DNA from: an uncultured Actinomycetota bacterium
Lineage (GTDB): Bacteria > Actinomycetota > Actinomycetes > JAHEKZ01
DNA: 64,000 bases
Direction: 5' to 3'
Assembly (NCBI GenBank): GCA_963743915.1
Contig: CAVURN010000002.1
Span: 480,001 to 544,000 of the forward strand
Made by a program: the position numbers and the translations under genes. Under the pieces are notes generated by a model, which worked only from the letters and a program-made list of their open reading frames with translations, was not told where the DNA came from and made no database searches. Positions 1-64,000 of this stretch are shown one piece after another (position 1 is the stretch's first letter; every line of letters starts with the position of its first letter).

Positions 1-300
1 CATGCCGTGGCGGTCCCAGGCCTCGTCCATCGCCCGCTTGACCCGCGGCGGCGTTGGCCCGAACGGAGACGCACCCCAGGCCGACATGTGGTCGGCGAAA
101 GTGTTGCCGTCGACGTCGACGATCAGCGACCCGCGCTTGGACGCCTCCACGAACGGCACGATCGTGTGGTCGGCCATGGTGCCGGTGATGTGCTTGTCGG
201 ACCGCTCGAACCACTCGCGGCTCTTGGGGCCCGGCAGCTCGGTGACGATGTTCGGCAGCTCGTGGGCGACGCTCACGTCACTGGTGGTGGTGCTGGCCAT
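1..300 (-). CDS. class III PLP aminotransferase (GabT-like), 5' part; runs off the window
   Basis: Manual translation from ATG at 300: MASTTT...PNIVTELPGPKSREW...LIVDVDGNTFADH, a typical class III aminotransferase N-terminus; not in the ORF track. Confidence 0.8.
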   Translation of the reverse strand, partial: MASTTTSDVSVAHELPNIVTELPGPKSREWFERSDKHITGTMADHTIVPFVEASKRGSLIVDVDGNTFADHMSAWGASPFGPTPPRVKRAMDEAWDRHGM

Positions 301-367
301 GCGGGCCTCCTGCGCTCGACGATGGTCGTCACCGTAGAACGGTCACGCGCTCCGCACAGCAGTTTCG

Positions 368-384
368 ACTACGAAAATCGTAGT
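368..384. promoter_or_regulatory. palindromic operator candidate upstream of the aminotransferase
   Basis: Perfect inverted repeat ACTACGA-AAA-TCGTAGT in an AT-rich intergenic patch. Confidence 0.45.
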
Positions 385-413
385 AGAGCCGCAGAATACT
401 GTCGTGATTCGTA

Positions 414-1136
414 TCAGGCTGCGGTGACTGCCGTGCGCTCACTCGCCGCACCCGCGTCCACGGGACGTGAGGTCTTCGCTCGCGACGCGTAGACGTCGAC
501 GTACTCCTGGCCGGCGAGCTCCATGAGCTCGTACATCAGCTCGTCGGTCACCGATCGGAGCACGAACCGGTCATCCTCCATGCCCTCATACCGCGAGAAG
601 TCCAGGGGCGTGCCGATCCGGATGCCGATCCGCCCGAGCCGGGGAATGATCTTGCCGGGAGGCTGCACCTCACGCGTGTTGATCATCGCGACCGGGATCA
701 CCGGCACCTGCGTCTCCAGCGCCATCCGCGCCACGCCCGTCTTGCCGCGGTAGAGCCTGCCGTCCGGGGACCGGGTGCCCTCGGGGTAGATGCCCAGCAG
801 CTTGCCCTCGCCCAGCACCCGCAGACCGGTGGCGATGGCCGCCTCGCTGGCGCGGCCACCCGTCCGGTCGACGGGAACCTGTCCCACCGCACCGAAGAAC
901 CAGGCGGTCAGCCGCCCCTTGAGGCCGCGCCCGGTGAAGTAGTCGCTCTTGGCCAGGAACGTGATGTGCCGGTCGACCATCAGGGGCAGGAACACCGAGT
1001 CCGAGAACGACAGGTGGTTGCTGGCCAGGATCGCCGGGCCGTCCTCGGGGATGTTCTCGAGGCCCTGTACCCAGGGTCGGAACAGGAGACGCAGCCACGG
1101 ACCGACGAGGACGTACTTCATCAGCCAGTACAGCAA
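414..1136 (-). CDS. lysophospholipid (1-acyl-G3P) acyltransferase, PlsC family
   Basis: NHLSFSD and YPEGTRS motifs; TTG start after GGAAAGGAG. Confidence 0.9.
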   Translation of the reverse strand: MLYWLMKYVLVGPWLRLLFRPWVQGLENIPEDGPAILASNHLSFSDSVFLPLMVDRHITFLAKSDYFTGRGLKGRLTAWFFGAVGQVPVDRTGGRASEAAIATGLRVLGEGKLLGIYPEGTRSPDGRLYRGKTGVARMALETQVPVIPVAMINTREVQPPGKIIPRLGRIGIRIGTPLDFSRYEGMEDDRFVLRSVTDELMYELMELAGQEYVDVYASRAKTSRPVDAGAASERTAVTAA

Positions 1137-1316
1137 AGCGTCTCCTTTCCGGTCCGGACGGCTCCCCTCGGGCGCGGCGGACCTGCCGCAGGGCAGCCTA
1201 TTGACCGCATCTGCCCTGGGCAACGTCCGGTCGGGTGCCATCGCGCCGGACACCGTGTCACGATGGCGAGGTGGACCGCCGACCGGCGGCACCGCCCCCG
1301 GCCACCGGAGCATCTT

Positions 1317-2123
1317 GTGCCAGACCGCCCCGTCCAACCCGGCGCCGCGCCCTTCCGGCACGACGGCGGCAGCACCGGAGTGCTGCTCTGCCACGGCTTC
1401 ACCGGCTCCCCTGCCTCGCTCCGGCCATGGGCGGAGCAGCTGGCGGCGGTCGGACTGTCGGTGCGGCTGCCCCTGCTTCCCGGACATGGCAGTGACTGGC
1501 GTGACCTCGCCCTCACCCGCTGGCCCGACTGGTACCTGACCGTCGAGCGCGAGCTGCTCGACCTCGCCGCCGTCTGCGACCAGGTCTTCGTCATGGGGCT
1601 GTCGATGGGCGGCACCCTCACCCTGCGCCTCGCCCAGCAGCATCCCGACGCGGTCGCCGGCATCGCCGTCGTCAACCCGTCGGTGCACTCCCGCAACCAG
1701 GCCCTGAAGGCGCTTCCCGTGCTCCGTCACGTGGTGCCCGCCGTCCCAGGCATCCGCAACGACATCAAACGCCCGGGGCAGGACGAGGTCGCCTACGACC
1801 GCATGCCGCTGCAGGCGCTGCACTCGCTGACCCAGCTCTGGGCGGACGTGTCCCGCGACCTGCCGTCGGTGACCTGTCCGGTACTGGTCTTCGCCAGCGA
1901 CGAGGACCACGTGGTCGAGCCGAGCAACGCCGTCGAGGTGGTCGAGCGCGTGGGGGCCACCGACGTCACGATGGTTCCCCTCCACGACAGCTACCACGTG
2001 GCCACGCTCGACAACGACGCGCCGCTCATCGTCGAGCAGAGCCTGGCCTTCGTCCGCCGCCTCACCGGCGACGAGTCGATCCCCACCCCAGCTGCCCCCT
2101 CCTCGGCCGGGCGGAGGCCGTGA
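1317..2123 (+). CDS. alpha/beta-hydrolase carboxylesterase / monoacylglycerol lipase
   Basis: HGFTG, GLSMGG nucleophile elbow, DHVV, SYHV. Confidence 0.88.
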   Translation: MPDRPVQPGAAPFRHDGGSTGVLLCHGFTGSPASLRPWAEQLAAVGLSVRLPLLPGHGSDWRDLALTRWPDWYLTVERELLDLAAVCDQVFVMGLSMGGTLTLRLAQQHPDAVAGIAVVNPSVHSRNQALKALPVLRHVVPAVPGIRNDIKRPGQDEVAYDRMPLQALHSLTQLWADVSRDLPSVTCPVLVFASDEDHVVEPSNAVEVVERVGATDVTMVPLHDSYHVATLDNDAPLIVEQSLAFVRRLTGDESIPTPAAPSSAGRRP

Positions 2124-2653
2124 CGCCCTCCGCCGACGAGCCGCACGACGGGCGACCCGACCCCGAGGAGCTCGACGCCGAGTTCGACGCCATCGTCGCG
2201 CGCCTGACCGCTCCGGAGACCGGGGCCGCACCGTGGCCGGAGGCCGAGCAGACCTCGGACGCCGGCGACCCACCGCCGGCACCGCCACCGGTGCGGCGGA
2301 CGCCGGACCGCGACTGGGCCGAGTGGGACGACCTGCGCATCCCCTCGGTCGAACCCGAATCCGAGTCCGAGTCACCAGAGGACGAGGAGGACGACGACAG
2401 TGATGACGGGCACTTCGTGCCGCCGGAGCCGGCCCCGGTGCCACGCGGCGACTCCCGGACGCGCTGGGCATGGGCCGGTGCGTTGGGAGCGCCCGTGCTG
2501 GCGATCGTGCTGCCGCTGCTGGGCTGGGGGCTGGACGGTCTCACCGGGATTGGACTCGTGCTGGCGTTCCTCGTCGGGTTCGGCTACCTCATCTCACGAC
2601 TGCGCGAGGGTCCGCGGATCGACGGTGGCCCCGACGACGGCGCCGTCGTCTGA
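2120..2653 (+). CDS. conserved actinobacterial membrane protein
   Basis: Acidic N-terminus, HFVPPEP, two TM helices, C-terminal DDGAVV; overlaps the esterase stop. Confidence 0.75.
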   Translation: MTPSADEPHDGRPDPEELDAEFDAIVARLTAPETGAAPWPEAEQTSDAGDPPPAPPPVRRTPDRDWAEWDDLRIPSVEPESESESPEDEEDDDSDDGHFVPPEPAPVPRGDSRTRWAWAGALGAPVLAIVLPLLGWGLDGLTGIGLVLAFLVGFGYLISRLREGPRIDGGPDDGAVV

Positions 2654-2668
2654 ACCGGCTTGCGGGCG

Positions 2669-3995
2669 TCACCAGGGGGCGAGCAGCTCGGCTAGGCCGG
2701 CGTCAGGCACGGCGCTCCACGTCGGCAGCTCGCGGGACGCGTAGACCAGCGCGTGGCACTCGGCCTCGATCTCGAAGGCGCGCAGCAGCCGCTCGTCGAA
2801 CAGCGTCCGACCGGCCCGCCCCGGTCAGCGTCGACCGGTACGCGTCGAACAGCGTCGACCTGACCGCCCCGACCCAGGTGGGCACGCGCTCAGCGGGCAC
2901 GTCCTCTCCCCCGTTGACCATGCGCCGCAGGGCTCCGTGCGCCACATGAGCGATCTCGCGGAAGATCTGAGCGAGATCCATCACCGCCAGCTGCGGGGAG
3001 GGACACGGCACGACCAGCAGTGGGTCGAGGGTGACTCGTCCCTCGCTGCCGAGGCGGAACTGCTCGAGGCTGCCCAGGCGCACCGGTGGCAGCGTCAGCG
3101 CCCCGCCCGCTTCGGCGAGCTGGGCGAACGAGGCGCGCAGCTCGTCCATGTGGCTGCGGAGCATCTCCCGCACCGACGCGTCGGTGAGCACCATCGCTTC
3201 GGACAGCACGTCCTTGACGCGCCGCTCGAGCACCGACGCCGTGTCCGCGTCCAGGGTCTGAGTCGGCTGGGACACGGCGTCCGACGGGGTGGCCAGAGCC
3301 AGGTGGGCCCGCGCCACCACCGTGCCCAACGCCGTCGCGATGGCGAGCGTCGATGCCGACGTGTCCTTGCCCCGCAGGTGTCGGGTGGCCTCACGGTTCA
3401 GCTGCTCCGCGACGGAGGTGCCGTCCTGAGCGAGGCCGACCAGAACGATGGGGGCGAGGCCGTGCGTGCCGTCCTCGGCCTCCCACACGAGGTCGAGCAC
3501 CCCACCGGCGACCAGCTCCGGGTCGGAGTGTGCGATGTGGCGCCAGGGCTGCAGCACGGGGGCGTCCACGCTGCTGGGCTCGAACACCACACGGACGCGG
3601 TAGGTGTCCGCGACCTCGATCACCTCCTGGCGCGTCGACGATCCGACCGGCTGCTCGGTCAACGCACCAACGAGCGCCGCGGCGTCCGGTTCCTCGAGCA
3701 CGCGGACCCGCCACCCTCGCTCCTGCGGTCGAGCGGCGCCCGACCCCAGTGCCACGACACCGGTGGCCCAGCCGTCTCCCGCCCGGGCCCGCCGGGGGCG
3801 AAGGGCGTCGTCGACCAGAGGCAGGGTGTGGAAGCGGTCCGCGTCGTCGACCGCCAGCCCGATCCACGAGGGTGGCTCGGACGCGGGCAGCGCGAGCGCA
3901 TCGAGCACGCGAAGCCGATGAGGGGCAGGGACGCCGTGGGGCAGCAGGAGACGCGGCGGGATCTCCTCGATCCGCGTCACCAGGCTCTCCGTCAT
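2669..3995 (-). CDS. glucosamine kinase/maltokinase-like protein with degenerate catalytic motifs; frameshift near 2805
   Basis: Restored C-terminus LFDERLLRAFEIEAECHALVYASRELPTW; ALGTVVARAHLALA helix; no HGD or DFD/E motif. Confidence 0.6.
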
Positions 3996-4052
3996 GGCCC
4001 TCCGCAGTCTGTGCGTGCACGCGGTGGCCGGTGCCGAGCGGCACCGGCTGGT

Positions 4053-4733
4053 TCAGCCCACCACATCGACGACGACCGGTCGGTGATCGGTGGCCGCAAT
4101 GAGGTCCGTTTCGCCCACAATGTCAGACGGTGAGACGACGGACACTTTCCAGCCCCGCGGGATCAACACGGTGTCGATCCGCCGCCGAGGGGCCGACGCC
4201 GGGAAGGTCGGCTGATCATGCTCGGCGCCCACGTCCTCGTGGCCGGCCGCGAGCGCGCGCCAGGCGGGAGCATCCGCCTTCTCGTTGAAGTCGCCGGCCA
4301 CCACCCAGGGCTGGTCGCGCCCCGCGAGAAGGCGGAGGATGTCGTCGGCATGCCGCCGTCTTTCGTCAGCGTCCAGCCCGAGGTGCAGGGACCCGGCCGT
4401 GAAGGTTCGCCCCGACACCGACAGCCGAGCGACGGCCAGTCCCCGCTGGTGCAGGCCTCTCGTCCGGGGCAGCAGGACGCTCGTCGCCGCGTCCACGTCG
4501 ACCCGCAGAGTGGTGAGCAGTGCCACCCCTGCGGCGGGCTTACCGCCGGCCGCCACCACCAGCCCGGACTCGCGCGCCAGCGCCGCCAGCTTCGACTGCG
4601 CGCGGAGGAACCGGGGTGCCTCCTGGACGAACAGGACATCTGGGGCACACGTCCGCAGCACCCGGACCATCGCGTCACGGTCGTCGCGCAGCGATCGGAG
4701 GTTCCAGGTCATCAGGCGGAGCGGACGAGGCAC
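4053..4733 (-). CDS. endonuclease/exonuclease/phosphatase family protein
   Basis: MTWN, VQE, AGDFN, RID and TDHRP motifs; GTG start after GAAAGGAGG. Confidence 0.88.
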   Translation of the reverse strand: MPRPLRLMTWNLRSLRDDRDAMVRVLRTCAPDVLFVQEAPRFLRAQSKLAALARESGLVVAAGGKPAAGVALLTTLRVDVDAATSVLLPRTRGLHQRGLAVARLSVSGRTFTAGSLHLGLDADERRRHADDILRLLAGRDQPWVVAGDFNEKADAPAWRALAAGHEDVGAEHDQPTFPASAPRRRIDTVLIPRGWKVSVVSPSDIVGETDLIAATDHRPVVVDVVG

Positions 4734-4864
4734 GTGTCCTCCTTTCGGGTGAAGGCGGGGACTATCGTTGCCCAGGATCCACAGGCAGAGGACACTTCTA
4801 CCAGCGCTGGACTGCACAGCGCTTGATAGGCCGATCGGGCGACGTTGCCCACCGAGGGGGACCC

Positions 4865-5373
4865 ATGATCGCTCGCCTGCGAGCGGCGAGCCGCGGCGAC
4901 GAGGGCGCGTCAGCGCTCGAGTTCGCGCTGATCGGTCTGTTCATCGTCGTGCCGCTCGTCTTCGGTGCGATCTCCTTCGGCCTGGTCTTCGCCGGCAACC
5001 TGGCGACGTCCAACGCCGCACGGCAAGGTGCGCGGCTGGGAACCGTGATCGGGGGCGATCCGGCCAACCCCAACGACTGCGGTGACATCGTCACCGAGAC
5101 CCGCGACGCCATCAAGGGCATCGGCGCATCGAACAGCAACCTGAGCGTGCAGGTGATCCGAGGCGCCACCACCGTATGCGCCACCAACGGCAGCGGCACC
5201 TTCACGACGGGGTACGCGCGACCGTCGTTCCCTGTGACAACGCACCCGACAACACGTCGATCACGGTCTACGCCCGCTCGTACACGCCGATCTTCTTCAT
5301 CCCGCCGTACTACTTCAAGTCGAACGGCTACCCGCTCGAGGGCAAGGGGGTCTACCGATGCGAGTTCAAGTAG
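4865..5373 (+). CDS. tadE: TadE-like minor pilin (frameshift near 5220)
   Basis: G/ASALEFALI prepilin motif, TM segment, AARQGAR, C-terminal YRCE. Confidence 0.8.
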
Positions 5374-6499
5374 ACCGGCTGCGCAGCATCGAGGACCGAG
5401 ATGCCGGCGCCACGGCGCTCATCCTCGTCTTCATGACCCTGATCTTCCTGGGGTTCGCCGCGTTCGCCGTCGACGCGGGGGCCGGCTACCTCAGCAAGCG
5501 CAACCTGCAGAACGCTGCTGACGCCGCCGCCCTGGCCGCCGCTGACTCCCTCGTCGACGAGAGCGGCACGTGCGCGCAGGTGGCCGCGGACACAACCGCG
5601 GTCGACGCCGCGCACGACATCGCCGCCGCCTACTCGGCCGACAACCGCGCGAGCAACATCGAGACCGGCTTCGAGGTGCGCTGCGACGACTCCGGCCGAC
5701 GGATCGAGGTCTGGTACCGCAACGGCGGCACGGTCGACTCGATCTTCTCGGCGATGATCGGTGCAGGGTCCAGGACCGCGGCCGAGCGCGAGGCTGTGGC
5801 GTCGGTCGGCGTGCCGGGCAGCGTGACCGGACTGCGCCCCTACTTCATCTGCATCACGTCGGCTGACGCCCTGCGCGCGTCGGGCGGGTGGCTCCGGATC
5901 GAGTTCCCCGCGCCCGGCTGCGGAAACCAGCCAGGGAACTGGTACACCGTGGACTGCCCGGAGGACGGAACCGGCAACAGCACCCCCGTACTGGCGAGCA
6001 ACACGACCAACGGCTGCTCGGCGGAGATCAGCATCGTCGACCTGACCTCTGCCAATGGAGATCCCGCGGCCGAGCAAGCGCTGCTGCTAGCGGCCTGCCA
6101 GGGCTCCCCAGTGCTGTCGGCAGAGCGCGGTTGCCTGACGGGTAACACCGGCAACCTGTCGAGCAACCCGATCTCCAACGCGTGGGACGGCCTGCTCGGT
6201 CAGACCATCGCGCTGCCGGTCTTCGACCTCAACACGCGTCGTCGACACCGGCAACAACGCCCGCTACCCGATCCGCGCGATCCTCGGGTGCCAAGGTCTG
6301 CGGCTACAAGTGGAACAGCAAGGACGAAGTGTCCACCGACCCGCAATGTGCCGGCGTCGTGATCCCCGGCGGCAACGACAACTTCCTCTGGCTGAAGTAC
6401 GACAGCTATCAGACGTCGGGGACCTCGAAGCCGTCCACCTGTGCCGTGGGCGACCCGGAGTGCGACTACGGGCTGCGCAACGTCTCGCTCGACGAGTGA
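5358..6499 (+). CDS. tadG: TadG-like pilus protein / tip adhesin, Cys-rich (frameshifts near 6235-6290)
   Basis: GATALI...FAVDAG...LQNAADAAALAAA Tad N-terminal motif. Confidence 0.78.
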
Positions 6500-7876
6500 C
6501 TAACGCACCAGGCCGCGGTCAGCCTCGCTCGGCCGACGGTTCTTGGTCGCGTCGAAGACCACGTTGAGCGTGGCGTTGGTGCCGGAGAAGGCCACGTCGT
6601 TGACCACGACGAACGACGAGAACGGTACGTCGGTGCCGCCATTTCCACGCAGGTCGAGCGTCGCGTTGACGCCGTAGATCGTGCCCGAGACAGTCGAGGC
6701 ACCGTTGCCCACCAGCAGCATGTCGGCGGTGTTGTACCGGTCATAGACCAATGCATACCCGTACAGCTCCTCGGGCAGAGACGGATACGTGCTCTTCAAC
6801 GGGGCCTCCAGCAGGTAGCCGCCGTTGCCGGAGAGCTTGATCCCACCACCCTCCTCGCCACCCTCGGCGCAGGCCTCGGGCACAGTGCCGTCACCACAGG
6901 TGAAGTAGAACGTCACGCCGTTGGCCTGGAGCTGTCCCGCATTGCCGGAGAGCTCGAAGTCACCCGTGAACACGTACAGTCCGGGCTGCAGCACACAGTC
7001 GCCGGACCGTGTGCTTTTGTACTCGCCGTAGATGCCAGGGCCGTCCGCGCAGGGGTCCACCTTGGCGGCGAGGGTCTCCTGCGTGGCGAATGGGAGAACA
7101 TCGGCCGCCAGTGGGTCGACGATGCGTGGCTGACCGGTCTGACCGGCGCCGTTCTGGAACTTCGTTCCGTTGCTCTTCACGGTGCCCTCGACGTAGGCGT
7201 TGCCGCCGTCGAGTACCTGCGTCCCGTCCTCGGCGGCGACGTATCCCTCGAGAGACCCGGCGTAGCCGTTCGGACCGATGTCGACGTTGCCGTTGAACCA
7301 GAGGTTCCCGCCCGTGACGGTGAGGTTGCCGTTCTGAAGGTCATGGTCCACCGTCCCGAGCACGCAGAAGGAGCAGACGCTGGCGCCTCCGGGGTCGAGG
7401 CGTGCCTGGGCAAGGGCGCCGATGGTCACGCCTTCGTACCCGGCCACGCCGCCGAAGATGCTCGGCTGCTCGCGCACAGGGACGACGACCAGCACGTTGC
7501 GGGGGTAGAGAAAGGCGTCGAAGCTGATGCAGTTGGTCCCGGTGCCCGGATGGACGTACGCCAGAGGCTCGGCGGCGGTGCACGACGACCACTCCGCCTC
7601 CGTCGTGCCGTAGTTCTCTGCGGCATAGGCCTTCGCCGCATCGACTGCAGCCGGGAAGTCACCCGGTTGGTTCAGGCGTGGAGCAGTGGTCGCGTAGAGC
7701 GCGTTCGCCGCGGCGAGCGCCGCGGCGTCCGCAGTGTTCTGCGCCTGACGGCGACTGTCACGCGCGATTCCGAGATCGACGACCAGCGCAGCGATGACGA
7801 ACAGCATCACCGCCATGATGGCCGTCACGACCGCGACCGCCCCATGGTCTGCGGTGCCCTTGCGGCTCATCCACAC
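6500..7876 (-). CDS. tadG: second TadG-like pilus protein with Gly/Asn-rich beta-solenoid-like C-terminus
   Basis: GAVAVV...VVDLG...AQNTADAAALAAA; LQPGLYVF, GNG repeats. Confidence 0.8.
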   Translation of the reverse strand: MWMSRKGTADHGAVAVVTAIMAVMLFVIAALVVDLGIARDSRRQAQNTADAAALAAANALYATTAPRLNQPGDFPAAVDAAKAYAAENYGTTEAEWSSCTAAEPLAYVHPGTGTNCISFDAFLYPRNVLVVVPVREQPSIFGGVAGYEGVTIGALAQARLDPGGASVCSFCVLGTVDHDLQNGNLTVTGGNLWFNGNVDIGPNGYAGSLEGYVAAEDGTQVLDGGNAYVEGTVKSNGTKFQNGAGQTGQPRIVDPLAADVLPFATQETLAAKVDPCADGPGIYGEYKSTRSGDCVLQPGLYVFTGDFELSGNAGQLQANGVTFYFTCGDGTVPEACAEGGEEGGGIKLSGNGGYLLEAPLKSTYPSLPEELYGYALVYDRYNTADMLLVGNGASTVSGTIYGVNATLDLRGNGGTDVPFSSFVVVNDVAFSGTNATLNVVFDATKNRRPSEADRGLVR

Positions 7877-8377
7877 CAGTCCCAGTTCGCACCGGTCGGC
7901 GGAGCCTCGCTACCCCCCGTGAAGGTGACGCGCGGATCGGTCTTCTCGATGGACATCTCCACCTGGCTAAGCACGATGCGGTCGTTCGGCAGGGGGATGA
8001 TCCCGGTGCCGATCCCGACCTTCATCTGCGAGCAGACCACGAGGGGCTTGCCCCGCACCCATCCCTCCGGCGCCATCACCTTGACGGCTGGGTCACCGGT
8101 GATGCCCCCGATGCGGTCCTGGGCCGTGCACATGAGCTTGAGGCTGTTCGCATCACCGCTGGCCCCCGTCAGGTCGCCGCAGGTCTCCCCGAAGTTCGCC
8201 GACGACCCCCTGCCGAGCCGCTTCGCGCACGCCCTGTCGGGTCGAGAGCGAGTCGGAGAACCACAGTCCGTACTCGATGATGCCGAACACCAGAAAGAGC
8301 AGGATCGGAACGACGAACGCGAACTCGACGGCGGCAGCGCCGTCGTCGCGGTCTCGACCCAGTCGCAGTCGGTCCAT
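7867..8377 (-). CDS. tadE: second TadE-like minor pilin (frameshift near 8200)
   Basis: G/AAAVEFAFVVPILLFLVFGIIEYG...VREAARQG; ATG after GGAGGGAG. Confidence 0.82.
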
Positions 8378-8421
8378 GACTCCCTCCGCCGGGACGCCCC
8401 TCGGCATCCCGTCCCGATCCG

Positions 8422-8450
8422 CCATCGGCAGGAATCGGGGAGTGCTTGAG
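8422..8450 (-). promoter_or_regulatory. sigma-28 (FliA/WhiG)-type promoter
   Basis: CTCAAG-N15-GCCGATGG upstream of tadE2. Confidence 0.65.
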
Positions 8451-8498
8451 GTGGGGTCGCTCCGACGGGGGCCCGCAACTACCGTGCGTAGCAACCGG

Positions 8499-9406
8499 TC
8501 ACGATGAGTGGCGCGCCGCCAGCAACGCGGCTCCGACCACGCCCGCCTCGTTGCCGAGCGTCGCCGCAACGCACCGGGGGCAGCGGTCGCCTTCCGGCAC
8601 CGGTCACGTTCTCCCGACATCAGCTGACGTGCAGGCTCCAGCAGCAGGTCACCGGCCTCACTGACGCCACCGCCCACCACGATGACCGCGGGGTCCAGGA
8701 CCGCGACCAGGCTGGCCAGGCCGCGCCCGAGCCACTCGCCCACCTCGGTGACGGCAGCCAGCGCCTTGGCGTCGCCGGCCACTTGCGCCAGCGCAGTGAT
8801 GCCGGGTCCCCCGACCTCGGGGTCACCGCCGTGCTCGAGGTACTGGGCGACGAGCGCGGTGCCGCTCGCGTACCGCTCCCAGCAGCCACGGCTGCCGCAC
8901 GGGCACGACCGCCCTCCCACGACCACGGTGATGTGCCCGGCCTCGCCGGCGAAGCCGTAGTGGCCACGGTAGAGCGCGTCGCTGAGCACGAGACCCGCCC
9001 CGAGTCCGGTTCCCAGCGCCACGAACAGCATGTCGGCGCTCCCCTGGCCCGCACCACACACGTGCTCGGCCCAGGCAGCGGCGTTCGCATCGTTGTCGAC
9101 GAGCACCGAGAGCCCAAGCTCTCGCGTCAGGTCGGCTGCCAGCGGTTCACCGGCGAGCGGCAGGTGCGGTGAGAACAGGACGTGCGTGCCGTCGGCGGCG
9201 ACGTTGCCGGCGATCGCCAGTCCCACGGCGTCCACCTCGTGGTCACTGGTGACTTCTCGAACGGCTGCGACGATGCCGACGACCAGCGCGTGGTACTCGG
9301 TGGACTCCGTCTCGGCACGACTCCGGCGCAGCACCGTCCCGGATTCGTCCAGCAGCGCGGCAGCAACCTTCGTGCCGCCGACGTCCACCCCCACCGAGAG
9401 ACCCAC
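8499..9406 (-). CDS. glkA: ROK-family glucokinase (frameshifts near the 3' end)
   Basis: GVDVGGTK, DNDANAA, GEAGH, CPCGSRGCWE; restored LGNEAGVVGAALLA; position next to DUF5304. Confidence 0.85.
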
Positions 9407-9417
9407 GGCGCTTCCTT

Positions 9418-9720
9418 TCAGTCGATGTCGATGTGCTCGACGTCGGGTCGCGTCGCCCGCGCCCACTGGTCCTCATGCTCGCTTACCGCCGCTCGTACAG
9501 CCGCGACCAGAGCCTCGGCCGCCCGTCCGAGCTGGTCGACCACCTCCGGGTGATGGTCGCGCAGGGCCGACAGCCCGAGGCAGATCGGACAGGCGCGACA
9601 CTCGGCGCTGCCAGTTGCGATCGGCACCGACGGAATGCCGCGTTCATCCAGCCATGACGAGAGGGCATCGAGCAGTCGACCTGCCTCCTGCGCCGCGCTG
9701 CCGAGGGGTTCGTCGGTCAT
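9418..9720 (-). CDS. DUF5304-like protein
   Basis: ECRACPIC motif, C-terminal VEHIDID; position between glk and ArsA. Confidence 0.75.
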   Translation of the reverse strand: MTDEPLGSAAQEAGRLLDALSSWLDERGIPSVPIATGSAECRACPICLGLSALRDHHPEVVDQLGRAAEALVAAVRAAVSEHEDQWARATRPDVEHIDID

Positions 9721-10937
9721 GGGTGCGCCTCGTTCCGCGGGAACAGCTGCTCGTCCGGCAGGAACGAGACCTCCAGTCTCCCGCCGCTCAGCCGCGCACC
9801 GGTCACGTCACAGCGGCGCAGCACGCTCGGGAGCGCCAGCACCCGACGGCGACCGGACACGGTGACCACCAGGTCAGAACCGACCCTCGACAGGTCAAGT
9901 GCGTCGCGGTCCGCCAAGGGCAGCGGCAAGGAGAGCAGGTAACCGCGCCCGCTCTCGACGACGCTCAGCGGTTCGGCGAGCTCGCGCACGGCAATGGGAT
10001 CGTCGCTCCCGTACACCCTCTCTCCGAGGTCGCGGAGGCTGGAGCTGCCCAGCGGTTCAGCGGATGCGTACGGGGCCACATGGATCGGCAGCGGAGCAAA
10101 GGAGTCGGCAACCTCGGCCAGCAGCTCCTGCTGCGCCTCCGCCCATCCTTGCCGCCAGGAGTCGTTGCTCGGGCCGAAGACCCGGTTGGCGAGTACGGCG
10201 TCGACGCGGTACCCGTACAGCGACAGCTGCGTCAGAGCCCGGCGGGCTTCCGCCACCACCACGGACTCAGGGGTGAGAACCAGGCGCACCGTGGTCCGAG
10301 GCGCCTTCAGCACACGCTGCACGTCGAGGAGCTCGGCCTGCAGCCGCTCGGCCGCCTCCCACACCTCAGGACGCGGGGACGGCAGACCGACAGCGGGAGC
10401 AAGCAGCGGACGGAGTGCGCGGACCACGCGCCGTTCCATGGGGAAGACCTTGGTGAGGTACCAGTCGAGTGCCTCCGGCAGGGCAAGCAGCCGCAAGGTC
10501 TCGGCGGTCGGTGCACAGTCCACGACGACCAGATCCCAGCGTCCGCTGCATGCCTGGTCCCGCACCTCGAGCAGAGCCAACAGCTCCTCGGCGCCGGGAA
10601 TGACCGTGAGCTCCTCGGCGCGGAGCGCATCAAGGCCTGCGGCACCCAGCGCGTCCACGAGGTAGCGCTGGATCTCTGACCAGGTCTCCTGCAGACGCTT
10701 CTGGGTGTCGATCTGCTGCACGAAGAGGGCGGCCGACACCTCGGTGGCTCCCGCTCCGAGCTCGACGTCGAAAGCGTCGCCCAGCGAGTGGGCGGGGTCC
10801 GTGGACAGGATCAGCGTCTTGTGACCCTCGGCAGCGGCCCGCGCCGCAGTGGCCGCTGCCAGTGTCGTCTTGCCGACACCTCCCTTGCCGGTGAAGAGCA
10901 AGGTGCGTGCAGCGCCACCCGGTTCGCCTCCCACCAC
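9717..10937 (-). CDS. ArsA/GET3-family ATPase
   Basis: GKGGVGKTT, STDPAHSL, DCAPT; C-terminal HSP20-like domain. Confidence 0.9.
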   Translation of the reverse strand: MVGGEPGGAARTLLFTGKGGVGKTTLAAATAARAAAEGHKTLILSTDPAHSLGDAFDVELGAGATEVSAALFVQQIDTQKRLQETWSEIQRYLVDALGAAGLDALRAEELTVIPGAEELLALLEVRDQACSGRWDLVVVDCAPTAETLRLLALPEALDWYLTKVFPMERRVVRALRPLLAPAVGLPSPRPEVWEAAERLQAELLDVQRVLKAPRTTVRLVLTPESVVVAEARRALTQLSLYGYRVDAVLANRVFGPSNDSWRQGWAEAQQELLAEVADSFAPLPIHVAPYASAEPLGSSSLRDLGERVYGSDDPIAVRELAEPLSVVESGRGYLLSLPLPLADRDALDLSRVGSDLVVTVSGRRRVLALPSVLRRCDVTGARLSGGRLEVSFLPDEQLFPRNEAHP

Positions 10938-11372
10938 TCAGCCCTCGATCCGCTTCTTCAGCTCTTTGAGGGCGGTGTCGGTGATGACCTTCTCCGCCTT
11001 GCGGCGGAGCAGTCCGATCATGGGCATCTTGAGGTCGAGGGTCAGCTCGTACTCGACGTCCGTCCCCCCGCCCGGGTGGGGGCGCAGCCGGTAGGCGCCG
11101 TCCATCGCCGTCAGCATCTGGGCGGTGACCAGGGTCCACGTCACCTGCCGGTCGTCCTGCCAGGAGTACTCGAGGGTGTAGGTGTCCTTGATGACGCCGG
11201 CGTCCAGGACGAACTCAGCCTGGGTCGGTCGTCCGTCGTCTCCGCGGGACAGCACCGTCACGGATCGGACCGAGCCGGTCCACTCCGGGTATGCCTCCAC
11301 GTCGGCTATCTCCGCCATCACTGCAGATGCGGGGGCATCGACCGTGATGGTCGACGAGGTGCGCTCTGCCAT
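10938..11372 (-). CDS. SRPBCC / polyketide cyclase-like lipid-binding protein
   Basis: IADVEAYPEW...ALKELKKRIEG; conserved neighbour of ArsA. Confidence 0.85.
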   Translation of the reverse strand: MAERTSSTITVDAPASAVMAEIADVEAYPEWTGSVRSVTVLSRGDDGRPTQAEFVLDAGVIKDTYTLEYSWQDDRQVTWTLVTAQMLTAMDGAYRLRPHPGGGTDVEYELTLDLKMPMIGLLRRKAEKVITDTALKELKKRIEG

Positions 11373-11420
11373 ACCGCTCCCAGGACGGACGAGTTGGACC
11401 GACTGCGAGGGTATCGGGAG

Positions 11421-11936
11421 TCAGAAGATGAGCCCCAGCGCGGTGAGGCCGAAGAAGGCAAGCGCTCCGACGAGCACCATCCCGCCGAACATCACGGCCA
11501 TCCGCACACTCCGGTCGCTCATGCGTTCGGCAAGGGCTGCGGACCTGTCGTTCTGGCGGTGCTCGGCGGCGAGCATCGACAACATGACGTCCACGTCGTC
11601 GAGGCCCGCATCGGTCGACGCCTCAGCCGCGGCAGAGGCATCGATCGCGGCCGACACGGGCTCGGACGAGGCGAAGGCAGGCCTGGGCGCGGGCTCAGCG
11701 ACCAGTGGCGGAGCCAGCGGCGCCAAGAGGTCAGTCGACTGCGACTCGTCGATCATCTCGAGCGTCTGCCCCACCTGCTCGTCCGGCAGTCCCGACGACT
11801 CGCGCTGCTCGAGCTCCTCGAGGGGCGCAGTCAAGGGGTCGAAGTCGGCCTCGACCTGGGCGTAGCACAGCGAGCACCACCCCTGGTCGGGCCGGAGGGT
11901 GGCGCCACACTGGGCGCACGACAACGTGGTGCTCAC
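11421..11936 (-). CDS. hypothetical Zn-ribbon protein with C-terminal TM anchor
   Basis: CAQC-x9-CSLC at the N-terminus, acidic linker, hydrophobic tail. Confidence 0.65.
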   Translation of the reverse strand: MSTTLSCAQCGATLRPDQGWCSLCYAQVEADFDPLTAPLEELEQRESSGLPDEQVGQTLEMIDESQSTDLLAPLAPPLVAEPAPRPAFASSEPVSAAIDASAAAEASTDAGLDDVDVMLSMLAAEHRQNDRSAALAERMSDRSVRMAVMFGGMVLVGALAFFGLTALGLIF

Positions 11937-11944
11937 GCCCACTG

Positions 11945-11972
11945 TGCTCGGCAAGGTTGGGCCCAGTCTTGA
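11945..11972 (-). promoter_or_regulatory. sigma-28-type promoter
   Basis: TCAAG-N15-GCCGAGCA, 8 nt before the GTG start. Confidence 0.55.
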
Positions 11973-12014
11973 CCCCGCAGGGGGTGCGGTGTTGCAGAGT
12001 GCCGGTTCAGCGGG

Positions 12015-12042
12015 TCAACTGGGGGCTCCGACGAGCCGATGG
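12015..12042 (+). promoter_or_regulatory. sigma-28-type promoter
   Basis: TCAAC-N15-GCCGATGG, 7 nt before the ATG. Confidence 0.6.
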
Positions 12043-12049
12043 GGGGTCA

Positions 12050-12758
12050 ATGAGCGCTGTGGTGGAGGCCCGCGGCCTCACGGTCTCCTTCGGTCCGGTG
12101 ACCGCTGTCGAGGGATTCGACCTGTCCGTGCCGGCACGTGCCTCGGTCGCGCTGGTCGGTCGCAACGGTGCCGGCAAGTCCACCACCCTGAAGGTGCTCG
12201 CCGGCGTCCTTCCGCCGACCACGGGGACCGTCACCATCGCGGGGGTCGACGCGGTCCGCCACCCCGACCAGGCGCGCGCCCGGGTCGGCTACTGCCCCGA
12301 TGTCGGTGGGCTGATTCCTCGAGCCACACCCTGGGAGCACCTGCAGCTGGCAGCGACGCTCCGCGGCATGGGTCGTGGGTGGGAGGACCGGGCCACCGAC
12401 CTGTTGGACCGCTTCGATCTGCTCGGCGTCGCCGACCGCGTCACCGCTGGGTTCTCGCACGGCATGGGGCGTCGCATGTCCGTTCTTCTGGCCGCCTTTC
12501 ACGAGCCGGAGGTGCTGCTGCTGGACGAGCCGTTCGACGGCGTCGATCCGCTGGGCGTCGACGCCACCATGGACGTGATCCGACGAGCTGCGTGCCACCG
12601 GTTCGGCGGTTCTCGTCTCGACGCACCTGCTCGAGCTGGCTGTCCAGGCGTGTGAGCAGGCCGTCGTCCTTCGCCGCGGCAAGGTTGTGGCAGCTGCCCC
12701 GGCACAGGATCTCAGCGGTGAAGCCGGTGCCGCCACGTACCGGGCCCTGCTGACATGA
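12050..12758 (+). CDS. ABC transporter ATP-binding protein (frameshift near 12595)
   Basis: GRNGAGKST, FSHGM signature, LLLDEP, STH in the shifted frame. Confidence 0.85.
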
Positions 12759-14288
12759 CGTCACTCGCCTCGGTCCCCGGACCGACGCGCCAGCTCGGTG
12801 CACTGGTGGCTCTCCGATGGCGCATGGTCCGTTCGAGACCCTTGAGGATCGCGCTCGCCGCGCTCGGCGTCGTGCCGGTCGCCCTTGTCCTTCTGGGCAT
12901 GACGTCCTTGAGCTACCTGCCGACCGAGCAGGCGGTGAACCTGGCACTCGCCACGCCCACGCTCTACCTCGGCTTCGTCCTGCTCGCGATCATCGCGCCT
13001 CTGGTGTCCGGCGGCGGCTACGAGCTCTACCCGCCGGACCAGCTCGTCGCCTATCCCATGCGGCCGGCAACCGTGTTCCGAAGCACGTTGATCCTGGCGC
13101 CGGCCAACCTCGCCTGGATGCTCAACGTGATCGCACTCTTCGTGGTCACCAGCTTCGCCGCGGGACCGATCAGCTGGGGACCTACTGCGCGTTCCTTGTT
13201 GATCGTCGGTGGCTTCATCGGAGTGGCCACGGTGGCCGGTCACGCGATCGGTTGGCTGGTGGTGGGCTTCCGACAGTCACGAAGGGGGCGCATCGGGACC
13301 AATGTCCTGGCAGGGGTGTGCGCCGCGGGCCTGCTCGCCATCTTCTGGTCCGATCGGGTCCTCTGGGTGCTCGACCACTCGCCGACGCAGCGAGTCCTGG
13401 TCAGCGTCTACGACGGGTACAACGGCAAGTACCTGGCCTGGCTGACAGTGCTAGTCGTGATGACAGCCCTGGCCTACGGGGCACTACGGCTGGGTGAGTT
13501 GGCCACGGCCTGGGCATTGCGACGTCCTGGCGACCACGCGGACCAGACCAGCTCTCGCGCCATTCCCCGCCGTCCGCACCACACCCACCCCCTGCTCACG
13601 CTGCTCGCTGTCGACCACGCCAGCGTGTGGCGTTCCATACCCTTGAGGCGCGGGGTGCTCGTCCTCATGCTGGTCCCGGCGGCCGTTGCCGCTCTCGCTG
13701 GCATGTCGTGGCAGTCGCTGATCCTGGTCCCTGGCCTCATCGCGGCCGGTGCCGGGCTGCTCTTCGGCATCAACGCATTCACCCTGGACTCCGCCGGTGC
13801 CCTGTGGCTCGCCACCTTGCCGCGGTGGGCTTCGTTCGCCTTCGCCTCCAAGGTCATCGTGTTCGCGCGAGGTCGCGGTGGGGGCCGTGATGTCGGCGTT
13901 GATCGGTGGCTCTCTGCGGGCGGACGCCCCGGCCAGCGCGGCCGAGGTCACGGCCGCTCTGACCTCCGCACTGACGTGCGCGGCAATCGTCGTCGTCATC
14001 GGGATGCGAGCCTCTCTGCAGCATCCCTATCGAGCAGAGCTGCGTGGTCCCCGGGACACCCCGGCGACGCCGGGGGTCATGGCGATGCAGTCCATCCGCT
14101 TCGCCGTCGTCACCACCCTGGTGAGCCTGTTCTTCGGCGGCCTGGCCCTCACCGGTGTCTGGTGGGTGCCGCCACTGGCTGCGGTCCCGGTGCTGGCCGT
14201 GTGCGCACTGCACCTGATCAGCACGGCGCGTGCGTGGGACCACCCGCACGTCCGCGCGCACGTCGTGCTGACCGTCGCAGGTGGGTGA
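12755..14288 (+). CDS. multi-pass ABC exporter permease (frameshift near 13870)
   Basis: About 12 TM segments; ATGA overlap with the ATPase. Confidence 0.75.
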
Positions 14289-14484
14289 GACGCCTAGTTC
14301 GATATGTCTAGACCGTGAGAACTAGAGGCGTGAAGGGAAGGGCCTGCGCGAATCCGACGGGGCGGCATGGCACGATGCGCACTGAGCGGCAGTAGCCGCC
14401 GGACAGGCCCCGGGGACGTGATGCGAGTCAACGCTCGACACCGCACAGGATCGTGCACGGTTTCGATTTTGTCCGTCTTGTTCC

Positions 14485-14512
14485 CTCAACCGCGGGCCAC
14501 ACACTCCGATAG
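14485..14512 (+). promoter_or_regulatory. sigma-28-type promoter of the tad operon
   Basis: CTCA-N16-TCCGATAG, 8 nt before the cpaB ATG. Confidence 0.6.
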
Positions 14513-14520
14513 AAGGACCT

Positions 14521-15259
14521 ATGGGACGTAGAACACTTCTGCTCATCGCCGCTCTGGTGGTCGCCGCGCTCGGCACGGTGCTCATCTTCGTGTACGTGAC
14601 AGAACGTGGAGGACGACGCGTACGGCGACGCCACGCTCGTGCAGGTGCTCGTCGCCACGTCGGACGTGGCCGCGGGGACCACCGCGTCCGAGGCCTCCGC
14701 CAACGGTGCCTTCGAGCTCGTAGGAGCTGCCCCAGTCGGCGACTGCGACCGGTGCGCTCGCGAACATCGACATCATCGCCGACCAGGTTGCGCTGACACC
14801 TGTCTTCGAGGGTCAGCAGATCCTGGCGCAGATGTTCGGCGCGCCAGGTACCACGTCGACGCTGTCTGTCCCCGACGGCCTGCTCGCCATCTCGGTGCAG
14901 CTCGGTGACCCTGAGCGCGTCGCGGGCTTCGTCGCACCGGGGTCCGACGTCACCATCTTCGCCACCGTCTCAGGTGGAACCGACGGAGCATCTGAGTTCA
15001 CGCAGGTGCTGCTGCCCGAGGTACAGGTGATCGGTGTCGGCACGACCACGCGTGACGACGCAGACCACGACGTCGAGAGGGCGGCGAGCAGACCACCGAG
15101 GAGGTTCCTCGCACGGTCCTGACGCTCGCCGTCGACCAGCAGGAGGCACAGCGCATCATCAGCGCGCAGACTGTCGGCGAACTGTACTTCGGACTTCGTG
15201 GTGCGGACGCCAAGGTGAACGCCGGTCGCCCGACCAACCCACAGAACCTGTTCCGCTGA
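14521..15259 (+). CDS. cpaB: Flp pilus assembly protein CpaB/RcpC (several frameshifts)
   Basis: N-terminal TM, SAF-like VLVATSDVAAG, VAGFVAPGSDV, VLTLAVDQQEAQ. Confidence 0.82.
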
Positions 15260-16470
15260 TGACCGCAATCCTGGACTACGACCAGAACGGGGCGGAGACC
15301 CTCCGCTCGGCGCTCGGCGCCGACGTGGTGGCTCTCCCGACACTGGACGCGCTCCGTCGCCACCTCGACACACATCTTGGCGAGGACACAGTGGTGGTCG
15401 GGTCGTCGGTCGACCTCGAGAGCGCTCTCGATCTGGCCAACCGGATGCGGGTCACCAGGCCCAGCCTCGGGGTCGTCGTCGTCCGCCGTCGCGTCGACAC
15501 CTCGGTCCTGGCCGACGCCCTGCGGGCGGGTGTCCGCGAGGTGTGCGAGGAGCGCGACCTGGCCGGCATCAATGCGGCGGTCCGTCGGGTCAAGGAGCTT
15601 GCACACTCCCTGCGCGAGACGGTCCCGGGTGCGGCATCACCAGCGGACGACGAGGATCGTGGCACGCTCGTCACGGTCTTCTCCGCCAAGGGCGGGTGCG
15701 GCAAGACCACGCTGTCGACGAATCTTGCCGTCGCGCTGACCGAGCACGGACGCAACAGCGTCTGCTTGGTCGACCTCGATCTGTCCTTCGGGGACGTCGC
15801 GATTGCGCTGCAGCTCTTCCCCGCGCACACCATCGCCGATGCGGTGAACCTCGGCGACCAGCTCGATGTCGCCGCGGTCGAGTCGCTGCTCACTCCGCAC
15901 GCGAACATTCCCAACCTGTCCACGCTCGTGGCGCCGCTCGACCCGGGTTCGAACCGTGGGATCACCGCCGACATCGTTGGCCAGATTCTGACGATCCTGA
16001 AGGAGAAGTTCGACTACGTCGTGGTCGACACTCCCCCTGCGTTCGACGAACAGGTGCTCGAGGCACTCGACCAGAGCGACCTCATCGCGCTGATCGCCAC
16101 GCTCGACATCCCCGCGCTCAAGAACCTCAAGCTGACGCTCGAGACGCTGGAGGAGATCAACTTCCCGCGAGAGAAGTGGGCAGTGATCCTCAACCGCTCC
16201 GACTCCAAGGTCGGGTTGGCCCTCAACGAGGTGGAGAAGACGCTGCGCGTCCCGATCTCGGTCCAGATCCCCAGCTCGCGCGACGTTCCGGCAGCTATCA
16301 ACCGCGGTGTGCCGATCATTTACGACGACCCCAAGCACGCGGTCAGCATCGCCATCCGCCAGTTCGCCGAGAAGTACGTGCTCGTACCGCACACCGCCGA
16401 GTCCTCGATCCCGCCCGAGCTCCGCAACGACCGCCGCGGGCTCCTTCGCAGGAAGGCGAAGACCTCATGA
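15259..16470 (+). CDS. cpaE: CpaE/TadZ pilus localisation ATPase (MinD-like)
   Basis: SAKGGCGKTT, VDLDLSFGD, VVVDTPP; degenerate N-terminal receiver. Confidence 0.88.
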   Translation: MTAILDYDQNGAETLRSALGADVVALPTLDALRRHLDTHLGEDTVVVGSSVDLESALDLANRMRVTRPSLGVVVVRRRVDTSVLADALRAGVREVCEERDLAGINAAVRRVKELAHSLRETVPGAASPADDEDRGTLVTVFSAKGGCGKTTLSTNLAVALTEHGRNSVCLVDLDLSFGDVAIALQLFPAHTIADAVNLGDQLDVAAVESLLTPHANIPNLSTLVAPLDPGSNRGITADIVGQILTILKEKFDYVVVDTPPAFDEQVLEALDQSDLIALIATLDIPALKNLKLTLETLEEINFPREKWAVILNRSDSKVGLALNEVEKTLRVPISVQIPSSRDVPAAINRGVPIIYDDPKHAVSIAIRQFAEKYVLVPHTAESSIPPELRNDRRGLLRRKAKTS

Positions 16471-17861
16471 GCCTGGCCGACCGTCTCGCTGAAGCCCGCC
16501 GACAGAAGGCGCCCACCGCGACCACTGCCGACGAGGCCGACACGCTCACCGGCAAGCCCACGTCGAAGCGCAAGTCGAACGACCCCTTCGCTGATCTGAA
16601 GCGCCAGGTGCACCAGGCTCTGCTCGACAGCCTCGGTCCGAAGCTCTACGACTCGCGCCAGACTCAGAGCGAGCTCGAGCAGAAGGTGCGGCAGTCGCTG
16701 CAGGAGGTACTCAGCGCAGAAGACACCCCCCTCACGACGGCGGACCGGGCGCGCATCGCGCAGGAGATCGCCGACGACATCCTGGGGTACGGACCGCTCG
16801 AGCCGTACCTGCGGGACCCGGACATCACCGAGGTCATGGTCAACGGCCACACCGACGTCTGGATCGAGCGCGCCGGACGCCTGTACAAGACCGAGGGTGA
16901 GTTCGCCGACGAGAACCACCTGCGTCGGACGATCGACAAGATCGTCGCGCGGGTGGGACGCCGTGTGGATGAGTCGAGCCCGATGGTCGACGCCCGGCTC
17001 CCTGACGGCAGCCGCGTCAACGCCGTCGTGCCGCCGTTGGCACTCGACGGCTCCCTGCTGACCGTGCGCAAGTTCGCCGCCGACCCGTACAGCATCGAAG
17101 ACCTCATCGGCTTCGGGACGCTGAGTCGCACGGTGGCCGAGTTCCTCGACGCCTGTGTGCGAGGAAAGCTGAACATCCTCGTCTCCGGCGGCACCGGTGC
17201 CGGCAAGACCACGACGCTCAACGTGCTCTCGACCTTCATTCCCGAGGATGAGCGGATCGTCACGATCGAGGACGCAGCGGAGCTCCAGCTGCACCAGGAC
17301 CACGTCCTACGGCTTGAGGCTCGTCCGCCCAACATCGAGGGTCGCGGCGAGGTCAAGGTCCGAGACCTGGTTCGCAACGCCCTGCGCATGCGCCCCGACC
17401 GCATCGTCGTCGGTGAGGTCCGCGACGCCGCCGCGCTCGACATGCTGCAGGCGATGAACACCGGTCACGACGGGTCGATCTGCACCGTCCACGCGAACTC
17501 GCCACGAGATGTCCTCGCACGTGTCGAGACCATGGTGCTCATGGCCGGCGTCGACCTTCCGGTGCGAGCCATCCGCGAGCAGGTGTCGAGCGCCATCGAC
17601 CTGGTCGTGCAGCAGACCCGGTTCAAGGACGGCACGCGCCACATCACGCACGTCACCGAGGTCGTGGGCATGGAGGGGGACGTCATCACTCTCCAGGACC
17701 TCTTCCTCTTCGACCACGGAGCCGGGTTCGACGAGAACGGGCGGTCCCTGGGGTCGCTGAAGTCGACCGGGCTGCGCCCCAAGTTCCTCGACAAGCTCGC
17801 CGCCAGCGGCGTGCACGTCGACCCGACGATGTTTGCCTTCGAGAAGTTCGCGGGACGTTGA
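16467..17861 (+). CDS. tadA: CpaF/TadA pilus assembly ATPase
   Basis: GGTGAGKTT, TIEDAAEL, LRMRPDRIVVGEVR, AMNTGHDG. Confidence 0.95.
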   Translation: MSLADRLAEARRQKAPTATTADEADTLTGKPTSKRKSNDPFADLKRQVHQALLDSLGPKLYDSRQTQSELEQKVRQSLQEVLSAEDTPLTTADRARIAQEIADDILGYGPLEPYLRDPDITEVMVNGHTDVWIERAGRLYKTEGEFADENHLRRTIDKIVARVGRRVDESSPMVDARLPDGSRVNAVVPPLALDGSLLTVRKFAADPYSIEDLIGFGTLSRTVAEFLDACVRGKLNILVSGGTGAGKTTTLNVLSTFIPEDERIVTIEDAAELQLHQDHVLRLEARPPNIEGRGEVKVRDLVRNALRMRPDRIVVGEVRDAAALDMLQAMNTGHDGSICTVHANSPRDVLARVETMVLMAGVDLPVRAIREQVSSAIDLVVQQTRFKDGTRHITHVTEVVGMEGDVITLQDLFLFDHGAGFDENGRSLGSLKSTGLRPKFLDKLAASGVHVDPTMFAFEKFAGR

Positions 17862-19813
17862 CCGTGAGGCGCCTCGCGACCGGTCTCGCCGGCGCCCTAG
17901 CGGTGCTGGCCCTGACCCCTGCCCTCGCACTCGCGGACACCTCCGCGACGATCGAGGAGGTTCAAGGCTCACCCGGCGAGCTTGCGATCGTTGTCTCCCT
18001 CAACGGAGTTCCTGTCGGGACAGGCGTCGACGAACGGGATGTCACCGCATCCGTCGAGGGCATCCCGCTCGATGTCCGCGTCGAGGCGATCTCCGAGAGC
18101 AGCGACATCGAGCAGACCGCCATGCTCGTCATGGACACCAGCGACTCGATGGCCGGTGAGAAGCTGACGGCCGCCCAGGCTGCCGCGTCGGACTTCGTGG
18201 CAGCGATCCCGGACGACGTCGCCGTCGGGCTGATCACGTTCGACAGCGAGGCCCGCGTCGTCGTCGAGCCCACCACTGAGCATGCGCAGGTGGACGCGGC
18301 GATCGACCAGCTGACAACTGCCCCCAAGACCCTGCTGTACGACGGCGTCACGCTCGCCGCGGAGCAGCTCGCCACCTACGACGTGGCGAGTGCCCTGGTC
18401 CTCTCCGACGGGGCCGACCGAGGCAGCACGGCGACCCTTGACGACGCGGTAGCGGCCGTCGAGGACAGTCGCGCGCGGTTCGACGTGGTCTCCTTCGGTC
18501 AGAGCACCGAGCCAGGTCGATGCCCTCGCGGCCATCGCCGATGCCAGCAACGGCACCGTGGCGAAGGCCGAGGATGCGGTCGCCCTGGCCGAGGCCTTCG
18601 ATGCCGCTGCGGCCAGCATCAGCAACCGCTACGTGCTCACCTCGGATGTGCCCGAGGACTTCACCGCGACCTCGGGGACGATCTCCGTGTCCATCCCGGT
18701 GGGCGACGAGATCGTGACCGACTCGACCTTCGTCACCCTCGCCGACCTCCAGCAGCAGGCGGTCGACCGCGCCCAGGATCTTCCTCCAGCACCAGAACCG
18801 GGGCCACTTGCCGTCGTCGCGGACAACCTGATCTGGGTGGCGATCGGCGGCGTCTTCCTCGCCATGGTCATCGTCCTCTACGTGTCCATCTCCGCGGCAA
18901 CAGACCGAGAGACCAGCGGCACTCGCGGGCGTCCGGCGACGGCTGTCGATCTACACCCTCAGCGGGGGCCAGCCGGTCAAGGAGCAGGAGACCACCGTCC
19001 TGGGCGACACCCAGGTGGCGCGCAGCGCGGTTGAGTTCGCTGACCGGGTGGTCACCAAACGCGACTTCGAGTCGGCGATCGGCGACAAGCTGGATGCCGC
19101 TGCGGTGCCGCTGCGCCCGGCGGAGTGGATGCTCATTCACGTGGGTCTGACGATCGGATCCGGTCTCCTCATGCTGCTGCTCTTCAGCGGGCGGCTGCTC
19201 CCGACAGCCCTCGGCATGCTCGCGGGCTTCCTTGCCCCCTGGATCGTACCTGTCGGTCAAGGAGTCAAAGCGCCAGAAGGCGTTCATGGCCGCGCTGCCC
19301 GACACCCTGCAGCTGTTGGCCGGCAGCCTCGCGGCCGGGTACTCGATGCCGCAGGCGGTGGACACGGTCGTCCGCGAGGCCAACCCGCCGATCTCGACCG
19401 AGTTCAACCGTGCGATGGTCGAGACCCGGCTCGGTGTCGATCTCGAGGATGCCCTGCAAGGCATCGCCGACCGCATGGGCAGCGTCGACTTCGCGTGGGT
19501 GGTCATGGCCATCCGCATCCAGCGTGAGGTCGGCGGCAACCTGGCCGAGGTGCTGACGACCGTCGCGGCCACACTGCGGGAGCGCGAGCGTCTGCGTCGC
19601 CAGGTGCAGGTGCTGTCCGCCGAGGGACGGCTGTCGGCCTGGATCCTGGGGGGGCTCCCGATCGTCTTCGCCCTCTACCTGCTCCTGGCCCGGCCGGACT
19701 ACCTTCTCCCAATGGTCCAGAATGTCCTAGGTTGGATCATGTTGGGCATGGGCCTCATCCTCCTGATCGTGGGTGCGCTCTGGCTCCGCAAGGTCGTCAA
19801 GGTGGAGGTGTGA
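17858..19813 (+). CDS. tadB: vWA domain-TadB fusion, type II secretion F family (frameshifts)
   Basis: Signal peptide, MIDAS DTSDS, LSDG; C-terminal LPDTLQLLAGSLAAG, QREVGGNLAE, SAEGRLS. Confidence 0.85.
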
Positions 19814-19814
19814 C

Positions 19815-20755
19815 ATGCCCGCCGAGCTGATGCTGGCCCTCGGCCTGCTGGCGATCTTCGTCGCCATCGCCGTGCTGCTCTCCACCGTCGGCGCCATCAC
19901 CACCGAGCGTCAGGCCGTCAACCGTTCGCTGGCTGCGGTCCAGGCGATCCAGACCTCGCCCGACGTCCATGCAGGCCGAGCTCGACCAGCCCTTCAACGA
20001 CGCGCGTCACCGACCCCGCGCTGCAGAACCTCACCAGCTTCGGGCGCCGGTTCACACCCGCCGACCAGGCCGAGCGCATCAGGCACAAGCTCGATCTCGC
20101 GGGCAACCCCCCCAAGTGGGACGTCGACCGGATCATCGCCTTCAAGGTGCTCGGGCTGTTCGCGGGGCTCGTCCTCGGTCTGCTGCTCGGGGCGGTGCTC
20201 GGGGGGCCGCTTCCGGCGATCGGGCTGGCGGTGGGTGGCACGCTGCTGGGCTACTACGCCCCGAACATGGTGCTCCACCAGACGGCGTACAACCGCAGCG
20301 ACCAGATCCGCAAGGACCTCCCCGACGCCCTCGACCTGCTGACCATCAGCGTCGAGGCGGGCCTCGCCTTCGACGCGGCGGTCTCCCAGGTGGCACGCAA
20401 CACCGAAGGCCCTCTGGCCGACGAGTTCTTCCGCGTCCTGCAGGAGATGCAGATCGGCCTCGGACGCTCGGAGGCCATACGTGCCCTCGGCGACCGCACC
20501 GACGTCGAGGAGCTGCGGAGCTTCGTGACTGCCATGGTGCAGGCGGACGCCTTCGGCATCCCGATCGCCAACGTGCTGCGGGTGCAGGCCAAGGAGATGC
20601 GCGTCAAGCGCTCCCAGCGAGCCGAGGAGATGGCCCAGAAGGTGCCGGTCAAGATCCTCTTCCCGCTGATCTTCTGCATCCTTCCGGTGCTGTTCATCGT
20701 CGTCCTCGGGCCGGCCGCCATCACGATCTACGACGCCTTCATCGCCGGGCAGTAG
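19815..20755 (+). CDS. tadC: TadC platform protein (frameshifts near 19965-20005)
   Basis: LPDALDLLTISVEAGLAFD...AEEMAQKVPVKILFPLIFCILP. Confidence 0.9.
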
Positions 20756-20758
20756 CCG

Positions 20759-22170
20759 ATGGCGCGGCTGGCGCTCGTCTCGCGCAACCCGGTCATGTCC
20801 ATGGCATTGACCGCCACCGACGCACGACATCGTCGAGGTGCGTTCCTTCGATCTCGAGGAGTGGATCGAGTCCGGGGCCGATGCCGATGTCGACGCCCTG
20901 ATGCTCGATCTCGGCAGCCCCGAGCACCGCTCTTCGGCTGGTGGGCGACCTTCGGGCGCGGGGCCGCTGGGTTCCCGTCGTCCTGGTCACTGGGGCCGAC
21001 CCCGGCTGGTCCGATGAGGCCTTCGCTGTGATGCCGGGCGTAGACCTGCTCTCGCTCCCCTTGAGCTCGGAGAAGCTTCAGGCGGCCGCGGACGCCGTCC
21101 TGCGCCATCCCCGGACACCGCCTGCACCCCGAGCACCGGAGAGCGCCCCCGCCGAAGCACTCCCCGAGCCTGAGATCGTCCCCCCGACCGCGTTCGAGTC
21201 GGTGCGGGACGCGTCGCCCTTGCTCGAGGACGTCCCCGACCTCCCGGTCATCCCGGACCCGGACTTCCTCATCTCCGAGCCCGAGCCCGAGCCGGTCCCC
21301 GAGCCTGAGCCGAGCCGGTCCCCGAGCCTGAGCCGGAGCCGGTCCCCGAGCCTGAACCGGCACCGGTCCCCGAGCCCGAGCCGGTCCCCGAGCCCGAGCC
21401 GGTCCCCGAGCCCAAACCTGCGGCCGTGCCCGCCGGTACCCGCGCACACGCCCCGCGGCGACGCCGAAAGGTCGACACCACCGAAGCGACGTCGGCGGAC
21501 GATCTGGCGGCGGCACCGGTGGAGGTCCTCAAGGAGCCGCCGACGCTCCGCCTCGACCCCCGCTCACCTGCTGCGCCGGCCCGAAGTGCCCCCATCCCCC
21601 CGACGGCGCCACCGAAGTCACCGCCACCCAGGCGCCCGGAGGTCACAGCCCCTGGCGACGTCGTCCGACAGCTGCTCGACTGACGTCGACGGGTACTTCA
21701 CCCTCGAGGAGACTGCGACCGTCATCGTCGAGGACGCGGTGCTCCGGACCCATGCCGAGGCCGGTGCCTTGCTGGTCCCGGACGAGTCGCTGTGGCGCGT
21801 GGCCGGAGGCGTCGGGCTGCGACCGCTGGAGTTCCGACTGCAGCTGACCGAGGAGTCCTGGCTCATCGCCAACATCGCCAACGCCGGCAAAGGCGTCATC
21901 ATCGAGGACAGCGACGTGGCGCGTCACGACCTTCGAGGAGCCCCGCTGGCCAGCCGGACCCATCTGATGGCCGTGCCCGTCGCCGACGTCCGCGGGGTCC
22001 TTCTGCTGTCACGGGACCGGGCAGAGCCGTTCACCGAGGCATCCCTTGGGGCGTTGGCCGGTCTCGCCGAGGAGGCGGCTCCGCTGCTCCGACAAGCCGT
22101 GGACATCCGCACCCTCGCGAGGGCCCTTGCCCGCCATCTCGACCTCGAGGAGTACCTGCGGGCCGACTGA
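20759..22170 (+). CDS. atypical receiver domain, Pro/Glu linker and GAF-like domain protein (frameshifts)
   Basis: Restored N-terminus DALMLDLG...PVVLVTG...LSLPL; EPEPVP linker; C-terminal AGALLVP...LMAVPV...GVLLLSR. Confidence 0.65.
21272..21420 (+). repeat. degenerate 18-24 nt coding tandem repeat (EPEPVP)
   Basis: About six copies of gagcc(c/t)gagccggtcccc. Confidence 0.85.
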
Positions 22171-22177
22171 GCTGGCG

Positions 22178-23173
22178 CTACTCGACGAAGACCCGCTCGT
22201 CGACCAGCTGCTCACCCACCGGGGCGCCCTCGGTCTCGAAGCGACCTTGCTCGAAGCGCTTGCGGAACTCCAGATCCACGCGGTCGATGCCGGTGCGGTT
22301 CTTCTCGATGGTGATCACGGCATAGTCACGGAAGCGCTCGGCATTGCCCACGTCGAACACCAGGTGGTGCCGCGCCACGACGTCGTACTTGTCGTTGATG
22401 ACCAGCACCACGTCCGCCTCGTAGGCGAGAGCTGCGGCTCCGCGCAGGTGGTGCACCCGCATGCGCCGACCGCTCGCGATGCCCTCCTTGTCGGACGCCA
22501 CGACCGCGAACATCGCCACCTCGCGCTCGAGGGCGAGGTCCTTCAGCCCCTGGGCCACCGTCGTGATGCGGTCCTCCTCAGAGAGGTGGTGCTCGAGCAC
22601 CGGCACCTTCTGCAGGTAGTCGACGACGACGACCGGCGCGGTCCCGGTCTCGGTGATCACCTGGTCGACCAGGCTGCGAATCGCCCGGAGATCGGTGACA
22701 CCGCCGCTGGCCCGGTGGATGTGCAGCCGGTTCGCGTACCGCGAGACGGCATCGACGGCCTCGGCCCCACCGGGGGTGTTCGTCAGACGGTCCACGAGCC
22801 CGCCCGAGTGCCCGTCGAGGCTCTCCATGGCCTCGCGGATGCGCCTCAGCGGCACGGCGTCGATGCCGTAGCGCGAGGCAGCCTCGATGGAGATGAACCG
22901 CTCGAGGACGGTCGCCGGGTCGTGCTCGAAGGAGAAGTAGATGCCGGTGCCGCCGCTGACCACGACGTTCCGCAGGATCTGCAGCGCCATGGTGGTCTTG
23001 CCGAGGCCCTGGGGGCCACCGAGCAGGGTGAGCTCGCCGGCGCGCAGTCCCCCGCTCAGGTAGGTGTCAAGCGGGTGGAACCCGGTTGGCGTCACTCTCG
23101 CGGCGGCGGACAGTCCAGCCTCGAGGCGGCGGTCGGTCGCCGCGAGGACATCGTCCGAGGGAATAGAGCTCAT
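22178..23173 (-). CDS. stand-alone DnaB-like C-terminal (RecA-fold) ATPase
   Basis: PTGFHPLD, GPQGLGKT, FSFE, VVVDYLQ, LKDLA, EADVV, EKNRTG; no DnaB N-terminal domain. Confidence 0.85.
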   Translation of the reverse strand: MSSIPSDDVLAATDRRLEAGLSAAARVTPTGFHPLDTYLSGGLRAGELTLLGGPQGLGKTTMALQILRNVVVSGGTGIYFSFEHDPATVLERFISIEAASRYGIDAVPLRRIREAMESLDGHSGGLVDRLTNTPGGAEAVDAVSRYANRLHIHRASGGVTDLRAIRSLVDQVITETGTAPVVVVDYLQKVPVLEHHLSEEDRITTVAQGLKDLALEREVAMFAVVASDKEGIASGRRMRVHHLRGAAALAYEADVVLVINDKYDVVARHHLVFDVGNAERFRDYAVITIEKNRTGIDRVDLEFRKRFEQGRFETEGAPVGEQLVDERVFVE

Positions 23174-23299
23174 CAGACATGCTCAGCATTGGAGCACAGC
23201 GGAGGGCCCCTTGGTGGTTTCTTGACGAGATCTCCACCAGTTCGGACGAACCGGGCGATGCGGTCACCCCTCCCGGCCCGGGTGCGCCATCCTTGACCC

Positions 23300-24915
23300 G
23301 TGACGCGCGACCGCCGCCTGGGACAGCTCGACTACATGCGCGTCGAGATCGGTGCCCGGGTCACCGCCCTGGTGCTCGTCTTCATGGTGTCCGCCGTCAC
23401 CGGCGGCCTCGAGGGCCGGCCCTGGCAGCTGCTGCTCCTCGTACCGCTCGCCGTCGTCGCCGTGCTGCCGGTGGACAACGCCTCTCTGCGGCGATGGCGA
23501 CCGCTCGCCGAGGCCTGTCGTCGCCGCGCTGCTCGTGGCTGCCTCCGACCCCTACGAGCCTGCCCTGCTGCCGTACCTGGTCGTCCCCAGCCTCTCCGCG
23601 GGGCTGATCGGAGGATGGTCGCTGGCCGTCATCACGTCGGGCGCGACCGGGCTCGTCCTCATGAGCCGGGGCCTGGTGATCCCCGACGGTCTGGCGGGGA
23701 CCGAGTACCTGGTCGACATCACCCAGTGGACCCTGTTGGCCCTCGCCTTCGGGCTGCTTGCCGCGTGGCTGCGGCGCGTGCAGACTCCACGTCCGAACGA
23801 TGACCAGAGCTACCTCGAGGCCACGCGGTTGCTGATCCAGCTGCGCGACGTCTCCCGCGAGCTCTCCGGAGGCCTGGACGCCATCTCGATCGCGGGGGGC
23901 TCCTGGACCGCCTCCACAAGGATGTCGGTGCTGATCGAGGCTGGGTCTTCGGCTACCACGAGGGTGGGGTGCCCGTGATGCTGGCGGCCTGGCCGCCCGG
24001 CGAGGCCGCCATCGACCCCGACCTCGACGCACGGACGGTCTGGACCCGTGCCGTTGCACAGCGGCGTGGCGCAGAGCGCCTCACGCGGCTTCACCGCCGA
24101 CCCCAGCATGTCGGCCGTCGTGGCTCCCCTCCGCGTCCAGGACACGACCGTGGGCCTGGTGGCGCTGGAGCGCCGAGGACGTGGCTGGGACGAGCCGTCC
24201 ATGGTCCAGCTGCAGAGGCTCGCCGATGTCGATGCCGTGCGGATCGACGCGTCCCTGCTCTTCGACGAGGTACGGAGCCTGGCCGCCACCGAGGAACGCC
24301 AGCGTGTGGCACGCGAGATCCACGACGGCATCGCACAGGAGGTCGCCTCCCTCGGCTACCTGATCGACGACCTGACGGCCAGGGCTGCGCCTGACGCCAA
24401 GCCACAGCTCCAGCAGCTCCGGGCGGAGCTCACGCGGATCGTCACCGAGCTCCGCTTCTCGATCTTCGACCTGCGACGCGAGATCGGCCCGGGCGTGAGC
24501 CTGACGTCGGCCCTCGCCGAGCACGCCCGGCACGTCGGTGCGACCTCGGGCATCACCGTGCACCTCGAGCTGTCCGAGGCTCCACGTCGCCTGCGCAGTA
24601 CATGTGGAGTCCGAGCTGTTCCGGATCGCCCAGGAGGCCATCGCCAACGCCCGCAAGCACGCCCGGGCTCAGAACCTCTGGGTCACCTGCCTGGTGGACG
24701 CCCCTGATGTGTACCTTCGCATCGAGGACGACGGTCGAGGGATTGTTCCCGGCCGAGAGGACAGCTTCGGGATGGCCATCATGTCCGAGCGCGCACAGCG
24801 CGCGTCCTGCGTGTTGAGCGTCTCTGGCCGGCCGGGCGGAGGCACCTCGGTGGTCGTCCAGCACGCCGGGGCGGAGGGGGTGGTGGCGCATGACGATTCG
24901 CGTGCTGCTCGTTGA
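23300..24915 (+). CDS. membrane sensor histidine kinase with GAF and HisKA_3 domains (frameshifts)
   Basis: TM region, EERQRVAREIHDGIAQ, QEAIANARKH, EDDGRG, GGGT. Confidence 0.85.
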
Positions 24916-25531
24916 CGACCATCAGCTGATCCGAGAGGGCCTCGGTCGGGCCTTCGACCGGGCCGGAGACTTCGAGGTGGTGGGCGAGGCCAGCTCGGTG
25001 GCCGAAGCGGGAGAGCTTCTCGCCAGCCTGGAGCCGGACGTCGTCATCTTCGACGTCCGGCTCCCGGACGGCAGCGGACTCGACGCGGTGAAGGCTGCTC
25101 GGGCGGCGAACGCCGACCTCGGGATCGTCGTCCTCACGATGTACGCCGGTGACGACCAGCTCTTCGGTGCCCTCGACGCCGGCGCCTCGGCCTTCGTGCC
25201 GAAGGACGCGCCCGCCGAGGACGTCGTCATCGCCGCCCGGCACGCGGCTCGTTCGCCCCGCTCCTTCACCGCCCCGGACCTCGCCGATGCCATGCGCCGG
25301 CGGATGTCACCCTCCGGCCCTCAGCTCTCGCCCCGGGAGAAGGAGGTGCTCGACCTGCTGGCCGAGGGGCTCGGCGTCGCGCAGATCTCGCGTCGGCTCT
25401 TCATCAGCGACTCGACGACCAAGACCCACATCTCCAAGCTCTACGAGAAGCTCGGGGCGGGAAACCGGGCCCAGGCGATCATGGCGGCGCTCAAGCAGGG
25501 GCTCATCGAGCCGCCCGAGGTCGATCGCTGA
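24890..25531 (+). CDS. NarL/LuxR-family response regulator
   Basis: VDDH, FDVRLPD, LT, FVPK; HTH LSPREKEVL...TKTH. Confidence 0.92.
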   Translation: MTIRVLLVDDHQLIREGLGRAFDRAGDFEVVGEASSVAEAGELLASLEPDVVIFDVRLPDGSGLDAVKAARAANADLGIVVLTMYAGDDQLFGALDAGASAFVPKDAPAEDVVIAARHAARSPRSFTAPDLADAMRRRMSPSGPQLSPREKEVLDLLAEGLGVAQISRRLFISDSTTKTHISKLYEKLGAGNRAQAIMAALKQGLIEPPEVDR

Positions 25532-25587
25532 GGGGCGGGCGAAAGCGCTCCGTAGCCGAAAGTTACGGCGTATCACCCATTTGGGGG

Positions 25588-25628
25588 TCATCCGAACGTC
25601 CAGGGTTTGCCGAACTGGCAGCCGATAC
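25588..25628 (+). promoter_or_regulatory. possible tandem sigma-28-type promoters for flp
   Basis: GCCGAACT (25609) and GCCGATAC (25621) with weak -35 elements (TCATC, CCAGG) 16 nt upstream. Confidence 0.45.
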
Positions 25629-25741
25629 CTCCGAGCGTGCCTCACCCTCATCCTTGTCGGACCGGGGCCTGAAGGGGGGCCCGGACGAACCGAGTAGCTC
25701 GGGGACTACGGCACTTCAAAGGCCACGGAAGGAACATCCAC

Positions 25742-25979
25742 ATGATTCGCTTTGTCCGCCAGATCCAGACCCGCAACACCGACGAGGGCGCCTCCGCCGT
25801 TGAGTACGGCCTCCTCGTCGCCGCCATCGCGGCCATCATCGTCCTGCTCGTCTTCGCGGTCGGCAAGTTCGTCAAGGGCGGCTTCCAGGAGACCTGTGAC
25901 GGCATCGAAGACGAGGCGGCACGGCACCAGCGGCATCGGCGACGCCTGCTCGACCGTGCAGCCCGATCACGATCAGTGA
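25742..25979 (+). CDS. flp: Flp major pilin (3' end uncertain)
   Basis: DEG/ASAVEYGLLVAAIAAIIV...FQETC; RBS GGAAGGAA. Confidence 0.88.
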
Positions 25980-26030
25980 AGCGGGGTGAGCCGGCGACGA
26001 GCCGGTCCACCCGCTTCATCGTCATGAGAG

Positions 26031-26296
26031 GTGTCTGCGGTGGAGACGGCTCGATCGCAGCATGCGACCATCGTGATCGCGATCGAGGGCGCCTCAGCAG
26101 TCGAGTACGGGCCTCGATCGTCGGCGGCCATCGCCGCGGTGATCATCGTGACGGTCGTCTTCGCCATCGGCGACTCACGTCGACAGGGCATGTTCCAGCG
26201 AGCACCTGCGACAGAGATCGACGCGGAGCACAGGACCAGCCCGCGACCTGCTCGAGGTCTGACCACGCCACGCCTGTCGGCCACGAGCTGCCCTAG
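26031..26296 (+). CDS. flp: second Flp pilin paralog, heavily indel-disrupted; ends uncertain
   Basis: EG/ASAVEYG...AAIAAVIIVTVVFAIG...GMFQ. Confidence 0.65.
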
Positions 26297-27425
26297 CCCA
26301 ACAAGCCCCCGCAGCCGCTCCACCTGCTGCTCCCACGACCACTCCTGCTGCACCCACTCGCGTCCGGCCTCACCCGTCCGTCGGCGCAGCTCGTCGTCCT
26401 CCAGCACGGTGACCAGCCGGTCGACGACCTCCGCCGCCGCACCTGGCCCGGCCGGGACCACCCAGCCCGTCTCCCCCGGCCGCACGGCATCGGGGGCGCC
26501 ACCGGAGTCGCCGGCCACCACCGGCAGACCCGTGGCGGACGCCTCGAGGTACACGATCCCGAGCCCCTCGACGTCCAGGCCCCGTCGTCGCGTGCGGCAC
26601 GGCATCGCGAAGACGTCGCCAGCCGCGTAGTGCGCCGGAAGCTCGGCCCACGGCACAGATCCGGTCAGCACGATGTCGTCGCCCCAGCTGGACGCCGCCG
26701 CCATCTCCTGCAGCTTCTTGCGGTAGGGCCCGCCGCCCACCAGCAGCAGCGCGGCGTCCGGAACCCGCCGCTTCAGCGCAGGGAACGCGCTGATCAGCGT
26801 GTCCTGGCCCTTGCGCGCATGAGGCGCGACACGCACACCACCACCGGCCGCTCCCCCAGCCCGTAGCGCGCGCGGATCGGACTGCGCCGTCGGCGTCGGG
26901 TCGAAACAGCTCCGCATCCACGCCGGGCGTGAGCCGCACCATCCGGGCCGCGGCCGCAGGCGTGAGCGCCGGCCCGATCCGACGCCTGGTGTACTCGCCG
27001 AGGTAGGTGACCACGTCGACGCCGTCGCCGATCCGCCGCAGCATCTGCCTGGCGGCGGGCAGCTGCGCCCAGCCGGCCTCGTGACCGTGGGTGAGTGCGA
27101 CGATCCGGGACGCCCCCGCGTCCCGCAGCGCCGGTCCGAGCAGGCCCAGCGGCGCGGCGGCGCCGAACAGCACGGCGTCGCAGCCGCGCGACCGAAGCAG
27201 CTCCTGGGCCCGGCGTCGGACGCGCGGGGTCGGCAGCAGGACGGACGTGTCCTCGCGCACGACCTCGAAGGGCTGCTCGCGATCGAACTCCTCCCACCCC
27301 TTCCACCGGGAGGCATAGACCACCACGTCGGCCGGATCGAACCGCCGCAGCAGCTCGTGGACGAACGTCTGGATGCCGCCGGGACGAGGGGGGAAGTCGT
27401 TCGTGACGACGAGCACCCGCGTCAT
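26293..27425 (-). CDS. GT4 glycosyltransferase, PimB'-like (frameshifts)
   Basis: TNDFPPRPGGIQ, THGHE, KGQD, EGLGIVYLEA; position next to the NlpC/P60 gene. Confidence 0.88.
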
Positions 27426-28722
27426 CGGCTGTCCTCCGGCGCCAGCGGTGCCGGGACGGCGGTGCCGTTCTCTGCCGCCCACGCGCGGGCCGTGGCCAAC
27501 CGCGCCGCTGCCGTCGGATGCGTTCCGAACCACCGGTACACCCAGGGGTTCGGCGTCACGTCCGACTTGGACGCCAGCGCCAGGCGTCGCTGCATCTCGG
27601 CGAACGACTGCGGGTCGGCCGTCAGGTCGAGGGCGTGCACGTCCGCGCGCGCTTCGACCTGACGGCTGGCGGCGCTCTGCATCGGGGTCGACACGAACGA
27701 CACCACCGCGACGAAGGCGAGCAGGAAGGCGATCACCCGCCCGTCTCCGACCCCGTCGGCACCGGTCAGGCGCTCGAGCGGCAGCCAACCGGCCAACAGG
27801 AACAGCAGCACGATCGCGAACGCCGCCCCCAGGGCCCCGATCGCGGTGCCGCCCCAGACGTCGCGCTCCTTGACGTGGCCGAGCTCGTGCGCGACCACCG
27901 ACTCGACCTCGGATGCGGGCGCCTGGTCGAGCAGGGTGTCGTACACGACGATCCGGCGGCTGCTGCCGAATCCGGACACGTAGGCGTTCAAGGTGGTCGT
28001 GCGTCGACTCGCGTCCGCGACGAGCACGTCGTCCACCGGGACGCCGTCGCGCTCGGCCAGCGCCATCAGGCTCGTGCGCAGCTCCCCGTCCGGCATCGGG
28101 GTGAACTTGTTGAACAGCGGCTCGACCACCAGCGGGTAGGCGAACGAGACGGCCACGACCAGGACGGCGGCACCGGCGGCGCCGGCCGCCCACCACCAGT
28201 CCGGCCAGCGTCGCGCCAGGCCCACCAGCGCCGCGAGCGCCAGCAGGGTCAGCACCGCGCCGACCCCGAAGCCCTTGGCGACGTCGAGCAGCCACGACGC
28301 CCCAGGTGCGCGTCGACAGGCCCTCGTCGCGTCGCACCGACTCCGCCCACGCGCCGAACGGCAGCGTGACCAGGCGGACGACCAGGAGCAGCACCAGGCC
28401 ACCGAGGGTGACCTGCCAGAACCATCCACCGCCCAGCGGCTTGGCGACGGCGGCCGACGAGCCGCGCACCCCACGGCGTCAGTCCCAGGGCGACGGTGAG
28501 CGCCAGACCGACGCCGAGCGAGGTGAGTCCCGGCACCAGCAGCAGGCGCGCCAGCCGGTCGCCGACCGCGATCTCGCCGGCGGTGAAGTCGCCTGCCACG
28601 TCCGGCGTCACGCTGCCCGTGGCGTCGTGGGCAGCCCCCCACGGGATGAGCGCCCAGAAGGTCACCACCAGCGCGACCCCGAGCAGCACGAGGGCTCCGA
28701 GCGCGGCGCCCCGCGGCGTCAC
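27422..28722 (-). CDS. M48 (Ste24-like) membrane metallopeptidase (frameshifts)
   Basis: NAYVSG, HELGH, EARAD, THP. Confidence 0.85.
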
Positions 28723-29937
28723 GCGGCCGCTCGCAGCCATTCCTGCCACTGACGCAGCAGCGTGCCGGCGTCGGTGTCCAGCACCCGGGCGGCTGCTCGG
28801 TCGAGCCGCTCGTCGGCCGAGCCGGACCCCCTCGCCACCGCGGCGTAGAACGGCACGAGCGTGTCCTCGCCGTACCGGTCGGCGACCATGCGGCAGAACG
28901 ACCAGCCCTGCTGATAGGCGATCGCGCGTGATTCGGCGGACCCGTCGAGGGCGAAGGCCGCGTCGGTCGGCCAGGACGTCGGGGGTCCGGACGCGCGGAC
29001 GTCCGCCAGCAGCTCGCGGCCGATCCACGCATCGCTGAATCCGGTGCCCCGGTAGCCGACGTACTCGGCGATGCCCTCGACCAGCCACACCGGCACTTCC
29101 CCGCGCGGCAGCGCGTCCTGGGCGACGTGGGTGATCTCATGGCGCGCCACGATCTCGCGGGCGAGCTCAGGCATCTGGTCGTACACCTCGGGGTTGAACA
29201 TCACCCGGATCACCGTGCCGTGCTTGGCGGCTCGCCACAGCGTCACGGCGACCTGCTCGCTGCCGTCGCGCGTCTCGACGAGCGGGTCGAGCAGCCGGGG
29301 GCTCGAGGGGAGCACCACCACCACGGTCCCGGGCCACGGAGCGGACCAGAAGTCCGCCACCTCTGCCCGCGCCCGCTCAGCGGCGTCGGCGAGCGGCTGC
29401 AGGCGGGCATCACCGCGACGACCCAGCACCAGCACCTCGCCGGCGCGGGCGGCGTCCACCGGCTCGTGGTCCCAGAGATCCTGACCGGACCCGGTCAGCG
29501 CCACCAGCTGCGGCCCTCGGGGCGTCAGCCGGAAGGTCGCGCGCGCCGTGCGACCGACGAGCACGTCGTCCACCGCCAGCCGGTACTCGACGACGGCGCG
29601 GGCGGTGAACCGGCCGCTGGCCACCTTCTCGGCGGTCGGACGACTGGTCTCGGCGAGCCGGACGCGGAAGCTGCGGAACGGCACGCCGGCCAAGGCGTCC
29701 TGCCCACCCCCGAGCAACGAGGCACCTCGGGTGCGGAGCTGCTCATGGGCGAAGGCGGCCGTCAGCTGCTCGACCGCGGTGCGCTCGCCTGCCGCGAGCC
29801 GGTCAGCGAACCACCCGGTGGCGGCGGGCGCAGGATCGCTGTCGCGTCGGTCGCCGAGGGCGAAACCAGCGGCCCCACCGGCCAGCAGGGCCATGCGCCA
29901 CCACCGCGGCGAGGGCGATCAGCGGGCGACGGGTCAC
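28719..29937 (-). CDS. secreted zincin-like protein (Rv2189c-like)
   Basis: Signal-like N-terminus, HEITH, PVWLVEGIAEY. Confidence 0.72.
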
Positions 29938-30013
29938 GCGTCGATGGTAGGCACTGGGCCCACCCGACAGCGCGCCGACCAGGGGCGATCCCCCGTCTGC
30001 GCGCCGTGCTGGG

Positions 30014-31063
30014 TCAGACCCGACCGGCGCCCATGTAGACCGACTGCCAGTAGCTGCTGAACAGTCCCTCCATCACGACGCCGTCACCCGGGTTGGCCGC
30101 GTGCACGAACATGCCACCGCCGACGTAGATGCCGACGTGGTGCAGGTCGCTGTAGAAGAAGACGAGGTCGCCGGGGATCAGGCTGCCCGAGTCGACGCGG
30201 CTGGTGGCCGCGTACTGACCGCTGGCGGCGTGCGGCAGGTAGACGCCGACCTGCCCCCAGGCGGCCATGGTGAGCCCGGAGCAGTCGAACGCGCTCGGAC
30301 CAGCGGCCCCGAACACGTAGGGCTTGCCGACCTGGGCCCGGGCGAAGTTGGCCGCGGTGACGCCGCGGCCGCTGCCGGAGGTGCTGGTGATCGCCGGGGC
30401 CGCGGTTGTAGTTGCGGGCGGTCGCGGCGGCGGCGTCGGCTCGTTCGGCCTGCAGCTCGGCCAGCCGCTCGCGCTCCTCGCGCTTGAGGCGGGAGAGCAG
30501 CTCCTCGGCCTCGGCCAGCTTGGCGTCGGCGCTGGTCCTTCTCCTTCTGCGGCCTCGGCCTCGAGCTCACGGAGACGGGCGAGCTCCTGGTCGGCCCGCA
30601 CCTTGGCCTGCTCGAGGGCAAGGGCCGCGGTCTCGGCGCGACGGAGGTCGGCGTCCTGGCTGCGCATCACCTGGTCGAGCGACTGCGCCTGCAGCAGGAA
30701 GTCCTGGGGCTCGGTCGAGAACATCATCTGCATCGACGGGTCGATCCCACCGCTGGCGTACATGTCGGCGGCGACGTCGGCGATCACCTGGTGGAGCTTC
30801 TCGAAGTCACGCTCCTGCCGGACGATGTCGTCGCGGATCCGCTCGAGGCGGGCGCGGGCGTCGTCGACCTCGAGGGCGATGGTGTGGGCCCGCTCGGTGG
30901 CGGCCTCCGCCTCTTCGTAGAGGGCGTCGACCCGCTGCTGCACCTCTTCGATGCTGAGGTCGGGATCGGCGGTCCCCGTACCGGGGACCAACGCGATGGC
31001 GGTGATGCTGAGAACGGCTGTTGCGAGCAGGCTGCCTGCGCGCGTCAATCGGCGGGTCGCCAT
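30014..31063 (-). CDS. NlpC/P60 (C40) peptidoglycan endopeptidase with coiled coil, RipC-like (internal frameshifts)
   Basis: Signal peptide, GKPYVFGAAGPSAFDCSG, GDLVF, HHVGIY. Confidence 0.9.
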   Translation of the reverse strand: MATRRLTRAGSLLATAVLSITAIALVPGTGTADPDLSIEEVQQRVDALYEEAEAATERAHTIALEVDDARARLERIRDDIVRQERDFEKLHQVIADVAADMYASGGIDPSMQMMFSTEPQDFLLQAQSLDQVMRSQDADLRRAETAALALEQAKVRADQELARLRELEAEAAEGEGPAPTPSWPRPRSCSPASSARSASGWPSCRPNEPTPPPRPPATTTAAPAITSTSGSGRGVTAANFARAQVGKPYVFGAAGPSAFDCSGLTMAAWGQVGVYLPHAASGQYAATSRVDSGSLIPGDLVFFYSDLHHVGIYVGGGMFVHAANPGDGVVMEGLFSSYWQSVYMGAGRV

Positions 31064-31084
31064 TAAGGCGGCTCTCCTCTTCCT

Positions 31085-31237
31085 CGTCCGTCTACCGGGT
31101 GAGCTGACGGGCTCGGGCGGGGAAGGCGCCCTACGGCACCGGTAGGTGCCGATTCGCCCCGGGGACTTGGTTCCCCGGCTCCAGCGCTACGGCTCCTCCC
31201 CCGAATGGGGAGCTGCACCGCTGAACTCGACGGGAGC
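31085..31237 (-). ncRNA. c-di-AMP (ydaO/yuaA) riboswitch
   Basis: Minus strand reads CCCGTCGAGTTC...GGAGCCGGGGAACCAA...GGGGCGAATC...GTAGGGC...CCCGAGCCCGTCAGCTCACCCGGTAG, upstream of a cell-wall hydrolase. Confidence 0.88.
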
Positions 31238-31306
31238 CCACGTCGACGTCGGGTACGGCGATGGCCGTGAGCTCACCGAGCACCCTAGTAACGGAACGGC
31301 AACGGA

Positions 31307-31546
31307 TCAAACTGCCTCCGTGTGTGAGCCCGGTGTGTCGCTCGTCACACTCGGTGACTCTTCGGCCACGGACGGTGCCTCCGCCGCGACCAGGCGCAGG
31401 GGCGGGACGAGGCCGGCCTCGGCCAGGACGCCCAGGGCCTGCTGCTCGTCGGCGTGCAGCTGGGGTGGCGCCCCGAGCAGCACCGCCACGACGCAGTCGC
31501 CGCAGGCGTGTCCCCGTACCTGGCAGCCGTCGCACTCGATGATCAT
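31307..31546 (-). CDS. small Cys-rich putative metal-binding protein
   Basis: IECDGC...CGDCVV...LAEAGLVPPLR; RBS GAGGAG. Confidence 0.75.
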   Translation of the reverse strand: MIIECDGCQVRGHACGDCVVAVLLGAPPQLHADEQQALGVLAEAGLVPPLRLVAAEAPSVAEESPSVTSDTPGSHTEAV

Positions 31547-31568
31547 GGTCGGCTCCTCGCTCGATCTC

Positions 31569-31883
31569 TCATGAGCGGGACGCTAGACCGGGCCTCCGAC
31601 AGCCCCTGGGACGACCGGACCCGTCACACGTCCGCCGAGGCCCTCGCCGGGGCTCGGCGGGGCGCGCCACCAGCTCGACCACCCCACCGCCGGCGCACCA
31701 GCGGCAGCTGACCGACTCGATCTCGCCGGCCAGGGTCTGGGACTCCTCGACCACCGGCGAGCCGGACAGCTCCTGGTGCCAGAACTCGCGGGTGCGGCTC
31801 ACCCGCACCACGTCGAAACGGGTCAGGTTGCCGCACTGCGCGCAGCGCCAGCGGGTCTGCTCATCGGGGGCCGCGACGGCCAC
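31569..31883 (-). CDS. conserved Zn-ribbon-like hypothetical protein (3' end may be 31624)
   Basis: WRCAQCGNLTRFDV...CRWC; GTG after GAGGAGG. Confidence 0.75.
   Translation of the reverse strand: MAVAAPDEQTRWRCAQCGNLTRFDVVRVSRTREFWHQELSGSPVVEESQTLAGEIESVSCRWCAGGGVVELVARPAEPRRGPRRTCDGSGRPRGCRRPGLASRS
31580..31601 (-). promoter_or_regulatory. PafBC-type (RecA-NDp) DNA-damage promoter
   Basis: TGTCGG-N10-TAGCGT. Confidence 0.75.
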
Positions 31884-31966
31884 AGGACCTCCTCGGGGGT
31901 GATTCGCCTCCACCTTACGAGCCGGGGGCCGGAGCCGCGGTCATGCCTCGGCGTGGCTGCCTCCGT

Positions 31967-31988
31967 TGTCGGAGGAGACACCTAGCGT
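31967..31988 (+). promoter_or_regulatory. PafBC-type (RecA-NDp) DNA-damage promoter, leaderless
   Basis: TGTCGG-N10-TAGCGT, 7 nt before the GTG. Confidence 0.8.
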
Positions 31989-31995
31989 CAGTCAC

Positions 31996-33725
31996 GTGAC
32001 CCTGCAGCCTGTCTCCGCCGCGTCGGCGGCTCCTGCGGTCCAGGGCACCTTCGACGACCTCGGCACTCCCTTGTCCGACATCACCTTCGTCGTCGTCGAC
32101 CTCGAGACGACTGGCGGATCTGCGGCCAGCTGCGCCATCACCGAGATCGGCGCGGTCAAGGTGCGAGGGGGTGAGGTGCTCGGCGAGATGCAGACGCTGG
32201 TCAACCCCGGCGTCCCCATCCCCGCCTTCATCGCGGTGCTCACCGGCATCACCGACGCCGCCGTCGCCGATGCCCCGCGCATCGGGTCGGTCCTGCCCAC
32301 GTTCCTCGAGTTCGCCCGCGGCGCCACGCTTGTCGCCCACAACGCCCCGTTCGACGTCGGCTTCCTCACCGCTGCCGCCGACCAGCTCGATGTCCCGTGG
32401 CCCCACTTCCCCGTGCTCGACACCGCCCGACTCGCGCGGCGGGTCCTCGACCGGGACGAGGCCCCCAACTGCAAGCTCGCCACCCTCGCCAGGCTCTTCC
32501 GGGCCAGCACGACGCCCACTCACCGAGCCCTCGACGACGCGCGCGCGACGGTCGACGTCCTGCACGGTCTCTTCGAACGTGTGGGGTGCTTCGGCGTCAC
32601 CACCGTCGAAGAGCTCGCCACCTTCTCCACCCGCGTCCATCCTGCGCAGCAACGCAAACGGCACCTCGCCGACCATGTACCGCGCGGCCCTGGCGTCTAC
32701 CTCTTCCGCGACGGACGCGGCCGCGCCCTCTACATCGGCAAGTCGGTCGACCTGCGCCCGCGGGTCAAGCAGTACTTCACCGCCGCCGAGACCCGGCGCC
32801 GGATGGCCGAGATGGTGGCGGCGGCCGAAGAGGTCGTCGCACTGCCGTGCGCCACGCTGCTCGAGGCCGAGGTGCGCGAGCTGCGGATGATCGCCGAGTA
32901 CAAGCCGCCGTACAACCGGCGCTCCCGGTTCCCCGAGAAGGTCTCCTACCTCAAGCTCACCCCCGGGCCGTTCCCGCGGCTCTCGGTGGTGCGCGAGGTA
33001 CGCGACGACGACACCGCGTACCTCGGGCCGTTCGGCTCGCGGCGTCAGGCCGAGGCCGCTCGCGACGCGCTGCACGAGGCGTTCGCGCTGCGGCAGTGCA
33101 CGCAGCCGCTCGGCGTCCGACCCCAGGGGTCGGCGTGCATCCTCGCCGAGATGCACCGCTGCGGCGCACCGTGCGAGGGGCGCCAGAGCAGCGACGAGTA
33201 CGCCGCCATCGTCACGGAGGCCACGCGAGCCATGACCCAGGACGCCCGCCGCGTGGTCGACGCCCTCACCGCCCGGATGGCCCCCTTGGTGGAGCGTCAG
33301 CGGTTCGAGGACGCCGTGGCGCACCGTGACCGGCTGTCCGCGCTGCTCGCCGGAACGGCACGCAGCCAGCGGCTGCGAGAGTCTGGGTGGCTGCGCCGAG
33401 ATCGTGGCGGCGCGCCCGACCGCCTGACCGGGCATGGGAGCTCGCCGTGATCCGCCACGGTCGGCTCGCAGGTGCCGGCGTCGCCGCGCGAGGTGTGGCG
33501 GTCGCCCCCTTCGTCGAGTCCCTGCGCGCCGCGGCTGACCCCGTGGCACCGGCCGCGCAGGGCTTTCCTGCGGCGTCCGCCGAGGAGGCCGAGTGCCTGC
33601 TGCGGTGGCTCGACGCCCCGGGGGTCCGCCTGGTGCACCTCGACGGCGTCTGGGCCAGTCCCGCGCACGGCTCCCGCGGGCTAGAGTCGGCCGTGAGCCT
33701 GAAGGTCGAAGGGAGTGCCCCGTGA
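31996..33725 (+). CDS. DEDD exonuclease / GIY-YIG UvrC-like fusion (Rv2191-like); frameshift near 33395
   Basis: VVDLETTG, AHNAPFD, HRALDD; GVY...YIGKS; UVR motif RFEDA. Confidence 0.88.
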
Positions 33726-34000
33726 TCACCGCGATCGTCTTCGTCCAGTGCGACGTCGACCAGATCCCCTCCGTCGCCGAGAGCATCGTCGAGCTCCCCG
33801 AGGTGAGCGAGGTCTACTCGGTCACCGGCGGTGTCGACCTCATCGCGATGGTCCGGGTGCGCGCCCACGACGAGCTCGCCGAGGTCATCACCGGGCGGCT
33901 CGCCAAGATCCCCGGCATCGTGCACACCGAGACGCACATCGCGTTCCGCGCCTACAGCAAGCACGACCTCGAGGCGGCCTTCTCCCTCGGCCTCGAGTAG
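33722..34000 (+). CDS. Lrp/AsnC ligand-binding domain protein
   Basis: VSEVYSVTG..DLIA...TETHIAF. Confidence 0.85.
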   Translation: MITAIVFVQCDVDQIPSVAESIVELPEVSEVYSVTGGVDLIAMVRVRAHDELAEVITGRLAKIPGIVHTETHIAFRAYSKHDLEAAFSLGLE

Positions 34001-34022
34001 GCCCCTCCCCACCCACTTTCCA

Positions 34023-34076
34023 ACGCCAGGGCGCCACGATGCCCCGTCCTGCGGCGTGACTGTGGCGCTCTGGCGT
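34023..34076. terminator. inverted repeat between convergent genes
   Basis: ACGCCAGGGCGCCAC / GTGGCGCTCTGGCGT, 14 of 15 complementary. Confidence 0.55.
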
Positions 34077-34092
34077 AGGAGCTGGGGGTGAG

Positions 34093-35148
34093 TCAGAGCG
34101 AGCGGGTCGCCTCCACCCAGCGCTCCAGGGCGGCGGACGCCGCACCGTCGTCCACCGCGGACGCCGCGCGCACCAGCCCTGCCTGCATCGCGGCGTCGAG
34201 GTCGGCGACACCGACGCCGGCGGCGTCGTCCAGAGACACGAGCGCGGCCGCCGCGTTCAGCAGCACCGCGTCCCGGATCGGCCCCTGCTCCTGTCCGGCC
34301 AGCACCTGGCGGACGACCTCGGCGTTGTGTGCGCGGTCGCCGCCGCGCAGTGACTCCAGCGGGGCGCGAGCAATGCCCACGCTCTCGGGATCGAACGACG
34401 CGACCTGCACCTGTCCACCCACCACGCGCCAGACGGACGACGTGGTCGAGACCGTCAGCTCGTCCAGGCCGTCATCGCCCCGGAAGACGAGCGCAGCCAC
34501 GCCGCGGTCGGCGAAGACCTGCGCCATCACCGGAGCCATCCGTGCATCCGCACACCCGATGGCCTGCGCGCCCGGTTGCGCCGGGTTGGTGAGCGGGCCC
34601 AGGAAGTTGAAGGAGGTCGGGACACCGATCTCGCGTCGAACCGCAGCCGCGTGCCGCATGGCGGGGTGGAAGACCTGGGCGAAGCAGAAGGTGATGCCGG
34701 CGCGACGCCCGACGTCGGCGACCTGCTCGGGGGTCAGGGTGAGCACGACCCCCAGCTCCTCGAGGACGTCGGCGGTGCCGCAGGCCGAGGACGCGGCGCG
34801 GTTGCCGTGCTTGACCACTCGTGCGCCGGTCCCCGCCACCACGAGGGCGGCCATGGTGGAGATGTTGACCGAGTGCGACCGGTCACCGCCGGTCCCGACG
34901 ATGTCCACGGCAGGGGGTGGAACCTCGATCCGGTGTGCCGCCTCGAGCATCGCCGCGGCCAGCCCTGCCATCTCCGAGGCGGTCTCACCCTTGGCCCTGA
35001 GCGCCACGGCGAACGCCGAGATCTGTGCAGCGGACGCGTCACCGGCCATCACCTGGCCCATCGCCCACTCGGCCTGCGTCGCTGCGAGCCCCTCGCCCCG
35101 GACCAGCGCTCCGAGCACGGACGGCCAGCTCGGCGTCGCGTCTGCCAT
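34093..35148 (-). CDS. trpD: anthranilate phosphoribosyltransferase
   Basis: [32 protein letters not shown]. Confidence 0.95.
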
Positions 35149-35158
35149 TCGCGCAGCC

Positions 35159-35578
35159 CTACGGGGTGGTGCTGACGCCGCGCGCGGCAGCCCGGGTGCG
35201 CAGCAGCTCGGCGGCCGCAGCGGCGAGCGCGATCGGGTCGATGGGGTGCGTCGCCACGCCGTCCGCCCGCGACCATGAGGCGAGCCAGGCGTCCTGGGAC
35301 GCGCCCGATGATCACCAGCACGGGTGGCGAGCGGAAGATCTCCTGCTTGATCGTGCGACAGACCCCCAGCCCACCGGCGGGGACAGCCTCGCCGTCGAGG
35401 ATGGCCAGATCGATCCCGCCATTGCCGAGGCGTTCCCTCACGGCCCACTCGGTCGCCACGTCGACGAACTCGACGGCGGCAGGTCGGACGCGGGTCGGCG
35501 TCCCAGCGCCAGACGCACCTCGTCCCGCGTGTTGCGGTCATCGCTGTAGACCAGGACGGTCAGCGCGTCGTCGGCCAT
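35159..35578 (-). CDS. single-domain receiver-like protein (frameshifts)
   Basis: [20 protein letters not shown]; position next to ctaE. Confidence 0.75.
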
Positions 35579-35860
35579 GCCGCTCCCCTGCTGCCTGAGG
35601 CCGCCGCCGGCCGTCTGCCGGAGGCGCGTCGTCGTTGCTGATCGTAGCCAGTCATGAGCGCCTCGCCACGCCGGGGCGGAGGCAGCGTGGCTCGCCCTCG
35701 AGGTCACGAAACGGCAACGACCACCCACGGGTCTGACGCGGCGCCACGGCACTTCTGCGTCGCCGCGTCGGACGCCCCGAGTCCGGCGGCCGGCAACACC
35801 CCGCAGACAAACTTCGCCCCCTCTCACCACACGGAGGGCAGAGTCGGCATAATCGGGCGC

Positions 35861-36466
35861 GTGTCGACAGCTACCGCGGCCGAGCCTGCCCAGATCCAGG
35901 CCCCCAACCGGCCCAACCTCGTCAGCGTAGGAACCATCGTCTGGCTCTCCCAGGAGCTGATGTTCTTCGCTGCCCTGTTCGCGATGTACTTCACGGTGCG
36001 TCAGGTGACGCTGCCCGACTCCTGGCCGCCGGACGACGTCCACCTGAACATCCCGTTCGCCTCGGTCAACACACTGGTGCTGGTGTCGTCGTCGCTCACC
36101 TGCCAGCTCGGGGTGTTCGCGGCGGAGCGCGGAGACGTCAAGGGTCTGCGCAAGTGGTTCGTCATCACCTACCTGATGGGCGCTTTCTTCGTCGCCGGCC
36201 AGGTGTTCGAGTACACGGAGCTGGTCCACGAGGGGCTCACGCTCAGCTCGTCGCCCTACGGCTCGGTCTTCTACCTGACCACGGGGTTCCACGCCCTGCA
36301 CGTGACAGGCGGTCTGATCGCCTTCCTGTTCGTGCTCGCCACCACCTACATCGCGCGCCGCTTCGACCATGACCAAGCCACCCGGGCCATCGTCGTGTCG
36401 TACTACTGGCACTTCGTCGACGTCGTGTGGATCGCCCTGTTCGCGACCATCTACTTCATCCAGTAG
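35861..36466 (+). CDS. ctaE: cytochrome c oxidase subunit III
   Basis: [17 protein letters not shown]; CATAAT 7 nt before the GTG. Confidence 0.93.
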
Positions 36467-36486
36467 CCACTCACCAGGGACCACTC

Positions 36487-37306
36487 GTGACCTTCATCCT
36501 CGCCCGGCGCCGTAGCCCCTGGGCCACCGCCCTCCTGCTCCTGCTGGCGCTGCTCGCCGTCGGTGGCGTCTATGCCATCGCGGCCGGGTCAGACGCAGGC
36601 CGAGGCCACCACGCCCAGTGCGTCCACCACGCAGATCGAGCAGGGCCGCAAGCTCTTCCTCGAAGGCTGCTCCACGTGCCACGGACTGAACGCCGACGGG
36701 GGCTACCAGCCGGACGGCACCGTCGCCGGGCCGTCACTGATCGGCGTCGGCGCCGCCTCCGTCGACTTCCAGGTCGCCACAGGTCGGATGCCGCTGGCGA
36801 ATCCCGGGGCGCAGGCCATCCGCAAGCCCCCGGTCTACAACGAGGAGGAGATCGCCGCCCTCGCGGCGTACATCGGCTCACTCGGTGCGGGTCCGGCCAT
36901 CCCCGGTCCGGAGCAGTACGACACCACGGGCATCACGCCTGAGGAGCTCGCCCTGGGCGGCCAGCTGTTCCGGGCCAACTGCGCCTCCTGCCACAACTTC
37001 TCCGGCAAGGGTGGGGCACTGACGGACGGCAAGTACGCCCCGGCGTTGACCGAGGTCGACCCCAAGCACATCTACTCGGCCATGCTCATCGGCCCCCAGA
37101 ACATGCCGAACTTCCCGGACACCACGCTGCGCCCCGAGGACAAGCGGGCCATCATCGCCTACATCGAGACGCTGCGGGACAGCCCGAACAACGGCGGCAT
37201 CGACACCGGACGACTGGGACCGGTCACGGAGGGCCTGTTGCTCTGGACCCTCGGACTCGGCGCCCTGATCTCGGTCGCCATCTGGATCGGAGTGAAGGCC
37301 AAGTGA
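36487..37306 (+). CDS. qcrC: diheme cytochrome c subunit of the bcc complex (frameshift near 36590)
   Basis: CSTCH and CASCH, GRMP, MP motifs. Confidence 0.92.
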
Positions 37307-38311
37307 CCATCGAGACCCACGGCGCAGGCGACAGCGACCTGCCCGTCCACAAGCCTCGCCGCGCCGACATCGACCCGCGGGCGGCCAAGCGCGCCGAGCG
37401 CCAGGTGGGGTTCCTGTTCCTCGGCTCGGGACTGGCCAGCGTCGCCTTCATCGTCGCCTACGTGGTCACGCCCGATCGACGAGACGATCCCGCTGCCCTT
37501 CTTCGGTGACACCAACGCGTCCAACCTGCTGCTCGGCATCACCATGGGCCTGGCGCTCTTCCTGATCGGGGCAGCGGCGATCCACTGGGCCAAGAAGCTC
37601 ATGCCGGACGTCGAGATCGTCCACCAGCGCTCGCCGGAGTCCTCCGAGCCCGAGGATCGCGACGCGCTGCTGATCGAGTACCAGCGCGGGGTCGACGAGA
37701 GCGGGATCAAGCGGCGGCCGTTCATCCTCGGCAGCATGATCACCGCCCTGGGACTGGCCGGACTGCCGGCCATCGTGCTGCTCCGCGACCTGGGGCCGCT
37801 GCCCGGCACGGCGCTGCGCACCACGATGTGGACGGCGGGCACCCCCATCCTCGTCGCCGAGACCCACCAGAAGATCCGACCGGAGGACCTCGAGGTCGGC
37901 ACCCTGGTCAGCGCGGTCCCGGAGGGCCTCGAGGAGGTCATGGAGGAGGAGGGCAACCTCAACGAGCTCGCCAAGGCCGCCGTCATGCTCATCCGCATGG
38001 ATCCCAGCGAGATCGTGGCCGACCAGACGCCGTCCGGCGAGGAGTCGTGGACCTACCAGGGCATCATGTGCTACTCGAAGATCTGCACGCACGTCGGCTG
38101 CCCTCTCGGCCTCTACGAACAGCTGACCCACCACATGCTCTGCCCCTGCCACCAGTCGACCTTCGACCTGTCCGACGCCGGCAATGTGATCTTCGGCCCC
38201 GCCGCCCGCTCCCTGCCTCAACTCGCGATCACCGTGGATGAGGACGGATACTTAGTTGCTCGCGAAGGGTTCGCTGAGCCGGTGGGACCGAGCTTCTGGG
38301 AGCGCGGATGA
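37303..38311 (+). CDS. qcrA: Rieske Fe-S subunit (frameshift near 37475)
   Basis: CTHVGC, CPCHQS, GPA. Confidence 0.93.
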
Positions 38312-39986
38312 GTACCAGCAAGGTGGAGCAGGCCGGTGGCGCCGGCTACGTCTGGGTCGACGACCGCGTTCCGGCTGCGAAGTACCTGAAGAAGCAGCTG
38401 AACAAGGTCTTCCCCGACCACTGGTCGTTCATGCTCGGCGAGATCGCCCTCTACAGCTTCATCATCCTGCTGCTGTCGGGCACCTTCCTGTCGCTGTGGT
38501 TCAAGCCCTCGATGATCGAGGTCGTCTACGACGGTTCGTACCTGCCGCTCAACGGCGTGAAGATGTCCGAGGCCTACGCCTCGACGCTCGACATCAGCTT
38601 CGACGTCCGTGGCGGCCTGTCTCATGCGCCAGATCCACCACTGGGGTGCGCTCTTCTTCGTCGCAGCCATCTCCGTCCACCTGCTGCGGGTCTTCTTCAC
38701 CGGCGCCTTCCGCAAGCCGCGTGAGATCAACTGGGTGATCGGTGTCGGACTGCTGACCCTTGCGCTCCTCGAGGGCTTCGCCGGCTACTCGCTCCCCGAC
38801 GACCTGCTCTCCGGCACCGGGCTGCGGATCGCCCAGGGCATCATGCTTTCCATCCCTGTCGTCGGCACGTACATGTCGTTCTTCGTCTTCGGCGGGGAGT
38901 TCCCCGGCACCGACTTCATCCCCCGCCTCTACACCGTGCACGTGCTCCTGGTGCCCGGCATCATCCTGGCGCTGATCACCGTGCACCTGATGCTCGTGTG
39001 GTTCCAGAAGCACACGCAGTACCCCGCCAAGGGACGCACCGAGCGCAACGTCATCGGCTACCCGCTCTTCCCGATCTACACCGCCAAGGCCGGTGGCTTC
39101 TTCTTCGTCGTCTTCGGTGTGACGGCACTGATGGGCGGCCTGTTCCAGATCAACCCGATCTGGCTCTACGGCCCCTACATCCCCGACCAGATCACCGCCG
39201 GCTCACAGCCCGACTGGTACATCGGCTGGCTCGAGGGCGCCCTGCGGATGATGCCGAACATCGAGTTCGTGCTCTTCGGGAACTGGACGCTGAGCCTGAA
39301 CGTCCTCTTCCCGGCCGCCATCTTGCCGGGCATCATCTTCACCCTGCTGGCGCTCTATCCCTGGATCGAGGCGTGGGCCACGGGCGACAAGCGGACGCAC
39401 CACCTGCTCGACCGGCCCCGCAACGCCCCCACCCGCACGGCACTGGGAGCCATGGCGCTGTCGTTCTACATCCTGCTGTGGGTCGAAGGTGGCAACGACC
39501 TCATCGCCAGCACCTTCAGTCGTCAACGTCTTCGCGATCACCTGGTTCATGCGCATCGCGATCTTCGTGGTGCCGCCACTGGTCTTCATCGTGACCAAGC
39601 GCATCTGCTTCGGTCTGCAGCGCCGGGACCGCGACAAGCTGCTGCACGGCTACGAGTCCGGCGTCATCAAGCGCCTGCCCAACGGCAAGTACTACGAGCA
39701 GCACCAGCCGATCTCGGACGAGGAGCGCGCGGTACTCATGGCGCGCGCCAGTGCGCCTCAGCCGCTGCCCATGCCGGAGAAGTACGACGAGAACGGCATC
39801 AAGCAGAAGGGCTACGGAGTCAAGCGTCTGCAGGCGCGACTCTCGCACTTCTTCTACGCCGAGCGGATCCCCATGCCGACGCCGGCCGAGATCGAAGAGG
39901 CGACGCACCACGAGGCCGAGATCACCGCCGAGCGGGACCACGAGATCGACGACTCCCGCGCCAAGGCACTCGCTCCTCGCGAGTGA
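38308..39986 (+). CDS. qcrB: cytochrome b subunit (frameshifts near 38620 and 39520)
   Basis: [19 protein letters not shown]. Confidence 0.93.
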
Positions 39987-40090
39987 CACCCCGAGCCCGC
40001 CGAGATGCGTGGCTGAGTGACGCCTCAGGCCCGCCGGATGCGTGCTGGTGACACTCAGGCCCGTCGAGATGCGTTGGCTCGGTGACGCCC
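39983..40090. repeat. about 3.3 degenerate tandem copies of a 31-34 bp unit
   Basis: gtgac(a/g)c..(ca)ggcccg(c/t)cg(a)gatgcgt..ct repeated without unique spacers. Confidence 0.75.
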
Positions 40091-40103
40091 ACCGGCCAGC
40101 CGG

Positions 40104-40592
40104 CTAGGCCGGACGGCGCGCTGACCGCGCAGCAGGTGCAGCTTGGCCCCGACCACGCTCGGTTCACGCCTCGAGGTCGCGGGCGACGCGAAGGACCGGC
40201 TCGTACCGTGTCGTCAGCTCGAGCTGGCCTGACGCCATCAGCCAGCCCCGGACCCTCGACGCCTCGAGCACGACCGATCCCGGATCGCAGTCCGGACTAG
40301 CACGACCTCGTCGAGAGCCGCTCTCCGGGCGCGTGGGCGACTCAGCGGCATCGGCAGTGTGCTCCACATGGAGGGCACGGGATCGACGAGATGGACACGG
40401 TACCCGCATCCGGCGAGCCAGACGCGTAGACGCCCGATGCCCCACCTACGTCGAGCACGCGCGCAGGCATCGGGGGAGCACCCGACCGAGGATGTCTTGG
40501 GTACGCGCCGCTCGATGGGTGTCGAGACACCGCGGTGAGCCGTCACGCTCGAGACCAAGCGCGTAGTGCGCGAGGATCTCCGGATCGATCAT
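40104..40592 (-). pseudogene. class I SAM-dependent methyltransferase remnant, internally deleted
   Basis: Fragments MIDPEILAHY, RVLDVGGASGVYA, GYRVHLVDPVP, VEGPGW, EPSVVGA in shifting frames; much shorter than expected. Confidence 0.6.
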
Positions 40593-40695
40593 GGAGACAC
40601 ACTAGCGCTCGATAGCGGCGCGGGCGTCGGGACGTCATCCAGCCACGCAGGCACGCATTCGGCGGGCTTGGGGGTGGAGCCGACGGGTGGCGCCG

Positions 40696-41877
40696 CTAGG
40701 AGAGCGCGCTCCCCTGCTTCCACTCCTCCCAGGACATGTTCCAGTCGGTGTAGCCGTTCCACGGCTCCATCGTCCGGGTCCCGTTCACGTACTTCACGAC
40801 GTCGCCCGGCGTGGACAGGTTGTAGAACCAGCTGGCGTTCTCGGTGGACATGCCGGTGCAGCCGTGGCTGACGTTGGCCTCGCCCTGCGACGAGACCGAC
40901 CAGGGCGCAGCATGCAGGTACTCGCCGCTCCAGGTCAGACGCATCGCGTACTCGACGTCGAGCCGGTAGTACTCCGGATCGTTCTCGTCGACATCGATCG
41001 TGGCCGCGTCCATGACGACCTCGCGCTGCTTGGACATGATCACCTTGGTGCCGATCCGGGTGTCCCAACCGGACTTGCCGGTGGTGATCGGAACCGTGCG
41101 GATCACGTCACCGTTGCGCGTCACGGTCATGGTGTGGGCACCGATGTCGACCGTGCTGATCCTGGCGTCACCCACCGAGAAGCGGGCCAGGTCGTTGTCG
41201 TCGCCCCAGACGCCCTTGCCGAGCTCGACACCGGCCAGCTGGGTGCGGACGCTGACATCGGTGCCGGGGCGCCAGTACGTCTTCGGCCGCCAGCGCACCA
41301 TCTGGTCGTTGACCCAGTACCAGCCACCGACCTGCTGGGGAGACGTGGTGACCTTCAACCTCCGCTCCGCGACCGCCTTGCGGGTGACGGGCTGGTCGAA
41401 GGTGACGATGATCGGCATCCCGACGCCCACGGTCGACGCGCCGGCCGGGCTGATCCCGGTGTACGCGAGGCTCTTGGGCTTGACCGTCCGCACGGTGGTG
41501 CGGGTGCGCGTGGCGAGCCCCTCGGCGTCCACCGCACGAGCCTCGACGGTGTACCGGGTGTCGAACGGCAGGGGTGCGGCGTCGGACGCCCAGCGCTGCT
41601 TCTGGTCGCTGAACCCACCGGGCAGCTTGCGGCCGCGCTCGTCGCGGATCACGACCGAGGTCAGGGTGCCTCGCTTCGCCGTGACCACGATGGGCCGGTT
41701 GGGGCTCCAGTCGCGCGACCCCTCCGCCGTCACCCTGATGGTCGCCTCTGACTCAGGGGTGGCCGCGACCCCGGCGGGGCCACCGGCCCCCGCGGTGGTG
41801 CAGGCAGCCAGGAACAGGCAGGCGGACGCCGCCGCTGCCTGAGAGCGCCATCTGCGGGCGCGGATCCTGGTGCTCAC
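40696..41877 (-). CDS. L,D-transpeptidase lipoprotein (Ig-like domains plus YkuD)
   Basis: LAAC lipobox, VGVGMPI, HAAPWS...NVSHGC. Confidence 0.92.
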   Translation of the reverse strand: MSTRIRARRWRSQAAAASACLFLAACTTAGAGGPAGVAATPESEATIRVTAEGSRDWSPNRPIVVTAKRGTLTSVVIRDERGRKLPGGFSDQKQRWASDAAPLPFDTRYTVEARAVDAEGLATRTRTTVRTVKPKSLAYTGISPAGASTVGVGMPIIVTFDQPVTRKAVAERRLKVTTSPQQVGGWYWVNDQMVRWRPKTYWRPGTDVSVRTQLAGVELGKGVWGDDNDLARFSVGDARISTVDIGAHTMTVTRNGDVIRTVPITTGKSGWDTRIGTKVIMSKQREVVMDAATIDVDENDPEYYRLDVEYAMRLTWSGEYLHAAPWSVSSQGEANVSHGCTGMSTENASWFYNLSTPGDVVKYVNGTRTMEPWNGYTDWNMSWEEWKQGSALS

Positions 41878-41967
41878 TTGAGGTCCCCGTAGAAACTTGG
41901 AAGGAGGCGGGTCGTCCCGTCTCCTTCTCACGTCGACACCTGAGGCTACCTTCTCAAGCCCAGAAGT

Positions 41968-42369
41968 TCACTCTCTGGCGAAGTCGCCGACGTAGTACTC
42001 GAAGAGCATGTAGGTGGTGGCGGCCACGAGGGCCACCACGCCGAGGATGATCATCCACCACATCAGGAAGGCGACGCCCAGCGCGGTGACCGCCGACCCC
42101 AGCCCCACCGCCAGCGGCGACCAGCTGTGCGGGCTGAAGAAGCCCTGGACACCGGCGCCCTCGGCGATCTCGCCCTCGTCGTCGTCCTCAGGCAGCGGCT
42201 CGACGCGCTTGGCCGTGAAGAGCAGGTAGAAGGCGACCAGGAACCCCAGCCCGCCGGTGAAGACCAGAGCCGCGGTCCCGGCCGGCTCCTTGGCCATGAA
42301 CCAGTAGACGACTGCGACCAAGCCGAAGAACAGGGCAATTCCGACAAAGAGCCGTCCGGCAGTCCGCAT
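41968..42369 (-). CDS. ctaF: cytochrome c oxidase subunit 4
   Basis: [19 protein letters not shown]. Confidence 0.9.
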
Positions 42370-42370
42370 G

Positions 42371-44091
42371 TCAGCTCTCCCTGGCCTCGGACGTCCCGGT
42401 GACCGCGACGGGCGGCGATGCGGCCCCGACCTCGGCGAAGGCGATCTCCGGGTGGTGCAGGTCGAACGCCGGGGACTCCGACCGGATCCGAGGAATCTGG
42501 TCGAAGTTGTGCCGCGGCGGTGGGCAGCTGGTCGCCCACTCCAGCGACCGTCCCCAGCCCCAGGGGTCGTCCTCGGTGACGACGGTCCCGCGCTTGTGCG
42601 TGCGCCACACGTTGTACAGGAACGTCACCGTCGACAGGCCGAGCAGGATCGAGCCGACCGTCGAGACCTGGTTCATGAAGATGTAGCCGTCCTCGGGCAC
42701 GTAGTCGCCGTACCGACGCGGCATGCCGGCCGCCCCGAGCCAGTGCTGGATGAGGAACGTGGTCTGGAACCCGATGAACAGCAGCCAGAAGTGGACCTGC
42801 CCGATGCGCTCGTCGAGCATCTTGCCGGTCCACTTCGGCCACCAGAAGTAGAAGCCGGCGAACATCAGGAACACCACGGTGCCGAACACGGTGTAGTGGA
42901 AGTGCGCCACCACGAAGTAGCTGTCGGACACGGCGAAGTCCAGAGGGGGCGACGCCAGGATGATGCCGGTCAGCCCACCGAAGAGGAAGGTGACCAGGAA
43001 GCCCAACGAGAAGGTCATGGGGGTCTCGAACGTGATCGAGCCGCCCCACATGGTGCCGATCCAGTTGAAGAACTTCACGCCGGTCGGGATGGCGATCAGC
43101 ATCGTCATGAACGCGAAGAACGGCAGCATCACCGCACCGGTGACGAACATGTGGTGCGCCCACACCGCGACCGAGAGCCCGGCGATGGCGATGGTCGCGA
43201 AGACCAGGCCCTTGTAGCCGAAGATCGGCTTGCGGCTGAACACCGGCAGGATCTCGGAGATGATGCCGAAGAACGGCAGCGCGAGGATGTAGACCTCGGG
43301 GTGTCCGAAGAACCAGAAGAGGTGCTGCCAGAGGATCGCTCCTCCGACCTCGGGCGCGAAGACCAGGCTGCCGAACTGGCGGTCGATCTCGAGCACCAGG
43401 AGTGCGGCGGCCAGGACCGGGAAGGCCATCAGGACCAGGATGCTGGTCAGCAGCACGTTCCAGCTGAAGATCGGCATCCGGAACATGGTCATGCCCGGGC
43501 GCCCGCATGGCCACGATCGTGGTGATGAAGTTGACCGAGCCGAGGATGGTGCCGACACCGGTCAGGGCGATGCCCATGATCCACAGGTCAGCGCCCGACC
43601 CCCGGTGAGTACACCGCGTCGGAGAGCGGTGCGTAGGCGGTCCAGCCGAAGGCCGCGGCCCCGCCGGGCGTGACCAGGCTGAGCAGGACGATGATGGCGC
43701 CCAACAGGTACAGCCAGTACGCCAGCATGTTCATGCGCGGGAACGCGACGTCCGGCGAGCCGATCTGCAGCGGCATGATCGCGTTCGCGAAGCCGGAGAA
43801 GAGCGGCGTGGCGAACAGGAACAGCATGATCGTGCCGTGCATCGTGAAGAGCTGGTTGTACTGCTCGAGGCTGACGAACTGCATGTTCGGCTCGGTCAGC
43901 TCGGCCCTGATCACCAGGGCCATGACCCCGCCGATCAGGAAGAACACGAACGACGTGATCAGGTACAGGTAGCCGATCACCTTGTGGTCGGTGCTGGTCA
44001 ACCAGCTGACGACCATCCGACCGCGGCTCATCGGCGGCGCCTGGGGCACCTGCGGGACGGTGTCGGTGACCGTTTCGTCGATCAGGGTCAC
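42371..44091 (-). CDS. ctaD: cytochrome c oxidase subunit I (frameshifts near 43500 and 43595)
   Basis: TDHKVIG, HGTIM, GHPEVY, WAHH, AHFHY. Confidence 0.95.
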
Positions 44092-44933
44092 GTCAGGTCT
44101 CCGATCCGCGTGTTGCCCTGGTTCTGGGCGTCGGTGTTGGGACGTTCGGTGTCGAGCTCACCGGTCTGCCCTGCGGCCCGGAGCTCCTCCATCTTGGCGT
44201 CGAACGTCTCCTGGTCGACCACCTCGACCCAGAAGAGCATCTGCGAGTGGTAGGTGCCGCACATCTCGGCGCACTTGCCGTGGAACCGACCCTCTTCGGT
44301 CGGGGTGACCTCGAAGCGGTTCGCACGTCCGGGGACGACGTCCATCTTCATCAGGAAGGACGGGATCCAGAAGGAGTGGATGACGTCGGGGGACGTCAGC
44401 ACGAACTGCACCTTCTGGTCCACCGGGAGGTACAGCGTGGGCAGGTCGCTCGGGGAGCCGGACTCGTAGACGCCCTCGTCGGTGTAGTTGAAAGCCCAGT
44501 TCCACTGGTAGCCGACGACGTTGATGGTCTGCGCCTGGTCGTTCTTCACCTCGGTGATGATCTCCGTGTCACGGATGGTGAAGACGGCGAACACCGCGAT
44601 GACGATCAGCGGCGTGACGGTGTACAGCACCTCGATGGGGACGTTGTACCGCGTCTGCTTGGGGATCTCGTCGTCGCGCCGGCGGCGGTAGAACCAGGCC
44701 GCACCGAGCATGAGCGCCCACGTGATGGCACCGATGATCCAGAGGGCGAGCCAGGTGCCCTGCCACAGGTGGAAGATGCGGTCGGCGTGGTCGGACGCCG
44801 GGTCAGGGATCGAGATCTGGTTGGGCATGTCTTCGACCGAGCAGCTGGTCAGCACCAGCGCGGACAGACCGGCCAGACCACTTGCGGCAACCCGACGGCG
44901 TCGACGGAGGTCGACAGTGCGAGCAGACGTCAC
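44088..44933 (-). CDS. ctaC: cytochrome c oxidase subunit II
   Basis: Lipobox LTSC; CuA motifs DVIHSF and [12 protein letters not shown]. Confidence 0.95.
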
Positions 44934-45101
44934 GGGCGGGCTTTCCCCTCGGGCAAGGCCCCGGCTGGCCGGGGCGGACGAAAGCGACGTTGGCGGCTAC
45001 ACGCTAGCGCAGGTCAGGGGCCTGTTGCAGGGTGGGGCGGACACCGGTGAGCCCGTGTCGGAACCGCGTCCAAGCGCCCTCCGGGACAGCGTCGGAGGTG
45101 A

Positions 45102-45833
45102 TCAGTCACGGTCCGGTAACGAGCCTTCGGCCGACCCCCTCCAGAGCCGCGGGAGCGGCTCGTCCAGGGCCCGTGCCAGCCGGCGCCGGTACTCGGCGCG
45201 CGGCACCGCGACGGCGCCCAGCGAGGCCAGGTGGCCCGTCACCCACTGCACGTCGAGCAGTCGCCCGACCTGGTCCTCGGAGAGCACCTCGACGAGGCGC
45301 ACCAGGGCCACCTTGGACGCGTCCGGCACGCGGTAGAACATCGACTCCCCGGCGAACAGCCCTCCGATGGCGACGCCGTACAGGCCGCCCACCAGATGGT
45401 CGTCCTGCCAGGTCTCGACGCTGTGCGCCCACCCCAGCTCGTGCAGGCGCAGGTAGGCGTCTCGGATCTCGTCGTTGATCCACTGCCCCTCCGGCCCGCG
45501 GTCGGCGCAGCCGTCGAGGACGGCCTCGAACTGCTGGTCGACCGTGGTGCGCAGGCGCCGGGTGGACCGGCGCAACGACCGGCTCACCACCAGCTGGTCG
45601 AGCGGCAGGACGCCGCGCTCGACCGGGGACCACCAGCCCAGCGCCTGGCGGCGGTCGCCCTGCTCGTCGTCGAAGGTGACGTGCATCGGGAAGAGCCCGG
45701 TGCGGTAGGCGGTGAGCAGGGTGCCCGGGGCGAGATCGGCACCGAGGCCGACGAGGTCCTCCCCCTCCAGCCCCGCCGGAAGCCGGTCGAGGTCGGGCAG
45801 CACCCAGGGGCTGGGCTCAGGCTCGACGGGCAC
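45102..45833 (-). CDS. aat: leucyl/phenylalanyl-tRNA--protein transferase
   Basis: AYRTGLFP, WWSP, AHSVETW, GGLYG, FAGESMF, SKVAL. Confidence 0.92.
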   Translation of the reverse strand: MPVEPEPSPWVLPDLDRLPAGLEGEDLVGLGADLAPGTLLTAYRTGLFPMHVTFDDEQGDRRQALGWWSPVERGVLPLDQLVVSRSLRRSTRRLRTTVDQQFEAVLDGCADRGPEGQWINDEIRDAYLRLHELGWAHSVETWQDDHLVGGLYGVAIGGLFAGESMFYRVPDASKVALVRLVEVLSEDQVGRLLDVQWVTGHLASLGAVAVPRAEYRRRLARALDEPLPRLWRGSAEGSLPDRD

Positions 45834-45845
45834 GGCTGCCGGACG

Positions 45846-46850
45846 TCAGAGCCGCAGCCAGTGGGCGTCAAGGTCGGCGGCGGCCCCCGCGCCGTACGCG
45901 TCGGCGAAGCGTGCAAGGAACCCGGCCCGGTCGAACCGGTACTCCTGGGTGCCCACGGTCTCGACCACGTAGGTGGCCAGCAGGCACCCCACCTGAGCCG
46001 AACGTTCCAGGTCGACTCCCCACCCGAGGCCGGCCAGGAACCCCGCACGGAAGGCGTCCCCCACCCCGGTGGGGTCGGCCACGCGCTCCTCGCGGGGAAC
46101 GGTGACGTCGATGGTGGGCTGCCCGACGCGTTCGACACGGGCGCCCTTCTTGCCGAGGGTCGTCACGCGCAGGCGGACGCGCCGGAGCGTCTCCTCCGAC
46201 GTCCAACCGGTGCGCTGCTCGATGAGAGCCGACTCGTACTCGTTGCTGAACAGGACGGTGGCCCCGTCGATGAGGGCGACCGCGTCGTCACCGGACAGGC
46301 TGCTCAGCTGTTGCGACGGGTCGGCCGCGAACGGCAGACCGCGATGACGGCACTCCTGGGTGTGGTTGAGCATCGCCGACGGGTCGTCGGCGCCGACGAT
46401 CACCAGCCCCACTCCACCCGCCCGTTCGAGGACGGGACCGAGCTCGATCTCGCGCGCCATCGACATCGCCCCCGGGTAGAACGAGGCGATCTGGTTCTGG
46501 TCCGCGTCGGTGGTGCAGACGAAACGGGCGGTGTGGTGCTCGTCGCTGACGTGCACACCGTCGGTGTCCACGCCGTGCCGTCCCAGCCATGACCGGTAGT
46601 CGTCGAAGTCGTCGCCGACCCCGGCCACCAGCAGGGGTTGCAGGCCCAACATGCCGAGACCGAAGGCGATGTTCGCCCCGACACCCCCGCGTCGCACCTC
46701 GAGGTGGTCGACCAGGAACGAGACGGACAGCGTGCTCAGCTTGTCGGGGATGAGGGCGTCGGAGAAGCGACCGGGAAAGGTCATGAGGTGGTCGGTGGCC
46801 ACCGAGCCGGTCACCGCGATCCGGCCCACCTCGAGTCCGTGGTCGGACAT
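45846..46850 (-). CDS. adoK: PfkB-family kinase, adenosine kinase-like
   Basis: GSVATD, RRGGVGANI, DPTGVGDAFRAG; synteny. Confidence 0.85.
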   Translation of the reverse strand: MSDHGLEVGRIAVTGSVATDHLMTFPGRFSDALIPDKLSTLSVSFLVDHLEVRRGGVGANIAFGLGMLGLQPLLVAGVGDDFDDYRSWLGRHGVDTDGVHVSDEHHTARFVCTTDADQNQIASFYPGAMSMAREIELGPVLERAGGVGLVIVGADDPSAMLNHTQECRHRGLPFAADPSQQLSSLSGDDAVALIDGATVLFSNEYESALIEQRTGWTSEETLRRVRLRVTTLGKKGARVERVGQPTIDVTVPREERVADPTGVGDAFRAGFLAGLGWGVDLERSAQVGCLLATYVVETVGTQEYRFDRAGFLARFADAYGAGAAADLDAHWLRL

Positions 46851-46885
46851 GCGTACCTGTTACGCGCTCAGCCGGTCCCGGCCCG

Positions 46886-47251
46886 TCAGCTGAAGGAGTC
46901 GCCGCAGGCGCAGGAGCCGGTGGCGTTCGGGTTGTCGATGGTGAAGCCCTGCTTCTCGATCGTGTCGACGAAGTCGATCGTGGCGCCGCCGAGGTAGGGG
47001 ACGCTCATGCGGTCGATGACGAGCGAGAAGCCGTCGTAGGCGTGGACGTCGTCGCCGTCCAGCGAGCGGTCGTCGAAGAAGAGCTGGTAGCGGAGCCCCG
47101 AGCAGCCACCGGGCTGCACCGCGATGCGCAGGGACAGGTCGGTGCGCCCCTCCTGCTCGAGCAGGGCCTTGACCTTGGAGGCGGCACCGTCGGTGAGGGT
47201 CACGCCGGTGACGGCCTCAGTGGCGGTGGTGGCGTCGTTCTGAACGGTCAT
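46886..47251 (-). CDS. erpA: HesB/IscA/ErpA Fe-S insertion protein
   Basis: GGCSG, NPNA, SCACGDSF. Confidence 0.9.
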   Translation of the reverse strand: MTVQNDATTATEAVTGVTLTDGAASKVKALLEQEGRTDLSLRIAVQPGGCSGLRYQLFFDDRSLDGDDVHAYDGFSLVIDRMSVPYLGGATIDFVDTIEKQGFTIDNPNATGSCACGDSFS

Positions 47252-47369
47252 GGCGGGCGGTCTCCTCGGTGGTCGAGCGCTCGGTCGGGCGGTCACTGGC
47301 GCAACGCGGTTCGGGCGTGGCGTCATTCCCATGGTGGCACACCGGAAGGTCAGCGGCCGACTCTGGCGC

Positions 47370-48392
47370 TCAGGCGGGCCGCCAGGCTCCGGCCACCGCG
47401 CGCGCCAGCGTCCGTAGGGAGTCGGCCGCCTGCTCAACGGCACGCTCGGGCCCGAACCGCTCGTCCAGGGCGTGGATCTCGTCGAGGCCCGCGGCCGCCG
47501 CCTCCCGCCGCCCCACCTGACAGCTGCCCACGAGGGCGACGCAGGGGCGTGCGGCCGCCTGAGCGGTGCGGGCGACCTCGGCCACCACCTTGCCGCGCAG
47601 CGACGAGAAGTCGAGGCGCCCCTCCCCAGTGATGACCAGGTCGGAGGCGTGCACGAGGGCCGGCAGACCCACCGCCTCCGCCACCAGCGCCGCCCCGCTC
47701 ACCCGTCGCCCCCCGATCCGCAGCAGCCCGTAGGCCAGCCCGCCGCCCGCGCCTGCGCCCGGGGTGGAGGGGTCGACGCTGCCGCTGCTCGCCCATGCCG
47801 TCAGTCGGCGCTCGAGCGCCTCCACCTCCGGGTCACTGGCCCCCTTCTGCGGAGCGAAGGACCGCGCCGCCCCCGCTGGACCGAGCAGCGGGGACTCCAC
47901 GTCGGTCGCCACCACCAGCTCGACCCCGGGTGGCCAGCGCCCCGCGAACGCCTCGGCCACCGGTCTGCCGCCGTCGGTGGACGCCGTACCACCGACACCG
48001 ACGACGATCCGGCTTGCTCCGGATGCCAGCGCGGCCTCCAGCAGCGGCACCACGCCTGCCGTCGACGCCGCGACCGGTCGCCGTGGGTGCGGGGCCAGGT
48101 GCAGCCCGCACGCCTGGGCGGCCTCGACGTAGGCGCAGCGGACGGTGTCCTCCACGACCAGCAACTGAGCCGACGCCGGCTCACCGTGCGGTCCGGTGAC
48201 CGGGACGACCTGCGGGGGTGTCCGCCTGACCGCGGCGAGCGCGGCCAGAAAGCCGGGACCGCCATCGGCCATAGGTGCGAGCACCACCTCATCGGACGCC
48301 GCCACGTCGTGCCATCCGGCCTGGACCGCCTCGGCCGCCTCGAGGGCGGTCAGGGTCCCTGCGAACTTGTCGGGGGCGACGACGACGCGCAT
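47370..48392 (-). CDS. glycerate kinase
   Basis: APDKFAGT, ADGG, GGTASTDGG, FAPQKGA, TGEG. Confidence 0.9.
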   Translation of the reverse strand: MRVVVAPDKFAGTLTALEAAEAVQAGWHDVAASDEVVLAPMADGGPGFLAALAAVRRTPPQVVPVTGPHGEPASAQLLVVEDTVRCAYVEAAQACGLHLAPHPRRPVAASTAGVVPLLEAALASGASRIVVGVGGTASTDGGRPVAEAFAGRWPPGVELVVATDVESPLLGPAGAARSFAPQKGASDPEVEALERRLTAWASSGSVDPSTPGAGAGGGLAYGLLRIGGRRVSGAALVAEAVGLPALVHASDLVITGEGRLDFSSLRGKVVAEVARTAQAAARPCVALVGSCQVGRREAAAAGLDEIHALDERFGPERAVEQAADSLRTLARAVAGAWRPA

Positions 48393-48396
48393 GGCG

Positions 48397-49960
48397 CTAC
48401 GCGTCGCCGAGCGTGTCCTCGGGATCACGGTGCACGATCCGCTTGGTGGTCAGCGTCGCATCGTCGGAGGTCAGGCACTTGCCGCTGTCGATGTCGTACT
48501 GCCAACCGTGCAGCTGGCAGGTGAGGACGTTGCCCTCGACCTCCCCGAACCGCGCGAGGTCGGCACCGAGGTGCGGGCAGTGCCGTTGCACGAGGTGGTC
48601 GCCGAACCGCCACATCTCGTGCGACTCGCGGTCGGTCTCGAGCCAGTCCTCGACATAGACCGCGTGGTCGGGCGAGAGCGACTTGAACCAGGTGTAGACC
48701 TGCTCGTTGTACGGGCCCTTGCGTCGAGCGCGGAACCGACAGGACAGGAAGAGCTCGTTCACCCAGTCCGCGAGCCGCCGCTCGACGCAGTGCCGCACCA
48801 GGCGGTCCTCGATGGTCAGGGTGTAGCGGCACTCCTGGCCGTCGAACGGCACCACCACCTGGTCGACGAAGTCGGCCACGATCTCCTCGTGCTCGGTGCG
48901 CAGCAGGATCCGGTCGCCGAGCCGCCCGCACAGCGTCGGCATCTGCTGCATCAGCGGCTCCCACCACTCCTTGATCTGCGGGAGAAGGGGGGTCGTCCGT
49001 CGTCGCCCAGCCCAGCTTTCGGGTCTCGCGGTCCGCCTTGGTCCGCGCCGCGTACGAGGTGAGGTACTCGCGCTTGTGGGTGAAGGGATGGAGCGTCTCC
49101 TCGTCGGAGGCAGCATGCGTCACGACCGGTGCGGCGGCCGCCCGGTCGAGCTCGACGGTGGTGCCGGTCGAGACGAAGAGCGCGTTGTCGACGCCCAACG
49201 ACGACAGGTAGTCGATGAAGGCACGCTGGTCGGGAAAGACGTTGCCCTTCTGCCCGAAGTCGTTGATCGCGAAGAGGTCGTCGTCGAGGAACGCGGGCGG
49301 GCCGGAGTTCGGCAGGATCCAACGAGCCCCGACCGCCTCGGCAAAGCGCCGCGCACGGTCCATGCCGTTGGTGCGCTTGCGCTCGCCGAGCCCCTCCTTC
49401 ACGTGCTCGGGCAGCTCGTAGACCATCGGGAACCAGATCGCCCCCGAGTACTGCAGCGAGTGCCCGTCGTAGCGACCGAACTGGACGATCGGCTCGAGGT
49501 CGGTCGGTCGGCAGTCGTTCTGGTTCAGGAAGGCCGCCGTCCCGTCGTCCACGGCAAGACAGGAGTCGCCGAGCGGGCCGTCGTTAGGTGCGGTCATCGC
49601 GACCACCATCAACGTCAGCCCGTCGTGCTCGAAGGGCTCGGCGTTGACGGTGCTGATGAACCGGTGGAAGCCCAGACCCTCGAGCGCGTCCCGAAGGTCA
49701 CTGACGCCATAGTCGGGCAGGAGCACGGTGGTGTCCTTGTCCATCCAGCGCGAAAGCCACTCGGGGTCGTAGTGGTCGAGGTGCAGGTGGGACACGTAGA
49801 GGTAGTCCGAGCGGCCCAGCTCCGCCATGTCGAGCCCGTCGTTGGCGGGGAACGGGTACCACGACGCGAAGTACGCCGGCGTGAACCACGGATCGCACAG
49901 GATCGAGCCGTGCGCGGTCTCGATGTGGAGGCCGGCGTGACCGATGGACGTGACGCGCAT
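48397..49960 (-). CDS. MBL-fold plus C-terminal Rieske protein (Rv3818-like); frameshift near 48990
   Basis: GHAG, DPW, SHLHLDH; CPH...CQLH. Confidence 0.85.
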
Positions 49961-50076
49961 GCGGTTCCTTCCCCGAGGCGAGCGGCCCTCCCAGCCTAGG
50001 GTCGGCGACCACGGGGCGGACCGGGCCGATGGTCCCCTGCGTGCGGGACCGACGCGTCCGCGTCTAGCCTGGGGGT

Positions 50077-50694
50077 GTGTTGTTCCGCCGCACCAACCCC
50101 CCGCTCGAGCAGGCACAGCCTGCCGACGAGTCGCCGACGCCCGGCGGCAAGGGTCGGCCGACGCCGAAGCGCAGCGAGTCCGAGGCCGCACGCCGGCAGA
50201 AGATGGCGCCGCCGAAGGACAAGCGGGAGGCCCGCACCCGGATGAAGGCGGAGCGCGCGAAGGAGCGTCAGCTGGTGACCGACGCGCTGAAGGCCGGTGA
50301 CGAGCGGCACTACCCGCTCCGCGACCAGGGCAAGGCTCGGCACATCGCCCGCAACTGGGTCGACGGACGGCGCAACATCGGCGAGTTCTTCTGGCCCATC
50401 GTGATCGCCGCGCTGGTGATGCTCTTCCTGCCGATCCCGACCCTCCAGCAGGGATCCACCGCGGTGCTGCTCGCGTTCTACATCCTGATCAGCGCTGACA
50501 CGGCGTGGTCGCTGCTCGGACTGCGCAGCGCACTGGCACGCGAGGTTCCCGAGAAGGAGCAGCGCCGCGGCGCGCTCCCCTACGCGTTCGGACGCTCGAT
50601 CCAGTCACGCAAGCGGCGCATGCCGCCGCCGAAGGTGGAGCGCGGCTGGACCCGCCGCTTCGCACGCGGCCAGGTGGACGCGGTCGTGAACTGA
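50077..50694 (+). CDS. DUF3043 membrane protein
   Basis: KGRPTPKRSE, RNWVD, RRMPPP; synteny with Rv2206. Confidence 0.85.
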   Translation: MLFRRTNPPLEQAQPADESPTPGGKGRPTPKRSESEAARRQKMAPPKDKREARTRMKAERAKERQLVTDALKAGDERHYPLRDQGKARHIARNWVDGRRNIGEFFWPIVIAALVMLFLPIPTLQQGSTAVLLAFYILISADTAWSLLGLRSALAREVPEKEQRRGALPYAFGRSIQSRKRRMPPPKVERGWTRRFARGQVDAVVN

Positions 50695-50704
50695 CCTCCG
50701 GGCG

Positions 50705-51715
50705 TCAGGGAGTGGCCGGGCCCTCCCCCGCACCGGACGCGGCGATCGCCGCCGCCACCGTCGCCAGGTCGTCCGCGTCGTAGACGAACGTCGCGGCGTC
50801 CAGCCAGCCGTCCACCTGCTCGGCGCTGCGCGCCCCCACGATCGCGCCGGTGACTCCGGGCCAGGCCAACGTCCAGGCCGCGGCTGCCGCGGGTCGGCTG
50901 ACCCCCTGCCGCTCAGCCACCTCGCCGATGGCGTCAGCCACCCGCAGGTTCGCCGCGAGATGCGTCGTGAAGTCGTCATCGCTCTTGCGCCAGTCGTCGT
51001 CCGGCAGGGACGCGACGCGCTCGGCAGAGAAGGCACCGGTCAACAGCCCCGCCTGCATCGGCGAGTAGACGATCACGCCGGTCTCGTGCTGCACGCACCA
51101 CGGCAACAGGTCGGCCCCCGCACGACGGTCGATCGCTGAGAACGGCGGTTGCAGGGTGTCGACGTGTCCCACAGACTCCGCCCTGTCCAGCTCGTCGGTG
51201 TCGAAGTTGGAGACCCCCACGGCCCGGTACAGGCCCTCCTGCTTCATGTCGAGGAGCGCCTGCCAGTACACCTCGACGTCGGTGTCGTCCTCTGCCGGCC
51301 AGTGCATCTGCATGAGGTCCACCGTGTCGGTCCCCACCCGTCGCAACGAGGCAAGCACCTGCTCGCGGAGCACCTTCGGGTCGCCGGTCGACAGGGGTTC
51401 CTCGGTGCGGACCTCCGGCTCGACCGGGCCGCACTTGGTGAACACGTAGGGGCGGTCGGCCTCGGAGAACACCGAAAGGGCTTCGCGCACGACCTCCTCG
51501 CTGTGTCCGTAGCCGTAGACCCAGGCGGTGTCGATCCAGTTGACGCCGCGCTCCACGGCGCGACGGATCGCCGCGATGGACGCGGCGTCGTCCTGCGGCC
51601 CCCAGCCGCCGGACCAGCCGGTACCACCCACCGCCCAGGCACCGAAACCGACGCGGGTGATGTTCATTCCGGTACGTCCGAAGGGCACCGTGGGCAAGGA
51701 GGTGTTCATGGCCAT
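50705..51715 (-). CDS. aldo/keto reductase
   Basis: GFGAW, IDTAWVYG, TK, HWP, GVSNF, YSPM. Confidence 0.92.
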   Translation of the reverse strand: MAMNTSLPTVPFGRTGMNITRVGFGAWAVGGTGWSGGWGPQDDAASIAAIRRAVERGVNWIDTAWVYGYGHSEEVVREALSVFSEADRPYVFTKCGPVEPEVRTEEPLSTGDPKVLREQVLASLRRVGTDTVDLMQMHWPAEDDTDVEVYWQALLDMKQEGLYRAVGVSNFDTDELDRAESVGHVDTLQPPFSAIDRRAGADLLPWCVQHETGVIVYSPMQAGLLTGAFSAERVASLPDDDWRKSDDDFTTHLAANLRVADAIGEVAERQGVSRPAAAAAWTLAWPGVTGAIVGARSAEQVDGWLDAATFVYDADDLATVAAAIAASGAGEGPATP

Positions 51716-51746
51716 AGGCGGATCCTGGCACGCCTACTGTGAGCGC

Positions 51747-52106
51747 GTGACTGCGGTGCTGCTCGCCCCCCGATTCATGCTCGAGCTTGCCTTGCTCACC
51801 GCGCTCGCCGTGGCCGGATGGCGCCTGCCGGACGCGAGGTGGGCCCAGGTCGCCCTCGCAGTGGCGCTTCCTGTCGCTGCCGCCGTCCTGTGGGGACTCG
51901 TCGTGTCGCCCAAGGCTCGGGCCGGCGCACCGCTGACCGTGCGGCTGGCCGTCGAGATCGCCCTGTTCGCCACTGCGTCCGCTCTGCTCTGGGCGACGGG
52001 TTCGGAGGCCGCAGCCATCACGTTGGCCGTGGCGGAGACCGTCGTGCTCGGCGCGCTCCTCGTCACGGGCAACCCGCCGGGGCCACCATCCGCCGGTGCC
52101 GACTGA
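51747..52106 (+). CDS. YrdB/DUF2568-like membrane protein
   Basis: RFMLEL...LWGLVVSPKA. Confidence 0.7.
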   Translation: MTAVLLAPRFMLELALLTALAVAGWRLPDARWAQVALAVALPVAAAVLWGLVVSPKARAGAPLTVRLAVEIALFATASALLWATGSEAAAITLAVAETVVLGALLVTGNPPGPPSAGAD

Positions 52107-52888
52107 TGGCGCCGGCCGAGGAGCCCCCTGCCGTTCCCGCGGACATCGTCGCCCTCACCGCCGGATCCGAGCTCGAGCTCGTCTGGCACAACGATCTCGG
52201 CGGCCTCACCTACCGCTTCCACTCGGACGCCGGTGAGCGGTACGTCAAGTGGGTGCACGCCGGCTCAGGTATCCCGACAGCGGAGGAGGCCGCCCGACTG
52301 CGCTGGGCGGCACCCTTTGCCACGGTGCCGCCCGTCGTCGACGTCGGGTCGTCGCCGGAGGGCAGCTGGCTGGTGACCGAGGCCCTCACCGGTCGCAGCG
52401 CGGTCGACGATCGATGGATGGCCGACCCGCGGACTGCCGTCGTCGCCATCGGCGAGGGGCTCGCCGCCCTCCACGAGCAGCTGCCGTACGACTGGTGTCC
52501 CTTCGACTGGACGACGGCCGGACGCCTCGAGCGGCACCTGGCCGTGGCGGGTCCGTTCGACCGCACCCACTGGAACGAGGAGCACCTGCCACTGACGGAC
52601 GCCGAGGTCGTCGCGCGGCTGAAGGATGCGCCCGACCCGGACCCGGTGGTCTGCCACGGCGACCCGTGCGCGCCGAACACGCTCATCGGCGACGACGGTC
52701 GGTGGTCCGGCCATGTCGACTTCGACGAGCTGGGGCGCGGTGACCGCTGGGCCGACCTCGCCGTCGCCGCGTGGAGCACGGAGTGGAACTACGGTCCGGG
52801 GTGGGACGACCTGCTCATCCGCGCCTACGGCGTCCAGCCGGACCCCGAGCTCGCGGCCTACTACCGCTTGCTGTGGGATCTCGGCTGA
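52106..52888 (+). CDS. APH(3')-family phosphotransferase
   Basis: NDLGG, EAARLRW, CPF, HGDPCAPN, VDF, DRWADLA, YYRLL. Confidence 0.88.
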   Translation: MAPAEEPPAVPADIVALTAGSELELVWHNDLGGLTYRFHSDAGERYVKWVHAGSGIPTAEEAARLRWAAPFATVPPVVDVGSSPEGSWLVTEALTGRSAVDDRWMADPRTAVVAIGEGLAALHEQLPYDWCPFDWTTAGRLERHLAVAGPFDRTHWNEEHLPLTDAEVVARLKDAPDPDPVVCHGDPCAPNTLIGDDGRWSGHVDFDELGRGDRWADLAVAAWSTEWNYGPGWDDLLIRAYGVQPDPELAAYYRLLWDLG

Positions 52889-52910
52889 GCACCGAGTCCG
52901 GCGCGGTCCG

Positions 52911-53234
52911 TCAGGATCCCGGTGGCCGGTACGCCACGGTCTTGCCCATCGCTGCGTCGATCTCGCTGGGATCGACGAGCACCACCGTCTCGTAGCTGCT
53001 GATGGCTGCTGACGAACCGACCGTCGCAGCGATGGCCATCGCCGTCGCCTGGTCGGGGACCTCGGCGATGACATACACGTCGTCCGCGCCGAACGCGAAG
53101 TAGAACGACTCGAGCGAACCGCCGAGACCTGCCAGGAGCTTTTCGATGGCCGCCACGCGACTCGTGCCGCCTTCGGTCATGACGCCCTTGATGCCCTCAG
53201 CGCTGTACGAGACCTTCAACAGGTACTTGGCCAT
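52911..53234 (-). CDS. GYD domain protein
   Basis: YSAEG, GGSLESFYFAFGADD, YRPPG. Confidence 0.82.
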   Translation of the reverse strand: MAKYLLKVSYSAEGIKGVMTEGGTSRVAAIEKLLAGLGGSLESFYFAFGADDVYVIAEVPDQATAMAIAATVGSSAAISSYETVVLVDPSEIDAAMGKTVAYRPPGS

Positions 53235-53367
53235 GGTTGGCCTCCTCGTGCTGGAAAGCCTCATCAAAGGGCTGGGCCACCACGCGGGTCAAGGGCTCGC
53301 GGCCGTGACGGATTCCGTCCAGGGAGCCCTGCCTTAGGTGCGTCATACCGCGAGTTAGGGTCGAGCC

Positions 53368-54366
53368 ATGGAGCATCGACGTCTTGGCCGCAGCGGCCTG
53401 AAGATCAGCGAGATCACCTACGGCAACTGGCTCACCCACGGTGCGCAGATCGACCAGGAGACCGCCACGGCCTGCGTCCACGCGGCGCTGAACGAGGGGA
53501 TCACGACCTTCGACACCGCCGACGTCTACGCGTGGGGCAAGGCGGAGTCGGCGCTCGGCGTCGCCCTCAAGGGACAGCGTCGTGAGGGCCTGGAGATCTT
53601 CACGAAGGTCTACTGGCCGACCGGGCACGGCGTGAACGACCGTGGGTTGTCGCGAAAGCACATCATGGAGTCGTGCCACGCCTCGTTGAAGCGGCTCGGC
53701 ACTGACTACATCGACCTCTACCAGGCGCACCGCTACGACTACGAGACTCCTCTCGATGAGGTGCTGTCCGCCTTCGACGACCTCATCCGTCAGGGCAAGG
53801 TGCTGTACGTCGGTGTCTCGGAGTGGAAGGCGGGACAGATCCACGAGGCCGTGCGGATGCAGCGCGAGCTCGGCTACGACCGCTTCGTGTCCAGTCAGCC
53901 CGAGTACTCGATGCTCTGGCGCGTGATCGAGGCCGAGGTCGTGCCCACGAGTCGAGAGCTCGGCCTCTCGCAGATCGTCTGGTCACCGATGGCGCAGGGT
54001 GTGTTGACCGGCAAGTACCTCCCGGGTCAGCAGCACCCCCAGGGCAGCCGGGCCACGACGTCCGACGGCGCCGAGATGATGGAGGACTACCTCACCGACG
54101 ACATCCTCACCCGGGTGCAGCAGCTCAAGCCCCTTGCCGCGGAGGCGGGCCTCAGCATGGCGCAGCTGGCCATCGCCTGGGTGCTGCAGAACGACAACGT
54201 CGCCGCTGCACTCGTCGGGGCGTCCCGTCCCGAACAGGTGAAGGACAACGCGGGCGCATCCGGCGTCCGACTCGAGCCGGAGCTGATGAAGCGCATCGAC
54301 GAGGTCCTCGGCGACGTCGTCGAGCGCGACCCGTCCAAGACCGAGAGTCCCGACCCTCGCGCCTGA
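53368..54366 (+). CDS. aldo/keto reductase, Kv-beta-like
   Basis: LGRSGLKISE, FDTADVY, TKVYW, HRYD, WSPMAQG. Confidence 0.92.
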   Translation: MEHRRLGRSGLKISEITYGNWLTHGAQIDQETATACVHAALNEGITTFDTADVYAWGKAESALGVALKGQRREGLEIFTKVYWPTGHGVNDRGLSRKHIMESCHASLKRLGTDYIDLYQAHRYDYETPLDEVLSAFDDLIRQGKVLYVGVSEWKAGQIHEAVRMQRELGYDRFVSSQPEYSMLWRVIEAEVVPTSRELGLSQIVWSPMAQGVLTGKYLPGQQHPQGSRATTSDGAEMMEDYLTDDILTRVQQLKPLAAEAGLSMAQLAIAWVLQNDNVAAALVGASRPEQVKDNAGASGVRLEPELMKRIDEVLGDVVERDPSKTESPDPRA

Positions 54367-54374
54367 CTGCTGTT

Positions 54375-54448
54375 CGGTGATCGGAGCATCTTCGTCATTC
54401 TGGACGCCGGATTCGCGGGCGCCGATGACGGAAATGCTCCGATCACCG
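54375..54448. repeat. long inverted repeat (terminator or REP-like) between convergent genes
   Basis: 24-nt arms CGGTGATCGGAGCATCTTCGTCAT / ATGACGGAAATGCTCCGATCACCG, 2 mismatches. Confidence 0.75.
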
Positions 54449-54459
54449 CAGGTGTGGGC

Positions 54460-54672
54460 TCACTCGGTCGGAGGGTGCAGGGACATCGGCCCGTACACCT
54501 CACGCTCTTCCTCCATCAGCGTCACCGCGTCGACACCGGCCCGCAGGAGCATCTCCCACTCCTCACCGATCCACGTCTCCGCGTCGGACTGCGAGCTGAA
54601 CGAGGGTGCCTCGCTGCCCTCGACCTCCGCCGGCGATGCATCCGTCCGCTCGTACCGCCACGTCCATGCCAT
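54460..54672 (-). CDS. small conserved actinobacterial protein
   Basis: MAWTWRYE...FSSQSDAETWIGEEW...VYGPMSL; RBS GAAGGAG. Confidence 0.75.
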   Translation of the reverse strand: MAWTWRYERTDASPAEVEGSEAPSFSSQSDAETWIGEEWEMLLRAGVDAVTLMEEEREVYGPMSLHPPTE

Positions 54673-54788
54673 CGTCAGCACGCTCCTTCGCCAGTCATCC
54701 GTCCACGGGGCATACGTAGTGATCGCCCGGCCGGGCTTCTTTGACGCCGACCGCTCAGGTGTGATCAGATCACGCCCACAACTCCATC

Positions 54789-54898
54789 CGCCCGTTGGCG
54801 GGGGAAGTCCGGTCGAATTCCGGCGCTGACCCGCAACCGTAGGCCGCGCACGTGCTCGCACGTGTCCCGCGGCGAGCCGGGATACCCGACAACTGGCG
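54789..54898 (+). ncRNA. cobalamin riboswitch (short form)
   Basis: GGGAAGTCCGGTCGAATTCCGGCGCTGACCCGCAACCGTA...GAGCCGGGATACC B12 box; TTGACG upstream; precedes transport and cob genes. Confidence 0.88.
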
Positions 54899-55047
54899 AG
54901 CGGCTCCCTTTTTCGTCGAGGTCTACGGGGCGGAGCCCGGGCACTCCCGCCCGTCCGCGCCCCTGCCAGCCACCCATCGGTGGCCCAGGGGCGTTGTCGT
55001 GCGGGAGACCGGGGTGCTCCGGGGATCGCTCACCCCGAGAGGTACTG

Positions 55048-56118
55048 ATGCACTTCAGCCTGCGCCGACTCACCGGCGCGCTCACGGCCGCCGCCGTCAC
55101 CGGCGGCCTGCTCCTGACCGCGCCCGTCCCGACTGCGACGGCAGCCACATCCGACGATCCTGCCCGCACCGGTCTGTTCGGCGGCCAGGACCCCACGTTC
55201 GACGGCGTCTATCGCCAGAGCCTGTCCCTCATCGCCCTGGACGCCGCGGGCGCCAGGCTTCCGGGGTCGGCGGTCAAGTGGCTGCTCCGCCAGCAGTGCC
55301 CGAACGGCAAGTTCACCTCGTTCCGGGCCGACGTGTCGGAGCCGTGCGGTGCCTACGACAGCAATGCCACCGCCCTGGCGATCATGGCACTGAAGGCGGT
55401 GGGCGAGGGTGCAGCCGCTCGCACCTCTCTGGAGTGGCTCCTGGGCAAGCAGCTGCGGAACGGGGGGTGGGAGTACAGCCCCGGGTGGAAAGCGGACGCC
55501 AGCAGCACCGGCTACGTGGTCCAGGCGATGGTCACCATGGGAGTGAAGCCGCGCTCGGTGGCCAGACGCGCGAGCGGCCCGCAGTACCTGCGCAGCGTGC
55601 AGCTTCGCTGCGAGCATGAACCAGCCAAGGAGCGAGGCGCGCTCACGTACCTCGGCACCGCCGACGCCTTCTCGACGGTGCAGGCGACCCCCGCCCTGGC
55701 CGGGGACGCACTGCCCGTCGACGCGCGGACGGTCAAGAACCGACTGCCCGCGCTCACGTGCCCCAAGGAGGGTGACCAGCCCTCGGCTGCCGCAGTCGCC
55801 GCGGGCTACCTCGGTCGAGTGATCGACGACAACGCCGGCACCGTGCCCGGCTACGGCGGAGGACCCGACTACGGCAACACCGCCAATGCCGTGCTGTCGA
55901 TGGTCGCCGCAGGATTCGGCGCCCAGCAGGTGGACGCGGCGATGGCTGCGCTCGAGGCGAACGCCGCCGACTACACGCGCGACGACGCCGACGAGGTCGT
56001 CCCGGGTGCGGCCGCGCTCGTGGTGCTGGCCGAGCTCGCCACGTCCGGCTCCCCACGTGACGTCGACGGCCTCAACCTGGTCCGCGACCTCCTGAGCTCG
56101 CGCACCCGGGCGGGCTGA
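55048..56118 (+). CDS. secreted prenyltransferase/squalene-oxidase-repeat (alpha/alpha barrel) protein
   Basis: Signal peptide; WLLRQQCPNGKF, DSNATALAIMAL, WLLGKQLRNGGW, DASSTG. Confidence 0.8.
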   Translation: MHFSLRRLTGALTAAAVTGGLLLTAPVPTATAATSDDPARTGLFGGQDPTFDGVYRQSLSLIALDAAGARLPGSAVKWLLRQQCPNGKFTSFRADVSEPCGAYDSNATALAIMALKAVGEGAAARTSLEWLLGKQLRNGGWEYSPGWKADASSTGYVVQAMVTMGVKPRSVARRASGPQYLRSVQLRCEHEPAKERGALTYLGTADAFSTVQATPALAGDALPVDARTVKNRLPALTCPKEGDQPSAAAVAAGYLGRVIDDNAGTVPGYGGGPDYGNTANAVLSMVAAGFGAQQVDAAMAALEANAADYTRDDADEVVPGAAALVVLAELATSGSPRDVDGLNLVRDLLSSRTRAG

Positions 56119-56119
56119 C

Positions 56120-57013
56120 ATGGCGACCGCGCTCCGCCGTCCCGCGCACCGGACCTTCGCACTGCTCGCGGTGCTCGTGGTCCTCGCGGGGACGGTCGGC
56201 GCGTGGGGCTCCGGCACGGCGGAAGCCTCCTCCTACCGCTACTGGTCGTACTGGATCGGCGGCGGCGACGGTTGGGGCTTCTCGACGCAAGGAGCGGCAC
56301 GACGTCCGGCGGACGGAACCGTCGACGGCTGGCGCTTCTCGATCAGCGAGGCCTCTTCGTCGACGACTCCCCCGCGCCGTGAACCGTCGTTCGCCCGGAT
56401 CTGCGGCGACACGGCACCGGTGGCCGGCAGCAAGCGGGTGGGGCTGGTGGTCGACTTCGGCACCACGTCGGACGCGCCCCCCGGCGAGACGCCGCCGGCG
56501 CTTCTGGCGCGCTGCGTGGTGGTCCCCGAGGATGCCAACGGCTACGACGTCCTCGCGACCACCGTGAGCCTCCGCACGCAGGACGGCCTGGTGTGCGGCC
56601 TCGCCGGCTACCCGACCACCGAGTGCGGCGCTCCGGTCGCCGACAGGTCGCCGACGGACGAGCCCCAGGACCCAGAAGAGACCACGGGAGCCGGTGGGGG
56701 GTCGTCCACCGGGGGGGTCGCGGGTGGCGCGGAGCCGCCGGCCACCTCCGACGGTGGGGCGGGCGAAGGTTCTGGCACCGACCGCTCCGGTGAGGACCAG
56801 CGGAGCAAGCGCAAGGACGACAAGGCCGACAGGGAGGCGGATCCCGCTCCCGATGCAGCGGTGCCGGGCGACGCGACCGCCGTCGCCGCACCCGTGGGAT
56901 CGGACGTCACCCCCTCCGGCGGGGAGGGCAGCTCCACGGCGGTGCTGGTCGGCGTCGCTCTCATCGCCGTGATCGGCGCGGCCGCGTGGGTCGTCCAACG
57001 GAGGCGCGGATGA
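56120..57013 (+). CDS. SCO2322-family surface protein with C-terminal membrane anchor
   Basis: YRYWSYW...DGWRF, VVDFGT, CGLAGYP..EC, low-complexity stalk, TM plus RRR tail. Confidence 0.8.
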   Translation: MATALRRPAHRTFALLAVLVVLAGTVGAWGSGTAEASSYRYWSYWIGGGDGWGFSTQGAARRPADGTVDGWRFSISEASSSTTPPRREPSFARICGDTAPVAGSKRVGLVVDFGTTSDAPPGETPPALLARCVVVPEDANGYDVLATTVSLRTQDGLVCGLAGYPTTECGAPVADRSPTDEPQDPEETTGAGGGSSTGGVAGGAEPPATSDGGAGEGSGTDRSGEDQRSKRKDDKADREADPAPDAAVPGDATAVAAPVGSDVTPSGGEGSSTAVLVGVALIAVIGAAAWVVQRRRG

Positions 57014-58134
57014 CCCAATTTGCGCGCGCCCTGCACCCGGTTGCCTGGTGGCTGTGGGCGCTGGGACTTGCCGCAGCGGCGTCCCGGACGCTCAACCCGC
57101 TGCTGCTCGGCGCGATCATCGCGGTGGCCGCGCTGGTCGTGGCGGCGCGGCGGAGCGAGGCTCCGTGGGGCGCGAGCTTCCGCGCGTTCCTCCTGCTCGG
57201 GGTGTTCGTCCTGGGGATCCGCCTGGTGTTCGAGGTCCTCTTCGGGGCGCCGGTGCCGGGCACCACGATCGTGACGCTGCCCGAGCTGACCCTGCCGAGC
57301 TGGATGGCGGGTGCGCAGCTCGGCGGAGCCGTCACGCTCGAGGCCCTGGTCGCCGCGGTGTACGCCGGCCTGCAGCTCGTGGCGATCCTCGCGTGCGTGG
57401 GCGCCGCCAACGCGTTGGCCAACCCGACCCGGCTGCTCAAGAGCGTGCCGGGAGCGCTGTACGAGGTGGGGGTGGCCGTCGTCGTCGCGCTCACCCTCGT
57501 GCCGAGCGCCCTCGCCCACCTGCAGCGGGTGCGCGAGGCGCGACGGCTCCGGGGCCGCAGCAGCCGCGGTCTGCGAGCGGCGGCCCGGACCGCCGTGTCG
57601 GTGCTCGAGGGCGCTCTCGAGCGCTCACTGTCGCTGGCGGCTGCGATGGACTCCCGCGGGTTCGGACGCCTCAACCCGATCCCACCCGTCCAGCGACGGG
57701 TCACCACCGCCGTCACGGTGAGCGGACTCCTCGCGATCCTGGTGGGCGGGTACGCACTGCTCGACGCGGGGACCTCCGTCGGCGCCGCGATGGCGACACT
57801 GGGCGCAGGTGTGGCCCTGACCCTCGTCGGCCTGCGCCGGGCCAACCGCCGCGCGGTTCGCACCGTCTACCGGCCGGATCCCTGGCGGTGGCCCGAGCAC
57901 GCCACCGTGGCGTCGGGACTGCTGGCCGCGGTGGTCTACGCCGCTGTCGCCTCGCTCGACCCGACCGCCATGCTGCCGGCGACGTCGCCCCTGGCCTGGC
58001 CCGAGCTGCCTCTGCTGCCGCTGCTGGCCACTCTGCTGGCGGCGGCTCCGGCGTGGGTCACGCCGCCGGTGCCGCGCGACGTCCTGTCTGCCGCACCCCG
58101 GCCGGCACCTGAGCTCTCGGCGGTGGCCGCGTGA
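57010..58134 (+). CDS. ECF transporter T component (CbiQ/EcfT family)
   Basis: LHP.AWW, ARRLRG, AMDSRGF. Confidence 0.88.
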   Translation: MTQFARALHPVAWWLWALGLAAAASRTLNPLLLGAIIAVAALVVAARRSEAPWGASFRAFLLLGVFVLGIRLVFEVLFGAPVPGTTIVTLPELTLPSWMAGAQLGGAVTLEALVAAVYAGLQLVAILACVGAANALANPTRLLKSVPGALYEVGVAVVVALTLVPSALAHLQRVREARRLRGRSSRGLRAAARTAVSVLEGALERSLSLAAAMDSRGFGRLNPIPPVQRRVTTAVTVSGLLAILVGGYALLDAGTSVGAAMATLGAGVALTLVGLRRANRRAVRTVYRPDPWRWPEHATVASGLLAAVVYAAVASLDPTAMLPATSPLAWPELPLLPLLATLLAAAPAWVTPPVPRDVLSAAPRPAPELSAVAA

Positions 58135-59724
58135 TCACCTTCGACGACGTCACCCTCCGGTACCAGGACGCCGCACGTCCGGCCCTCAGTCACGTCACCC
58201 TGCACATCCCCGAGGGAGAGCTCGCCCTCGTGGTCGGGCGAACCGGATCAGGCAAGTCCTCGCTGCTCCGTGCCGTGAACGGCCTCGCTCCGTCCTTCAC
58301 CGGCGGCCGCCTCTCCGGCCGCGTGACCGTCGCCGGGCGTGACACGCGCGACCACGCACCTCGCGAGCTGGCGGACGTGGTCGGCACGGTGCTGCAGGAT
58401 CCGCGCGACGGCTTCGTCACCGAGATCGTCGAGGACGAGATCGCCTACGGCATGGAGTCGCTGGGGCTGGCCGCCGACGTCATGCGCCGCCGCGTCGAGG
58501 AGGCCCTCGACCTGATGGGGCTGCACGACGTGCGAAGCCGGCCACTCCGCACGCTCTCCGGTGGCCAGCAGCAGCGCACCGCCATCGCCTCGGTGCTCGC
58601 CCAGCACCCTCGGGTGCTCGTGCTCGACGAGCCGACGTCCGCCCTCGACCCCAGCGCGGCCGAAGAGGTGCTCGCAGCGCTGCAGCGGCTCGTCCACGAC
58701 CTCGGACTGACCGTGCTGCTCGCCGAGCACCGGCTCGAGCGGGTCGTGCAGTTCGCCGACCGGATCGTGCACGTGCACGGGGGCGAGGCCACCGTCGGCG
58801 CCCCCGCCCAGGTCATGGTGGACGCCCCCGTGGCGCCTCCCGTGGTCGAGCTCGGACGCTGGGCGAAGTGGGAGCCACTCCCGCTGTCGATCCGCGATGC
58901 CCGGCGTCTGGCTGCGCCGCTGCGTGAGACGCTGCGCGCCCTGCCGGCAGCTCCGGCACCACGAGCACCCCTCGGCCGACGGGTCGCGGAGGTGAGCGGC
59001 CTGCACGTCGCCTTCGGCGACCATGTCGCGCTGCAGGACGTGACGCTGAGCCTGCACGCCGGCGAGATCGTGGCGGTGATGGGCCGCAACGGCGCCGGGA
59101 AGTCCACCCTGCTGCGCAGCCTCGTGGGTCTGACAGACCCCACGCGCGGTCGCGTGGAGGTGGGCGGCGACGCTCCGGGCGGGCTCTCCGCCGACGCACT
59201 CGTACGCACGCGTCGGCATGGTCCCTCAGGAGCCGGGCGACCTGCTGTGGCACGAGAGCGTCGAAGGTGAGTGCGGAGACTCACCCTCGCCCGACGCGGC
59301 GCGCGCGGTGTACGCCGAGCTCGCCCCCGGGGTCGACCCTCAGACACACCCCCGTGACCTGTCCGAGGGCCAACGGCTCGCGCTCGCTCTCGCGGTCGTG
59401 CTGGCGGCAGATGCTCCCCTGCTGCTGCTCGACGAGCCGACGCGGGGGCTCGACTACCCCACCAAGCACCGGCTCGTCGCCCTGCTGCGGCGCCGCGCCG
59501 CGTCCGGCCACACCGTCGTGGTCGCCACGCACGACGTCGAGCTGGCGGCCGACCTTGCGACCCGCACCGTCGTCGTCGCCGACGGTGAGATCGTCACCGA
59601 CGGCCCCACCCGAGACGTCGTGACCGCGTCTCCGCAGTTCGCCCCGCAGGTGGCCAAGATCCTGGCCCCCACGCCCTATCTCACGGTCACCGACGTCACG
59701 GCTGCGCTGGCGGTGTCCCCGTGA
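58131..59724 (+). CDS. ECF transporter fused double ATPase (frameshift near 59210)
   Basis: GRTGSGKS...LSGGQ...LDEPT; GRNGAGKST...LSEGQ...LDEPT. Confidence 0.9.
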
Positions 59725-60527
59725 CGAGTGCGCACCGGCTGACTCCCCGATCGGCGACGGCGATCGGGATCGTCTCGCTCATCGGCCTGCTCGCGTTCGG
59801 CTGGCCGCTGCTGGTCGAGCCCGGAACCTGGCTCGCGGAGAGCCCGGACGGGCCCTGGTTCTTCGCGCTGCTGGTGCCCCTGCTGCTCGCCGTGGTGCTG
59901 GCCGAGGTCTCCGAGGGAGGGATCGACGCGAAGACCATCGCGCTGCTGGGGGTGCTCACCGCTGTCGCCGCTGCGCTGCGACCGCTGTCCGGCGGCGTGA
60001 CCGGGTTCCAACCGATGTTCGTGGTGCTGGTGATCGGGGGTCGGGTGTTCGGGCCGGGGTTCGGCTTCCTGCTGGGGGCGACCTCGATGCTCACCTCCGC
60101 CCTGCTGACCGGTGGGGTCGGGCCGTGGCTGCCGTTCCAGATGCTGGGCGCGGCCTGGATCGGTCTCGGCGCCGGGCTGCTCCCCCGGGCCCGAGGACGC
60201 CGTGAGGTCGCCCTGCTGGCCGGGTACGGGGCCCTCACCGCACTGGCCTTCGGACTGCTGCTCAACCTCTGGTTCTGGCCGTTCGTCGTCGCCGACGGAA
60301 GCATCGCCTTCGTCGCGGGTGCGCCCATCACCGAGAACCTCGGTCGGCTGCTCGCCTTCACCGTGGCGACCTCCTGGGGCTTCGACATCCCGAGAGCCTT
60401 GGGGAACGCCGTACTGATCGCGCTGCTCGGTGCGCCGGCGTTGCGGGTGCTGCGGCGCGTCCACCGGGTCGCCGCCTTCGATGCGCTGCCCGAGTTCACG
60501 CCCGCACCCACCCGAGCGACCGCGTGA
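59721..60527 (+). CDS. ECF transporter S component, CbrT-like
   Basis: GRVFGPGFGF, GVGPWLPFQML, FDIPRA. Confidence 0.85.
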   Translation: MTSAHRLTPRSATAIGIVSLIGLLAFGWPLLVEPGTWLAESPDGPWFFALLVPLLLAVVLAEVSEGGIDAKTIALLGVLTAVAAALRPLSGGVTGFQPMFVVLVIGGRVFGPGFGFLLGATSMLTSALLTGGVGPWLPFQMLGAAWIGLGAGLLPRARGRREVALLAGYGALTALAFGLLLNLWFWPFVVADGSIAFVAGAPITENLGRLLAFTVATSWGFDIPRALGNAVLIALLGAPALRVLRRVHRVAAFDALPEFTPAPTRATA

Positions 60528-61873
60528 GAGTGCGCCTGCTCGGCACGGGGTCCGCCGACGGGTGGCCCAATCCGTTCTGCACCTGCGCGTCCTGCGCCGA
60601 CGCGCGGCTGACCGGTGCGGTGCGCGGTCAGACCGGCGCCCTGGTCGACGACTCGGTGCTCATCGACTGCGGACCGGAGATCCCCGCCGCCGCCTCGCGG
60701 GCAGGGATCGACCTGACCGGGGTGCGGACCTTGCTCTTCACCCATCAGCACCCGGACCACGTCGGTCCTGCTGTGCTGCTCTTCCGGCACTGGGCACGAC
60801 GAGTCGAACCCCTCGCCGTGTACGCACCGCAGCGGGTGATCGAAGAGCTGCGCCACTGGGTCGCACCGACGGATCCGGTCACGTTCCACGGCGTCACTGC
60901 GGCCGACACCGTCACGTTCGACGGCTACACGGTGCGCACGCTGCCGGCCGACCACGGTGACGTCACGACCGGCGAGGCGGTGCTCTTCGAGCTCACCGCC
61001 CCGGACCGGCGGCGGCTGCTGTACGCCACTGACACCGGTCCGCTCACTGACGACGCGGTGGACGCCCTCCGTGGGAGGCCGCTGGACCTGGTGCTGCTCG
61101 AGGAGACGTTCGGCGACCACGTCACGCACGGGACCCGCCACCTCGACCTGACCACCTTCCCGGACCAGCTGCGCAGGCTGCGCGAAGTGGGCGCACTGGT
61201 CGATGCGACCGACGTGGTCGCCGTCCACCTCTCGCACCACAATCCGCCGACCTCCGAGCTGGCGCGGCGCCTGGCGGCATGGGGAGCGCGGGTCGTCCCC
61301 GACGGCACTGTCATCGACGTCGGCGCAACGGCAGCCTCGCGACCGGCACTCCCCCACCGGACGTTGGTCATCGGCGGAGCGCGGTCGGGCAAGTCGCGGC
61401 ACGCCGAGCAGATGGTCACCGCCTCGTCCCGAGTCACCTACGTGGCGACCGGACCGACCGATGACGGCGACCCGACGTGGTCGGCGCGGGTCGAGTCACA
61501 CCGACGGCGACGGCCCGGTCACTGGACGACGCGCGAGACGACGGACGTGGCCGGCGTCCTGGCGTCGGCGTCTCCGGGCGAGGTGGTGCTCGTCGACTGC
61601 TTGACCCTGTGGCTCACACGGGTCATGGACGACGCCGGCGCGTGGGACGGTGACCTCGCTCTGGTCGACAAGCAGGTCGACCAGCTGCTCGACGCCTGGC
61701 GCGCCACGCGCGCCACTGTCGTCGCCGTCAGCAACGAGGTGGGACAGGGCGTCGTGCCCTCCACGGCGTCCGGCAGACTCTTCCGCGACGCGCAGGGACG
61801 ACTCAACGCGCGCCTGGCCCGCGAGGCCGACGAGGTCGTCATGATGGTGGCCGGGCGTCCGGTCCGCCTGTGA
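60524..61873 (+). CDS. cobU: PhnP-like MBL hydrolase fused to CobU (adenosylcobinamide kinase/guanylyltransferase)
   Basis: N-terminal LGTGS...CTCASC, THQHPDH, YATDT, HLSH; C-terminal [24 protein letters not shown]. Confidence 0.9.
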
Positions 61874-61886
61874 GCGGAGGTCACTG

Positions 61887-63018
61887 GTGGACATCGACCT
61901 GAAGCAGTTCCGCGACGCGATCGTCCGACCCGACGACGACGCGCGACGCGAGGCCGAAGCGCGCCAACGCCTGCTGACCAAGCCGGCCGGGGCCCTGGGG
62001 CGTCTCGAGAAGCTGTCGACGTGGGTGGCCTCCGTGCAAGGACAGTGTCCGCCGCACGCCCTCGAGCGCGCGCGAGTGGTGGTCTTCGCCGGGGACCACG
62101 GGGTGGCGGCGAGCGGCGTCTCGGCCTACCCGCCGGAGGTCACCGCGCAGATGGTGCAGAACTTCGTCGACGGCGGCGCCGCCGTCAACGTCCTCGCGCG
62201 GACCCTGGGCGCCACGGTGCGGGTGGTCGACATGGCGGTTGCGGTGTCGCTCCCCGGGCTGCCCGACGACGTGGTGCGTCACAAAGTGCGTCAAGGTTCC
62301 GGAAACATCGCCGTCGAGGACGCCCTCACCCGTGACGAGGTCGAGGCAGCCTTCGCTGCCGGTGTCGCGATCGCCGATGAGGAGGTCGACGCCGGCGCCG
62401 ACCTCCTCATCCCCGGCGACATGGGGATCGGGAACACGACACCGGCGGCAGCACTGATCGGGCTGCTCGGATCCCGGGACGCCGCTGCCGTCACGGGTCG
62501 CGGGAACGGGCATCGACGACGAGGCGTGGATGCGCAAGGCCGCGGCGGTGCGCGACGCGATGCGACGCGGACGCAGCGTCAAGGCCGACCAGCTCGCGCT
62601 GCTCGCCACGGTCGGTGGGGCCGACTTCGCGGCGATGACCGGATTTCTGCTGCAGGCAGCCGTCCGCAGAACTCCGGTGATCCTCGACGGCGTGGTCTCA
62701 GGCGCCTGCGCCATGGTGGCGCACCGCGTCGCGTACCGGTGCGCGAAGTGGTGGCAGGCGGGTCATCTGTCGGTCGAGCCGGCGCACGAGTACGTGCTCG
62801 CGCGGCTGCAGCTCGAGCCCCTGCTCGACTACCAGCTGCGGCTCGGCGAGGGGACGGGTGCGCTGCTGGCGTTGCCACTCGTCCGCGCGGCTCAAGCCAC
62901 ACTCGCGGAGATGGCCACCTTCGAGGACGCCGGGGTCGCCTCGCTCCCCCCGATCGACGAGGCACCTACCCCCGTGGACGACGAGCAGGACGACGCCGAC
63001 CACTTCGGCCGGAGGTAG
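61887..63018 (+). CDS. cobT: nicotinate-nucleotide--DMB phosphoribosyltransferase (frameshift near 62505)
   Basis: [37 protein letters not shown]. Confidence 0.93.
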
Positions 63019-63020
63019 TG

Positions 63021-63794
63021 GTGCTCGACGGGCTCCGTCTGTCGTTCGGCACCTTGAGCCTGCTGCCGGTCGGCCACCCCACGTCCGTCGACCGCCGCAC
63101 CTGGGGCCGGGCCGTGCTCGTCGCTCCCTGCGTCGGCGTGGTCGTCGGTGCCCTCGCGTGGGCAGCAGCCGTCGGCGTGACCACCCTCGGCGGGTCATCG
63201 TTGCTCGCCGCCGTCGCAGTGGTCGGTGTCCTGGCTGTCCTGACGCGCGGGCTGCACCTCGACGGCTTGGCGGACGTGGCAGACGGTCTCGGCAGCCGCA
63301 GGGCACCCGCCGACGCGCGTGCGGTCATGCGTCAGTCGGACGTCGGACCGTTCGGAGTCGTGGCACTGACACTGGCGCTGCTGACACAGGTCGCGGCGCT
63401 GGCGCCGCTGCTGTCGGGAGACGCAGGGTCTGCGGCGGTCGCGGTGATCGGCGCCTGCGTGGTGAGTCGCGCCGCCGTCACATGGGCCTGCAGGACGGGA
63501 GTGGCGCCGGCCGACACTTCCGGCCTGGGCAGTGCCGTGGCCGGGAGCGTCCGCACCGCCGCGGCCGCGGCGACTGTCCTCGCAAGCGTCGGCGTCGTGG
63601 TCGCGTCCGCAGCCCTGCTCGGCGGGGCGGCCGACGGCTGGCGCTCCGCCGTCGCCGCGACGATCGCGCTGATCGTGGCCGAGCTCTGGCGTCAGCACTG
63701 CAGCCGTCGTCTCGGTGGACTCACCGGCGACGTCCTCGGCGCGACCGAACAGGTGACGTGGACCAGCTTTGTCGTCGCCCTCTCACTCGCCTGA
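63021..63794 (+). CDS. cobS: adenosylcobinamide-GDP ribazoletransferase
   Basis: [29 protein letters not shown]. Confidence 0.93.
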
Positions 63795-63838
63795 ACGCAG
63801 AGGCCTTGACCTTCGCCGACGACACATTCGGCACCAGG

Positions 63839-63897
63839 GAGTGTCACCCTGAGGGACACTCGGCACGCTGTGGGCCCACCCAAGGGGACACTCGGCG
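63839..63897. repeat. hairpin plus short direct repeat between cobS and gcvT
   Basis: GAGTGTCACCC-TGA-GGGACACTC hairpin; GGGACACTCGGC occurs twice. Confidence 0.5.
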
Positions 63898-63907
63898 GGT
63901 TGTGGGA

Positions 63908-64000
63908 TCAGCGGGGAGAGGCGTCCACGAAGGGTGGCCGCACCACGGTCATGGTCGACGCACGACCGCGGACGTCGACCGTCACCTCGTCGCCCTCGGA
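63908..64000 (-). CDS. gcvT: 3' end of glycine cleavage aminomethyltransferase T
   Basis: Manual translation SEGDEVTVDVRGRASTMTVVRPPFVDASPR*; synteny with cobS. Confidence 0.75.
   Translation of the reverse strand, partial: SEGDEVTVDVRGRASTMTVVRPPFVDASPR

Follow-up and report, generated by a model that had tools for sequence, protein, structure and literature searches.

A riboswitch-headed operon of Actinomycetota encodes an exported protein pair, putatively for corrinoid capture, ahead of a CbrT-like ECF transporter

Introduction

To our knowledge, ECF transporters are taught as binding-protein-independent, the class being defined by having no extracytoplasmic binding protein. CbrT, an S component first predicted by Rodionov et al (2009) as cited in Santos et al (2018), transports both cobalamin and cobinamide (Santos 2018, PMC5997447). 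In the freshwater acI lineage, which has no B12 pathway, ECF modules are led by riboswitches (Kang 2017). Exported proteins have also been placed next to such transporters. Bacterial transcobalamin-like SLBB surface proteins encoded together with CbiO/CbiQ genes were predicted to be B12 scavengers (Burroughs, Balaji, Iyer, Aravind 2007, PMC1796856), and in an ECF operon of Lactobacillus sakei the transcobalamin-like pair is divided between Lsa1839 and Lsa1840, with heme argued for by the authors (preprint 10.1101/864751). These two sources, in their accessible portions, already set out the idea of separately encoded transcobalamin-like proteins that serve an ECF transporter.

Here we analyse a locus in a 64,000-nucleotide stretch of DNA from an uncultured Actinomycetota bacterium (contig CAVURN010000002.1; hereafter the window), in which two exported proteins of the SCO2321 and SCO2322 families precede an ECF transporter. 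The original prediction knew of no functional description of the family, familiar from Streptomyces (SCO2322). As a statement about the general idea this does not stand, given the two papers above as far as they were available; for the SCO2321/SCO2322 family itself, our literature search found no functional description and no binding experiment. The literature on DUF4430 with cobalamin, judged by titles, held nothing on bacterial uptake, and the available part of Zhang et al (2009, PMC2667541) contains nothing on a SCO2321/SCO2322-ECF system.

Results

The operon runs from a cobalamin riboswitch through the genes for the toroid protein, the SCO2322-family protein, EcfT, fused EcfAA', the S component, MBL-CobU, CobT and CobS (Table 1). 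As originally predicted, a cobalamin riboswitch is followed by genes for a secreted and a tethered protein and then by ecfT-ecfAA'-S. The riboswitch match lies above the RF00174 gathering score of 31.5, spans the full model (1-189) on the same strand as the operon, and was the single RF00174 match in an Rfam search of the whole 2.9-Mb genome. Its aptamer ends 140 nt before the first start codon, that of the toroid gene. A scan of this leader for a terminator and a promoter found none, and the leader fold (z -2.0) showed no clear expression platform. Searches of the genome, which is 90% complete, for the corrin-pathway markers CbiC and CobD/CbiB gave 0 matches. The genome has B12-dependent enzymes and six B12-binding domain matches. 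Sequencing runs X21-X24 contained almost none of the sequence words sampled, which says nothing about habitat.

Table 1. Coordinates of the riboswitch, genes and protein segments in the window.
Feature	Position	Strand	Evidence
Cobalamin riboswitch aptamer, heading the operon	54779..54907	+	Rfam RF00174, 39.2 bits, E 4.5e-7
P0001, SCO2321-like secreted alpha/alpha-toroid protein, 356 aa	55048..56118	+	signal peptide, ~residues 1-33
P0002, SCO2322-family protein, 297 aa: signal peptide, globular domain, disordered stalk, C-terminal membrane anchor	56120..57013	+	NCBIfam SCO2322_fam
N-terminal strands of SCO2322 domain, residues 38-75	56231..56344	+	match C-terminal third of DUF4430
C-terminal part of SCO2322 domain, residues 100-174: strand, strand, helix, hairpin	56417..56641	+	matches N-terminal two thirds of DUF4430 and transcobalamin beta domain
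Low-complexity stalk of P0002, ~residues 175-266	56642..56917	+	G16 A14 D13 P10 S9 T8 E7 in 92 residues
C-terminal transmembrane anchor of P0002, then RRRG tail	56930..56995	+	best 17-residue Kyte-Doolittle window 2.64
EcfT (CbiQ family) transmembrane coupling subunit	56986..58134	+	Pfam PF02361 CbiQ, 26.3 bits
Fused EcfA-EcfA' double ATPase	58131..59724	+	ABC_tran in two stretches; ECF_ATPase_1 235 bits
CbrT-like S component, 268 aa	59721..60527	+	Pfam PF12822, 40 bits
MBL-CobU fusion (metallo-beta-lactamase-fold + cobinamide kinase / guanylyltransferase)	60524..61873	+	CobU 186.6 bits, residues 280-449
CobT (nicotinate-nucleotide:DMB phosphoribosyltransferase)	61887..63018	+	DBI_PRT positions 2-190 and 197-329 in two frames
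CobS (cobalamin-5'-phosphate synthase), start approximate	63003..63794	+	Pfam CobS, 149.6 bits

The matches to CbiQ, double ABC_tran and PF12822 fall in consecutive overlapping genes, the arrangement of a group I (dedicated) ECF transporter. Two frame breaks in the operon are assembly errors, one in EcfAA' near 59210 and one in CobT near 62505: in contigs from four of four public runs one base is missing at 59210/59211, so that the EcfAA' frame is restored, and in contigs from four of four runs one base is likewise missing at 62505. When the S component was compared with the PDB as a single sequence we obtained only noise, and a 17-sequence profile was needed to reach CbrT. This profile, built from 17 orthologues, matched 6fnp_A (ECF-CbrT) at positions 8-180 of 182 (E 3.9e-14); for the next PDB match E was 0.52. 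By profile similarity, then, the window's S component is a CbrT homologue. In MBL-CobU, the N-terminal moiety matched Lactamase_B_2 (65.9 bits at residues 45-209).

The first exported protein, P0001, matched the NCBIfam equivalog NF053823 (SCO2321 family membrane protein) over model positions 3-351 of 405 with E 9.7e-68; the score of 228.9 bits is below the cut-off of 300, which belongs to a full-length model that includes a C-terminal membrane segment. P0001 has no C-terminal anchor, and its chain ends directly after the last toroid helix. On sequence similarity it is a clear SCO2321 homologue in an anchorless form. P0001 shares fold and repeat similarity with class II terpene cyclases of the squalene-hopene cyclase type, and its best sequence and structure matches were terpene-cyclase and prenyltransferase repeats, not glycosidases. 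The DxDD motif of class II terpene cyclases is not present, and the N-terminal export signal does not agree with their cytoplasmic or membrane-face location. The signal peptide, toroid matches and missing motif thus bear out the description of the first protein as a secreted alpha/alpha-barrel repeat protein without DxDD.

A closer relation to transcobalamin, whose alpha half P0001 had been proposed to resemble, was not borne out. We detected no match of P0001 to the eukaryotic cobalamin-binding alpha domain (Pfam PF01122) at E <= 0.1, and only 6 of 53 toroid homologues matched it (best 24.8 bits, E 1.3e-5, short of a 25-bit criterion). Transcobalamin was not among the best 60 of 73 sequence-search matches of the toroid, nor among its best 50 structural matches, so that in either search a lower-ranked match is possible. 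Squalene-hopene cyclase repeats resemble the toroid more than transcobalamin does.

The second exported protein, P0002, matched NF040672 (SCO2322_fam) with 165.6 bits, against a cut-off of 85, over model positions 1-143 of 144, and precomputed Pfam PF28005 assignments were present on all 120 homologues among the matches listed. Its predicted structure contains a folded domain of ~140 residues (pLDDT 91.6). The ~90-residue stretch rich in G, A, D, P, S and T that follows, and then the hydrophobic helix and RRRG, agree with the predicted membrane tethering on a flexible stalk. The stalk region is not conserved in the homologue alignment; a C-terminal hydrophobic helix with a basic tail was found in 49 of 51 SCO2322 homologues. 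An LPXTG motif was looked for in P0002 and not seen; Gram_pos_anchor (E 0.092) and the GVDTG sorting domain (E 0.026) matched the anchor only weakly. SCO2322 homologues have four invariant cysteines and P0001 homologues four nearly or fully invariant ones, which fits disulfide-bonded exported proteins.

A profile search recovered 2,558 representative proteins of the SCO2322 family at E <= 0.001, and relatives occur in at least 542 matching genome stretches. The SCO2322 domain retrieved its own family PF28005 alone from the ESM Atlas (scores 0.86-0.88). Among proteins of 521-2000 aa, none scored as a fused or longer SCO2322 protein, which is weak evidence. The single long representative, P0230 (730 aa), was considered as a Rosetta-stone fusion and rejected: two neighbouring genes seem to have been read as one, the second half keeping its own signal peptide after a junction without recognisable domain.

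Direct searches did not connect the SCO2322 domain with DUF4430, the family related to the transcobalamin beta domain. The Pfam DUF4430 model (PF14478) matched none of 52 SCO2322 homologues at E <= 1 and nothing at all in the window's genome. Foldseek with the domain model against the PDB gave no match at E <= 0.001 (best E 1.7), and the SCO2322 profile against PDB sequences gave only noise (E >= 0.49). Among the structural matches of the model, transcobalamin-type beta domains were the only ligand-relevant ones.

Profile-profile comparison with DUF4430 in its native order aligned 65 columns of the SCO2322 domain (P 2.1e-4, probability 46%). With a circularly permuted DUF4430 profile, a single alignment of 99 columns covered the entire domain (P 3.6e-5, probability 71%). 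The two parts of the domain also aligned separately. With hhalign, the C-terminal part matched 27 DUF4430 domains with P from 7.6e-4 to 8.9e-5, and 0 of 150 column shuffles scored as well as the real alignment. Domain residues 8-45 aligned with DUF4430 positions 76-111 (P 0.013-0.02; 1 of 150 column shuffles reached the real score), which leaves the N-terminal half of the case for a permutation at P ~0.01. The DUF4430 segment matched by the N-terminal part is exactly that left over by the C-terminal part. These weak results from sequence and model comparison converge, and they suggest that the SCO2322 domain resembles the transcobalamin beta domain and DUF4430. It does not appear to be an ordinary DUF4430 domain; a circular permutation fits the profiles best. 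The proposal of a DUF4430-like beta half keeps its weak profile and structure similarity, while the Pfam result and the permuted order speak against a canonical member. Structure comparison with transcobalamin, put forward as one of the checks, was divided: the ligand-relevant structural matches of the SCO2322 model were beta domains, Foldseek against the PDB gave nothing at E <= 0.001, and the toroid came out nearer to cyclases.

The gene arrangement is far beyond chance, and it recurs in the 80 loci that we retrieved from genomes of other Actinomycetota. In 61 of the 66 loci with room for it, a toroid gene directly precedes the SCO2322 gene, often with an overlap of a few bases. T, AA' and S genes are downstream of SCO2322 in 51/55 loci, and MBL-CobU follows S in 32/53. 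Four loci have no ECF genes; in both of the two examined, the toroid/SCO2322 pair adjoins CobT or CobU-CobT. A riboswitch of the cobalamin class (RF00174, RF01482, RF01689) was found directly upstream in 17 of 20 related loci chosen for scanning from the 80.

Five genomes (four Terrabacter and one MAG) keep the riboswitch, SCO2322 and ECF genes, and none of them yielded a toroid in a genome-wide search for which the window's own genome served as positive control. The toroid is thus not required for SCO2322 retention. Other Actinomycetota have an ECF/CbrT-like operon with a canonical DUF4430 protein and a separately encoded homologous toroid. At one such locus (L115), from another actinomycete lineage, a cobalamin riboswitch is followed by a beta-propeller protein, a DUF4430 protein, CbiQ, an unscanned interval of ~1.6 kb, an S component and an anchored toroid. 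Its toroid shares 31% identity with P0001 across 188 residues (E 2e-12), and its S component is 32% identical to that of the window (E 2e-20). DUF4430 proteins are paired with beta-propeller proteins at this locus and at L113 and L116.

Discussion

We consider it probable, on balance, that this is a corrinoid salvage operon in which the permuted beta-grasp SCO2322 domain captures a corrinoid, alone or with the toroid, for a CbrT-like importer. When adenosylcobalamin is scarce, the riboswitch would allow expression of the B12-repressed operon, and two proteins would be exported, the unanchored SCO2321-like toroid and the anchored SCO2322-family protein. The C-terminal anchor would hold the SCO2322 globular domain some 90 disordered residues above the membrane. 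This domain, a presumed circularly permuted relative of the transcobalamin beta domain (SLBB / DUF4430 beta-grasp), would bind cobalamin or cobinamide within the cell-wall zone, either by itself or jointly with the toroid, and pass it on to the CbrT-like S component embedded in the membrane. Import would be driven by EcfT-EcfAA', and in the cytoplasm MBL-CobU, CobT and CobS would add the lower nucleotide loop or build it anew. We infer corrinoid binding by either protein, their cooperation and the transfer to the S component. Counted against capture is that P0001 has no anchor, its retention at the cell having to be explained. A complex prediction for the mature toroid and the SCO2322 domain, with alignments for both and without ligand, scored 0.00, which speaks neither for nor against an interaction; most of the contact between the two domains of transcobalamin is made via the ligand.

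A stronger version of this mechanism is possible, but we hold it only tentatively. The permuted beta-grasp on its ~90-residue stalk would act as a 'fishing rod' that closes with the toroid round a corrinoid and docks onto the S component. The pair would then be a true extracytoplasmic substrate-binding system serving an ECF transporter, spread over hundreds of actinobacterial species, and the anchorless toroid could even be a released, recapturable 'corrinophore'. Among the actinobacterial carriers in this version would be the Nanopelagicales, an abundant B12-auxotrophic freshwater group.

It is rather unlikely, though worth weighing, that the two proteins bind independently, the SCO2322 domain alone serving as corrinoid receptor for the S component and the toroid binding something else or acting separately, such as by scavenging corrinoids as a free secreted protein or by serving as a store in the wall. 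The five genomes that keep SCO2322 and ECF genes without a toroid fit this, as do the pairing of DUF4430 proteins with beta-propellers rather than toroids at three loci and the contrast between an unanchored P0001 and an anchored P0002. Cooperation is favoured by the adjacency and frequent overlap of the two genes (61/66 loci), by an own membrane anchor on about 10 of 52 toroid homologues, and by animal transcobalamin, where according to the part of Burroughs 2007 at hand (PMC1796856) toroid and beta domain sandwich one B12.

That neither protein binds a ligand seems improbable. The toroid would then act on the cell envelope, six-hairpin toroids including glycoside hydrolases and glycan binders, and SCO2322 would be a structural or assembly factor that helps the 1.3-kDa vitamin or the transporter through the wall. 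Against this, the toroid's best matches are cyclase and prenyltransferase repeats, the B12-binding beta domain is the one fold family with a relevant ligand to come up for SCO2322, and a bona fide DUF4430 protein occupies the same place in orthologous operons. Another tetrapyrrole as cargo is least probable: heme was proposed for the L. sakei lsa1836-1840 ECF operon, which with its alpha-like and beta-like secreted proteins is reported to contribute to heme uptake in the accessible account (10.1101/864751), but cobalamin riboswitch control here and in 17/20 scanned relatives, a shared transcription unit with cobU-cobT-cobS and an S component that matches CbrT all speak for a corrinoid.

If corrinoid capture is correct, a conserved, riboswitch-controlled exported pair preceding a CbrT-type importer would set a clear exception, and a widespread one, to the rule for ECF transporters. 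The link would annotate the whole SCO2322 family, and a capture pair would help explain how B12-auxotrophic Actinomycetota acquire a scarce vitamin. The permutation, if real, would extend the evolutionary history of the transcobalamin beta domain and show why sequence models missed the link between SCO2322 and DUF4430.

The proposed role has functional analogues in BtuF, the periplasmic B12-binding protein of BtuCD, and in BtuG, the Bacteroides surface B12 binder, which capture corrinoids with high affinity outside the cytoplasm, ahead of a membrane transporter; both are unrelated in fold and serve a different transporter class. The likeness to animal transcobalamin, intrinsic factor and haptocorrin (PF01122 with a C-terminal SLBB) is closer, as the window pair combines an exported toroid with a small putative beta-grasp domain, modelled with a hairpin after a helix, and B12 capture is proposed for it. 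Transcobalamin is one chain, however, whereas the window uses two genes. The SCO2322 domain is apparently permuted and ~40 residues longer than the transcobalamin beta domain, its protein is membrane-tethered, and the toroid has more in common with squalene-hopene cyclase than with PF01122. Delivery would be to an ECF transporter instead of an endocytic receptor.

ECF-CbrT of Lactobacillus delbrueckii (PDB 6FNP; PMC5997447, in the portion available) has a homologous S component, and cobalamin or cobinamide is the expected substrate in the window as well. CbrT uses a common ECF module (group II), whereas the T, AA' and S genes of the window are dedicated and co-transcribed. The window's S component has ~65 extra N-terminal residues and is preceded by two extracytoplasmic proteins, of which that portion of PMC5997447 discusses none for ECF-CbrT.

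The bacterial DUF4430 systems are like the window in that ECF T, A and S genes share an operon with an exported SLBB or SLBB-like protein and a toroid, either fused to it or encoded on its own. We confirmed such operons in other Actinomycetota, with cobalamin riboswitches, an S component 31-32% identical to that of the window and a homologous toroid. In the window, the SCO2322 domain takes the place of DUF4430 and escapes the DUF4430 model. The anchor of P0002 is C-terminal and follows the stalk, whereas the actinobacterial DUF4430 proteins that we saw begin with an N-terminal helix, followed by a stalk and then the domain.

Organization of the operon and assembly errors

The original prediction had placed genes for a secreted toroid protein, a tethered protein on a stalk and an ECF transporter in this order behind a cobalamin riboswitch, and this arrangement is correct. 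The riboswitch aptamer is followed after 140 nt by the gene for P0001, the SCO2321-like toroid protein; the genes downstream overlap or abut, all on the same strand. Two reading frames appeared broken, ecfAA' near 59210 and cobT near 62505. When contigs of four public metagenome runs (four studies; sediment and root) were aligned on 58900–62700, one base was missing at 59210 or 59211 and one at 62505 in the contigs of all four runs, and the deletion-bearing contigs accounted for most of the depth, if not all of it, at both sites. Both breaks are one-base insertions of the window's assembly; removal of one base per site restores both frames, so the operon is to be read as intact. Split matches akin to these occur in several related MAG loci (L034, L035, L038–L040).

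The metallo-beta-lactamase (MBL) fold part of the CobU fusion is N-terminal and PhnP-like by NCBIfam (56 bits); it could catalyse a phosphatase or phosphodiesterase reaction in nucleotide-loop assembly or cobamide remodelling. An aldo/keto reductase gene lies just 5′ of the riboswitch and another 5′ of the pair in locus L053, a recurrence that probably reflects conserved neighbourhood only.

Positions of the features discussed, in the window and in loci of other Actinomycetota (L numbers)
Feature	Locus	Position	Strand	Remarks
Aldo/keto reductase gene	window	53368–54366		
Cobalamin riboswitch aptamer	window	54779–54907	+	RF00174, 39.2 bits vs gathering score 31.5
P0001	window	55048–56118	+	356 aa
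P0001 signal segment	window	55048–55146		SLRRLTG
P0002	window	56120–57013	+	297 aa
EcfT	window	56986–58134	+	CbiQ
Fused EcfA-EcfA'	window	58131–59724	+	
S component	window	59721–60527	+	PF12822
N-terminal extension of S component	window	59721–59920		
MBL-fold domain fused to CobU	window	60524–61873	+	
CobT	window	61887–63018	+	
CobS	window	about 63003–63794	+	
Aldo/keto reductase gene	L053	3839–4837		
Beta-propeller surface protein	L115	2574–5255		
Beta-propeller surface protein	L113	3836–8449		
Beta-propeller surface protein	L116	7924–10086	−	
DUF4430 protein, second class	L115	5328–6299		

The toroid protein

P0001 begins with a signal-like segment and, as had been noted, lacks the DxDD motif. 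It matched the NCBIfam SCO2321 family with 228.9 bits (E 9.7e-68), which falls short of the equivalog cut-off (300), and covered only positions 3–351 of the 405 in the model. A C-terminal hydrophobic helix with a basic tail is found in about 10 of 52 homologues, the longer ones (417–465 aa), while P0001 and its near relatives end directly after the last toroid helix. The signal segment contains an RR pair that the family consensus keeps at the same place, a pattern with which Tat export, i.e. export as a folded toroid, is possible.

P0001 had been proposed as the alpha half of a split transcobalamin-like B12 clamp. Transcobalamin was absent among the best 60 of 73 sequence matches and the top 50 structural matches of the toroid, although a lower-ranked match may exist, and only 6 of 53 family members touched PF01122 (best 24.8 bits, cut-off 25). 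The toroid is thus of the right general kind but not specifically transcobalamin-like.

The SCO2322 domain as a candidate beta domain

P0002, the putative beta half, is membrane-tethered on a flexible stalk as anticipated: a signal peptide and a conserved domain of ~ 140 residues are followed by a stalk of ~ 90 residues, chiefly G, A, D, P, S and T; the C terminus is a hydrophobic helix whose last residues are RRRG. Its membership in the SCO2322 family (Pfam PF28005) is clear (165.6 bits, cut-off 85). The family is large, with 2,558 representative proteins at E ≤ 0.001 in a profile search (448 of them at E ≤ 1e-30), and the C-terminal anchor is kept in 49 of 51 homologues. A search for fused or longer forms found none; the one representative of 730 aa appears to be two adjacent genes read as one.

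A structure predicted from the window's domain and 51 homologues picked from 120 listed was confident (pLDDT 91.6, residues 31–180). Foldseek of this model against the PDB matched neither transcobalamin nor any other entry, and the Pfam DUF4430 model (PF14478, the transcobalamin-like beta-grasp domain) matched none of 52 SCO2322 members. Three weaker results nevertheless agree with a beta half. First, in a structure comparison, four transcobalamin-type beta-domain chains matched residues ~ 71–144; since the scores were low and the chains are related to one another, we count them as one event, but this was the only ligand-relevant family in the match list. Second, we compared the SCO2322 profile by hhalign with a profile built on 27 DUF4430 domains of other Actinomycetota (30 loci minus one near-duplicate and two partial matches). 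SCO2322 residues 70–144 aligned with DUF4430 positions 8–80 (P 2.1e-4; 8.9e-5 with the C-terminal half alone, 7.6e-4 in a first whole-alignment run), and the real score for this part (28.2) was above those of all 150 column-shuffled controls (mean 10.6, sd 2.6). Third, SCO2322 residues 8–45 aligned with exactly the left-over part of DUF4430 (positions 76–111, P 0.013–0.02), pairing YRYWSYW...GA...DGxVxGWRF with WFYYVNG...GA...GDxVxWxY; here 1 of 150 shuffled controls scored at least as high. With the C-terminal third of DUF4430 moved to the front, a single alignment of 99 columns resulted (SCO2322 residues 10–139, DUF4430 positions 4–111; probability 71%, P 3.6e-5), compared with 65 columns and P 2.1e-4 in native order. 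From these alignments we propose, with moderate confidence, that the SCO2322 domain is a circularly permuted relative of the transcobalamin beta domain.

Conservation of the locus and absence of the toroid from some genomes

A scan of one genome per species yielded at least 542 relatives among at least 599 matching stretches. Eighty loci were kept, from many uncultured Actinomycetota, Nanopelagicales, Terrabacter, Segeticoccus and Streptomyces and from records labelled Actinomyces and Bifidobacterium, and their neighbours were counted with profiles of P0001 and P0002 and with the window's own transporter proteins. The toroid gene lies immediately 5′ of the SCO2322 gene in 61 of 66 loci with room upstream, and EcfT, EcfA-EcfA' and the S component lie downstream in 51 of 55 with room; in 32 of 53 related loci, MBL-CobU comes next after the S component. 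A cobalamin-class riboswitch was found directly upstream in 17 of 20 loci chosen from the 80, three exceptions included, and was missed in L041, L053 and L059. Three Rfam families head orthologous operons (RF00174, RF01482 (AdoCbl) and RF01689 (AdoCbl-II)); the aptamer class has been exchanged and the regulated genes are unchanged. ECF genes are absent downstream in four loci, and in the two examined the pair adjoins CobT (L053) or CobU-CobT (L087).

In four Terrabacter genomes (L088, L089, L091, L107) and one MAG (L077), SCO2322 and EcfT-AA'-S come straight after the riboswitch. A whole-genome search found no SCO2321-like toroid in any of these five, whereas the same search recovered that of the window's genome at E 1.7e-148. 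SCO2322 can therefore be kept without the toroid.

DUF4430 operons with the same transporter family

DUF4430 is present in 48 of 301 Actinomycetota genomes sampled. The L115 operon opens with a strong cobalamin riboswitch (106 bits), followed by a beta-propeller protein, a DUF4430 protein, CbiQ, an unscanned interval of ~ 1.6 kb, an S component and an alpha/alpha toroid with a C-terminal anchor. The toroid shares 31% identity with P0001 (188 residues aligned, E 2e-12) and the S component 32% with that of the window (E 2e-20). In L113, behind an AdoCbl-II riboswitch, the first product is a surface protein of 1,537 aa that combines two DUF4430 domains with a propeller; next come a DUF4430 protein that is small and tethered, a protein of 308 aa without Pfam match, a double ATPase, and an S component sharing 31% identity with that of the window. 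These contents point to one transporter family whose partner at a given position is either a canonical DUF4430 protein or an SCO2322 protein; with either partner, a homologous toroid is sometimes present. To our mind, this positional equivalence is the strongest indirect support for SCO2322 as a beta half.

The riboswitch-led ECF operons with canonical DUF4430 proteins (L113, L115, L116) start with large surface proteins of beta-propeller type (PQQ_2 / Beta-prop_ACSF4, in one case with DUF5719); propeller-type B12 binders are known from Bacteroides. In a second actinobacterial DUF4430 class (L005–L010, L015, L016, L018, L020–L025, L027, L028), the domain is N-terminal, directly behind a segment of lipoprotein or signal type (CxxMPWN), and precedes a conserved C-terminal region of ~ 220 residues, without Pfam match in the one member scanned.

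Transporter and host physiology

A profile of 17 S components had a single significant match in the PDB, 6FNP chain A (E 3.9e-14, positions 8–180 of 182). This is ECF-CbrT of Lactobacillus delbrueckii, with cobalamin and cobinamide as cargo (Santos et al, 2018, PMC5997447). The window's S component has 268 aa compared with 182 aa for CbrT, and since the match begins at ~ residue 69, it has an N-terminal extension, which carries one more hydrophobic segment.

In the window's genome (90% complete), CbiC, CobD/CbiB and DUF4430 had no match, six B12-binding domains were matched, and the operon's RF00174 riboswitch is the only one. Given the lack of matches to CbiC and CobD/CbiB, the six domain matches and the single riboswitch, the organism looks like a corrinoid salvager, with this operon as its apparent main regulated route for uptake and nucleotide-loop assembly.

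Proposed mechanism and relation to known systems

In the most likely mechanism, the riboswitch would open at low adenosylcobalamin and P0001 and P0002 would be exported. The tethered, permuted beta-grasp domain, alone or closed against the toroid, may bind cobalamin or cobinamide in the wall zone and hand it to the CbrT-like S component for import by EcfT-AA'; MBL-CobU, CobT and CobS would complete the cofactor. The split-clamp interpretation is supported in part: the data show the regulation, the localisation signals, the folds, the identity of the transporter and the conservation, and from these we infer ligand binding, cooperation of the two proteins and hand-over. Because the toroid is dispensable in the Terrabacter cases, a strict two-protein clamp seems rather doubtful; corrinoid capture by the pair or by SCO2322 alone is fairly probable.

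We found no published function for the SCO2321/SCO2322 family in the literature searched. Transcobalamin's C-terminal domain was defined as a beta-grasp (SLBB) domain by Burroughs et al (2007, PMC1796856), who describe secreted or anchored bacterial homologues, many of them carrying a fused alpha/alpha toroid and many encoded in CbiO/CbiQ operons, and propose that these homologues scavenge B12. In Lactobacillus sakei, an ECF operon contains lsa1839 and lsa1840, separate genes for a beta-like and an alpha-like half of transcobalamin, whose products are argued to scavenge heme (10.1101/864751). As a concept, the split transcobalamin-like receptor serving an ECF transporter is thus already known. 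In acI genomes, ECF modules behind cobalamin riboswitches have also been described, as putative transporters of B12 (Kang et al, 2017, PMC5301498). What is new is the assignment of the SCO2321/SCO2322 pair to a split B12-receptor role, the evidence for the SCO2322 domain as a permuted, HMM-invisible beta domain, and the breadth of the system in Actinomycetota; this reading is of interest because simple binding and uptake experiments can check it directly.
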